64,000 bases of DNA. Origin: Octopus vulgaris. Lineage: Eukaryota. The notes beneath the pieces are model-generated. The model made no database searches, had not been told where the DNA came from, and saw nothing but the letters and a program-made list of their open reading frames with translations. The stretch covers positions 28,210,001 through 28,274,000 of the forward strand of contig OX597830.1 of the NCBI GenBank assembly GCA_951406725.2, written 5' to 3'. Every line of letters begins with the position of its first letter. The stretch's first letter is position 1. Both the position numbers and the translations under genes were made by a program. Shown here in pieces: positions 1 through 64,000 of this stretch.

Positions 1-169
1 ATGAATCGTAACATTGATGAAGGTCAACATCAAAGGCAACCCTCATTAATTCCTATATATTGACCAAATATATATGTGTTGATGCGTACAAAACCTGCTC
101 AATGTGCTTAGTGTTTTCTCTTTAACAAGGCTTTTTTAGGTAACCGTTCCACGAAGCCTGTCGTATATA

Positions 170-419
170 TCTAAAATATAAAATCCGTTCTGCGTGTCTG
201 TGTGTGTGTCTTCTGCGATCTTGGGCATCCTCCATCCGATTGCGCTCAAATTTGATATGTAGATACCGACGGTATCCGGGCGTGTATAAGTCTTGAAAAA
301 ATTACAAAAATCGATTCCAGGTCAGAATGCGATCGATAAAGTCGCGGGAACATGCGTTTGTACGCGCAAGTACATCAGCTGTTGCGATCGATACTACGCG
401 TATGCGAGAATAATGCTGG
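170..419 (+). mobile_element. Probable non-autonomous Helitron 5' fragment (family 2)
   Basis: A|TCTAAAATATAAAA start followed by a TGTG/TCTG micro-repeat and CCGATTGCGCTCAAATTTG, a layout typical of invertebrate non-autonomous Helitrons. The 3' end is uncertain (CTGG|T at 416-420, no strong hairpin). Confidence 0.45.
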
Positions 420-574
420 TGTCTCAAATTTAGGTTAAATCAGTGTTTCTCAAAGGGGTGGCCTATGGGACGGGCAGACATATTGTTTTGAGAAAATTTG
501 GACGGGGGCGTTTTTCTCGTATAAATATATGTCTGGATGTGTGGGTGTGTGTGTATGCGTGTATCTATGCGTGT

Positions 575-778
575 GTCATTGTGTCTGTGTCGTTCCCCAC
601 CCCCACTGCTTGACAACCGTTATTGATGTATCTAAGAACCCGTCACGGCCAGAGAGATCGAGAGAAGTACGAGGCTTATAAACACAGTGCTGGTGTCGAT
701 TAGTTCGACAATCCTCTTCATGGTGCACATCAGACTAGCTGCAGTCCAATGACTGAAACAAGTAAAAATCAAAAGATA
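575..778 (+). mobile_element. SINE family B, 3' part (degenerate)
   Basis: Ends GCAGTCCAATGACTGAAACAAGTAAAA; homologous to 23843-23978. Confidence 0.6.
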
Positions 779-1309
779 GAATATATATTAGGCAGTTCTA
801 AATATTGGCCTTTGTTGCCTATTGAGATAGGTATAGGCCTTAATATTTTTTTAAGAATTGGATACATATACAACAGCTCAATCTATTATCACATTTACAC
901 TATCTGGATTTTTTCGTAAAAAGTTGATCAACAACTTGCATATCTTTTATTAAGAGTAAAACAAATGACGATACTAAAATCGAATTTGGTCTTGATAAAT
1001 GTATAAAAGCCAAACTCTTTACGGGAAACATTTTGTAAACAAACAGCATACAGTTTGAAAATTTTACCATAATCAAATCCTGGGAATGGAATCTAACACC
1101 CTCTTATGCCTGAGGATATAAGGGAAAAAATTCTATCGTAGAGTTAGGGAGCTCTCCTACAATGCTAACTTCATTTGAGCAGCAGAATCGATGCTATCAA
1201 TATCTTGTCTTTATATTTCGTGAAATAAAAGACGCTATTACATCACGATATACTGCATGCATCACCGAATGCTAGGGTTAGACGTACTATACATCGCACA
1301 AAAGAATGT

Positions 1310-1500
1310 TGGATCTGGACATATGCAGCTGCAACTCTATCAAAAACAGCAAGCATACAGCTTGACACTTATATGAAAGAACGAAGAAACTACACTCAAT
1401 ATCAAAAGGAAAAAAGAATTATACAAAAAAAATTTGAAGACCACTGAGACTGAAGTTCGCCCAGATGAAAGAGAAATACTGTGAAAGCAAAACAAGTAAA
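1310..1500 (+). pseudogene. Possible highly decayed RTE-like LINE ORF C-terminal remnant
   Basis: Broken frames give TLSKT..QLD, LNIK..KELY and LRLKFA, resembling the RTE C-terminal segment leading to RRLRFAGH. Confidence 0.3.
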
Positions 1501-1621
1501 AGCTAAAAGAAATCAAATGGTGCCTCATAAATGCGTGGAAAAGTACGACATTCCGTTGTAAGTAATATACAAGCTGCTAGCAATTTTGATGTTGATATAT
1601 ATATATATATATATATATAAC

Positions 1622-2091
1622 AGAAGTTTGAAAACGCCACTATATAAGATAAATTTTAATTTTCTTAGAAATTTTACATTTCAGCCGCAGGTCATTCGAA
1701 CACAAGACGGCTAAAAACAACCACGTGGAGCCTGTTGAGACCAGTAAGAAACAATTATGAACATTTTTATTACACTCAACTTGAAACTTACAGCTATTAT
1801 GCATACTACCGACAAAACACCAACACATGGATTGTGTTGAGACCAGTAAGAAATAATTATGAACTTTTTTATTACACTCAACTTGAAACTTACAGCTATT
1901 ATGCATACTACCGACAAAACACCAACACATGGATTGTGTTGAGACCAGTAAGAAATAATTATGAACTTTTTTATTACACTTAACTTTTTAAAATATTTTT
2001 GATAAGGTTCGTTTTTTCGACAAGAACCGAAACATGAAAAATTTCTAAGAAAATTAAAATTTGTCTTATATAGTGGCGTTTTCAAACTTCT
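1622..2091. mobile_element. MITE with ~54-bp TIRs and internal 102-bp tandem repeat
   Basis: AGAAGTTTGAAAACGCCACTATATAAGATAAATTTTAATTTTCTTAGAAATTTT at 1622-1675 is inverted at ~2038-2091 with 1 mismatch; TA-rich flanks. Confidence 0.85.
1733..1980. repeat. 102-bp tandem repeat, ~2.4 copies
   Basis: Units start at 1733, 1835 and 1937 (TGTTGAGACCAGTAAGAAA...). Confidence 0.95.
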
Positions 2092-2138
2092 TTTTTATAA
2101 ATATATACCCACTCGTATACGATCTACACTTATCATAA

Positions 2139-2215
<77 letters not shown>

Positions 2216-3027
2216 TGACTCGTTAGTGGTTGTCTTCATCTGAAATTAAATTAGAAGCAGAGGGCTTTATAAGAGCTCGGTAGCAGCGTCTCTCCACTAA
2301 AATTTACTTAGCTAACATTCTTAAAAATGGTGCTGATACTCCCGGCTGCTTATCTAATATAATCAGAGACGGAATTGAGCATCTCATCAATGGATGCTCT
2401 ATGCTGGTCTTGACTAAGAAAACTAATCGCCAAGATAATCTTGGTCAATATTTGCTCCGGCTTATATGACGTCAGTTTGGTTTCCAAGTGAGAAAGTCTT
2501 GTGGGAACAAAATCTTGCTAAAACAGTAAAAGTTAAAGACATCACTCTCCTTGCAAATTCAGTATTCAAACACATTCAGACACTCAGGACACTACAGACA
2601 AATACCATAGACTGGTCATATATAAACCAACCCCAGCCGACAGCAACACCTCGTTATGAACGTTTGAAAATTTAAGTAAGTTCGAAGATCTTGTAAGAAA
2701 TGTCTCTAAAGTGTATCATCTAAGAACGACAACTCCACTTCTGATCATCGCTCTTAGATGGTATGATTAAATAGCTAAAAATACAAAATTATCAGAACTA
2801 CAAAAATTGACCCCCAAGTCACAGTTTTTTCCTAGCAATTTTTGTTTTGAAATCTTTCAAAATCTCAAATATTACAAGAAACATTTTACGAAATTACAAT
2901 TCTCAATATCTAGTGGCCTTTCCTTGATATATATCATGTCTCATCATAAATAATACGCGCAGTAGAATTTCAGTAGAGTCTAAGAACAAATAGCAAAAAT
3001 AAACAAAAAAGCAACAACAGTAAAAAC

Positions 3028-3383
3028 GCAGCAGCAGCAGCAGCAGCAGAAGTAGTAGTAGTAGTAGTAGTAGTAATAGTAGTAGTAGTAGTAGTAGTAG
3101 TAGCAGTAGTAGTAGTATTAGTAATAATAATAATAATAATAAGAAGAAGAAGAATAATAAGAATTATAATTATAATAATAGTAATAATAATAATGATAAT
3201 AATAATAATAATCGTCTTTATGACAGGCTCCAGGTCGAAAATTCTGGCTCAAATGGTACTTTATTTCATCGACCCTGAAAGGATGAAAGGTAAATCAATC
3301 TCAGTGGCATTTGATCTCAGAATATAAGCAGAATAAATGCCGCAAAGACTTTTCACAACACAGTAACAGTTCTAATAATAATG

Positions 3384-3417
<34 letters not shown>

Positions 3418-3441
3418 GAAGAAGAAGAAGAAGAAGAATAG
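3028..3441. repeat. Compound trinucleotide microsatellite (CAG/TAG/TAA/GAA) interrupted by a degenerate minus-strand family A SINE (~3225-3373)
   Basis: Direct reading; ATCGACCCTGAAAGGATGAAAGG is the reverse complement of the family A core. Confidence 0.85.
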
Positions 3442-3765
3442 TAATTTTCTTCATTAAAAAATAACACCATAGAGATAGATCGGTAAATGCGTCTGTGCAA
3501 GAGAAACGTCAATAGCGAAGGAAACGTAATGGTTTTTCTAAATGAGAACAGTTTTTACGTATATACGTCCATGAAGCCTTGAAATCATAGAGGGATTGAT
3601 AGCTTTCTGCGCTAAGAGAAGCACGTAGAAGCCTATAACTGTAGTCCACAATGAAGCCATAAATATTCCTGATGATGAAAGAGTAAAGGGAGAAGAAGAG
3701 TAATAATGAGCACATAGGAATAGAAGTAAAAACACGGTAGTCGATATACGAGGAGATTGATAGAC

Positions 3766-3781
3766 AAACAGATAGATAGGC

Positions 3782-3856
<75 letters not shown>

Positions 3857-3893
3857 CAGAGAGACAAACTGACAGATAGATAGACAGACAGAC

Positions 3894-3952
<59 letters not shown>

Positions 3953-3957
3953 CAGAC

Positions 3958-4032
<75 letters not shown>

Positions 4033-4047
4033 TATAGATAGACAGAC

Positions 4048-4135
<88 letters not shown>
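3766..4135. repeat. (GATA/GACA)n and (TA)n microsatellite
   Basis: Direct reading. Confidence 0.95.
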
Positions 4136-4876
4136 TACGAACGGTGGGGGAGAGAAGGAAAAACATGGAAATTTAGAAACGCAAAGAGGGAGTGGATGAG
4201 AGACTTAAAGAGAATGGAATTGTAATTGATGAGAAAAAGAATAAAACGCAAAGAAGTGAATGTAAGTAAAATTTGAATAGCGTTGTTGAAATAAGAATGG
4301 CGGTCTGAATGAATGAGGGACGAAAAACGATCGGAAAAAATCAGTAGGAAAATACCAATAGTATTGTGTACCTCTTTCTGTCTTTTTCTTTCTCCCCCTC
4401 CCTCTGTGTCTCTGTCTCTCTTCCCCCCTAACTTGGTGTCTCTGTCTGTCTGCCTGTCTGTCTGTCTGTCTGTCTCTCTTACTTAAATACGTACACACAA
4501 GCATGGCTACCAACGCACACGAACATGAACGTGTACTCCTTACATCTATTTCCATAAAATCCTATATTCGTTTTTATCTGCTGTCTCTCCTCTCCTCTCT
4601 GTCTATGTATGCATGTACTTATGTATGTATGTTTGTATGTATGTATGTATGTATGCATGTATGTATGTATGTATGTATGTTTGTTTGTATGTATGTATGT
4701 TTGTATGTATGTATATATGTATGTATGTGTGTATGTATACACGCATGTATATGCATGTAAATATAGGTATAAATATAGGTATATATATGTGTGTATAATT
4801 ACATAAGCATTATATATACATACATACTTATATATATATGTGTTTGTGTATGTATTATATAAAATTACATACATAT

Positions 4877-4918
<42 letters not shown>

Positions 4919-5257
4919 GCATGTGTGTATGTATACATCGAGTGCACAGTTAGATGTATGACCTACTGTGTGAATTAGATATCCATGTTTAATATCTGTA
5001 TCCTCTTAGCTTCCACGATAGTAGTCAGCCTATTACTGTACTTAATAGTGTTGCTATTTGCGATGTAGAGAGCTAAGAAAGGAGAAATATGAGATAAGCA
5101 CAAGTATAAACTATTAATTCGGACATATGCTCCAATCCAAATGACTGCTATGGAGAAACGTATGTAGTTACTAATAACCTACATTTGCGTTCATCATATT
5201 TTTCGCCGTATACATAGATACATGCATAAGTACACACACGCACACGCACACACAATG

Positions 5258-5581
5258 ATTGTTAAAGAGGACAACATACGTTAAGTCAAGGTATACATCT
5301 CAAGTCATATACATTATTATCATTGAAAAAGTTCAAAGTCTTACGGCTGTTTCTGGGATATACCAGAGTATGGGATATTCTGTTATCAGAGACAAATGAG
5401 GAAAATGAGAAGGGTATAGATTAATGAAATAACGACATAGAAGACGGGACTAGATGATAGAGTACCCCATACTCTGAGATATCCTAGAAACAGCTGTAAG
5501 ACTGAACTTTTTCCAGTAATAATAATGACAATGACTTGAGATGTTTGCATTGCCTTGACGTTTGTTGTCCTCTTTAACAAT
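5258..5581. mobile_element. Inverted pair of PLE-like terminal repeats with degenerate hammerhead motifs
   Basis: Arms 5258-5387 and 5453-5581 are diverged inverted copies ending at ATTGTTAAAGAGG / CCTCTTTAACAAT; each carries GAAACAGC(T/C)GTAAGAC. Confidence 0.7.
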
Positions 5582-5699
5582 TATATATCCGGTATATCGG
5601 AAGTCTACCATTTAATCCATAACTGCCGTCTCGGGAACAATTTTGGAGTCCTAATAGTCTGATACAGCACTTACCTAGCATACCCAATCCTTTAGGTCA

Positions 5700-5931
5700 C
5701 TTCTTCCTCTTCTTCTTATCATTATTCTCCTCCTCCTCTTCTTCTTCTTCTTCTTCTTCTTCTTCCTCCCCTTCCCCCTCTTCTTCTTCTTCTTCCTCCA
5801 CTTCCCCCTCTTCTTCTTCCTCCCCTTCACCCTCTCCTTCTTCTTCTTCTTCTTCTTCTTCCCCCTCCCCCTCCTCTTCTTCTTCTTCTTCCCCTTCCCC
5901 CCTCCTCTTCTTCTTCTTCTTCTTCTTCTTC
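5700..5931. repeat. (CTT/CCT)n polypyrimidine tract
   Basis: Direct reading; source of the spurious poly-Glu ORF. Confidence 0.95.
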
Positions 5932-6243
5932 ACCTACTACTGCTGCTCAAACAATCAAAACCAAGAACTCATATCAAATATTAGGATTGTTACTACCTGA
6001 TACCTGCTACCAAGACTTCACAAGAATAAAAAAAGAGCGACAGCGACAGACAGAAAAAAACGAAAATGTCCCTTGCATTTGAAAAGTATGGAAATATTTT
6101 AAAAACATTTCATTAAATTGTGCCTGAACTTAATTGCTTTTCATGCTTTACTCTAAGTTGAAAAGTCGCAAAGGCTGAAACCAGTACTAAAATGTTCTTT
6201 ATGATACAACTATTTCAGCATTTTCTACCTTGTCTTATTTTCC

Positions 6244-6308
<65 letters not shown>

Positions 6309-6406
6309 CTTCATATTAAGCTTACAATGAAATGGTCTTTTTCAAGCCGAATTCTGCTCGGTGAAATTACTGATTACTTCTTAATCAATTAATTTTACCC
6401 TTGTTA

Positions 6407-6476
<70 letters not shown>

Positions 6477-7872
6477 ACATATGTCTTTTCTGTACAAGTG
6501 CATTAGTATTTGAGTTTCAGGCGCTTGATTGTGTATGCGTGTGTCCATTCGAGTTAGTGTACGTGTGAATATGGTTTGAAATATTTTTTTTCAGATTGAA
6601 AAATTTACATCCCTTCTATTCGATTTAATATTTTTTACTGTTTCTCCTTGCACCCTCCGCAATTCTCTCTCTTTCTCTCTCTCTCTCTGTTCCTTTTACC
6701 GTTTTCGTCCCAGCCCATCTCGTGTCTAATTCTCTCATTTTTCACTTCATCGCCATCTTCTTAAGGACTATGTCTTTCCTCTTCCCCATCATCTATGAAG
6801 TTATATCGCTTTCTTCTGTCTCTTTTTCACTTCCGATTACAATGTAGCAAAACAGAAAACAAATGACATACATATAAATGCACAAGCCCATCGAAACTTT
6901 CTTGGACGCTTCTGGCGGTACATCAGTTTTACCAGGAGAAGATACCAAGAGTCACACAATCCATTCTACTAACTCTCTGCACAAAGGGATACTGGGAGTG
7001 ATCCCACATGACCCTCCACAGAACGATCCTGCTCACAGACAAAAATCGCACACAATACTGAACTGACATTTTTTTGAGTCTGAACGAAGTCAAGCAGAGT
7101 TGACTTGGGCAATATTTTAACTACTAATCCAATGATCCGATCATCTGACGCTCTGAAAACTCAAACTGCCGATTAAGAAAACATTTGTGAAAATTTATTG
7201 GAAAATGACGATCAAATCGATAAAAGTTTAGTATAGATATATATATTGCAAAAGGGTATATTGAATTAACTGCAGTGTGATCGATTATCCGAAAGGCCAG
7301 AACGTCATACAAATGATGCGTGAGAATGGTGTCGAATTTTTTCTTACGTTCTTAATTTAAATTCAGCTTTGATTTTTGTAGTTTCAAAATCGATAAATTG
7401 AAAAAAAAAATAATATAAATAAATGAATCAAATATTCGAATTGATTTGTCTTCTGCCACTTTCGCAGAATCGTCTGTTATGCTACCCGATTTCATCACCG
7501 GCAGGCAAAGCAAAATGTTTGTTGGAGTACATTGCTGCTCTTCACTACAACGAAGGACATTTGCAATACAACGAAGTAAACGGTGGAACAGAAGCTGACA
7601 CAATTATCTTAGTAATACGGAAAACAATCTAATCTCTGCTTACTTCACTCCACTTACCTGAGCATTTATCTTATCTGATGTGTGTTCGCGTGTATAAAAG
7701 CTATTACATATCTGCATATTCAAGTGTGGGTATTTTGGATCGGGTTAGTGTGTAACTTTCCTGATTGCCATACCATCAGCCTTCCTTTCTAGCAGCCGAG
7801 ATCATCTTTGTTTGTTTGTCCAGGTAATATATCGTCTGCTGATTAATTCATTTTATAACTAAGTTTTGAGGA

Positions 7873-8174
7873 GCAGAGGCACATGGCCTAGTGGTTAGAG
7901 CAGCGGACTCGCGGTCGAGGGATCGCGGGTTCGCATCTCAGACGGGGCCAAGTGTGTGTTTATGAGCGAAACACCTAAGCTCCACGCGGCTCCAGCAGAA
8001 GGTAATGGCAAGCTTCTGCTGACTCTTTCGCCACAACTTTCTCTCACTCTTTCCTCCTGCATCTAGCAGCTCAGCCGCGATGGACCGGCGTCCCGTCCAG
8101 GTGGGGGACCTATACACCAAGGAAACCTGGACACCGGCCCTTGTGAGTTAGGCGTGGCTCGAGAAGGAACAAAC
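7873..8174 (+). mobile_element. Full-length tRNA-derived SINE with V-domain-like core (family C) and 12-bp TSD
   Basis: A box TGGCCTAGTGG, B-box-like GGTTCGCATCTC, CCGCGATGGACCGGCGTCCCGTCCAGG (V-SINE-like, from recall), AAC tail; TSD AAGTTTTGAGGA at 7861-7872 and 8175-8186. Confidence 0.85.
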
Positions 8175-9279
8175 AAGTTTTGAGGAAGTGTTGGTTGGTC
8201 AGAGATATGTATTTATAGAAATATGTTACACCAAATGGTATGAGTTCCAATGCTACATAAAAAATCCCCAGAAATTAAATTTCATGCAACCAAACAATTC
8301 CGTTCCATCACGTTGCTGTTCAACGGACATCGCTTCTGAAAGTTTTTTCACTTCTTGTGTACTCAACAGTATCTGACTTATCTAGGAGTTACTCCTTCAT
8401 CTCTCATAAGTCTCCTGAAGACCAATGTCAAATGTGACATTGTTTCTTTTTTTTATACCAAGTTCTATATAACACAAAAATATTTGTAAAGCATTTTATA
8501 TGGGCAAACAAGGATTAAATAATTTTTACATATATTTTGTGATGCATATATTTTCTCTGAGGTATAAAATACATTATATATTTTTCAATGAGATGGCAGT
8601 TGCAGCTCTAAGCATTATTGTATGTTCTATGCAGGAATCTTGCAAAAAAGTGTTTCCTCCAGATGTACACATAGATGGAATCTGATAGGTCCTATATAAC
8701 TGTATACACTCTTTCTCTCTTTCTGTATATATATATATATATATATACACACGCAGAGGTTTATATGAATATATATATGAAATCTCTGCAAAGTACTCCT
8801 GAGGTAGGAGAGGAAAAATTGATTGAGTTTAGCATGATTTTGTCTGCAATACGGTAGATGGTGATACATGTTGTTAACTTCCATAGGCACATGGTCCATT
8901 AAATACTGGTGGAGATGAGTCCAAATTTAAAATCTAGGATGGTGCCCTCTATGGAGTATGAGTTTTATCTGCCGTGCACAGGCTAACCTCATAAATATTG
9001 TCGCAGTCTTTAACCTTTCGCTGTATTTATTATTGTGTTGGTTTTTCTGTAGTGACAATATGAAAAAGGTTGCGAAGTAATGTACTAGTTTATAGAACAG
9101 ATATTTAAAGGCATTTTGTGTCAGTTTAATGAAGGATTTGATTGTGTAGGTGTTTAGAAATAAGACAGGTACTTGGCATACCACTAAATGTTGAAGCATG
9201 TATAGTAGAGCAGAAAACTTTATGTATTCATTGCATTGGAAAATTAAGGAGAGGATCCATTCGTTGTTCTTTATTAGAC

Positions 9280-10400
9280 TTTTTAATATCGGTGTTGCAA
9301 TGGGTGCATACTTAATTCAGCTGTGCAGTTGTAATTTGAACAGTTTTAATGAGAATTCTCGCCATCATCAAACAAACTTCGCATGAGAAAAATGTTTCGC
9401 CAAGTTCGTTCAGACATTAAGATAGCTAACGATGTTACAGCGTATTATCTTATATTTGTGTCGGCTACACTGTTTTAAAACCGTATTACTTGCATTATTT
9501 TCTGTGTTTTATGCTTTCTTCTTCAAGCTACTCTATGATCAGTACAATATCATAACACTGAGCCTATCCATTAAAAGAGACGACATTTGAGCAAAAGCCG
9601 AAATATGAAAGGGATGATGTTTTCCTGTAGGTATTTGCATTTTGTAAGTCACAATGAAATCAAGAGAAACTCAATGGATGCAATAATATAGGGCTGTAGT
9701 GACTGTCTGTAGATCTTAATGAACATAGCATTCCTTTTTAAAAATAGACGAAGATACTATCAAAATACAAGTGACAGGAAACAATTAAACAGGATGTGGC
9801 AAACGGAATTTAAAACAGTATGAATAATTATTTCATTACGATATAAGAACAAAAACATAACAAAGCTACCAGGGTTCACGATGTTTTACACAGTTTAAAT
9901 GATGGTCCTGCTGTGACACAATATTCATTTCAAACAATTAACATTCTGTTCGATAATACTACGCCAGAAAGAAAACAAAAACACTTATTTTGCAAAGGAT
10001 ATCCGCAGTTCAATCAACACACTATAAAATAACACATCTTACAGAACCTATGCTATAAGTTACCGCCATAAATCACTACACACAAAAGTAGCAAAATACA
10101 CTGATTCACAAATAGGATACTCGACACTTTAACAGAGCAACAACTTCTTACACTACAGAGTTGTAAATAATTCATACAAAACAAATCGCACAATACATAT
10201 TTAAACGATCACAACACGATATCAAAAACCATAATATCAGTCGCAGAGCACGTATGCAATACAAACACAATCCAACAACGTAATACAAATTCTATTGCAC
10301 ATAATAGAAATCAGTGTTTAAACACCAAAATGACGCCAGAGACAACATAAGGTGCTTGACAAAAATTCAAAACTGAATTAGTATGTAGACACAATTCTAC
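9280..10400 (+). pseudogene. Decayed Penelope-like element RT to GIY-YIG remnant
   Basis: GVAMG (PLE RT motif) at ~9291, then ~900 nt later broken frames TNRTIHI.LNDH...IKNHN..VAEHVCNTN resembling the PLE GIY-YIG domain; order and spacing are consistent. Confidence 0.5.
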
Positions 10401-11059
10401 ATGGACACAGAAGTACACAACTCGGAAACACGGAGGGGTACCTGGCGGTGCGGTGGAAACTTTCATAAAACTGCAGAAAACATGATGATAATAACAGCAG
10501 TAATCGCAGTAATGGCGATAAGGAGTATATTGAAGAGCGTTTTACAGTAGAGTCTGGTATGTTTGGTTGTGTCTATTACGATGAAATGTCGTTGTAATAT
10601 ATTAAAGTTGTAATTATCAGAATTCTACAATAGAGAGGTTGCAAGGTAGTGATTGAGTGTGAGAGGGCAGAACACACTCTCGAGCACAATTACATATACA
10701 CTGACTCATAGACAGTGAGACCTATGCATATATATATAGATATATCTACATACACACGGACATCTACGCACACACATACACAGCTATAGATATACATATA
10801 AGTTTATGGAGATGTGTGAGTTCTATTTGTGTGTGTCTTTGTATATGTGAGTTTGTGTACACGAGTAAACGTATGTAGGCCAACATCGGAAATATGACTA
10901 GGAGAGAAGGTAATTTTATAGCATAGGAATTAGAAATTACACTGCTAAGTCTTGCAATATAATCTATATTAGCAACTTATTCGACGGAACTTTTAACCTA
11001 TCATTGAATGCAATATCAACTATGAAATTGATGATAGCCATTGATATTATCTATAGAGT

Positions 11060-14331
<3,272 letters not shown>

Positions 14332-14557
14332 AGGGTTCGGAGATGAAGACGAAAGGTGAGATGGAGAAAAAGAATGCGAGAGTGAGAGACAGAGTTGGGG
14401 GAGATTATTGCCACACATACACAGACTCACGCACACATAGATACACATACACAGACTCACACACATAGACACATAATTTCATTGACTTCTTCTGTTCCTC
14501 CTTCTTGTTCCTATTTACGTAACAATTCTTCGGCACCTGTTATTCCACCATGCTGTA

Positions 14558-16120
14558 TTCTTCTTCGTCTTCTTCTTCTTCTTCTTCTTCTTCTTCTTCT
14601 TCTTCTTCTTCTTCTTCTTCTTCTTCTTCTTCATCTTCTACCTCTTCTTCTTCTTCTTCTTCTTCTTCTTCTTCCTCTACCTCTTCTTCTTCTTCTTCTT
14701 CTTCCCACTCTTCTTCTTCTTCTTCTTCTTCTTCATCTTCTTCTTCTTCTTCTTCTTCCCCTCCCCCTCCTCTTCTTCTTCTTCTTCTTCTTCCCACTAT
14801 TCTTCTTCTTCTTCTTCTTCTTCTCCTTCTCCTCTTCTTCTTCTTCTTCTTCTTCTTCTTCTTCTTCTTCTTCTTCTTCTTCTTCTTCTTCTTCTTCTTC
14901 TCTTCTTCTCCTTCTTCGTCTCCTTTCATTTTCATCTTTCGTTTTGCCGATCCTCTTCGCCTTTTTCTACAAAAAAAAAAGCTTCTGCTTCTACTACTAC
15001 TACTAAAAGCTACTCCTATTACTACTACCACTACAATCCCCACTACTACTAAAAATAATTACTACTACTACTACTGCTACTACTATTACTACTACTACTA
15101 CTATACCTACAGTTGTTGCTGCTGCTGTTGCTACTACTACTACTATTGCCGCCACCACCACTACTACCATTCCTCCTTCTCACACTACTACTAGCACAAT
15201 GCACTTTCTCTTGGCAATTCCGACCTTCGTCCATATTTCCATTGTCTTTCTTGATCTTTGCTCTCCTCTTTCTGTTTTATCAATCTCATTTTTTTATTTC
15301 TTCCTTTTCTTTCTTTCGTCTTTACTTTGCATCACATTCTCTCCTTCTTTTTCTTTCATTCCCCTACACTTTCACTCCATACATTTTTCTCTCCCTACCC
15401 CACCCAACACGTCTTATCTTCCTTCCTTACTTTCTTCAAACCTGACCCTTCCTTCACAAAATACTCGATATATCCCCACCATTTTTGTCCAGTTCTTTTA
15501 TTCGCTCTTCGTGTGTACTCTCTATTTTTTCCATTCATCTCCCTCTCTCTTTCTCTTTCTCTCTCTCTCTCTCTCTTTCTCTCCCATCTTTCATCTCATT
15601 CAAGAAATTTCTTCACTACATATCATTTTTCTTTCTGTCATACTGTCGGTCCTTCTGTCTTACAATCTATCTTTGTCTGTCTCTCTTTCTCTCTTTCTCC
15701 CTCTGCCTATCTGTCTGTCTGTCTCTCACTGTCTGTCTGTCTGTCTGTCGGTCTGTCTATCTGTCTGTCTGATTGTCTTGCTCTCTCTTTCTCTTTCTCG
15801 TTCTGAATCTCTCTGACCAACTATCTGCCTATTTGTCCATCTGTCCATCTCTTTCTTACTCTCTTCACCATCAACGCTCTCCATTCCATTATCTCCTTCT
15901 CTTCCCGATACCCCGTCTCTCTTTCTCTCTCACATTTCTCTCTCTCACTCGCACTTATCTCTCTTTCTCTTTCCCTCCTTCTTTTGGTCTGCTCTGCTGT
16001 CTTTAGCCGTCTATCTTTGGCTCTTCATTCCATTATCTATATATATAATTCAGCCACCAACGCTGTCCGTCATAATCTTTCTATTCCATTATTTCCCTCT
16101 TTCCCTCTCTCTCTAGGTTT
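14558..16120. repeat. ~1.5-kb pyrimidine-rich tract: (TTC)n, (CTA)n, (CT)n, (TCTG)n
   Basis: Direct reading. Confidence 0.9.
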
Positions 16121-16169
16121 CTTTCTTCAAATCTCCGTCCATTACCCCTTTATACATGCATACGTTCAC

Positions 16170-16210
<41 letters not shown>

Positions 16211-16312
16211 CATGCATGTATGTAAGTTTATATGTGTGCATATACGTACGTACGCATACTTTTACATATACACGTGTCAATATATCACACCATACACATA
16301 TGCATATAGTTG

Positions 16313-16344
<32 letters not shown>

Positions 16345-16408
16345 TATATGTGTGTATATGTATGCATATATATATATATATATATACATATATATGTGTG
16401 TATATGTA

Positions 16409-16488
<80 letters not shown>

Positions 16489-18469
16489 GTGTGTGTCTAT
16501 ATTTATACATATGTCACTCACAGACACACACGCACACACACACACATATACGTAAAGTACTTTGCCATTGTTCCTTCCCCCTTTCTTTCTTTCTTTCTTT
16601 CTTTCCTTCCTTCTCTCTTTCTTTCTCTTCGTAATCCTCGCTCAGACTGATTTGCTCGTTTTTAACTCGACGTCCATTTGTATATTAAATTTTTACTTTT
16701 TTTTTCTTTTTCTTTTTTTGTTCTTTCTTTCTGTGTTCTTCATGTTTGACCTCGGCTTTCTTGTCTATATCATTTAGCCTGTTCATCATAATCCATATGT
16801 CTTGGACAAAATTCCTGCAGCACGCGAGACGTCGTTTATCTTCGCCGCAATCGTTCTCACTTTTCATCTAGGCTTTTTGATTTTTCCGAAATTTATTCCG
16901 TCTCAAGTCGAATGGAATGCATTTGTACATTTTTCATTCTTGATATAACGTGTGTGGGTGTGTGCTGGTGTGTGTGTATATGATTGTGTATGCGTTAGTG
17001 TGAATGTGTCTGTGTGAGTATGTTATTGTGTGCGCCTCTCTGTGCGTTTATGTTGCTTGTGTGCGTAAGCGTGTGTTGGTGAAAAATTCCAGTCCAAAGT
17101 ATTCTAGTCTGAAAGGAAACATTACCTGTATCATAGAATTTGTGCCTTTTGTTTCTTGATGCTGTTGTTGTTATTGTTGTCTTTACTGCAATTGCTGCTG
17201 CTGCTGTTGTTTTTGTTGTTTTTCGTGCTCTAGTTTGTGTAGTTGTTTTAGTTCTTGTTATCTTTGACGTTGTTTTTGTTGTTGTTGTTGTTAAATTAAG
17301 GTCGGAGCATAGGCAGAAGCGGCGAAGACTGATACAATAAATGCCTTGCTATATTTACTTATATATCGAAAAAAGGTCCCTTCTATAAAAAAAAAATATT
17401 AAGATGTCTTGTGAGGAAGATTTGAGTGCTATTTCTAGTTGTTTAACTAACCCCATTAAGGCTACTTCGAACACTCAATATCAGAAGTGTTGTTGACGGT
17501 GCTGTTGTTGTTGTTGTCATTACAGTTGAGCAGATCCACTTCATTCCTAATCGAGCGAACATATGATCTAAGCCAACGTATGTGTATACATACATACTTA
17601 CATATATACATACATACTTACATACATACATGCATGCATACATACATATATACATACACACATGCATACGTACATACTAGGCAGGCGCCGTTAGTAATTA
17701 CTCAGGGCAGGCAGTTGGTGACTCGTATATACTAAAACACACAAAAAACACGCGAAACGCAGATGCGCGACTGAGTGGAAGGTAGATTTACTTCTGCGTT
17801 TATAGCACTTAAAAAAACGGTTTTGTAGGAGTATAAGCAGCAGGTGTATTGCCGCAATACTATGCATGCTTTAAATACTGAGATTAAAAGGCCGAAAAAA
17901 TAAAATATTTTGCATTTTATGCTCAGTAATCAGTGTAACCTTCATAGTTATTCAAAGTAGGCACTGGTTACTTTGCCTACTTAGGCAGCACGTTCCTGGT
18001 ACATACATACATACATACATACATACATACATACATACATACATACATACATACATACATACATACATGCATGCATACAATCGTAACTTGAAGCGACAAG
18101 TCGCGTATTTGACGTGGGAGATTATTTATCAAAACTGCGATGAAATCTATCTCTAGCTTTGAAACTACAACTTGTTAAATAACTAATGTATTAACTGAAA
18201 GAGCTTTTATACAAGATAATAGTTATTTTCGATTGAAACCTGAATTTACCATGCTGAGAGTTACAACAAGCAACATAGCTGGAGACAACATCAACAACAC
18301 AACAAAAGAATGCCTTGTTGATGTTGAAATTCCAAATAAGAACCCTTGGATCTAGGTTTTAAGAACTGGCTCTTTCTCTATTGGCAATAAATCTGGACAT
18401 AAACCTGAATAAAGGCATACATACATACAGACATAAACATACACACATGCATACATAGATATAGTAGCA

Positions 18470-18712
18470 AAAGCACTGTTTAATCAAATCTGTTGGAAAG
18501 CTAAAAACGAGGACATAGAAACAGTAACACACAGTATGGTAGAGGCCATAACCACTCATAATAAGAAAGAATGCTGGTGGAATGTCCCAGTGAAAACCCC
18601 AATAAAATGTAAACATAATTAACCTGACATAGTGATTAAGGACATTCAAGAGAATCATAAGGCTAATGATCAGCAAATAAGAAATTTCTGCGCTGAACAC
18701 TTGAGAAATCAA
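18470..18712 (+). pseudogene. R4/Dong-like non-LTR retrotransposon remnant (Zn knuckle plus restriction-like endonuclease)
   Basis: Translates to CWKAKNEDIETVTH and KECWWNVPVKTPIKCKHN*PDIVIKD, the PD motif of RLE elements. Confidence 0.65.
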
Positions 18713-18713
18713 C

Positions 18714-18834
18714 GGCCCCGAAAGGATGAAAGGTAAAGGCGACCTCGGCGGAATTTGAACTCACAACGTAGAGGCGGGCAAAATACTGCTAAGCTTTTCA
18801 CCCGGTGTGCGAACAATTCTGCCAGCTCGCCGCC
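18714..18834 (-). mobile_element. SINE family A, 5' half
   Basis: Reverse complement GGCGGCGAGCTGGCAGAA...GTGAGTTCAAATTCCGCCGAGGTCG...TTTCATCCTTTCGGGG. Confidence 0.8.
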
Positions 18835-19228
18835 TTTTTCTGTTATTTAATAATTCTCTCACATGGTCACGTATTTGGCACGGAAAAATAGTCACCCGAT
18901 TTCGCTCACAGTGTAGTAGTTTTAAATTCTTGTGATTCAACTTCCGACTTAAACTGTATTCGAATTTTTAGAAAGTAGAATGAAATCAAATTTAATTATT
19001 CTTAGAGAAAGTAATAAGTGGAAAGTATTTTCCTGTCATTACGTACGCTGGTTTGGGTGGGTAAAAGAAGTTTAATCCTTTGCTGAAGTAAATTTAACAC
19101 AGAGAACAACCATATCGGGTGATGCGACTTTTTCAGGTGTCGATGATATTGTGTAAAATAAGTAATTTAATAGTGGTCACTATAATTACACACGCCCACA
19201 TATACACAGAGACACATACATATATATT

Positions 19229-19287
<59 letters not shown>

Positions 19288-20472
19288 GTGTGTGTGTGTT
19301 ACGTTATAGACTAACTCAAGAAATCCTTTAACCAGTAAAGTCTCCAAAAACTGACACTAATAAACTAAACCCTCGAAGTAGATCGAATTAGATATTTGAC
19401 CCTTATGACTCCATCGCCATATGAAGTAAATCGCAATAGATATGATTAGACTATACATTGACCTTTAGCAGATTGCAACATCCTGTACAGCTAAACTGGC
19501 AATCGGGATGATATCCAACTGCTGAAGAAAATAAACTACCCGGAAGATCGAAATAAAATCCGATCACTTGCGTAATATGAAGCGCGCAAACAACTACAAT
19601 CACAAAATAATGATAATAAATAAGAATTTTAAATGAGCGGAGATCATCAGCTGCATGATTGGAAATCGTTAAGGTTTCAATACCAAGCAGAACACGCCGT
19701 CGAATGTTGTCAAAATGTATTTAAAATCTCTTGAGAAATTATTAGAAATATCAAGACTATACTTGAAGTAGAAGGGATTCCCCACAACACATATGTAGAT
19801 TTCTAAACCACAAACTACAGAAACAGAGCAGAATATGGTTGCTACTTAAATGTCATTACACTGAATGAATATGAATTAAACACTCGTAAAAATATTGCTT
19901 ATTAACAATTCCATTAACGTCTATTAAACAGATTTAAATAAAACGAAAAGCAAATACTATACCAATATTAATTAAACATTAAATTAGTTCATATTACGAT
20001 CAACATAACTGAAATTCTACTGAACACAATAACACCAACGGTTGACCACTATCTTAATAGCTCATCTGAAAAGACGAAGCGTAGCCATGAAGGTAATATA
20101 TGCTGTAATTAGAATGAATGTTAGATAAACAAAGAGTATTAACCTCACCGAACATAAAGGTACTTCCTCTTCCAACATATGTTCTTGGCCTAACAGTCAG
20201 TCTATAAACATTATGTCAGACAGGAATTGATGAGATATACTAAATGTTAACTCGTAAGTTCAAAATTAACCCATTTTTGTTCCAATATTTTATGTTTATA
20301 CTTAATAAAAAAAGATTTGTTAATTAGTTGATCTTAATAATCCTGCGCACTATTATTTTGTCATCACTTACTCCATTTTCTCTGTACACAAATCAAAGAA
20401 TTAATTACATGACTATCTAATAACCTGGTCGTAAAACTCTTTTCTTATTATTTTTCGTGCTCGATAAAGATA

Positions 20473-21600
20473 CGAGGTGCATTCCAGACGTTTTGAGATA
20501 TATATTTTATGAGAAACATCTTTTAACGTACAAAGAACTCCAATATACCTCAAAGCAGGACCCTCTGACTTCAATGCACTTGTTATGGTGCTCCAACCAC
20601 TTCGTGAAACCCCACTGGAACTCCTCCAATATGAAGTTGTCCACAACAATTGCTACTGCCTCCTAAACCTTCTCTGTGTCTTCAAAACGGCTGTCCCTTA
20701 GGTTTCTTCCTTTAGCTTGGGAAACAATCAAAACTCACAGGGAAGAAGGCCGGGATGATAGGGAGGTTGACAGACAGTTTCGATGACCATTTCAAGTACC
20801 TGGTCAACAGGATGAAAATCTGCCCTGGTGAATTGTCCTGGTGTAAGTGCCACCAACTTGTGTGGAAGATCTCATGTGTTTTGCGATAAAATATCTTCCT
20901 GAATTCTCTCAAAACGTCCACAAATTGTCGACCGTATGACCAGTGGGACCCCAGAGGATGTTGATGAGGCCCTTGCTATCAACAAAGGGGGAATGATAGT
21001 CAAGAATTTCTCAATAGAGTTACTTAACCTAGACTTCTTAGTTCTAGTAGAACCAGAATGCTTCCATAGGGTTTCCAAAAAGGGGGATTGATAGTCAAGA
21101 ATTTCTCTGTGGAGTTACTTTACCGAGACTTCTTAGTTCTAGGAGAACCAGAATGCTCTCTTAGAACAAAGAAGTCTTGGTATCTGGCTCATAAAAGTGG
21201 ATGCAGCTTTCACCCAGAAACACAAATATTCTATGATTGGAAGTAACAATCTCCATCTCTCTGCCGTAATCTACACGCCTTCCTTTCTTTTCGTCACTTT
21301 GCACCTTGAGTTAAAAAACGTTCAGATTTTCATAAGCAATTCTGTATACAGTTGCCACACCAACTCCAAAACTATGCTTACGTCTTTATAGACACACGAA
21401 TTTTATCAACCAGCTCTGACGTTCTAACTTACCTCTCTCTCTCTCTCCGAATCATTACTCACCACCACTTCGTGTCGCGAAGAACAAATTCACGGCTTAT
21501 ACAAGTTAATTCTTAAGTAGCCTGGAATATTTCATATGCTTTTGTTGCATTTTCGCTCAGTTTAGCACAAAATTTATAGCATTGCAAGCTGCGAAATTGT
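20473..21600 (-). pseudogene. Decayed mariner (D,D34D) transposon
   Basis: TA|CGAGGTGCATTCC TIR at 20471; minus-strand remnants FCAKL..NAT, CIHFYEPDTK, WWHLHQDNSP, PPYHPGLLPCEF, LFPKLK, KWLEHHNKCIEVRGSCFE. Frameshifts, an internal ~95-bp duplication, right TIR not found. Confidence 0.85.
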
Positions 21601-21993
21601 ATTCACATCCCGACTGTCTTCTCAAAAGTAGTCAGTTGTGAAAAGCAGTGCTTTGTAGAGTGCTGTTACATTCGGCTCCTTCAATCTGCAATAGACGCAA
21701 ATTGTTGGCAAATTAGCTTATTACATGTACTTTAATGATATTCTATAATTGACAATCTAGGACAGTCATAATTGCTTCTTTTATTAGTATCCTAAAAATT
21801 CTGAAATGTATCTGGTAGTCTTGTTGCCTCTAGAAAATTAAAACTGTTAGTCTTATTATAAACTGTACTTACAATGTTATTATTGCAGCTTACTTTAGTA
21901 ACCTCGAAATAATCGAACTAATTACAACAGGTAAAAGATTTGTCTTGGCTTTCAAATCGCTGGATCAATAACAGTTGGAAACAAAAATATTCA

Positions 21994-22204
21994 TTTCTAC
22001 TCAGAGCACAAGACCCGAAATTTTGGGGGAGGGGACCAGTCGATTAGATCGACCCAAGTACCCAACTGGTGCTTAACTTATCGAACCCAAAAAGGATGAA
22101 AAGCAAAGCCGAACTCAGCGGAATTTGAACTCAGAACGTAAAGACTGATGAAATAGAGCTGAGCATTTCGCTCGGAATGCTTAACGTTTCTGCTAACTCG
22201 ACGC
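21994..22204 (-). mobile_element. SINE family A, near full length
   Basis: tRNA-like head with B box GAGTTCAAATTCC, then core GCTTTTCATCCTTTT..GGTTCGATAAG, then the 3' tail. Confidence 0.8.
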
Positions 22205-22431
22205 ACAACTACATCATTCACCAAGCTGTAAACTATTCGAACTTTTGGTATAAATTATTAAGATGTGTGTCTGTATGTGTGTATGTATACATGCATATGT
22301 GTACAAACACACACAGAAACACGCACACACATATATATGTATTAAAAAGTAGTTAAATATACGGCCGATCATAAAGTAACCAATGATTACGCATCCATAA
22401 GGCGCTTAGGTTTATAGGCAACTCGTCATAC

Positions 22432-22462
<31 letters not shown>

Positions 22463-22487
22463 CTTTATTTTAAGCAGCAGAAAATTC

Positions 22488-22541
22488 AACAAAATCTGTT
22501 ACTCTGAGTTTCTCGTTGCCGTTCATCAGACAGTTTTTGCT
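22488..22541 (-). ncRNA. Minimal type I hammerhead ribozyme
   Basis: Reverse complement of 23591-23644. Confidence 0.8.
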
Positions 22542-23590
22542 AAAATGGAACCGATATATCAATTCAGTCTAGACTCTTACAAACGCTACACCTTTAAAAA
22601 GAAATGGACTTGTTTGATTGGCCCTTTAGAAAAAACGGTCAATCTTCGAGCGATAAACAAAAAGGTCAAAAATATATGTATATATATATAGAAAAAACTT
22701 ATAAAAAATTATAAAATCCGAGGAAAAAAACCTTACATTGAATAAAATACATATTGACGTTAATGAAGAAAGTATAAATTAATTCATAGGAATTAAACCT
22801 GTTATAAATATTACACTGCAATACATATTTTTATTAAAATGTGCATATATATATCAACATACACAAAAGGATGCGCGCCAACGCCATACATATACAGACC
22901 TATGAATATAAATCTAAATATACACATAAATGCATGTGTACATATATTCACGCAAACCATCTCGCACGCAAGTTAAAAATCATGTATGTAGCGATTCTCA
23001 TATACTGAGTAAGGGGGAGGACGAAAGAAAGGAAGAGAGAGAAAAAGGAACGAAGGAGGGGTGGGGAAAAAAACGAATTAAGAAAAAATTATGTATACAA
23101 TCTATGTAACGGCATTATTGGCATATATGGAGACAAGTATACAAACAAGTTCGAATGGATACATACACATACAGTCGTGTATATGTGTGCTTAAGCACAA
23201 ATATACTCTCACTTACACATACACAGATACGCATGCTTACAAATACATATCCTCGACTATACACATACTTACATCAACATTCTAATTTTGAAAACATTGC
23301 TTTTTTAAAAAAAATATTGCTTTTTTTTTAAAGAATGGGTGCATTAATAAAAATATATACGAAAGACATATAAAATAAAATATAACACCCTATTTTGGAT
23401 CATTTATAAATAATCAAGGTAATATAAATAATCAAGGTAATATAAATAATCAAGGTAATCCTATACAATACAATAACCTGAAAACAGGTTGACCGTTTTT
23501 TTCTAAAGGGCCAATCAAACAAGTCCATTTCTTTTTAAAGGTGTAGCGTTTGTAAGAGTCTAGATTGAATTGATATATCGGTTCCATTCT

Positions 23591-23644
23591 AGCAAAAACT
23601 GTCTGATGAACGGCAACGAGAAACTCAGAGTAACAGATTTTGTT
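23591..23644 (+). ncRNA. Minimal type I hammerhead ribozyme
   Basis: Stem I CTGT/ACAG (extended by AGCAAAA/TTTTGTT), CTGATGA at 23603-23609, short stem II CG-GCAA-CG, GAAA, near-palindromic stem III ACTC-A-GAGT, predicted GUA cleavage after 23632. Confidence 0.8.
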
Positions 23645-23738
23645 GAATTTTCTGCTGCTTAAAATAAAGCATATTACTCTACCACTGGTATTTGAGTACT
23701 CTTTTTTCCACCTTGTTTCACATTTATGTGTTTACTCC

Positions 23739-23806
<68 letters not shown>

Positions 23807-23842
23807 CTTATTCTAGTACCTATTCTACCGGTGTCTTTGTCA

Positions 23843-23976
23843 GGGCAAAAGAGACCGATATAATAAGTACTAAGGTTACAAAGAATAAGTCCTGGGGGCA
23901 ATTTGTTCGACTAAAGGCGGTGTCCCAGCATGGCTGCAGTCAAATTACTGAAATAAGTAAAAGAATAAACGAGTAA

Positions 23977-23978
<2 letters not shown>
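23843..23978 (+). mobile_element. SINE family B, 3' part
   Basis: GGCAAAAGAGACCGATA...CGACTAAAGGCGGTGTCCCAGCATGGCTGCAGTCAAATTACTGAAATAAGTAAAAG; homologous to 575-778. Confidence 0.7.
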
Positions 23979-24027
<49 letters not shown>

Positions 24028-25038
24028 GGTGTTTATACCCTACTTTTCTACTTTTCTTAAATTACTATACATATATATCGGTGGCGGCATGAGTCATGTA
24101 CGAGATTGGTTGATCTGGTGCATCCATGATGCTTATACTTGACACGTATCAGAAGGCCAAGTCGGGAAGAGAAAATGAAACAGTCTCGGGTATTGGTCTT
24201 CTGTCTTTCTTCTCTCATCAAAAGTGGAACAGCTGAAATGAATTGCTCTTTGCCGGGAAGGACAGTCAGCATCTTCTGTTTCCCAGGTGTTAAGACTGAT
24301 GATCCCCTGAAGGAAGGCGGTCTTCAGTTAGTCTTTGATTCTGTATTTGAATCTGTGCAGCCAAGGTCAGGCTGGAGTGAATTGTAGTGGAATTAGCCTG
24401 TCCTGAAATCCTTCCGGCTGTCAGCTTCCGGCTTTTTTAATCAACCGAATCGTCATTTTCGAATGTGCATTTTTATTTTTAAGATGGCATAGTATAAACA
24501 CTGGCACATTCTTACATACACATGCAAATACACATGTGTTATAAAACACCTTATGCAGAGAGAGAACCAATGAAAGAGAGAGAAAGAGAGAGAGAGGGGG
24601 GAGAGAGAAAAAGAGACGGGGTAAAGAGAGAAATAGAGAGAGGATAAGATTAGGAATCAATAACAGAAGGAAAGCAAATTCAACATAATATTGAGAGAAA
24701 CTGAAAATTAGGACGTAAAAACTTGCTGATGTAAATATGCATATATGCATTTGTGTGCATGTGTATGTTTGTGACCATTAACCCTGCTACTTTCGTTCTC
24801 TATCTTCTATTTCTTCTCTGCACAGACACAAATTTGCACCAATTATAACAACCGGAAGTGAGCCGCTTACTCCCGGAAACAAACAGATATAGCATGCGTT
24901 CCTATAATATAGAGAAGCATATCGATTCCAGATATTACATAATTTTAGTATGGCGAATTTTGCGATCCCCTACATTAAAGCTGTACAAAGGTTCTTGTGA
25001 CTTTGACTCATGGCATGTCTGCTAGTTTATATAATCTC

Positions 25039-25069
<31 letters not shown>

Positions 25070-25384
25070 CATACATACATACGCCCGTACATACATACAT
25101 GCATATATATATATGTATAATTGAGCGTGTATATAAACTTTTTATTATTTCTGTAATAAGAAATGCATTACGTTTTCATTGCAAAGTTGGTTTCATAAAT
25201 GGAACACAGTCTTCAATTTACTGTTTCTAGTATTTTCCCAATTTGTCTTTGTTTCGGTTAGCCTAACTTAACACATTCCCATTAGGAATTCCTTTAGATA
25301 AAATCCTGATTCTTACGTAATTTTATATTTGATTTTTTCTAGTATTTTTAATTTCTAATATTCTATATCAAAGAAACTTGCTGA

Positions 25385-25770
25385 GCGGTGAGACTTCATG
25401 CCGGGAGAAATGCTTTGCGGTATTTCGCCTGCCGCTACGTTCTGAGTTCAAATTCCGCCGAGGTCGACTTTGCTTTTCATCCTTTCGGGGTCGATTAAAT
25501 AAGTACCAGTTACGCACTGGTGTCGATATAATCGACTTAATACCTTTGTCTGTCATTGTTTGTCCTCTCTGTGTTTAGCCCCTTGTGGGTAGTAAAGAAA
25601 TAGGTATTTCGTCACTGTTTATGTTCTGAGTTTAAATTTCCATCGAGGCTGGTTTTATATTTTATCCTTTCGGCGTCGATAAAATAAGCACCAGTTGAAT
25701 ACTGGGGTTGTTATAATCGACATAGCCCCTTCCCCGAAATTTCTGGCCATGTACCAAAATATGAAACCAA
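25385..25770 (+). mobile_element. SINE family A, dimeric copy
   Basis: GGTATTTCG...GTTCTGAGTTCAAATTCCGCCGAGGTCGACTTTGCTTTTCATCCTTTCGGGGTCGA followed by a second, more diverged unit. Confidence 0.85.
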
Positions 25771-26980
25771 TATTTTGTATCAAAAATATTTCTGTGATTT
25801 TGTGAAACTGATAATTCAACGTTCCACATAATATTAGTAGGAAACATAAAATTCTGCTTCTATTTTATTATTTTTTTATATTGCTTGCATTTATATCCGT
25901 GTCTTATATCGCATTCATAACTTATGTTTAGATACCATCATCGGTTTCGACAAAATAATCCACTTCAAACGATATAATCGAGCCAATTTTTACTCAAGTT
26001 CATAATAATGAGTTAACTGTCTCAGTTTAGGGCCCAGCAGTATGCTTCATATTTTCGGAAATACTTGTACGATTCACGGAATTTACCATCTAATAAAAAA
26101 TATTCGGACTTAAATGAAATACGACCATTGCATATCCTGAAGAGTAGTGTCTTACTGCTTGAGTTCGTAAACTCAACTTTCTATATTTGGACATATCAAC
26201 ATAATCAAAAGCAATTCTACCTTGGTTTCAGTTGCAAATAAATGTGAAATTTAAGTCTTTCTCTATAACTTGATCAATGTATGCCAATGAACTTTTCTTT
26301 AGTAACACTGTCCATCGATTGTTTCAAGAGTCTCTGTGGATACGGTGGATTAACGACGTTTATATTTGTGATTGCTATTGAAGAATTGTCAACATTATTA
26401 GGTATGATATGCAAGAAATAAATGTAAATATGTTCACTCGTCGGTAGCATAAGAGACTGCTTACGCGTCCATATATGAATACTAACATGTATACACATGA
26501 ATATTTCAGTGTAAGACTAGTAAAATATCAATAGTATGTGCCTATGTATTAATTATAAACACTTATATAATCTAAATATTTAGCTTTGTGCTTGTGCAAA
26601 TATACGAATAGCTAAGAATATGTACGGGTATTCATGTATATATGCATGCATAGATATATTCAGCTATCTTTTAAATGTGTGCGTAAATAAATATATAATT
26701 TTATATTTGTGTGGATAAGCTATCGATGATTACTGCGGTGACGAGTTGTATATGAGAAACAGATTGAAAATTGTCAGCAAAAATCGAATCTCCAACGTGT
26801 GTATACGGGGTCTACCAACGACAATTTAGACTTCATATAATTAAAGGATGCTTGGCCTGAAGAAAAGCTTACGTCTATCACTCGTTTGGATAATTTACTG
26901 CTTCAGAGGTTCGGCTACCTTTGAATCATATGTAACCTGGATTTTAGCTACTCGATTCCCTGAATTTTGAAAACACTGCT

Positions 26981-27290
26981 GAGACCCCATGATTGACCAT
27001 GGGGTTGCACCTAGAAAGTTACGCTCCCTTGCACAAGTCCGGGCAAAGTTGTTTATGGAAGACCAGCAGTGGCCCATGCATACCTGTCTTCCCTCTCCAT
27101 GCCACCAGTATTACCCAATGGAAAGGCAAAGGCCGATACAGCTTGGCACCTGTGACGTCGCAACTCATTTCTACAGCTGAGTGAACTGGAGCAACGTGAA
27201 ATAAAATGTCTTGCTCAAGAACACAACACGCACCCCGGTCAAACTCACAACATCGCGATCGTAAGCTCGACGCTCTAACCACTGAGCCAT
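26981..27290 (-). mobile_element. tRNA-derived SINE family D (CORE-like centre)
   Basis: Reverse complement starts ATGGCTCAGTGGTTAGAGCG; central GTGTTCTTGAGCAAGACA...CTCAGCTGTAGAAATGAG; homologous to 34741-35036. Confidence 0.85.
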
Positions 27291-28107
27291 CACTTTGAAT
27301 ACAATATAAATAATATATATACACATGTGTGTTAGTAATTCCTTGTGTCTAAAGGAAGGAAAATTCGCAACCCAGATAACGGACTGAATGCCATAATAAG
27401 AAAGTGGACAACATTTATGTAAATTTCTGTTGACAATTTTCAATCTGTCTGTTTCTCATGTAGCTAAATCATGAGGAACTTTCAGAAAAAAAAATAGGAA
27501 AGAAAAAAAGATAGAATAAATGAAGGGGAGAAAGTAAGAAGAAGCAAAGGTAGAATAGGTAGAGTAAATAGAGATAGATAGGTAGATGAAACTATTAATA
27601 ATAGGAAAAAATACTATATTGTAATTATGGAGAGAAACAAACACAACCATTAGTATATTTAATCAACTTATTTAGTTATAGAAATGGACAGTACCTGATA
27701 ATTCAAAAGTAAGCGGCAGTGGTAGAGATAGAAAGTGTCTATCATAGTTCAATTCCAAATTTTAGACAGGCATATAGATGTGTGAAACTATAAATAAATT
27801 AAGGTTTAGGAGAAAACCTAAATAATTTATTGTTGTACATGTTAGAGGAATTGATGGGTGGTTTAGACAATTAATCATAGAAGCTTAATAAAGAAAGGGT
27901 TATCTGATAGAATTTTACTGAGGGACATAAAAAATAGTTTAGATCTAATTAATATTTGCAAATCAGATTGATTTGGCAGTTAGACGGTTGCCTGGTGCAA
28001 AAGCATGCAAAAATTAAATGTGACGGAATAAATAAAGTGAATTTAATAGATGAGGGAACATATAAATAGCTTTTATTACGTGGAGAATATTTATACTGCA
28101 TCTACAA

Positions 28108-28177
<70 letters not shown>

Positions 28178-28206
28178 GCATGTGTGCATATATATATATA
28201 TATATG

Positions 28207-28261
<55 letters not shown>

Positions 28262-28281
28262 GCATACATACACACACATAC

Positions 28282-28319
<38 letters not shown>

Positions 28320-28690
28320 CGTCATATTTACTGCGGTGATATTTTGACCATATCGCACGAAGTGTTATAGGCGGGCAATTTAAACTGGTCGTGTGCATAC
28401 GTGCATAGACATGTATGTATACGTTCGTATATGTAAGTATTCGTATGTTATATGTATATATATGTTTGTATTTGTGTTACTATCTCTGTATATTCCACTG
28501 ATCAGGCAGACCATTTCTTACGCAGAGTCAGAAATCTGGGATCTGGAATTACACAGCATTATTTTTGCTATTTTATTTTGTCTCTTTGTCTTCTCTCCTA
28601 GTGCTGTATGAACATTTAATGTGCTTATAGAGTCAAGTTTTGGCTGCTATTTCCAGCGTGGTGATATCGATTGGATACTCTAAATTATAA

Positions 28691-28733
<43 letters not shown>

Positions 28734-29099
28734 TAATCCAAACAAGAAAACACAAAAAAAACACAACAACGCGATGACGTGGAACAAATATAGTATTATT
28801 GGATGCTCAGGAAAGAAGGAAAGAAGGACGGTTCAACGATTCGGGCGGAGCTCTTCGTCGGAAACATAGGAGAAGGAAATATCCAGTGAAGGGAAGAGAG
28901 AGGAAAAAATCGCCAACGGTACACACGAGGTCATATATATATGCATATATATACATTTATACATATTTATACATTTGTGTGTATGTGTGTATTATGTTTT
29001 TATGTATATTCCTTTCTAGTTTTAATTATTTGAAGTTTTCTTCTAAGGAAGGTGTGGTCCCACATTATAATGCAAAGCCCCGTCGTGAAATGTTGATTA

Positions 29100-29410
29100 C
29101 AGAAACAAATTCACATTTTGAACTTGCATATTTTTACAAATCCGCTGGATGATTTCTTTTCCTGCAGAGCTTGGCTTTCCTGGATTCTAACTTAGACATT
29201 TATTAACCAAATTAAATGCACCAACTGTTATTGGTATGAATGTAAATTCATAGCCTGTCTGTAGAAGCATGAAGTTTCCATGCAGTTGTCCGTAATTAAC
29301 CCCTTTATCATTGATTTTCAAGACATTTTTGCATCAGCTGGGCAGTCTCTATGACGGTAAAAACCTTTTCTTTCCCAAACAAAGATATCGGGGCTGTTAG
29401 ATGTATATTT
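29100..29410 (-). pseudogene. R4/Dong-like restriction-like endonuclease remnant
   Basis: Minus strand NSPDIFVWERK..TVIE.CPAD..LKINDKGVNYGQLHGNFMLLQTGYEFTFIPITVGAF (PD..E..K and IP..VGA motifs). Confidence 0.7.
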
Positions 29411-29515
29411 ATGTAGGAGTTAGTACTGAAGATTTCCTGGTTTTAAGGGTATCACAAAAGGCCTGAATGGATTTTTTCCTCCGTCTTCCCTTCCTTGGAT
29501 TTTTCCTTTTCCTCT

Positions 29516-29550
29516 GATTCTGACGAAGAGCTCCGCTCGAAACGTTAAAT
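29516..29550 (+). ncRNA. Minimal type I hammerhead ribozyme (stem I weakened)
   Basis: CTGACGA-A-GAGC-TCC-GCTC-GAAAC-GTT with loopless palindromic ACGT stem III. The left-arm copy (~28833-28866, minus) is mutated (CCGACGA, GAAT). Confidence 0.7.
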
Positions 29551-29664
29551 TCTCCTTCTTTCTTTCCTTTCCTGAGCGTCCAATAACACTATGCTTGTTC
29601 CACGTCGTCGCGTTGTTGTGTTTTCTCTTTGTGTTTTCATGTTTGGATTAACTTTATATATATA

Positions 29665-30047
29665 CTAGCAGTATCACCCGGCGTTGCTCGGGTTTGTAAG
29701 GGAAATAACTATATAAGCATTTTTAGAGAGTTATAGCCAAAAATTGGCAAAAAAATGGGAGAAAAATGATGGTAATTTTTTTTTTAAATCGTTGACTCAT
29801 CGTAGACATTTTTAGAGAGTTACTTCCCTTATATAATAGCGAAAAAATGCATTAAAATGGAAAAAAATGATGGTAATTTTTTTTAAATCGTAGACTCATC
29901 GTAGACGCGCGCTAATACCCAGAAGGGCTTGATATGAATCACGACTATAAGATACCCGGTTTTGGTTTAAACTGAACCGCAAAATGTGGGAGTAGTTAGG
30001 AATCTAAATCGTAGGAGACATACACACAACCTCTCTTTTATATATAA

Positions 30048-30050
<3 letters not shown>
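29665..30050 (-). mobile_element. Non-autonomous Helitron (family 1)
   Basis: Minus strand A|TCTTTATATATAAAAG...CCCGAGCAACGCCGGG hairpin..CTAG|T, no TSD. Confidence 0.9.
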
Positions 30051-30099
<49 letters not shown>

Positions 30100-30611
30100 G
30101 AATTTTATCTACATAGACATGTATGCCTATGTGGACCATATGAGTTTGTATCGTGTTTACACTTTTCAAAGTACTTGTCGTATTCTTTATATTTTATACG
30201 TTTTAACACCCATTTATCATCTTCATGCTACTGACATTTATTGTCTCTCCTTGCAAAATCTCATCAATCTATACACTTATTACAATTACGTCCGGAAACT
30301 TTTATTAGTCTGCTACCCTCATTACTTTCAAGAAAAATCTGTTTTCTGTGTTTACCTGCTATTCCCATTGTTCTTTACCTTGTATAAGGTAAATATGTAC
30401 GGATTATATAACATCAATATACTTGTATAATATACAACCAACATCTCCTCTACACTTTTTCTATTAAATATTTTACATATGTCCATGTTTGCTTCCGGTG
30501 TGCGATTTGTTTTAAAGATGCGATTAATTAGATTGTATTACCGTCTACTATACTTTACTTAGACTTTTAAGTTAGAAATTGAAGTATATACTTCCATTTT
30601 AATACTACTAA

Positions 30612-30753
30612 TATAAGAATATTCTGTTGTGTCTGGGGAGAGATATTTTCTATTTGTGCCTTATAATGTAACACACTCACCGGTAAAATTTCCACTTATT
30701 TCTTATATTTATTTTCCTAAAACTTTCTTGCAACCTTTTCAATAGCCCTGACG
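30612..30753 (-). mobile_element. Probable PLE-like terminal-repeat fragment with a degenerate HHR-like motif
   Basis: Minus strand CTA-TTGAAAA-GGTTGCAA-GAAAGTTT-TAG followed by an A-rich tail region. Confidence 0.35.
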
Positions 30754-31779
30754 TACCTTATTGGAGTGTGTTATCTTCATAATATACACAAAACCGCTTT
30801 CTCTGACAATGGACACAGTTTTTATTGTAATTTTTTTTGTTCATCACCAAATTAACAATGGCTGAAAATATTTATAATTATAGACATTCTAGTTGTGATC
30901 ATCCCGTCTATTATTGTATTATACAAAACACAACACTGTAAACATGGCGATCAAATGACTTATTGACATTTCCTCCGTTTTCTGCATTCACAGTTCAAAC
31001 TCTCTCAAGGTTCATTTTGCCTTCCATCGTTTTGGGGGTTGATCAAATAAGAATCATTTGAGCAGCGGGGTCGATGTAATCGACTAGCTCTCTCTCTCTC
31101 TCTCCTATAGTTCCAGCACTCGTGTTTACAGTACGACACATTATTACATTATAGAGTGCGGATTTGTTTTCTCATATGAGTACTACGTACTTTTTGAGAA
31201 AGATTGCCTTTGTATATTTTGTAGATCAGTCGAAATCAAACAACCCCGGCGATGGACTACTTGTCTCTTGTGCTTGATCAAGCCGTGTTGATATTTTTAA
31301 CACATCTGCAACGAATCAAACGCAAAATGAAAACATGTCTGTAAACTGCTTTATCGCAAAAAGATTTGTAAATATACATACATTAAAGTGCACATACGCG
31401 CGCAATAAATGCCCACATACACACACATCCCTATACATATGTGTGTGTGTGTGTATGTGTGTGTATATGCATGTGTGTGTGAATATCTGTATATATATAT
31501 GTATATATACGTATATACATATATATGTGTGTGCATATATATATATATAATATATAATATATATAGCTTGATAGATAGATAGATAGATAGATAGATAACA
31601 AATACTAATTATTTTAGAATCGTAGAATCTGGGTAAAACCTAGTAACTTTAGATGTATAAATACGGAGGTAAAAAAAATGAAAGAAGCGCATTATCTTTC
31701 ACACAGAAAACATGATGAAAAAAAGACTAATACTACTTCCTGTCTATTGTCTCTATAAACCTTAGATAGTCACACACAA

Positions 31780-32180
31780 CACCAGTGAAACGAGCTAACT
31801 GAACCGTAGGATAATGCAGTGGCAACCAAGTTATCGACAAACAACTCTTTCACTATAAACCCATACAAATTCTAAGTCCAACGATTCCCTGAAGGTATCC
31901 TATCAACGTGTTCCGTCGAAAACCTATTTACGAAATCTACTAATAAAAGAAACCTTAGACATTACAATTAAAATACACACGCGCAATCAAAACAATATCA
32001 AAATTCCTAGTTTCACTACCCTGCCACCTTATATCGCCTTCGTAAAGGAGATTCTAACGGAAATCCTTACAGTAGAGTACAACTGTGTAAAGTAATTTGT
32101 AAAACTGAAGATATATAAATAAACAAAAAAATATATTAATATAAATCATATCAATAAAACCCCATAGCTAACACTTACGG
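31780..32180 (+). pseudogene. Decayed Penelope-like RT fragment
   Basis: GILSTCSVENLFTK..IKETLDITIK resembles the PLE motif SLDVESLFTNVP.KETIDI; PIANTY occurs later. Confidence 0.55.
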
Positions 32181-32256
32181 ACAAAGCGAGAAACAATCCA
32201 ATCTCTCTACTCCGTTTATTAATCTTATGTCGTCGTCGTCGCCACTGTTGTTCTTT

Positions 32257-33026
<770 letters not shown>

Positions 33027-33502
33027 TGAATGAGAGAACAGTGCATGCCATCAAAGTGACACCGGGTTCAAATATACGAAGCCTAGTATACCCATCATGA
33101 CTACCTGTCTGATAATGATACACTAGGCACATGCATCACAACCATATGTGCACGATATGGTGATCTCATATCAAGATAAACAACGCATGACCTTGCAGGT
33201 GTGCTCCGTTAGAATTTTCGTCTGGTTGAGTAGCCCATCCTGCTGAAAACGTCCCTGAATAAGGATTGTTTAAGGATGTTGAACAAAACACCCATGTTTT
33301 CAAAGGTGAATTATCCAAACCTCCAAGAATTCCTTTTAACACATAGCTATGATGCTCCCCTACTACTTCTGTTCGTGATCAGAGATGCACATATCGTCAG
33401 CCACTAAGGGACATGCTCAACTGGTTAAGGTCAAACAACTGACAAGCAAATCTGTGGTGTTGAGCAGAATATTTGCTGTAGCCCATCTTTTATACCAAGA
33501 CA
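33027..33502. mobile_element. ~476-bp interspersed repeat flanked by (TTA)n, class unknown
   Basis: Homologous to 37626-38280; TG...CA ends; no ORF. Confidence 0.75.
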
Positions 33503-34167
33503 AATTATTATTATTATTATTATTATTATTATGTATATCGTTTGTTTTGATATGATACCATTGCATGTCTTATAGCAAATGTCAAATGTCAAACTCTTTG
33601 TCTCCAGTTGAAGATAATTATTTACGAAGATTATTTTTCTCCTTTTGGGGGGTATTTTATTATTTTAATCTTATTTCAATCCATGAAAAATAGTTAACAA
33701 TTGTTATGTTAAAGAAAAAAAATTAGTATCAGTGCACAGAAACCTAGAAAAGATCTCTGGACGGGCGTTGCATGAAATCCGGTCTTGGAGTCAACTGCAG
33801 CTTAGGACTAAATAGTTGATTGTTGTTGTTGAAAGATAGATTATGAAGAGAAACATAGGAAGTGAAAAATGAGAAGCATTATGCTACACTATGAAGAGAG
33901 TGGTGAGATGCAATAGATTAGTGTTCAATTTCAGTGTATCCAAGACAAAGGCTTCAGGAATAGTGAGAAAGGAAATATATAAACATTTTGAGGTTTGCAT
34001 TTCGGAATATGGAAGGTTGTTGTGAATATTTAGAATGAGAATCGGAGATGAATGCACAGAAGGGTTGATAAGATGAAGAACCCCGAGACATATCGTGTAG
34101 ACATGGACAGGGTTTATTCAATTAGCTAGCTCACAGTAATTGCATACGCTATTGTTGACTAGGTAAC

Positions 34168-34210
<43 letters not shown>

Positions 34211-34293
34211 AAAAATACATACAGACTGAGGGAGACAGACAGACAGGGAACGAGAGGGAGATTGCGATATACATATATATATATATATATATA

Positions 34294-34520
34294 TTTGGTA
34301 AAACGGTAAGATAACAAAAGACAGAAAGAGACCTCAATATTATGTAAATAGAGGAAATATATCTATACAATAATATGTTACATTACTCGATAGTCAAGAT
34401 AAAACTCTGAGTTTCAGATGCCGAAGTGGAAATCCACAACACCATCTCTTCGGTTATCTGGCTATTTGAAAACGCTATGAAAAAATACCGTTATACAAAG
34501 GGAAATTACTGTGTTATAAC
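34294..34520 (-). mobile_element. PLE-like terminal repeat with HHR, abutting (TA)n
   Basis: Contains the HHR at 34398-34458; its 3' end joins a TA tract as in the other HHR elements. Right boundary approximate. Confidence 0.6.
34398..34458 (-). ncRNA. Type I hammerhead ribozyme variant
   Basis: GATAA-CCGAAGA-GATG[..GTGGA-TT-TCCAC..]CATC-T-GAAAC-TCAGA-GTT-TTATC: perfect 5-bp stem I and ACTC-A-GAGT stem III. Confidence 0.65.
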
Positions 34521-34740
34521 TCTGCTTGCCTGCGTACTTATACATCGCTCGCATTTTTCGTCATAAAAATTATATAAAAATACATAAAAAATAAATTAAA
34601 AATATATAAAAATATATAAAATCTTCTTGGGACATAACATAGAAAGCATGTTCTATCTGTTTTCTTTAGGGGACCAAAAACGTAACGGAAATTTAGTCAC
34701 ATTTGGGCATGATCCGAAAAGTTCTGTCCTTGGGTTTAGA

Positions 34741-35036
34741 CATGGTTCAGTGGTTAGAGCGTTGAGCTGACGATCGTCAGGTTGTGAGTTCGAATCCCGG
34801 ACCGGGCTGCGAGTTGTGTTCTTGATGAAGACACTTCGTTTCACGTTGCTCCAGTTTACTCCGCTGTGGAAATGAGTTGCCTTTCCCTTGGATAACACTG
34901 GTGGCGTGGAGAGGGGAGGCCGGTATACATGGGCGACTGCTTGTCTTCCATGAAAAAACCTTTCCCGGATATTTTTGCCTGGGAGGGTAACTTTGTAGGT
35001 GCAATCCCTTTGTCAGTCACGACCGAAGGGGGTCTC
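34741..35036 (+). mobile_element. tRNA-derived SINE family D
   Basis: A box TGGTTCAGTGG, B box GAGTTCGAATCCC; homologous to 26981-27290. Confidence 0.85.
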
Positions 35037-35220
35037 AGATTGATAGGAAGAGAGAGAGAGAGAGAACATACATACATGCATCCATACATACATACATACA
35101 TACATGCATGCATGCATGCATGCATACATACATACATACATGCATGCATGCATGCATACATACATACATACATACATACATGCATGCATGCATGCATACA
35201 TACATACATACATACATACA

Positions 35221-35254
<34 letters not shown>

Positions 35255-35268
35255 CATACATTCATACA

Positions 35269-35302
<34 letters not shown>

Positions 35303-35909
35303 CATACATTCATACATACATACATACATACAACATACATACATATATACATACATACATAATAGGTAATTTAATCTTGATAATGATTCCCTCTAGCACA
35401 TTTCGCGACGTTTCGCAAAAGTATAATGATAACGAAGAAAATGTTCATTTCAATGATGATGACGATGACGACGACGACGACGACGGTGCTGATGACGTTG
35501 ATAATAACGACTTTACCGACATTGAAGACAACAAGACGGACGATGGCGGTGAGAGACAATTCCCAGATTTAGTTTCCAAACAAGAATAATACACAAAAAA
35601 ATTTTGTTGCAAGTCACAACAAAGTTCAAAGTGAACAGTATAGACGAACGACACAAAATGTTGCATGTGGGAGGGGGAGGGGACGTGTATGAATGCGTGT
35701 GATTCTGTTTGTGTATGTTTTTTACTTGTAGACTATTTAACAAGAAAGACAACAACTTTCTATATATTTCCAGCTGACGAGTTTGTGAATGTAGCTTGTT
35801 ATGTGTATGTGTGTACATATGTATAAGTATATATATATATATATATATACATACATACATACACACATATATGTAAGTATGTATATATGTATGTATATTT
35901 GCTTACATA

Positions 35910-35976
<67 letters not shown>

Positions 35977-36118
35977 GTGTGTGTGTGTGTATAATATATA
36001 TACACGTAATGTTTGATTTGTAATATACATAAAATAACGAAGTATTTATGAATATGGAATATACATACATTGGTAAATATATATATATATATATTTATAT
36101 ATATACACACACACACAC

Positions 36119-36149
<31 letters not shown>

Positions 36150-36506
36150 AGTATATGTGCGCATGCCGTTTTCCAAGTGTGTGTGTGCAAAGGAGACATA
36201 GATAGGTCGTAAACATTGTGGGGTTTGGGACCTTTCTTTTGTTTCAACTTTTGCTCCAGTACATGTGTCTGGTGCATAGACTTTTATCTTTCAACCAAGT
36301 GAAAACAGGAATAACTAAAGAACACTCCAGTCGCGAATTTATTTCCCAAGTCCTTTCTTGATCTATCTACTATGTGCTCAGTGGTGGCAGGAATTGGTAA
36401 TTTCTTGGCATCTGGTATCTTGAATTTTCAACCTAGATTTCCAAAATATATGTATTTTGGGAATGTATGTATTTTCGTATGAAAAAATGTATACGTACAA
36501 CCTATA

Positions 36507-36599
<93 letters not shown>

Positions 36600-36772
36600 T
36601 TGTATATCTATCTATCTAGCTATCTACCTGTCTGTCTGTCTACATATATGTATATATATATATATATACATATATACGTGTGTATGTATGAAGGTATATA
36701 TATATATAAACATATATATTTATGTATGTATATATATGTATATATTTATTTATATGTATGTATATATGTATG

Positions 36773-36863
<91 letters not shown>

Positions 36864-37625
36864 ATGGTATCTTCTCATTTGTCTTTACAGTCATAACATG
36901 TCCCAGTGTGCATAGATTGGAATTAAATATTACACACACACACGCACACATATATATCTATATAAAGAAAAATTATATGCATAAAAGAAACACGAAAAGC
37001 GGACCGTTCCACGATATTTCAGACTGGGTTATCTCAAACTTCGCACAATGTCATATTCGGTCTGAATGCTTGTTTGTTGTCGATAGGCTACCTGCATTTT
37101 GTTTCAATTCTTTTGTTCTGCGTTTAAATATATTATAGTGTTTGTAAACTAATTTCGTCTCCCCAAATCTTTTTTTATGAAAGTTCCACCAGTAATACTA
37201 GCCCCGTTACCAACACCAACACCACCACCACCACCACTACCATCACCATTAGCAACATCAACATCGTCATCATCATCAGTGTCATCATCACCATCATCGT
37301 CATCTTCATTGTCGTTATCATCCCAGAAATATGTGAAAATAATATACATTTAAAACAAAAAAAATCTTTAAGAATCCCTACAAAAACAAAATGTGGAAAT
37401 CTACGTGTAAATAATTGAAATAATAAGGAAATGTAAAAAATATAAAATAGCACTGAGAGCAGTAGCATTACTAATTTGAATAAAAGCTGCTACATGTTAA
37501 CATATTACATACTCCATTTCAGGATAAATACGATCAGTACTAGTAGATTACTGGGGTTAGCGTAATCGAATAGCTCCCCACCACCAAATTTTCAGGCTTA
37601 ATACCTATAATATAATATTATTATT

Positions 37626-38280
37626 GTGAAACTGGACTAAAATATACAAAGCCCAATATACTCATCATGCCTAGCCGTCGGCACATGCATCACAACCGAA
37701 TACGCGCGACATGGTGATCCCATATGAAGACAAAGAGCGCAAGACCTTGCAGGTGTGCTCCAGTTAGAATTTTCGTCAGGTCGAGTAGACCATCCCGCTC
37801 AAAAGGCCCCTGAATAAATGGTTTAAGGATGTTGAACGAAACAATCACATTTCCAGAGGAGAGTTATCCAAACCCTAAAGAATTCCTCTCAACACATGAC
37901 TATGATACTCCCCAACTACTTCTGCTTGTGATCAGAGATGCACATATCGTCAGCCACTAAGGGATATGTTCAACTGGTTAAGGTGATCAGAGATGCACAT
38001 ATCGCCAGCCACTAAGGGACATGTTCAACTGGTTAAGGTGATCAGAGATGCACATATCGCCAGCCACTAAGGGACATGTTCAACTGGTTAAGGTGATCAG
38101 AGATGCACATATCGCCAGCCACAAAGGGACATGCTCAACTGGTTAAGGTGATCAGAGATGCACATATCGCCAGCCACTAAGGGACATGTTCAACTGGTTA
38201 AGGTCAGGCAACTGACCAGCAAATCTGTGCTATTGAGCAGAATATTTGCTATAGCCCATCTTTCGTACGAAGACAAAACA
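37626..38280. mobile_element. Second copy of the ~476-bp repeat, with an internal 55-bp x5 expansion
   Basis: Colinear with 33027-33502. Confidence 0.8.
37928..38202. repeat. 55-bp tandem repeat, 5 copies
   Basis: GTGATCAGAGATGCACATATCGCCAGCCACTAAGGGACATGTTCAACTGGTTAAG at 37928, 37983, 38038, 38093 and 38148. Confidence 0.95.
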
Positions 38281-38296
38281 ATTATTACTATTATTA

Positions 38297-39659
38297 TTAG
38301 GTTGTCAAGAAATTACTTGCAGTTTTTAATCTTTAAATTCATATGCACATATCTCGGCGCGAAGAAAACTTTATTAATCGAAATAAACACCGTCAGAATC
38401 AACACACTTTTGCCAACGCGAAACAAGTTTATTTATGCTATTAGCGTAAAAATCCTGCGTTCTGGTGGTGATGAAGTCGTTGAAGGCGTGTTTGGCATCG
38501 TCTTGTTTTTTTTTAAACATTTCACACGCAGGAAGTTGTCGAGATGCTTGAAAATGTGGTAGTCGGTAGGCGAGAGGTCTAGAGAGTATGACAGATGAGG
38601 CAGAGTTTCGTAGCCCATTTCGTTCAACTTCTGCAGGGTCATTTGTGCGACGTGCGGTCGAGTATTGTCGTGGAGAAGAATTGGTCCTTTTCTATTGACC
38701 AATGCTGGCTGTTGTCGGAGTTTCTTATGCATTTCCCCCATTTGCTGACAGTACTTCTCCGCCGTAATGGATTCTCCTGGATCTAAAAAGCTCTAATGGA
38801 TGAGACCGGCCGCAGACCACCAAACAGACACCATGATCTTCTTTTGGTGCAACTTTGACTTCCGGAAGTGCCGTGGAGCTTCGTCGGCGTCCAACCACTG
38901 AGCTGAGCGTCGCCGGTTGTCGTAAAGAATCCACTTTTCATCGCAATACATTTACATATACATATATTGTTCTTCTTTGTATTTATAATTTATAGAACAT
39001 CTCAGAAATCTTTGCTTGAGGGATATAGATGTGTAACAGCTATTTACAGGCATTCCATACATTCCGGTCCACCGAAGGGGCCTTCTTGTTGCGTAAAAGA
39101 AGGGATGATGACACTTCAAAACGGTGGTTTTTTTTTTGGTTATCGTTCAACTCGCGCGGCACCCATTTCTCAAGTATTTTTGTTTTTCCAATCTCTTTCA
39201 AGTGGTTGAAAATTGTTGGGGACGTTACGTCTAATTCAGAAGCAAGCTCTCGAACAGTTGTGCGTGGATTGGCTTCGACTAAGGCTCTTAGTTGATCGTT
39301 GTCAATATATAATGGTTGACTGCTACGCTTATCATCTTCAAGACTATCGTCACCGCTACGAAATTTCTTGAACCACAATTGTGCTGTACGTCCATTAGTG
39401 GTTCCTGGGCCAAACGCATCGTTGATATCGTGAGCTGTTTTAGCAGCTTTTCGGCCTAGCTTTTTGTCTATGGTGTACTCAATGTTCCGGAAAAAATGGC
39501 CTAATTATTCAAAAAGAAAAAGAGTAACACAATTAAATAGAGCGAAAAACGGGTTATAAAATCGTATATAAAGTTAAGTAATTTAACGAAAATTAATTTG
39601 AAAATACATCATTTAAAACCAAAATTAAAAATTCCGCAAGAACTTACTTGACAACCTAA
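38297..39659 (-). pseudogene. Full-length inactive mariner (Hsmar1/cecropia-like, D,D34D)
   Basis: TIRs TTAGGTTGTCAAG / CTTGACAACCTAA; remnants WFKKFRSGD, KWVPREL, CDEKWILYDN, LLHDNTRPH, YSLDLSPTDYH; stops, frameshifts and a 116-bp insertion. Confidence 0.92.
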
Positions 39660-39661
39660 TG

Positions 39662-39788
<127 letters not shown>

Positions 39789-40689
39789 CATTGTTGTTGT
39801 TGTTATTATTATTCAATATTGGAATAAACCCACTATTGTGTAGTATAAAACACAGAGTAGGGAACAATGTCAATTGATTTGAAAGATGGAAGCACCTAAG
39901 GGGTTTCGAAACAGCATGAAATCTTGCATGGTGATATTGTTATGAGGTACAATATCTGTTAGCCAAATAGCAGAGATGTCAAAGAAATATATATAGATCT
40001 ATCATGAAATAAAAATAACGATAGCTACTATATGAAACGACAGTTTAACATCATGTACCACACCACAGATAATAACAATAATAGAATTTATCAAGGCGCT
40101 ATCCATGGCATTCTCATTTTCCTTCGCCTTCGCCTCAGCCCAATTTGATAGTTGCTTGACTACTAAGAGAGACAATCAAGATGGATGTGTTAGTCTAATA
40201 TTAATTGGAATGAATACACAACTTTCTACTTCTTCTACTTCCACATCCCTTTCTTGTTTTTCTTTCTCTTTCTCTTCTTTCTTATCTTACTTCCTCGTAG
40301 CTAAGAATCTAATCTATCGTGATTACACCGGTGGATATTTTTTTCTTTTGTTTGGCATTATAATAGTTTGAACTATTTATGTCTTTCAAACAACTTCATA
40401 CCAACTATCGTCTTTTTGCTATTTTTCTTAATTAAGACACTGCTCCGCTGGGAAGTGTTTTTCTTTTATAATTCTAATGCTATCAGAACAATTGCCTTTA
40501 TATTGCGTGTCCATTTCGAACAGTGGAGATAATAACCGCTCTTTTACACTACGCTTTAATTACAGCATTGCAAGTGTATGGAATGCCTGTAAATAGCTGT
40601 TACACATCTTCTATGTCCCTCACGCAAAGATTTCTGAGACGTTCTATAAATTACAAATACAGAGAAAAACAACGATATATGTATATGTA

Positions 40690-42790
<2,101 letters not shown>

Positions 42791-43343
42791 TGCTGATTAT
42801 TTCAATAATGATTTGTGCTGAACTGAAAACGTTGACATACACACGCACAACAACCGTTAAGAACGATTGCAATGTTTATGAATCATATCCAGGGCGTCTT
42901 AATTACAACCCTAGGCTCCAGGTATAATAATTAACTGAAGATATTTATACTTATTTCCCTATGAGCGAATGACGAACTACAAGACGTTTCGTCTTCATGC
43001 ATAAATTTCGTGTGACTCTCAAGAATATGAGTCAGCCACTGATAGTGTCCTTGCTTGCATATAAGACAGCACGGCATTCTTTTGGAAATATCAGATAAAT
43101 TTTATTTTTGCTGCTTTTTTTTTCTCCCTCCACACGCTTCTAGTGTGTGTAACAATGAATACATGTAATATATTGTTACTTGTGTGTGTATATATACCAA
43201 TATATGTGTGCCTGGCTATAAAAGTGTTTGGGTAATAACGCATGATTTTATGTAATACTGGTAGGGAAACACACACACACAAATATACTGAGATAGATAT
43301 GTATTGTGTTTGGGTGCGTGTATGTATGTGTGTATATACGCAC

Positions 43344-43424
<81 letters not shown>

Positions 43425-43561
43425 CAGGAAGTGCATAAATCTTAATTTTGAGGTGGACAGAGCATATTTCGTATTTAGATTCAGTCCAATTCACTGCTAT
43501 ATATTCTCTACACTTATTGATACAATTAAAATATACATACAAACAATCATAGATGCATGCA

Positions 43562-43610
<49 letters not shown>

Positions 43611-43816
43611 ATACACATACATACGTCACGATGTTGTCACTTGTGATCATGTCGATGGCATTATACACTTGTATCGAAAAATATGAACACTCAAGGCACC
43701 CTTGTTTTGGATAGGGACCAGAGACATATTCCCCCATCCCCTCAATTCAAATGCACCAAGGGCGACGGTGATAAAATCAAATGTGTTTCGTTAATATCCT
43801 GCAACCTCTGTCCTTA

Positions 43817-44139
43817 TCGACTTTGCTTTTCATCCTTTCGGGGTCGATAAATTAAGTAATAGTTGCGTACTGAGGTGGATCTAATCGACGGGCCCCCTCC
43901 CCACAAATTTCGAGCCTTGTGCCTAGAGTAGAAATGAATATTGTAGAAAAAATGCAATAAGACGATTATCGAGTTTTAATGCAGTTTTTGAAATAATACC
44001 ACCATAGGTACTTAATTCATCGACTTCGAAATGGTGAAAGGCAAAGTCGACCTCGGTGGAATTTGAACTCAGAACGGAAAGATTGATGAAATACCGCTAA
44101 GCTATTCGTCCGGCGTCCTAACGACTCTGCCAGCTCGCC
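43817..44139. mobile_element. Two oppositely oriented family A SINE fragments (+ 43817-43940, - 44005-44139)
   Basis: TCGACTTTGCTTTTCATCCTTTCGGGGTCGAT versus ATCGACTTCGAAATGGTGAAAGGCAAAGTCGA. Confidence 0.8.
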
Positions 44140-45141
44140 AACTTTCTCTTTGCGTTTATATTGTTATCTTGAAGTGTCTCATGTTCACTAATTATCCTTA
44201 TTCCGCTGTTACAAAGATAGAAAATCCAAACTTACATACAACAAGAAATGTAGAGTTCGACGTCACACAACCGCACTTCCAACATCATCTTATTTGCTAA
44301 CCATTCTAGTTTTCTACTCACGGCTGTGTCTTCATGTGTTTATCCGATACTCTATCAAAAGTTTTTCACAGAACGCAAGGCAGATGGAATGGAAAATGGA
44401 ATGAAGTAAAGTGTACAAAGTTTAACATCGAATGGAATGACGAAGAAAAACTTTCTCACGTGAAAAAATATCTCCCACCGTGTACTATTTCACCTGGATC
44501 TGCCTCACCTGCATTGGATCACTGTTTCTTTTCTATGAAAGGTGTGAATTAGAAAGAGGTGTTACACTACTAATCCAGTGCAGCCATCTAAATATGCCCA
44601 CAGATACATAGATAGATACATACATACATAAGTATATAACTGTATATGCGCACATATATTTATATGCCTAGAATAACGTGTATGTATGCTTGAATATATA
44701 TACATACATACGCACATACACACACACATATATATTACTATATACAAGGCAAATTAACTATTTTACATAATAGTCACTAAATGATTGTAGTGTGTAGAAT
44801 AGATAAACATACATAAATTTAAGAAATCGGAAATACAAAATTTTGTCTCATTTTAATGCCTATAATTAATTCAGGCGTGTGTCATTTCAGTCGTGCGTTC
44901 TTGTAATGACGTTTCCTGTACATTTCATATAGGCAGAAAAAAAAAAAAACGTGCATGCATACATGATTATTCTCACATACACGCACGTACGCACGCACAC
45001 TCACGCACACATATGTACAGTAACACACACACAAACACAGACTCTAGTCTCCACACTCCTCCCGCGCACGAAAATTATATGAGTGAATATATATATATAT
45101 CATATTGCTTACGTTTTGTGACGTCCTGTACCCATATATGC

Positions 45142-45212
<71 letters not shown>

Positions 45213-45430
45213 CATATATATGCGGGTATGTACATATATCTATGTATATATGCCTATGTAAAATTTATATTATTATATGATTGAACGCCACGCATCCTTT
45301 TCCAAGTACATACATACATATATATAAAAGGATGGAGAGATAGAGAGAGAAATGCGTTTCTGTATTTTTGTGTGTACATACGTATAAACAAATAGTAATA
45401 CTATTGTACAAATATAACAACAACAACAGC

Positions 45431-45466
<36 letters not shown>

Positions 45467-45572
45467 AATAATAACAATTAACACAACCCGAGTGCAATGG
45501 AAGGGCCTCACTCTAGGAGAACCATCTTGGTGATCATGGTTTACCCCTGTTCCAGGTAAGTATCAACAATAA

Positions 45573-45787
45573 TTCTTCCTACTATAGGCTCAAGGTCTGA
45601 AAATTTGAAGGAGCGATGAATTCGATTACATCAACCCCAGCACTCCATTGGTAATTAATTTATGGACCCCAAAAGGATGAAGGGCAAAGTCAACCACGAT
45701 GGAATTTCAACTTAATACGTAGATACGGACGAAATGTCGCTAAGCACTTTTCCCGGCGTGCTTAACGACCCTGCCAGCTTACCGCCT
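45573..45787 (-). mobile_element. SINE family A, full length
   Basis: Colinear with the other family A copies. Confidence 0.8.
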
Positions 45788-47383
45788 TATAATAATAATA
45801 ATTTGGCAGAAATGGCTTTCAATTTAATCGGTATAAGTCGTTGAATATGAGACAGTATAATAAGACCATCGATATAATAAGTACTTGTTATAACACAGAA
45901 GTGTGTTAGCATTTGTCAATGAGCCGAAATATATATTTTCTCTAGTTGTATTTGATATCTTTGTGTGTAGCAATCATCATATATCATATATTGAACACTG
46001 CTTTAACGGTTTCCACGCTGGATTGTTGTAAACTACTTAGCAAACGTGTTCATTATTTAGCATTTGATTGAACCTCAAGGGCTCAATGCCTGATGTACAT
46101 GATCCTTCATTGGGATATTTAGCTAGCCTGAGGTAATCTCAATGTATCGGTAATAGATTGTTTCCACATCAACCACTATTTTGAGTCTGGTGGAAATAGT
46201 AGAAAACAATGGCAGAGGGGTACCTAAGTTGATCTTCGTCTACAGAACGTGTGTGATCATGGGTGATGCGTCCTTTTTCTTTTCCCTCCGCGTTTCCTTC
46301 CAAAGACACGAGAAATTCTGAGATCAGCATTGCAAGTTATCTACTGCCACAACCAATACCCTTTCACTCACATAACACACACACCATGCCAACAGTTATA
46401 CATCCTTCTCTAGCCACACAGAATTTGTTGTTGTGAATGATATTGTTATGGTGATTGACATAATGAAATAATTCTGTTGTATACTATTAAATGGTTATAC
46501 TTATTCTTTTCGTAATTTAATCAAGTGGAGAGTTGATGGTCATTGCAATACCTTCCAGATTGTTGAGAGTCATGTGAATTTATTAATATCCAATTCTATA
46601 TTCACACACACACACACATACACAGACAAAGACACACACACACACAGAGTCGCATACATAATCACACACTTGCACAAATATACACACACATTCACACATA
46701 TATACGAGTACATGTTATAGAGATAACGAACTAACTTTAAAAAAACAACTTGAAGTATTATTAAATTGTATTTCCAGAACCTACGTAGTGTAAATTAATT
46801 TTAGATTATATTACAGAAATATAAAAATAATTTCTTCGTTTATTCTATTTCTTATTGCCTTCATTATTAATTCTATTCTGTGCAAATAAAGTCTCGGTGC
46901 CCTAACAATTTGTCAACCATTCTCACAGTAATAACCATCAAATGTTATTAAATATATTGAAATGAATGGAAAAAATATAAGTGCAGAAATGAAATTATAA
47001 CATACGGATAACATGTGTAAAATGTTCAATAATATAACGTTAGGTATTAAATGTATATCACTTTAATATGGAGTTAGTTTTAGGCCTGTTAATCTTACAC
47101 GGAAATGTTTATTAAATATTCTCAAATAACAGACACAGGCGAATTTTTGATACATATAAGAGCAGTAAAATATATGGAAAAATACACTGTGAAGTTAACA
47201 CAAACTTATTGCTTCTGCGTTCTACTTATTTTTGTTTATTCAACGTGGCAATGAACCGACAACCTTATTATATGAGCAATGAATTGGCTTTTAGATTCTG
47301 CAGAACATCGGATCAAACGGTTTGCACGGAAACTGAATTTAGATTTCCTTTTCTGGTGGTCAATATTAAAGGTAAGAGTCAAG

Positions 47384-47995
47384 CCGGCGAGCTGGCAGAA
47401 ACGTTAGCACGCCAGGAGAAATGCTTTGCAGTATTTCGTCTGTCGCTACATTCTGCGTTCAAATTTCGCCGAGGTCGACTTTACTTTTCATCTTTTCGAG
47501 GTCGATTGAATAAGTACCAGTTACGCACTGGGGTCGATATAATCGACTTAATCCGTTTGTCAGTCCTTGTTTGTCCTCTCTGTGTTTAGCCCCTTGTGGG
47601 TAGTAATGAAATAGGTATTTCGTCTGCCGCTACGTTCTGAGTTCAAAATCCGCCGAGGTCGACTTTGCCTTTCATCCTTTCAGGGTCGATTAAATAAGTA
47701 CCAGTTACGCATTGGATTCGATGTAATTGACTTAATCCGTTTGTCTGTCCTTGTTTGTCCCCTCTATGATTAGCTCCTTGTGGGCAATAAAGAAATAAGA
47801 TACGTCAGCACGCTTGGCAAAAAGTTTACCGGCATTTCGTCTGTCTTTACGTTCTGAGTTCAAATTCCACCGAGGTTCGCTTTGCCTGTCCTTCTTTCGG
47901 GGAATATAAACTAAGTATTTGTTTAGTAATGGAGTCGATGCAATCGACTTACCACTTCGCTTTAATTGCTGTTCTTGTGTTGAAATTTAGAACAA
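47384..47995 (+). mobile_element. SINE family A, trimeric array
   Basis: Head GGCGAGCTGGCAGAAACGTTAGCACGCC, then three repeats of ATTTCGTCTG...GTTCAAA.TCC.CCGAGGT. Confidence 0.88.
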
Positions 47996-48471
47996 ATATT
48001 AAAGTTCATATAACACTAAATCTACACGATTTAGTGTTATATACAGTCACCCAAAAATACTTAACTTTGAACTTGTGTTAAAAACGATTTCGCCATATCC
48101 CTCGACCGTGTGGTCGTTGCACCATTCGTTGATAATTTCACAACCAGTTTTGTCACGTCTCTCGATCTTCTGCTGCTCTCTGTGAATCGGCGAAATTGAA
48201 GCCTATCCTCTCTTTGATGTTATAAGCCCATATATTCCTTATTCTGCCTTGCTTTCACCCAACTCCCCCTGAACATTTGAGGATTGTCTTTTCTAGGCCT
48301 GAGCTTCTTGTGATATGGCCACTACATTTCGGCTTCCTGAACTTTACAATTGTCTACTGATACTTGTGTGGTTCAATAGCGTGGGTTATTCTCATCCTTA
48401 CTTCGTTATTCGTCACGTATCCTTTGAACGAGAAAAATTATTGGCAATAATTAATACCATGTCAGTGGATA

Positions 48472-48859
48472 TCTTTATATATAAAAGTGAAGTTGTGTGT
48501 CTGTCTCCTACGATTTAGATTCCTAACTACTCCCACATTTTGCGGTGCAGTTTAACCAAAACCGGGTATCTTATAGTCGTGATTCATATCGAGCCCTTCT
48601 GGGTATTAGCGCGCGTCTACGATGAGTCTACGATTTAAAAAGAAATTTACCATAATTTTTTTCCATTTTAATGCATTTTTTCGCTATTATATAAGGGAAG
48701 TAACTCTCTAAAAGTGTCTACGATGAGTCAACGATTTAAAAAAAACTTTACCATAATTTTTTCCCCATTTTTTTGCTATTTTTTTTACTATAACTCTCTA
48801 AAAATGCTTATATAGTTATTTCCCCTACAAACCCGAGCAACGCCGGGCGATACTGCTAG
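48472..48859 (+). mobile_element. Non-autonomous Helitron (family 1)
   Basis: A|TCTTTATATATAAAAG ... CCCGAGCAACGCCGGGCGATACTGCTAG|T. Confidence 0.92.
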
Positions 48860-48899
48860 TGTAGAATAAGTAAAGAATCGCATAGTGCATTATGTTCCG

Positions 48900-50520
48900 T
48901 TTCTGCTACGTCAAAATTCAAATCTCAACAGGGATTTGAAAATAGACAGAATATAAAAAAAAAGCTTTACCTTTTATAATCCTAGGTCGATGGAAAAGTA
49001 TCAATCAAGTATGAAATTTAAGTAGTTACCGAACGAATGGCTTTGTGCATATGTTAGAAATTCTTGTATGTTATAATCTGCTGGTAATGACCGGTTTTCC
49101 AGTGTTTCTCCGTAAATAATGCTAACTATGATGCAAAAGAAATTACAAAATCTTTATCATTAACAAAACATGTTCGAGCGTTATATTTTAATCAGAATTA
49201 TAAATGGGACGGATTTGAAGACAATCGAAGTGAAACAATGTAAGATTGATCTAAATATTTATGCCTGATCATTGAAATAAGTACATTTGTAAAACATGAA
49301 ATTTCCTCTTGGCTTGCAAATTATTATTATTATTATTTGAAGGAAGGAGGCGGACTGGAAGAACCATGAGAACCATGGACAAAATGCTTAACAGTTTTTA
49401 TTTTAAGGCGATGAATTGGGGGAATCATTAGCGTGTCAACCAAAATGGATAAAGACATTTCTACCGACTCTTTATATTCTGATTACAAATTCCGCCGAGG
49501 TAGGCTTTCCATTTTTTCCTTTCAAGGGCCTGAAATACATAACTGTTTAACAGATTTTTAAAGAACTATTTATTAACAAAATGGTACTGATGTGGTGAGT
49601 TGTCAAAACCCGTAAAGCGTCTAGAAATAATTTGTAATATTTATTTCCGCTCTTTTCCGTTCTGAGCGCAAATTCAGCTGCTGTCGACTTTACCTTCTAT
49701 TCTTTCTATTGCAAAGTATCAGTTGAGTACTTTGATCGACAGAATTGACTAACCGCTGTCATATCTCAAATGACCTGTCTTTTTGCCTAAATCAGAATCC
49801 ATTATGACTGAAGTACAGCGATTATTAGTTTGAGTTCATATATTAACAGCTTCCATTTTGACTTAAGTCACAGTTTTCTACTTGAATAGTTCTTCCTATC
49901 TTACTAATGGACACAACTTCAGCAATTTCGACGGAAGTAGATTAGTCGATTCAACCGACACCTTTAGCTGATTGGTACTTTATCGAAAGGATATAAAGCA
50001 AACATAATCTGGTGGGATTTGAAAGTAAAGTATAGGAGGGAGCAAGAAATATAGCCCACCACATTTTGCCAATGTTTTAATGGTACTCCCATCTCACGCA
50101 TCTTAACAATTCTGGTGCGGTACTTTGCGTGAGATTGGAACTGTTAAGGTAATGTATTATTCAGCCTCGACTGGTACAATTCCTCCAACGTAAGCTTCAA
50201 ATTTGCTCTTAACTATTATCATGTTGAAGGCGGCAAACCGGCAGAATGGTTACAACGGCGGACAAAATGCTTAGATGCATTTCATCCGTCTTTACGTTCT
50301 GAGTTCAAATTCTACCTAGGGTTATTTTGTCCTTCATTCTTTCGAAGTTGATAAAATAAGTACCATTATTTACATTTGACGGATATTTGTCCTCATCTTC
50401 TTTGTTATTAACACCATCTTTCGGCTGATATACCATCCAGCCTTCATCAGTTGGGTCAGGGAAATCGATTTAGCCCCTTCCCACGAAATTACTGGCCTTG
50501 TGTCAAGATTTGAAGCCAAT
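48900..50520. mobile_element. Cluster of old family A SINE copies in both orientations; the last (50227-50520) is interrupted by a PLE-like fragment
   Basis: Repeated degenerate B-box/core motifs (CAAATTCCGCCGAGG, GTCGACTTTACCTT). Confidence 0.65.
50366..50450 (-). mobile_element. PLE-like terminal-repeat fragment with partial HHR, inserted in a SINE
   Basis: Minus strand CTGATGA-A-GGCTG-N10-CAGCC-GAAA; stems I and III degraded. Confidence 0.6.
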
Positions 50521-50667
50521 AATTACGATATTTATTATTGGAATCCATTTACAAATTCCTGTACCAATTTAGTAAGTAACATCTACGTGGTCTTTCATGA
50601 ACTCATATGGATGGACTGAAAACGTAGGCTTCTACCGAAATACTCAATGATATTGAGTTTTGTAACA

Positions 50668-50828
50668 ATTTTGACAGCAAGTCTAATGAAATCAGCGATA
50701 TAGTTTGACTGGATGTCGAACGAAAGCATGGCGTAACGTTTTGACGGCAAGTCTAATGAAAGTATGACATAACATTTTGACAGCATGTCTAATGAAAACA
50801 TGACGTCACAATATGTCTACTGAAAACA
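50668..50828. repeat. Degenerate ~36-bp minisatellite, ~4.5 copies
   Basis: Approximate unit TTTTGACAGCAAGTCTAATGAAAGCATGACGTAACA. Confidence 0.75.
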
Positions 50829-51686
50829 GGTCAATATCCGGTTGCTCTAAGTTGTTTTACTGAATGCCAGACCATCCCTAAAAGCTGAGGCCTATAATCA
50901 GAGGCATTTAAACTTTGACATCTTAGATTACTTTTCTTCTAGGCACAATGTATTTAAAACTACATTATCCAATATACATTTTTTTCACTTTTTAGTAGTC
51001 TATGGTGTGATATGTAGAAAATTTGGCTGCTATTTCTAATATGTCGTTTAACTTCAAAAGAAATTCCCTTGTTGGCTAGTTTCATTTGTGTAATGTAAAT
51101 GTCATGTTTTTACATTTTGTGATATTTTTTTACATTGTCTTCTTCTCCCCCAACCTCATACACACACATTTCTTTCCATCAAGTTATTTTCTCACATTTG
51201 TTTTCAAGAACAGATGGGAAAATCATGAACATTTTTTGACTGCTAAAAAGAAAGAAGAAGCAACAAATGAAAGAGGTTTTAAACTGCATTTTCTAGCCGT
51301 TGCCAATTTTCTGTCATCACGTTGGTGTAACGGTTCTCATCTCAAATGATATTTGATTCCCAAGATCCAGTATCGAAACGAAATAAAGAGAAACAAAAAA
51401 GTAAAAGCAAAAAAAAAAAAAACAACCAAAAAAAAACAAAAAACAAAACAATAAATAGCAAAAAAAAAAAGAAGAAACGAACTTGTTTATGTTCTCGAAC
51501 GTTCGATTAACTTCTGTAGCATGTCATTATTTATTACTCACACAGCCATAAGTATTTCTAGTTAGTCTGTCCTACAACACTTTAGTGCTTAGCATTCAAA
51601 GAAAACAAGAGGAAAGAAACAATGCACAAAATAACAACAACAACAAAAACAACAACAACTACAATAATGATAATAATAACAATAAC

Positions 51687-51738
<52 letters not shown>

Positions 51739-52123
51739 GTAATAATAATAAAAATAATAATAATAATATCAATGATCAACCAAAGAACTTCATCTTACCC
51801 TTTTATCTTTAAATCTTGTTTGCAAATACGTTTTGCAACTGTCTAATTCGGACAGAGACATTTATTGTTTGCGTTCTAATCACAGACAGACAGACTTATT
51901 GTTTTCGTTATTGTCAAGTTAGAGAATCTGGTAAATTGACTATTGAATCGGTTTGGCTGCACAAAGTGCATAAGTGCGTTAGTATATTTCTATAGTATGT
52001 CTTTATGTACGTATGTTATGTCGCTATGAGTATATTTCAATATAGGCATTGTCTATATACATATATAGGTACATACATACATACACATACATACATACAT
52101 ACATACATACATACATACATACA

Positions 52124-52157
<34 letters not shown>

Positions 52158-52300
52158 CATACATACATACATATATATATGCACGCTCTCACACACACAT
52201 ATATATATATATTTACATGTACATATGTATGTATATTTATATATATATATATATATATTTATGTATATCCATATATATATATATGTGTGTGTGTGTGTGT

Positions 52301-52339
<39 letters not shown>

Positions 52340-52468
52340 TACAGGTATATACATGAACATATGTATATGCATATAAATATATATATACATGTATATATAT
52401 ATATGTACATATATGTGCATTCATATATATATATATATATTTTGTATATACATGTATGTACATATTTA

Positions 52469-52525
<57 letters not shown>

Positions 52526-52681
52526 AGGTGTCCACGTGCGAGCGTGCATAGTTGTATTCGTTCGTATGTGTGCGCGCAATTGTGGCAGAGAATTAGCGGA
52601 GGGGGTGAGAGTGAGAGAGTGTCATACAGGCCCAAACTGAGACAGCAAGAAATCAGCTAGAGAGAGGGAGAGAGAGAGATG

Positions 52682-52754
<73 letters not shown>

Positions 52755-53469
52755 AAATTGATTGATAGATAGATAACAAAGATGGATAGGAATGTGTCTA
52801 TATTCAGTCGCTGAATTTCAACTTGTAAAAGCCTCGCTAGATTTAATCGTTTATACAAGAAAACAACACGGAAAGTTCTCAATGTTAGTTAACAAAACTT
52901 GGCAGTCCTAATGAAACATCAGCCAAGCAAGAAGATTCTAACAACTCTCCCGTATACGTTAAATTTGTCTGACTTCGTACTTCGCACAATATTTTCTGTT
53001 ACAATTAGCGATGTAAATATTGTTTTTCTTTTTTTCTTTTCTTTTTTTTTTTCCATTTACTAATATTAAGTAGCATCAATCACGTTGTTACTGAGTCTTT
53101 TTATAGAATTTGTTAGGACGAAGCGTTTCGGTAAACATACTTAGAAGACATTTCTTATGTTCTTCGCTTGATTTTGTAACTTATTTGGAAGATTTCACAA
53201 ATATATATAAATATACATACACACACACACATATACACATATGGATACGCATACATATATGTGGGTGATATATATATATATATATATAATTTAAAAATAG
53301 GATAAAATCTTTATAAGAATTTATCAAGTAGTTAGCGTGAAAATCCTCATAAGGGAAAAATTTATTAATTATTCCATTTACAATGTGTTTATTATGGTAG
53401 ATTTGACTGTAAGAGTTCCTCATAGCGTGAGCCATTTATGTATTGTAATGCCCTTAATATAAATATAAA

Positions 53470-53520
<51 letters not shown>

Positions 53521-53771
53521 ATATATATATATATATATAAACTCACTGTACTAACCAAATTACGTTTAAAGTGCCACTGCACTGGGAAGTTTCTATGAAG
53601 GTGACTATATACTTACGGAGTAATATATATTTTTTTATATATACTCTGAATCTCTCTTGTTTAACTGTGAGAAGAAACTCCTTAGAATGTTGTTGCAGTT
53701 ATACGACTTACAAAGTACATAATGAATATAAATAATACTCATCGAGATTACACATATGTGACAATATTAAT

Positions 53772-54930
53772 TTCAAATTTTTGCACAAGGCCAGAAATTT
53801 CGCGGGTAAGTTTATCGCATCAAGCCATTTATTCAACTGCTACTTATTTTATCGACACCAACAAGATAAAAGGTAAAACGGACCTCGGAGAAATGTAAAC
53901 ACACAATGCGAGGACAATCAAAATAACGCTAAGCGTTAAGAAGGTCCTGTGTGTGATTATATTGATAATTTATATTATTCCAAACAATTTTGTACTTTCT
54001 TGATCTGTTACTTTAGCAAGGATAAAATGTTAAGATCAGTGAATGAAATATTTGATTGTCGAATATATGCTTCTATATTGCGTTTTGAAGCCTTAATTAG
54101 CGAGATCCCCAACTAATAATAATTTAAAATTATGGCTCAAGGTAAACTTCTTTGCGTAAGCGCGAGGTCAATTAAAATTAATCCCAGTAATTGAGCGAAC
54201 CTTATCATATTGAACCTGCAAGGTTTTGAGCTCAACTTGTTAATAGTTAAGTAAACAAATATAACAACGTATTTTATCTGACATTCTAGCTATTTTCCTA
54301 ATCCCTAGTAATCTTTTCAAGCATTATTAACATTGGTTTCAAGGCAGGGGACTGGCAGAATCGTTTGCACGCGGGACAAAAAAATGCTTCGTTCGTCTTT
54401 ATGTTGTAAGTTCAAATTTCGTCGATGTTGACTTATGCCTTTTATCATTTCGGAGTCGATGAAATAAGTACCATTTAAGCAAAGGGGTTGATGAAATCAA
54501 CTAGTTCCCTCTCCCAAAATTTCAGGCCTTGTGCCTTTAGTAGAAAGGATTATTAATATTGGTTTCAAATTTAGGCACAAGGCCAATAGTTTCGAGCGAT
54601 GGAGAAATTCGATTACATTGACTCAAGTCCTCAACTGTTGCTTACTTTATCGCCCCCGAAAGAATAAAAGGCAAGGTCATCTTCGGTGAAAATCGAACGT
54701 AAAAATAGTGGACAAAAGGCCGCTACGCTTTATTATTATTGATTCCCTTTCGAAGGTGGCGACCTGGCAGATTCATAAGCGCGTCGGACTAAGTAATATA
54801 TGTCCTGCTCTTAAGGGCCTGTGTTCAAATTCCGTTGAAATCGATAAAATAAATACCAGACAAGTACTGTTGTCAATATAATAAACGTGTTCAGTCCCTT
54901 AAAATTGCTGGCCCTTAGCCAAAATCGGAA
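53772..54930. mobile_element. Cluster of ~5 family A SINEs in mixed orientations
   Basis: - ~53772-53935, - ~54110-54300, + 54342-54552, - 54560-54728, + 54753-54930. Confidence 0.7.
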
Positions 54931-55499
54931 ATAATATTAATTCTGTTTCGATAGTTACTCTTATTTTAAATACATGCTTGTGCGTATTCAGTTGAACTGA
55001 ACTTAGTATAATACGAATCGACTTAAATGACTTGACGTGGTCCTTTGATCTATTGGATAGAACGACTACAAATTCCCCAGATGACATATTACACTTTTAT
55101 AAAAAGTAAAGTCCCATTGGAAAATGTTGTCGTAGATACATAAAGTCTGAAAGTAAAATAGAAAACACGTGTTCGTCAGATGTGGAAGTTATTTGCTCAA
55201 ACTTCTACAGAACTTCACCTTAAAATGATCAACAAACAAACAACAACGATAGGAATAGCAAAAACAATAACATCGTCATCAGCACAGACAATGGCAACGA
55301 CAACAATACCATTTCTACCACCATCAAGAATATCGTAACAAACTAGCAGCAAACCCACCATCGCTACCACCATCGCGAAAAGCATCATTATTACTAGTAG
55401 CAACAGCATCAGCTGCAGCAAAACAAAGCAACAATAACAATAGCAGCAAGAGGACACGTGCTGCAAAAGTAACCACATACACATGCCCCACCACACACA

Positions 55500-55583
<84 letters not shown>

Positions 55584-55961
55584 TACAGACACACACACAC
55601 ACACATATAGTTGTAATTTATAGAAAAAGCAAAAGACAAAGATAGTTGTATGAACAGGTAAGTGTATTAGTTCGACGCTCGGAAAAAATGAAAAGGTCAT
55701 TTGCTTCGAGGTTACGCTCATCAACAGAAAAGAATAAGAGAAAATAAGAGACAGAATGACAAAAAAACTTGTAGATTTCAGCGCTCTACCATGACGTGTA
55801 TATATATATATATATATACGTTATTATTATTATTATTGTTTTGCAATTTACTTAATCATTGACATTTTATTGTTATTTTAATGTTAATGTTTCTATACGC
55901 AATTTTCTAGATGGTTTAATTTAATTGTTCATTTTGAATTGATAAAAGGTGTTTTTTTAAA

Positions 55962-55992
<31 letters not shown>

Positions 55993-56500
55993 CTCGTATT
56001 AGTACATATTGTGGATATAGGTAAGCTGTCAGTATCCATAGGCTCTTTCAGTATGATGCATGTAAAATCTTGTAATTAACAAAGCCTAAGTTGGGAGGGA
56101 AAAATTTATCAACAAATATGTTATAACTAGCTATTCGATAGATAGTCAGGCTTCAAATGAAGTCTTAACGTCAAGCATTTTTCAGTTCACCAGATTTAAA
56201 TTTCTCTTTGTAAATTTCTTAAAACATGTTGCAGCATTTTCTATATGAATACACTCGGTCGTTACGATTAAATGGCAGCTATTCTTAGTAGTGCTTATTT
56301 ATCGTCAGGATTTCAAGCAGTGCTTTATGGAGTTCTTGTATCACTTTAACCTTATTTTGTTGACGGCTTCCAAAATTACGACAGACACTCATTGATCGAC
56401 TATACTAAACGATGAGGTAAGTGTATTTACCTAGGTAATGATCAATGGTGAGAGAGATCCCGTTGGTTTCTAGTGAGTGCGTTTTCAAATTTATATTGAA

Positions 56501-56777
56501 CTAGCAGTATCGCCCGGCGTTGCTCGGGTTTGTAAGGGAAATAACTATATAGGCATTTTTAGAGAGTTATAGCCAAAAAATAGCAAAAAAATGCATTAAA
56601 AATGGAAACAAATTATGGTAATTTTTTTTTAAAAATCGTAGCCTCAACGTAGACGCTCGATATGAATCACGACTATAAGATACCCGGTTTTGGTTAAACT
56701 GCACCGCAAAATGTGGGAGTAGTTAGGAATCTAAATCATAGGAGACAGACACACAACCTCTCTTTTATATATAAAGA
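56501..56777 (-). mobile_element. Non-autonomous Helitron (family 1), shorter variant
   Basis: Same TC/CTAG termini and hairpin; has one rather than two internal repeat units. Confidence 0.9.
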
Positions 56778-57458
56778 TATGCATATGTAACATCTCTCAA
56801 ACATATCTTTCACCACTCATTATCAAAGCTCTGAAATAAACAATAACTGTTTATATGTTATCAACGAAAATAAGGAATAAACATCTCAGCAAAGATTGTA
56901 CAATTTGTATCAAATTAATGGCATAGCACTGAGATATATGTGGCCAAATCCCCTCGGCTAAAATCCGAAAAACTTTTGATTCAACTTGGAATATATACGT
57001 GTTTGTAAATATGTATTTCTGGTCAAAGAAGTTTTGCTAGTGCATAATGCTTTGTGAATTTTCTCAAACCAAAATAGAAGACTAGAAATACATCTTAGTC
57101 AAAAAATAACACGAAAATAAATAAATTTATAAATAAATAAGTAGGATGACAGATAATCTTGTCTGAACTGATCTTAAATTTCTTCCATTATTTTTTTATG
57201 AGAGAATCTATCAATATCGTTTTGTCTGTAAAAACTTCTAGTTGTCGTTCAGATATTTTAAGTTTTGTATATCGATACAGTAACTTTTCTGTTTAGTACA
57301 GTCAAGTTTAACCCAAAGTTGCTTGTTTTCTTGTATAGAAAATGCCATTTAAGATATATTGTGCACTAGTATAGCATATTTGGAGAATGTATTTCTGAGG
57401 TAAATTTTTGAGGTACGCGGTCTGCACGAAGAAATGTGATTATTTTAGTGTAAGAATA

Positions 57459-58250
57459 TAAGGTGCATTCTACAAAGCTGGAGACTTTTTCAGGAGAGAC
57501 TTTTATTTAATTTAAAACAAGTATATTAAGATTTAATCTCCTACAAACTAGGAACCCCACGACTCCGATGCTCTTGTTGCGCTCTATGCAGTTTGTGAAG
57601 GCCCCATGAAATTTCTCCTAACTGAACGTGTCCAGGATCCTCAATATCTTCGAAACGATTAACACTATGATTCTCCTTTAGCTTGAAGAACAACCAAAAC
57701 TGTCCTTCCCCCTCCACTGTATGGAGGGGGAAGGACAGTTTTGATTCCTATTCCTGTCAAGTAGTTTCTTGCCAGAATGGAATTGTGGACTGGTATATTG
57801 TCCTGGAGCAGGTGCCACCGATCCACGTAGAAATGCTCTGGTGTTTTGCGATGAACTCTCTTCCTGAACGCCCGTAATACCTTCACAAAATACTCTTCTT
57901 TAACTGTCTGGTCAGAGGGAAACAAGTGGATGTAAATGGTGATCTTGCTGCCAAAAAAGAGAATCATCATCAACTTCCCGGTGGATTTGCTTTGCATGAC
58001 CTTTTTCGTTCTGGGGATACAAGAATGTTCCCATTATTGGGATGCAAGGATATTTAGTATCTGAATCATAACAGTAAATCGAGCTTTTTTCACAGGTCAC
58101 CAGAGACACAAGTACTCTTGGATTGGCAGTAATGACCTCAACCATCACCCTGCTGTGACTAATGCCTATTTCATTCGGTTCCTCTCTTAGCACACTGAGA
58201 GAAACTTTGCAGAAATTTTGCGCATGTTCTCGTCTTCATGAATTATTTTA
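57459..58250 (-). pseudogene. Truncated mariner related to 20473-21600
   Basis: TA|TAAGGTGCATTC TIR; remnants MRKISAKF, VTCEKSSIYCYD, WHLLQDNIPVH, KTVLPPPYS, FWLFFKLKE. Confidence 0.85.
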
Positions 58251-58269
58251 TTGAAACTGATTAAACAAG

Positions 58270-58560
58270 TAATTTAGAGATGCATTTTATGGAGACATGA
58301 TGAAGAAATATATTCTGCATTGGTAATTCAAAAGATGAGGGACATACCAATGGACATAACATCCAAATAGAATCATAAATAGTTTCCCAAGAAACTTCAG
58401 GTAAGGAACAATATATTTGCAGTACCAGTAAGCATACCAAAATATAAGGTATATTTAGTACACTACGTACCATCAAAAACATTAACGTTATAGCTCGAAA
58501 AGTACAAACAAACAGTAGGAAAATCTCCCTATCCCCGAAATTGAAGAAAAAAAACAATAC
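58270..58560 (+). pseudogene. Possible decayed Penelope-like RT/thumb fragment
   Basis: Broken frames give KEQYICSTSKHTK (cf. QYLHF.S.HP) and IARKVQTNS (cf. LARRICTI). Confidence 0.35.
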
Positions 58561-59025
58561 AGCAGGGACTGAAAATCGATTCAAACATACTTCGAATTTC
58601 GAATAAAATTTCTTGGCCAATATTTGCTAAACGCTATAGGGGAATTTGCACTGTCCAAAGATACAGTCCCGGAGATGTACAGCTTTACTACAAGAGATAA
58701 TTACACGAAAGCTTCCTGCTTAACCCTACTCTGCTATGCATAGCTACGAAATGCTACAAGGTGACAGTAACATGGGGAACTAAATTATTCTATGTTGAAT
58801 CAAAATCAGCCTATGAGCTCCCGCTTTGAAGGACATGTTAGCGTTTAAGGTCATGAGAGTGTCTCCTTATCTAAATGTCCCGATGTAGAAAAATATAGTG
58901 CATGTCGTTCTGGCTTCTCTCGAACTCAGATATATTAGCGACACTGGATATATTAATACCAAGAGATGATAGTTATGCTCATTTAAACGTGGATGTTCTG
59001 TTATGTATATATGTATATATACATA

Positions 59026-59593
59026 TTTATATTATATTGAGGGTACTACTATTCGTAGATACCAACACAAAGATTTTATCCTCAATTGTTAATTTATATT
59101 TTTCCCCGGAATAGTTCAATACTGAATTTTTATTCCGACTAGACAATTTGTTACCGAAATGCATTGCGAATAAGCCCGCCATTTTCATAGATATGTAAAG
59201 ATAAACATTCGTACATGCTACGACGAATTCTACGGTTGGCTATCGAGCTTGTAATGTTATGTTTTCTCTTATATTTCTTGAGTTTGTTGCACTGATGAAC
59301 ATGAAATGCATATTCTGCATTAAATGCGAAATCACATGTGATATGTAACTGAATTCTTTTTTTAAAATGATGTGTTTTGAAGTTTTGCATTCGGTAAAAT
59401 TTTGTTTATTTTTAGTAGTTTTGACCGCATTGGTCCCTCTTAGCGTGTTGGTATCTACGAATAGTAGTACCCTCAATATAATATAAATGAATATTTTCAA
59501 AGAGGAAGAATTTACGGATTTTTTCTCTTACGAGGTTTTTCACGCTGACTACTGATATTTTCTTTTAAAGATTTTATCCTCAATTGTTAATAA
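59026..59593 (+). mobile_element. Retrozyme-like or non-autonomous PLE insertion: 498-nt unit, 25-nt terminal redundancy, 44-bp 5' inversion, candidate 15-bp TSD
   Basis: Direct repeat AAAGATTTTATCCTCAATTGTTAAT at 59069-59093 and 59567-59591; 59025-59068 is the reverse complement of 59445-59488; ATGTATATATACATA at 59011-59025 and 59594-59608; central HHR. Confidence 0.8.
59280..59356 (+). ncRNA. Type I hammerhead ribozyme
   Basis: Stem I GTTGCA/TGTAAC, CTGATGA at 59292-59298, stem II CAT..AATGCA-TATTC-TGCATT..ATG, GAA at 59328-59330, palindromic stem III ATCACATGTGAT, predicted AUA cleavage after 59343. Confidence 0.82.
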
Positions 59594-59828
59594 ATGTATA
59601 TATACATAGATATGTTCATATTTACGCACACACACGTACACCCATCCACACACACATATATACACACATATTTCACTTGCTATGGGTATCTCTGCCGATT
59701 CTTCGATAGAGATTTTAGCCAGCACTGATTTTGTTTCGAAGTTTTGTATCCGAAACGCCTGATGTAAGCAACAACAATGAGATCTCATCTCCCCTGTAAG
59801 TGGATTTGGTAGACAGAAAGAAGCCCCT

Positions 59829-59886
<58 letters not shown>

Positions 59887-60014
59887 AATAAGAATAACTA
59901 CCAGGTAAAATTACTACCTGATTTTGTAGCAAATTAATGCAGTTATTTCCTCCCGTGCCCCTCCGACTTTTAGTTCATGCAATTGAACAACCGCATTATT
60001 TATGGGATGACTCA

Positions 60015-60045
<31 letters not shown>

Positions 60046-60712
60046 TATATATATATATATATACACATATATATATATATATATAGACACGTGTAAATGT
60101 ATACATGCAAAAGTAACAGACGTTAGTATGTTTGTCTGTTTTGAATGTCCAATGATAACCTGTCAAGTACAAGACGTTACATTGCTGTCGGTTTGTCTAT
60201 TGGCATTTACATACTGTTTTGACAGCGAAGATTAAAATTAGCACTTGTCTACCTGTCTAACTGCTTTACTAGCAGTTCTCACTTTATGTCGTACATAATC
60301 TATATTCTATTCTTTAATTTTTTTTTTTACTGCCCCATTCTACCGGAACAAGACTTCAAGAAAACTGTCCGCTATTTTATACTTACCAACAGTTTTGTCT
60401 TTCAGTTATGATCTAAAAAATGTTTTCCTCTTGGCTGTCTTCTCATTATAGATTTTAGGTATGCTTCTACATTCCTGTCTCATATTGTAGATTCCTTCGT
60501 TCACCTTATGTCTCTTTCAGTTTCCTCCCACACACACACACACTCTCTCTCTCTCTCTCACCTTATATATGTATGTATAGCGTATTTATATGCGTATTTC
60601 TATAGAGACTGTGCTTGTAAGTGTGTGCATGTGTGTGTACAGAAACGCACACAACATGCACACACGACACAAGTCCTGTTGTGAATGCGTCAGAAACTCA
60701 CTGCTAAAAGTA

Positions 60713-61278
60713 TTGGGTTGTCCGGAAAGTTCGTGCCAATTTTTAAAGGAAACAAAAAGGTAAATAAATACTTGCCATTACATTTTCAATCAACCAAATA
60801 TGAACCATTCTGTTGCACAATGCGTCTCCATCTTTTCTTTAACTTGAAAATACCCTCTTACCAGACTTGAGGTGGTTTCATGGCAAAGAATGCATCAAGG
60901 TATCTATTTACCTCATCCAAAGAACTGAAATTCTTACCATTAAGACTGTTCTGCAGTGACCTGAATAAGTGGAAATCCGAAGGAGCAATATCTAGTGAAT
61001 ACGGAGGATGGGGTAACACATCCTAGCCGAGCTGCAGCAATTTTTGTCTAGTTCCCAAAGCATCAATTGCTGAAAATGAACTTTCTTATCTTCCATTTTA
61101 AAGGCTTACAGAATTATCACAGGTAATAGGAACATAAATGTTCTTCCACAAAAAGATAGCTTAAACTTTGCTCTAAATGGAGGTGTAGTCAAATCCTATT
61201 TTATGGACTCAACGATGTTCTAAAATAAGTCGAAATGTAAGCTATTATAAATCGGCACGAACTTTCCGGACAACCCAA
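60713..61278 (-). mobile_element. Internally deleted mariner (mellifera-like) with intact TIRs and TA TSD
   Basis: TA|TTGGGTTGTCCGGAAAGTTCGTGCC...GGCACGAACTTTCCGGACAACCCAA|TA; remnant VLPHPPYSLDIAPSDFHLFRSLQNSLNGKNF. Confidence 0.92.
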
Positions 61279-61557
61279 TATCATGGGCTGATGCAGTGGA
61301 GGCGCAATCGATCAGTGAATCTACAATATGGGAGAGAGATTTCAAGTTCAATCATGTGCACATACATACAAGCACATACTCACACACACCTGTATTTACT
61401 AATACACACCTGTGTTTCTACCTATATATTGTCTGCAAGGGCACTGTTTGTAGTCTTTAGTGGGAATTCTTTTGCTTACTCAACATGTTACGGGCATAAA
61501 AAAAGCAACACCGCTCTTCAAGCTGTAGGGAAACAAATAGATAGAAATGTACACAAA

Positions 61558-61594
<37 letters not shown>

Positions 61595-61691
61595 ACACAC
61601 ACACACAGATGCACACACACGTTAAACAGATGGATAGATAGATAGATGGATAGATAGAGAGATGGATAGATAGATAAATAGATAGATGAAT

Positions 61692-61768
<77 letters not shown>

Positions 61769-62675
61769 CATATAGATAGATAAATAGATAGATAGAAAAT
61801 CAGTCAGACACACAAGGAATTTCAGAAATACTGCGGGGCAAAATGGCCGTTTTGGAGACGTCATTTGGATAAATTCGTTAACGATGAATTTTCGCATAAG
61901 CATTATTATTACTTGTGTACACCATTGCGTGTAACAGAACAGTAAAAAAAATAATCGTTCAGATTTTATATATGTGTGTTTGAGTCTGTGTTACTGTGCG
62001 AGTATTTGTGTGTATGTGTGTGTGTCTGAGTACGCATGCACATAAATGTATATAATGATATACATACTTACATATAGATCTTAAACTAAATAAAGCCATA
62101 TAGGAAAGTTCTTTAACGACAAAAGTACGAGCAGCATTCTAGCAACTTTAGGAAGCTTAGCAGTAAATGTCTCCTACATTCTTTGCGTTGGTGTAAGTTC
62201 CTCACTGACTGAAGATACGGATGGACATATCTACAACTGTCCTCTATCTTTTAGACAATCAGTCCGTCGTTTCGTTAGTGGAATGTGAATTTCGGAGAAT
62301 ACCTGATTCTTGATATTTTCCCATTTGTCGTATCATGTTGCGACTAATTGCCAATTAAGTGATTATCTTAATCTCTCTAAAATTGTAGATAATTTCAGTG
62401 AATCAAAAGTTTATTGTGTTTGTTATTTAATATACCTTCATTATATCTGCCACTAGCCAATCCGAGTTATTCTTAAGAGCTCGTTTGCCCTTTGCCTACG
62501 AGCCTGTGTCTAAATAAATATTTTCGTCTATCAAACGTTTTAGTGTGTGAAATGAGGAGGTTTTGGCTGTTATTTGTAACAATTCAGGCAGAAAAGTCGA
62601 ATTTTTTTCTCGACACGTATGTACGTTATTATGTACAAATAAATACAGGTAAAACATTCGTAGCAAAGATACAGA

Positions 62676-63510
62676 TGTATGTATGTATGTATGTATGTAT
62701 GTATGTATGTATGTATGTATGTATGCATGCATGCAGGTTTGTATGTATGTGTGTATGTATGTATGAGTGTATGTATGTATGCATGCATGCATTTATGCAT
62801 GTATGTATATACGCATGTATGTATCTATGTATGTATGCATGCAGGTATGAATGTATGTATGCATGCAGGCTTGTATGTATGTGTGTATGCATGTATGCAT
62901 GTATGTATGTATCAATGTATTATGTATGCATGCATGTTTCTTTCTATGTATGCATGCATGCATTTATGTATGTACGCATGTATGTATGTATGTATGCATG
63001 CATGTTTGTATGTATGCATGCATGTAAGTATGTATGAATGTATGTATGCATGCATGCAGGTTTGTATGTATGTGCGTCTGCATGTATGTATGTATGTATG
63101 TATGTATGTATGTATGTATGAATGTATGTATGTATGCATGCAATTTTATATGTATATATACGCATGTATGTATGAATGTATGTATGCATGCATGTATGAA
63201 TGTATGTATGCATGCATGCAAGTTTGTATGTATGTGTGTAGGCATGTATGTATGTCTGAATGTATTATGTATGTATGCATACATGTTTGTATGTATGTAT
63301 GCATGAATGCATTTATGTATGTATGTACGCATGTATGTATGTATGAATGTATGCATGAATGTTTGTATGTATGTATGTGCGTATGCATGTATGTATTATG
63401 AATGTATTATGCATGCATACATGTTTGTATGTATGCATTTATGTGTGTATACGTATACTTACATGTGTGTATGTGTATGCGAATGCCTCTGTGCGTACGC
63501 ATATGTTAAG
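62676..63510. repeat. ~830-bp degenerate (ATGT/ATGC)n tetranucleotide array
   Basis: Direct reading. Confidence 0.95.
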
Positions 63511-64000
63511 TATAGTGTACTTATGCAAATAATTCGTGAGAGTACTCTTATCATGACGTATAAATTAAAATAAAATTACTTTCAACAAGAACCAATGATT
63601 CATGAAGTCTTCCCTTATTAGCTTGCTATACAACAGGTTAGAAGTTTAATTGTAATTTAAGTATGTGTGTAGTGGCCTGATTCAGATGAAATCCGCATTT
63701 CAACACCCTTGCCACTCTTTGCACAAATGCATTCCCTCTTCCTCCCCCAACGCTATTCCTGTCACATTCATTGATGCTAACCCCCTACAGAATCCTTCTC
63801 CTCATCAACATTTGATGAAGATGATTGGAAGATATCCTGGTGTGAAAAGAAATATGATGAAAACAGGAAATAGAATTATAACAATTCACTCTCAAACACA
63901 TGCACACATCTCTGTATGTTTATATGTGTGTGTATGTATGCATACACATGTATTTGTATATGTGTATCATTAAAATAAAATTTTAAATTTGCTATAAAAA

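What the first reader, a model, noticed from the sequence alone, without database searches (positions are those of the whole stretch)
59011..59608. Retrozyme-like insertion whose architecture implies a circular or multimeric hammerhead RNA template
Seen: a non-coding 498-nt unit (59069-59566) followed by an exact repeat of its first 25 nt; a type I HHR with intact core in the middle of the unit; a perfect 44-bp inverted copy of 59445-59488 at the 5' junction; and an exact 15-bp flanking repeat. Established: TSDs and 5' inversions (twin priming) mark target-primed reverse transcription, and metazoan non-LTR retrozymes are short HHR-containing repeats that produce circular RNAs. Inference: the inverted piece lies upstream of the unit start only if the template was a circle or head-to-tail multimer, and the unit is permuted relative to the cleavage site. 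This may therefore be a cDNA of a ~498-nt circRNA mobilised by a PLE reverse transcriptase. The TSD is low-complexity, and whether the family is already described is unknown to me.
Basis: partly seen in the sequence, partly recalled or inferred. Interest (0 to 1): 0.85.

Follow-up and report, generated by a model that had tools for sequence, protein, structure and literature searches.

The report
Two-ended Penelope-type hammerhead retrozyme
A 500-base non-coding repeat with a hammerhead ribozyme motif has hundreds of copies in AT microsatellites, and its two mirror-image ends nearly always lie at two different fixed points of the repeat, likely the trace of two Penelope-type reverse transcriptases copying one circular or multimeric RNA.

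Summary
Observation confirmed. The 498-nt unit is one of hundreds of young dispersed copies (315 exact hammerhead matches), most inserted in (AT)n. The hammerhead core is conserved, with compensatory stem changes in a 73%-identical sister subfamily. Copies are head-to-head arms. Inner ends vary. Outer ends sit at two fixed sites, A (59591) and B (about 59488), 103 nt apart. Of 53 end-anchored insertions, 31 pair A with B, one A–A, none B–B. Arms run seamlessly past one unit (15 of 85; up to 2.4 units) and through the cleavage site. Arms of one insertion share variants and stop in a coupled way. But the 'unit start' is only a truncation point, and the inversion is the known Penelope inverted-pLTR-plus-tail build, not L1 twin priming. 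Intact Neptune-like elements here share the target and have two end sites, but no sequence with the unit; the partner is unidentified. Circularity and cleavage are untested. Verdict: new member of non-LTR retrozymes/non-autonomous PLEs, with a useful mechanistic signal. The scan noted a similar build on other DNA (e1-7858806).

The parts
59011..59025 (+). Left copy of the 15-nt AT-rich target repeat (likely TSD; 14-nt palindrome; last base shared with the inverted arm)
   Evidence: other copies sit in (AT)n
59025..59068 (-). Inverted 'B arm': 44-nt copy of 59445-59488 whose outer end is the fixed site B
   Evidence: I18, 100%; same outer end in 215 exact B+(AT)n junctions
59069..59591 (+). Direct 'A arm': 523 nt = one 498-nt unit plus 25 nt; 5' end is this copy's truncation point
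59280..59356 (+). Type I hammerhead motif: core 59292-98 and 59328-30, A-C at the base of stem II, palindromic stem III (59331-59342), predicted cleavage after 59343
59470..59494 (+). Site B: proximal end site (CCTCAAT motif, then AT-rich), inferred RT start of inverted arms; preceded by a predicted hairpin
59489..59591 (+). 'Tail': about 103 nt between site B and site A
   Evidence: compare PMC11167929, PMC3846280
59578..59591 (+). Site A: distal end site (CCTCAAT motif), inferred RT start of direct arms; read-through copy at 59080-59093
   Evidence: 183 exact A+(AT)n junctions; 158 exact read-through junctions
59594..59608 (+). Right copy of the 15-nt target repeat (two extra A at 59592-93)

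Best explanation
This is one copy of a young, non-coding, hammerhead-bearing repeat family of about 498 nt that likely spreads in trans through the RT-endonuclease of a Penelope-like element (Neptune type), which would nick both strands of an (AT)n target and copy one circular or head-to-tail RNA from two fixed internal start sites. Shown by sequence: AT target, head-to-head arms, fixed outer ends A and B, one of each per double-armed insertion, variable inner ends, seamless arms longer than one unit, shared variants within an insertion, no ORF. Inferred: each nick's 3'-OH primes a cDNA, one at B and one at A, 103 nt behind it on the same RNA. The two RT sites of a dimer move together and often stop together, and the cDNA ends are then joined head-to-head. 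Where only one nick is extended, its cDNA end joins the (AT)n directly (solo arms). The RNA is likely transcribed from loci longer than one unit and, by analogy with non-LTR retrozymes, cut by the hammerhead (possibly as a dimer through the palindromic stem III) and ligated to a 498-nt circle. I put circle at about 0.5 against an uncleaved multimer.
For: Copy number: 1754 candidates, top copies 97-99% identical; 315 exact hammerhead matches. End rule: the first 30 of 215 B-anchored loci gave 19 inverted A partners, 10 solo arms, 1 complex, 0 B-B (binomial 19:0, p=2e-6). The first 30 of 183 A-anchored loci (29 insertions) gave 18 B partners, 1 A-A, 3 other inverted, 7 solo (18:2 ends, p=2e-4). 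Same template: shared minority variants between inverted arms 61 vs 7.5 in cross-locus controls, between tandem units 25 vs 1.6; a private 2-nt insertion is repeated at both junctions of L025. Both arms RNA-templated: in 10 of 31 A-B insertions neither arm contains the other. Coupling: inner ends within 16 nt in 9 of 31 (shuffled mean 2.4, p=1.5e-4); the A arm runs past the B arm's stop in only 5 of 31 (shuffled 11.4; 0 of 20000 shuffles as low). Conservation: a 70-78%-identical sister subfamily keeps the unit of about 497 nt, site A in 24 of 25 loci, inverted arms ending at unit positions 389-426 in 9 loci, and a covarying hammerhead with canonical G-C. Driver present: GIY-YIG hits over cut-off with long open frames; a 765-aa RT+GIY-YIG ORF with a C-x4-C-x2-C motif. 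This family also ends on (AT)n at two sites 38 nt apart, and in L130 the short end is on the inverted arm and the long end on the direct arm. In vitro precedent: a Poseidon protein cleaves and extends both strands, starts at two internal sites and is predicted to be a dimer (PMC11167929).
Against: No autonomous element sharing sequence with the unit was found: none among the 40 GIY-YIG loci by blastn (only a separate non-autonomous cousin in L098), no tblastn hit to three PLE proteins. The driver is therefore inferred from target and build only. The window copy is itself an exception to the coupling trend (A arm 523 nt, B arm 44 nt), as are most top-scoring copies, which were selected for long A arms. 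The hammerhead fold is 3.8 kcal/mol above the MFE in the 77-nt segment, and stem III pairs have probability 0.06-0.07 in the folded circular unit; with the fixed A-C pair it may be weak, blocked or dimer-dependent. In PMC11167929 hammerhead mutants did not affect insertion in vitro and unprocessed RNA was the main substrate. Shared variants could partly reflect a common source locus or gene conversion rather than one RNA molecule. The coupling test uses BLAST end points from 31 loci only.
Confidence: 0.75

Rival explanations
1. Same PLE-driven two-site insertion, but the template is a linear uncleaved read-through transcript of loci longer than one unit. Arms over one unit are regenerated by template jumps between redundant ends; the hammerhead is not needed for copying and no circle is the template.
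For: Neptune-like autonomous elements with no hammerhead found by my scan also have partial tandems and inverted arms. PMC11167929 found unprocessed RNA to be the main substrate. Both arms often stop at one place, as at an RNA 5' end. Weak predicted hammerhead fold.
Against: The hammerhead core and stems are kept across subfamilies about 27% apart. No run of three or more same-strand hammerheads among 99 listed places (of 315), so long source arrays were not seen there, yet arms reach 2.4 units. No pile-up of 5' ends at one position. L083 has both arms stopping at the same unit position one turn apart, natural on a circle but a single case.
Confidence: 0.4
2. One cDNA per insertion; the mirror arm is made by fold-back self-priming and resolved at the other fixed site.
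For: 9 of 31 junctions are near-symmetric, several near a small hairpin at unit positions 355-367. Self-priming was proposed for palindromic Penelope junctions (PMC3846280 passage).
Against: In 10 of 31 A-B insertions each arm holds more than 20 nt that the other lacks, which a fold-back copy cannot give.
Confidence: 0.1
3. The copies are 5'-truncated pLTR stumps of an autonomous Penelope element.
For: The build is that of pLTRs with tail and inverted arm. Only 52 of 158 exact read-through junctions and 40 GIY-YIG loci were examined.
Against: All 52 examined junctions continue into the unit itself: 43 have the exact hammerhead 195-230 nt on, the other 9 map to unit sequence. No ORF, no tblastn hit.
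Confidence: 0.07
4. L1-type twin priming at a random internal site, or DNA-level tandem duplication and inversion after insertion.
For: A 5' inversion and a TSD-like repeat in this copy; tandem units share variants.
Against: The outer end of the inversion is fixed at B in two subfamilies. The inner ends are not tied to B. There is no poly(A) tail; ends meet (AT)n.
Confidence: 0.04

Closest known systems
Metazoan non-LTR retrozymes (Cervera and de la Pena 2020, PMC7229834; preprint 10.64898/2026.07.22.740005)
   Same: Short, non-coding, low-GC (31.5%) unit with a type I hammerhead; head-to-tail copies; long TSD where visible; PLEs in the same genome, proposed there as the likely mobilisers.
   Different: 498 nt (above the 150-450 bp of PMC7229834, within the 51-972 bp of the preprint); dispersed partial tandems up to 2.4 units rather than long arrays. 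Inverted arms, a fixed two-site end rule and (AT)n targeting are not described in the text I read ('inverted' and 'microsatellite' have 0 occurrences in the main text of PMC7229834). Circular RNA not tested here.
EN+ Penelope-like element insertions with inverted pLTR and 'tail' (PMC3846280; PMC8557442)
   Same: [quoted passage not shown]
   Different: No ORF; tail about 103 nt instead of 30-40; the one-end rule is counted here (31 A-B, 1 A-A, 0 B-B) and the two arms are shown to be coupled; both end sites share a CCTCAAT motif in this subfamily.
Poseidon of Anolis in vitro (Frangieh et al. 2024, PMC11167929)
   Same: Two internal RT start sites downstream of a hammerhead, bounding the tail; both target strands cut and extended; AT-rich targets; predicted dimer.
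   Different: There the start site is reported as not homologous to the target, and no strand difference in start site was seen in bulk. Here both sites end in AT-rich sequence like the target, and one insertion uses one site per strand.
Non-autonomous Chlamys elements such as MRC1 (PMC8557442 passage)
   Same: Non-autonomous PLE derivatives with multicopy head-to-tail insertions.
   Different: Those lack canonical hammerheads and resemble their autonomous partners at the 3' end; no such similarity was found here.

Membership tests
Non-LTR retrozyme | Type I hammerhead in each unit | tested here: met
   Core near-invariant in 76-82 segments per column; covarying stems; A-C at the base of stem II is atypical; no Rfam hit
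Non-LTR retrozyme | Short non-coding, low-GC unit without LTR or ORF | tested here: met
   498 nt, GC 0.315, at most 47 aa stop-free on the sense strand; PBS and PPT not looked for
Non-LTR retrozyme | Head-to-tail tandem copies with at least two hammerheads | tested here: met
   6 same-strand hammerhead pairs within 1.1 kb among 99 listed places, no triples; arms up to 1216 nt
Non-LTR retrozyme | Self-cleavage of the transcript | not testable with these tools
   Folding only; stem III weak in the monomer, palindrome duplex -15.8 kcal/mol
Non-LTR retrozyme | Accumulation as circular RNA | tested here: inconclusive
   Contigs cannot tell a circle from genomic tandems
PLE-mobilised non-autonomous element | Partial tandem plus adjacent inverted 5'-truncated copy | tested here: met
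PLE-mobilised non-autonomous element | Tail at one end (two fixed end sites) | tested here: met
   31 A-B, 1 A-A, 0 B-B of 53 insertions; tail 103 nt
PLE-mobilised non-autonomous element | AT-rich or microsatellite target | tested here: met
PLE-mobilised non-autonomous element | Sequence shared with the pLTR of an autonomous partner | tested here: inconclusive
   None in 40 GIY-YIG loci out of 6136 first-look candidates, 150 scored; search far from complete
Autonomous PLE | RT and GIY-YIG ORF within the element | tested here: not met
   No ORF, no tblastn hit; 52 of 52 examined junctions continue into the unit
L1-type twin-primed insertion | Variable internal second priming site; 3' poly(A) (definition recalled, from no call) | tested here: not met
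   Second site fixed at B; ends meet (AT)n

The most novel reading that the evidence does not exclude
A Penelope-type RT dimer reads one hammerhead-made 498-nt RNA circle from two start sites at once, B leading and A trailing by 100 nt, rolling past the junction. This would be direct genomic evidence that PLE machinery mobilises retrozyme circles, and it would explain tandem, inverted arm and one-sided tail of PLE insertions as products of a single two-site reaction on one RNA.
Probability: 0.35. Interest if true: 0.78.

Novelty: new member of a known kind. Interest (0 to 1): 0.5.

Why it matters
How PLEs form tandem/inverted insertions with a one-sided tail is stated as unresolved (PMC8557442, PMC11167929). 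That PLEs mobilise non-LTR retrozymes is proposed from co-occurrence and pLTR similarity, not from insertion anatomy (PMC7229834 discussion; 2026 preprint). This family gives hundreds of short young insertions with a countable rule (one A end, one B end, coupled stops), a 500-nt candidate template and intact Neptune-like ORFs in the same genome. The two-site, one-RNA model and the circle question thus become directly testable in vitro. The parts themselves are all known kinds.

Tried and rejected
Rfam: no hammerhead family hit; the E-value hits are microsatellite noise. Single-sequence folding: no significant stability. RNA evidence: no RNA holder listed, i.e. none of 24 listed runs is on record as RNA; no evidence either way. 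Of 4 runs laid, contigs of X1 and X2 (RNA is a guess) and of X16 (kind unknown) bridge the 59566-59069 joint, X6 does not. Genomic tandems hold the same joint, so this does not show a circle. Empty allele: the left flank 58640-59005 is single-copy over its length; its last 75 nt or so belong to an older repeat whose other copies do not continue into the AT tract, so the empty-site question stays open. TSD census: 1 of 47 loci has a G/C-containing shared word; the rest are pure AT or gave none, and a few of the 47 were mis-anchored by my patterns. Partner search: no DNA similarity in 40 GIY-YIG loci; only a loose resemblance between site A and the autonomous distal end, not tested. Pile-up of 5' ends at the cleavage site: not found, 2 of 85; a looser cluster at unit positions 256-301 and one at 355-375 remain unexplained. 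Equal-phase stops one turn apart: only 2 cases (11 vs 9 near-equal when taken modulo 498), too few. The idea that the right 15-mer is element sequence (suggested by BLAST running to query position 598) was rejected: other copies have pure (AT)n there. The scan's earlier notes held no look-alike sequence. Literature searches found no description of this family or of a counted A/B rule. Repeat libraries (Repbase, Dfam), subscription papers and all supplements were not seen; Supplementary Figure S9 of PMC7229834 and the preprint's closed supplements may bear on this.

Full report
Observation. The four features are present as described: a 25-nt direct repeat 498 nt apart (59069/59567), a perfect 44-nt inverted copy (59025-59068 vs 59445-59488), a 15-mer on both flanks (59011-59025, 59594-59608), and a type I hammerhead core at 59292-59343. 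The core pattern alone is not above chance in this window (19 vs 12.1), Rfam does not detect it, and its fold is not unusually stable (z -0.70). 'Unit position' below is window position minus 59068.

The family. G000 (2.8 Gb, 227 contigs) gave 1754 first-look candidates; the 40 scored were led by copies 97-99% identical over query 59-598. Exact patterns count 315 hammerheads, 215 B-end+(AT)n junctions, 183 A-end+(AT)n junctions and 158 read-through junctions; reversed-pattern controls were 0 each. All are lower bounds. In the 30 top loci (29 distinct) every direct arm ends at about unit position 523, site A, and meets an AT-rich tract, usually pure (AT)n. Most inverted left arms end at positions 417-426, site B, and meet (AT)n too. 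Both sites carry CCTCAAT some 7-12 nt before the joint. The 15-mer here is a short degenerate AT tract. It is a plausible TSD, the only G/C-containing one among 47 loci examined, and no empty allele is in the assembly.

End rule. To avoid score bias I took the first 30 listed places of each end pattern. B-anchored: 19 have an inverted A arm as partner, 10 are solo arms joined to (AT)n, 1 is complex (L040), none has a second B end facing it. A-anchored (30 loci, 29 insertions): 18 B partners, 1 A-A, 3 other inverted arms (ending at 387, 393, 264), 7 solo. Six insertions are in both sets, giving 53 distinct: 31 A-B, 1 A-A, 0 B-B, 21 solo, unclear or other. Against free choice of site, p=2e-6 and 2e-4. 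By eye, no two of the 100 listed B ends lie within 2 kb, and one pair of the 100 listed A ends does.

Template. Of 85 arms of 40 nt or more in 52 loci, 15 exceed one unit without a seam (longest 1216 nt), 38 cross the predicted cleavage site, and 2 begin within 4 nt of it; 5' ends are spread over the unit. The template is therefore not a cleaved linear monomer, and 59069 is just where this copy stopped. Arms within one insertion share minority variants: 61 vs 7.5 in controls for inverted pairs, 25 vs 1.6 for tandem pairs (163 segments, 78 loci, duplicates dropped). L025 repeats a private 2-nt insertion at both junctions. In 10 of 31 A-B insertions neither arm contains the other, which excludes fold-back copying as the general route. 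Inner ends lie within 16 nt in 9 of 31 (shuffled 2.4), and the A arm passes the B arm's stop in only 5 of 31 (shuffled 11.4). This fits two RT sites on one RNA with B ahead. No triple of same-strand hammerheads was among 99 listed places (99 of 315). All 52 examined read-through junctions (of 158) continue into the unit, none into an ORF: 43 by an exact hammerhead downstream, 9 by mapping.

Hammerhead. The unpaired core is near-invariant and the A-C pair at the base of stem II is fixed in this subfamily. A sister subfamily, found in L098 with 1650 candidates, is 70-78% identical, has a unit of about 497 nt, ends at site A in 24 of 25 loci, has 9 inverted left arms ending at positions 389-426, and mostly has G-C at that pair. 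On 19 chosen distinct sequences (7 and 12 from the two subfamilies), 95.4% of cells pair, 5 of 24 pairs show double-sided changes, and slid controls pair 22-44%. The number of pairs with double changes is not above the shuffle (238 of 500), and the changes are mostly one event between subfamilies. Stem III is a 12-nt palindrome (duplex -15.8 kcal/mol) but is rarely formed in the folded circular monomer (0.06-0.07). Activity is untested. Dimer-assisted cleavage is reported for axolotl retrozymes (PMC7229834 passage).

Driver. A GIY-YIG search gave 150 scored matches, many in 781-aa open frames. [quoted passage not shown] Its family ends on (AT)n at two sites 38 nt apart; L130 has the short end on its inverted arm and the long end on its direct arm. 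My pattern scan found no hammerhead within it, and it shares no detectable sequence with the unit. The enzyme class is thus inferred from target and build; the partner is unknown. Because such an element also makes partial tandems, tandem build alone does not prove a circle.

Expression. No listed run is on record as RNA, and contigs bridging the unit joint cannot separate a circle from genomic tandems; inconclusive.

Known systems. PMC3846280 (passages) and PMC8557442 (passages) describe partial tandems, an adjacent inverted copy and a 30-40-bp tail often at one end only. PMC11167929 (parts 1-2 of 4) shows two internal RT starts bounding the tail, extension of both strands and a predicted dimer, and finds the ribozyme dispensable for insertion in vitro. 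PMC7229834 (passages and sections 14 and 17) defines non-LTR retrozymes, shows circles in coral, mussel and axolotl, and names PLEs as candidate mobilisers. The preprint 10.64898/2026.07.22.740005 (parts 1-3 of 5) links retrozymes to pLTRs by phylogeny and found cleavage in 1 of 9 tested elements. Other papers were seen as listings only; no supplements were read. Searches showed no account of this family or of a counted end rule; repeat libraries were not available. The L1 twin-priming definition is recalled. One earlier scan note (e1-7858806) reports a similar PLE mirror-arm build in another genome; I did not test it and it is not counted as support.

Verdict. Real, and a new member of known kinds: a non-LTR-retrozyme-like unit inserted with Penelope anatomy. 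What goes beyond the papers read is the strict one-A-one-B rule, the coupling of the two arms, the 103-nt tail, and their conservation across two subfamilies. Confidence 0.75 in PLE-driven two-site insertion from a junction-spanning template; about 0.5 that this template is a circle. Interest 0.5.

Noticed in passing
window 22460-23740: A second, unrelated hammerhead element with the same build: (AT)n flanks, a short inverted arm and a direct arm with a tail of about 70 nt; minimal type I hammerhead motifs at 22480-22529 (-) and 23603-23652 (+); about 830 nt of AT-rich sequence between the arms. Its end sequence recurs in the flanks of L002 and in L095.
   Followed up: partly
window 29520-29550 (+) and 50406-50450 (-): Two more hammerhead-like motifs of PLE type (good stem II; stem I and III not verified).
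   Followed up: no
L121:430-5672, L130 (G000:C16, C2): Young Neptune-like PLE family with two ORFs (346 aa of no clear Pfam family, then 765-aa RT-GIY-YIG), many intact frames, (AT)n target, two end sites 38 nt apart and no hammerhead found by my scan. An upstream ORF differs from the single-ORF description of canonical PLEs in PMC8557442.
   Followed up: partly
L124:1321-2086 and 3718-4483: Another PLE family with a perfect 766-nt inverted repeat around a 574-aa RT-EN frame; very recent insertion.
   Followed up: no
L094, L098, L099, L122 flanks: Further distinct type I hammerhead motifs next to PLE insertions, one as an inverted pair (L099); this genome seems to hold several hammerhead repeat families.
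   Followed up: no
L040/L067/L068 (G000:C1:123329845-123330441): The only A-A palindromic insertion, 206 nt from a 62-nt B arm that shares its variants; possibly one rearranged event.
   Followed up: partly
window 58930-59003: End of an older repeat (246 candidates, mostly 80-84% identical) truncated just before the AT tract that this element entered.
   Followed up: partly
window 39040-39504 (-): A 154-aa stop-free frame that looks like a mariner transposase remnant (resemblance recalled, not tested).
   Followed up: no
runs X1 (organism A), X6 (B), X16 (D): Laid contigs under three organism labels match the unit; one X1 contig carries a variant with several small indels in and near the hammerhead.
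   Followed up: no
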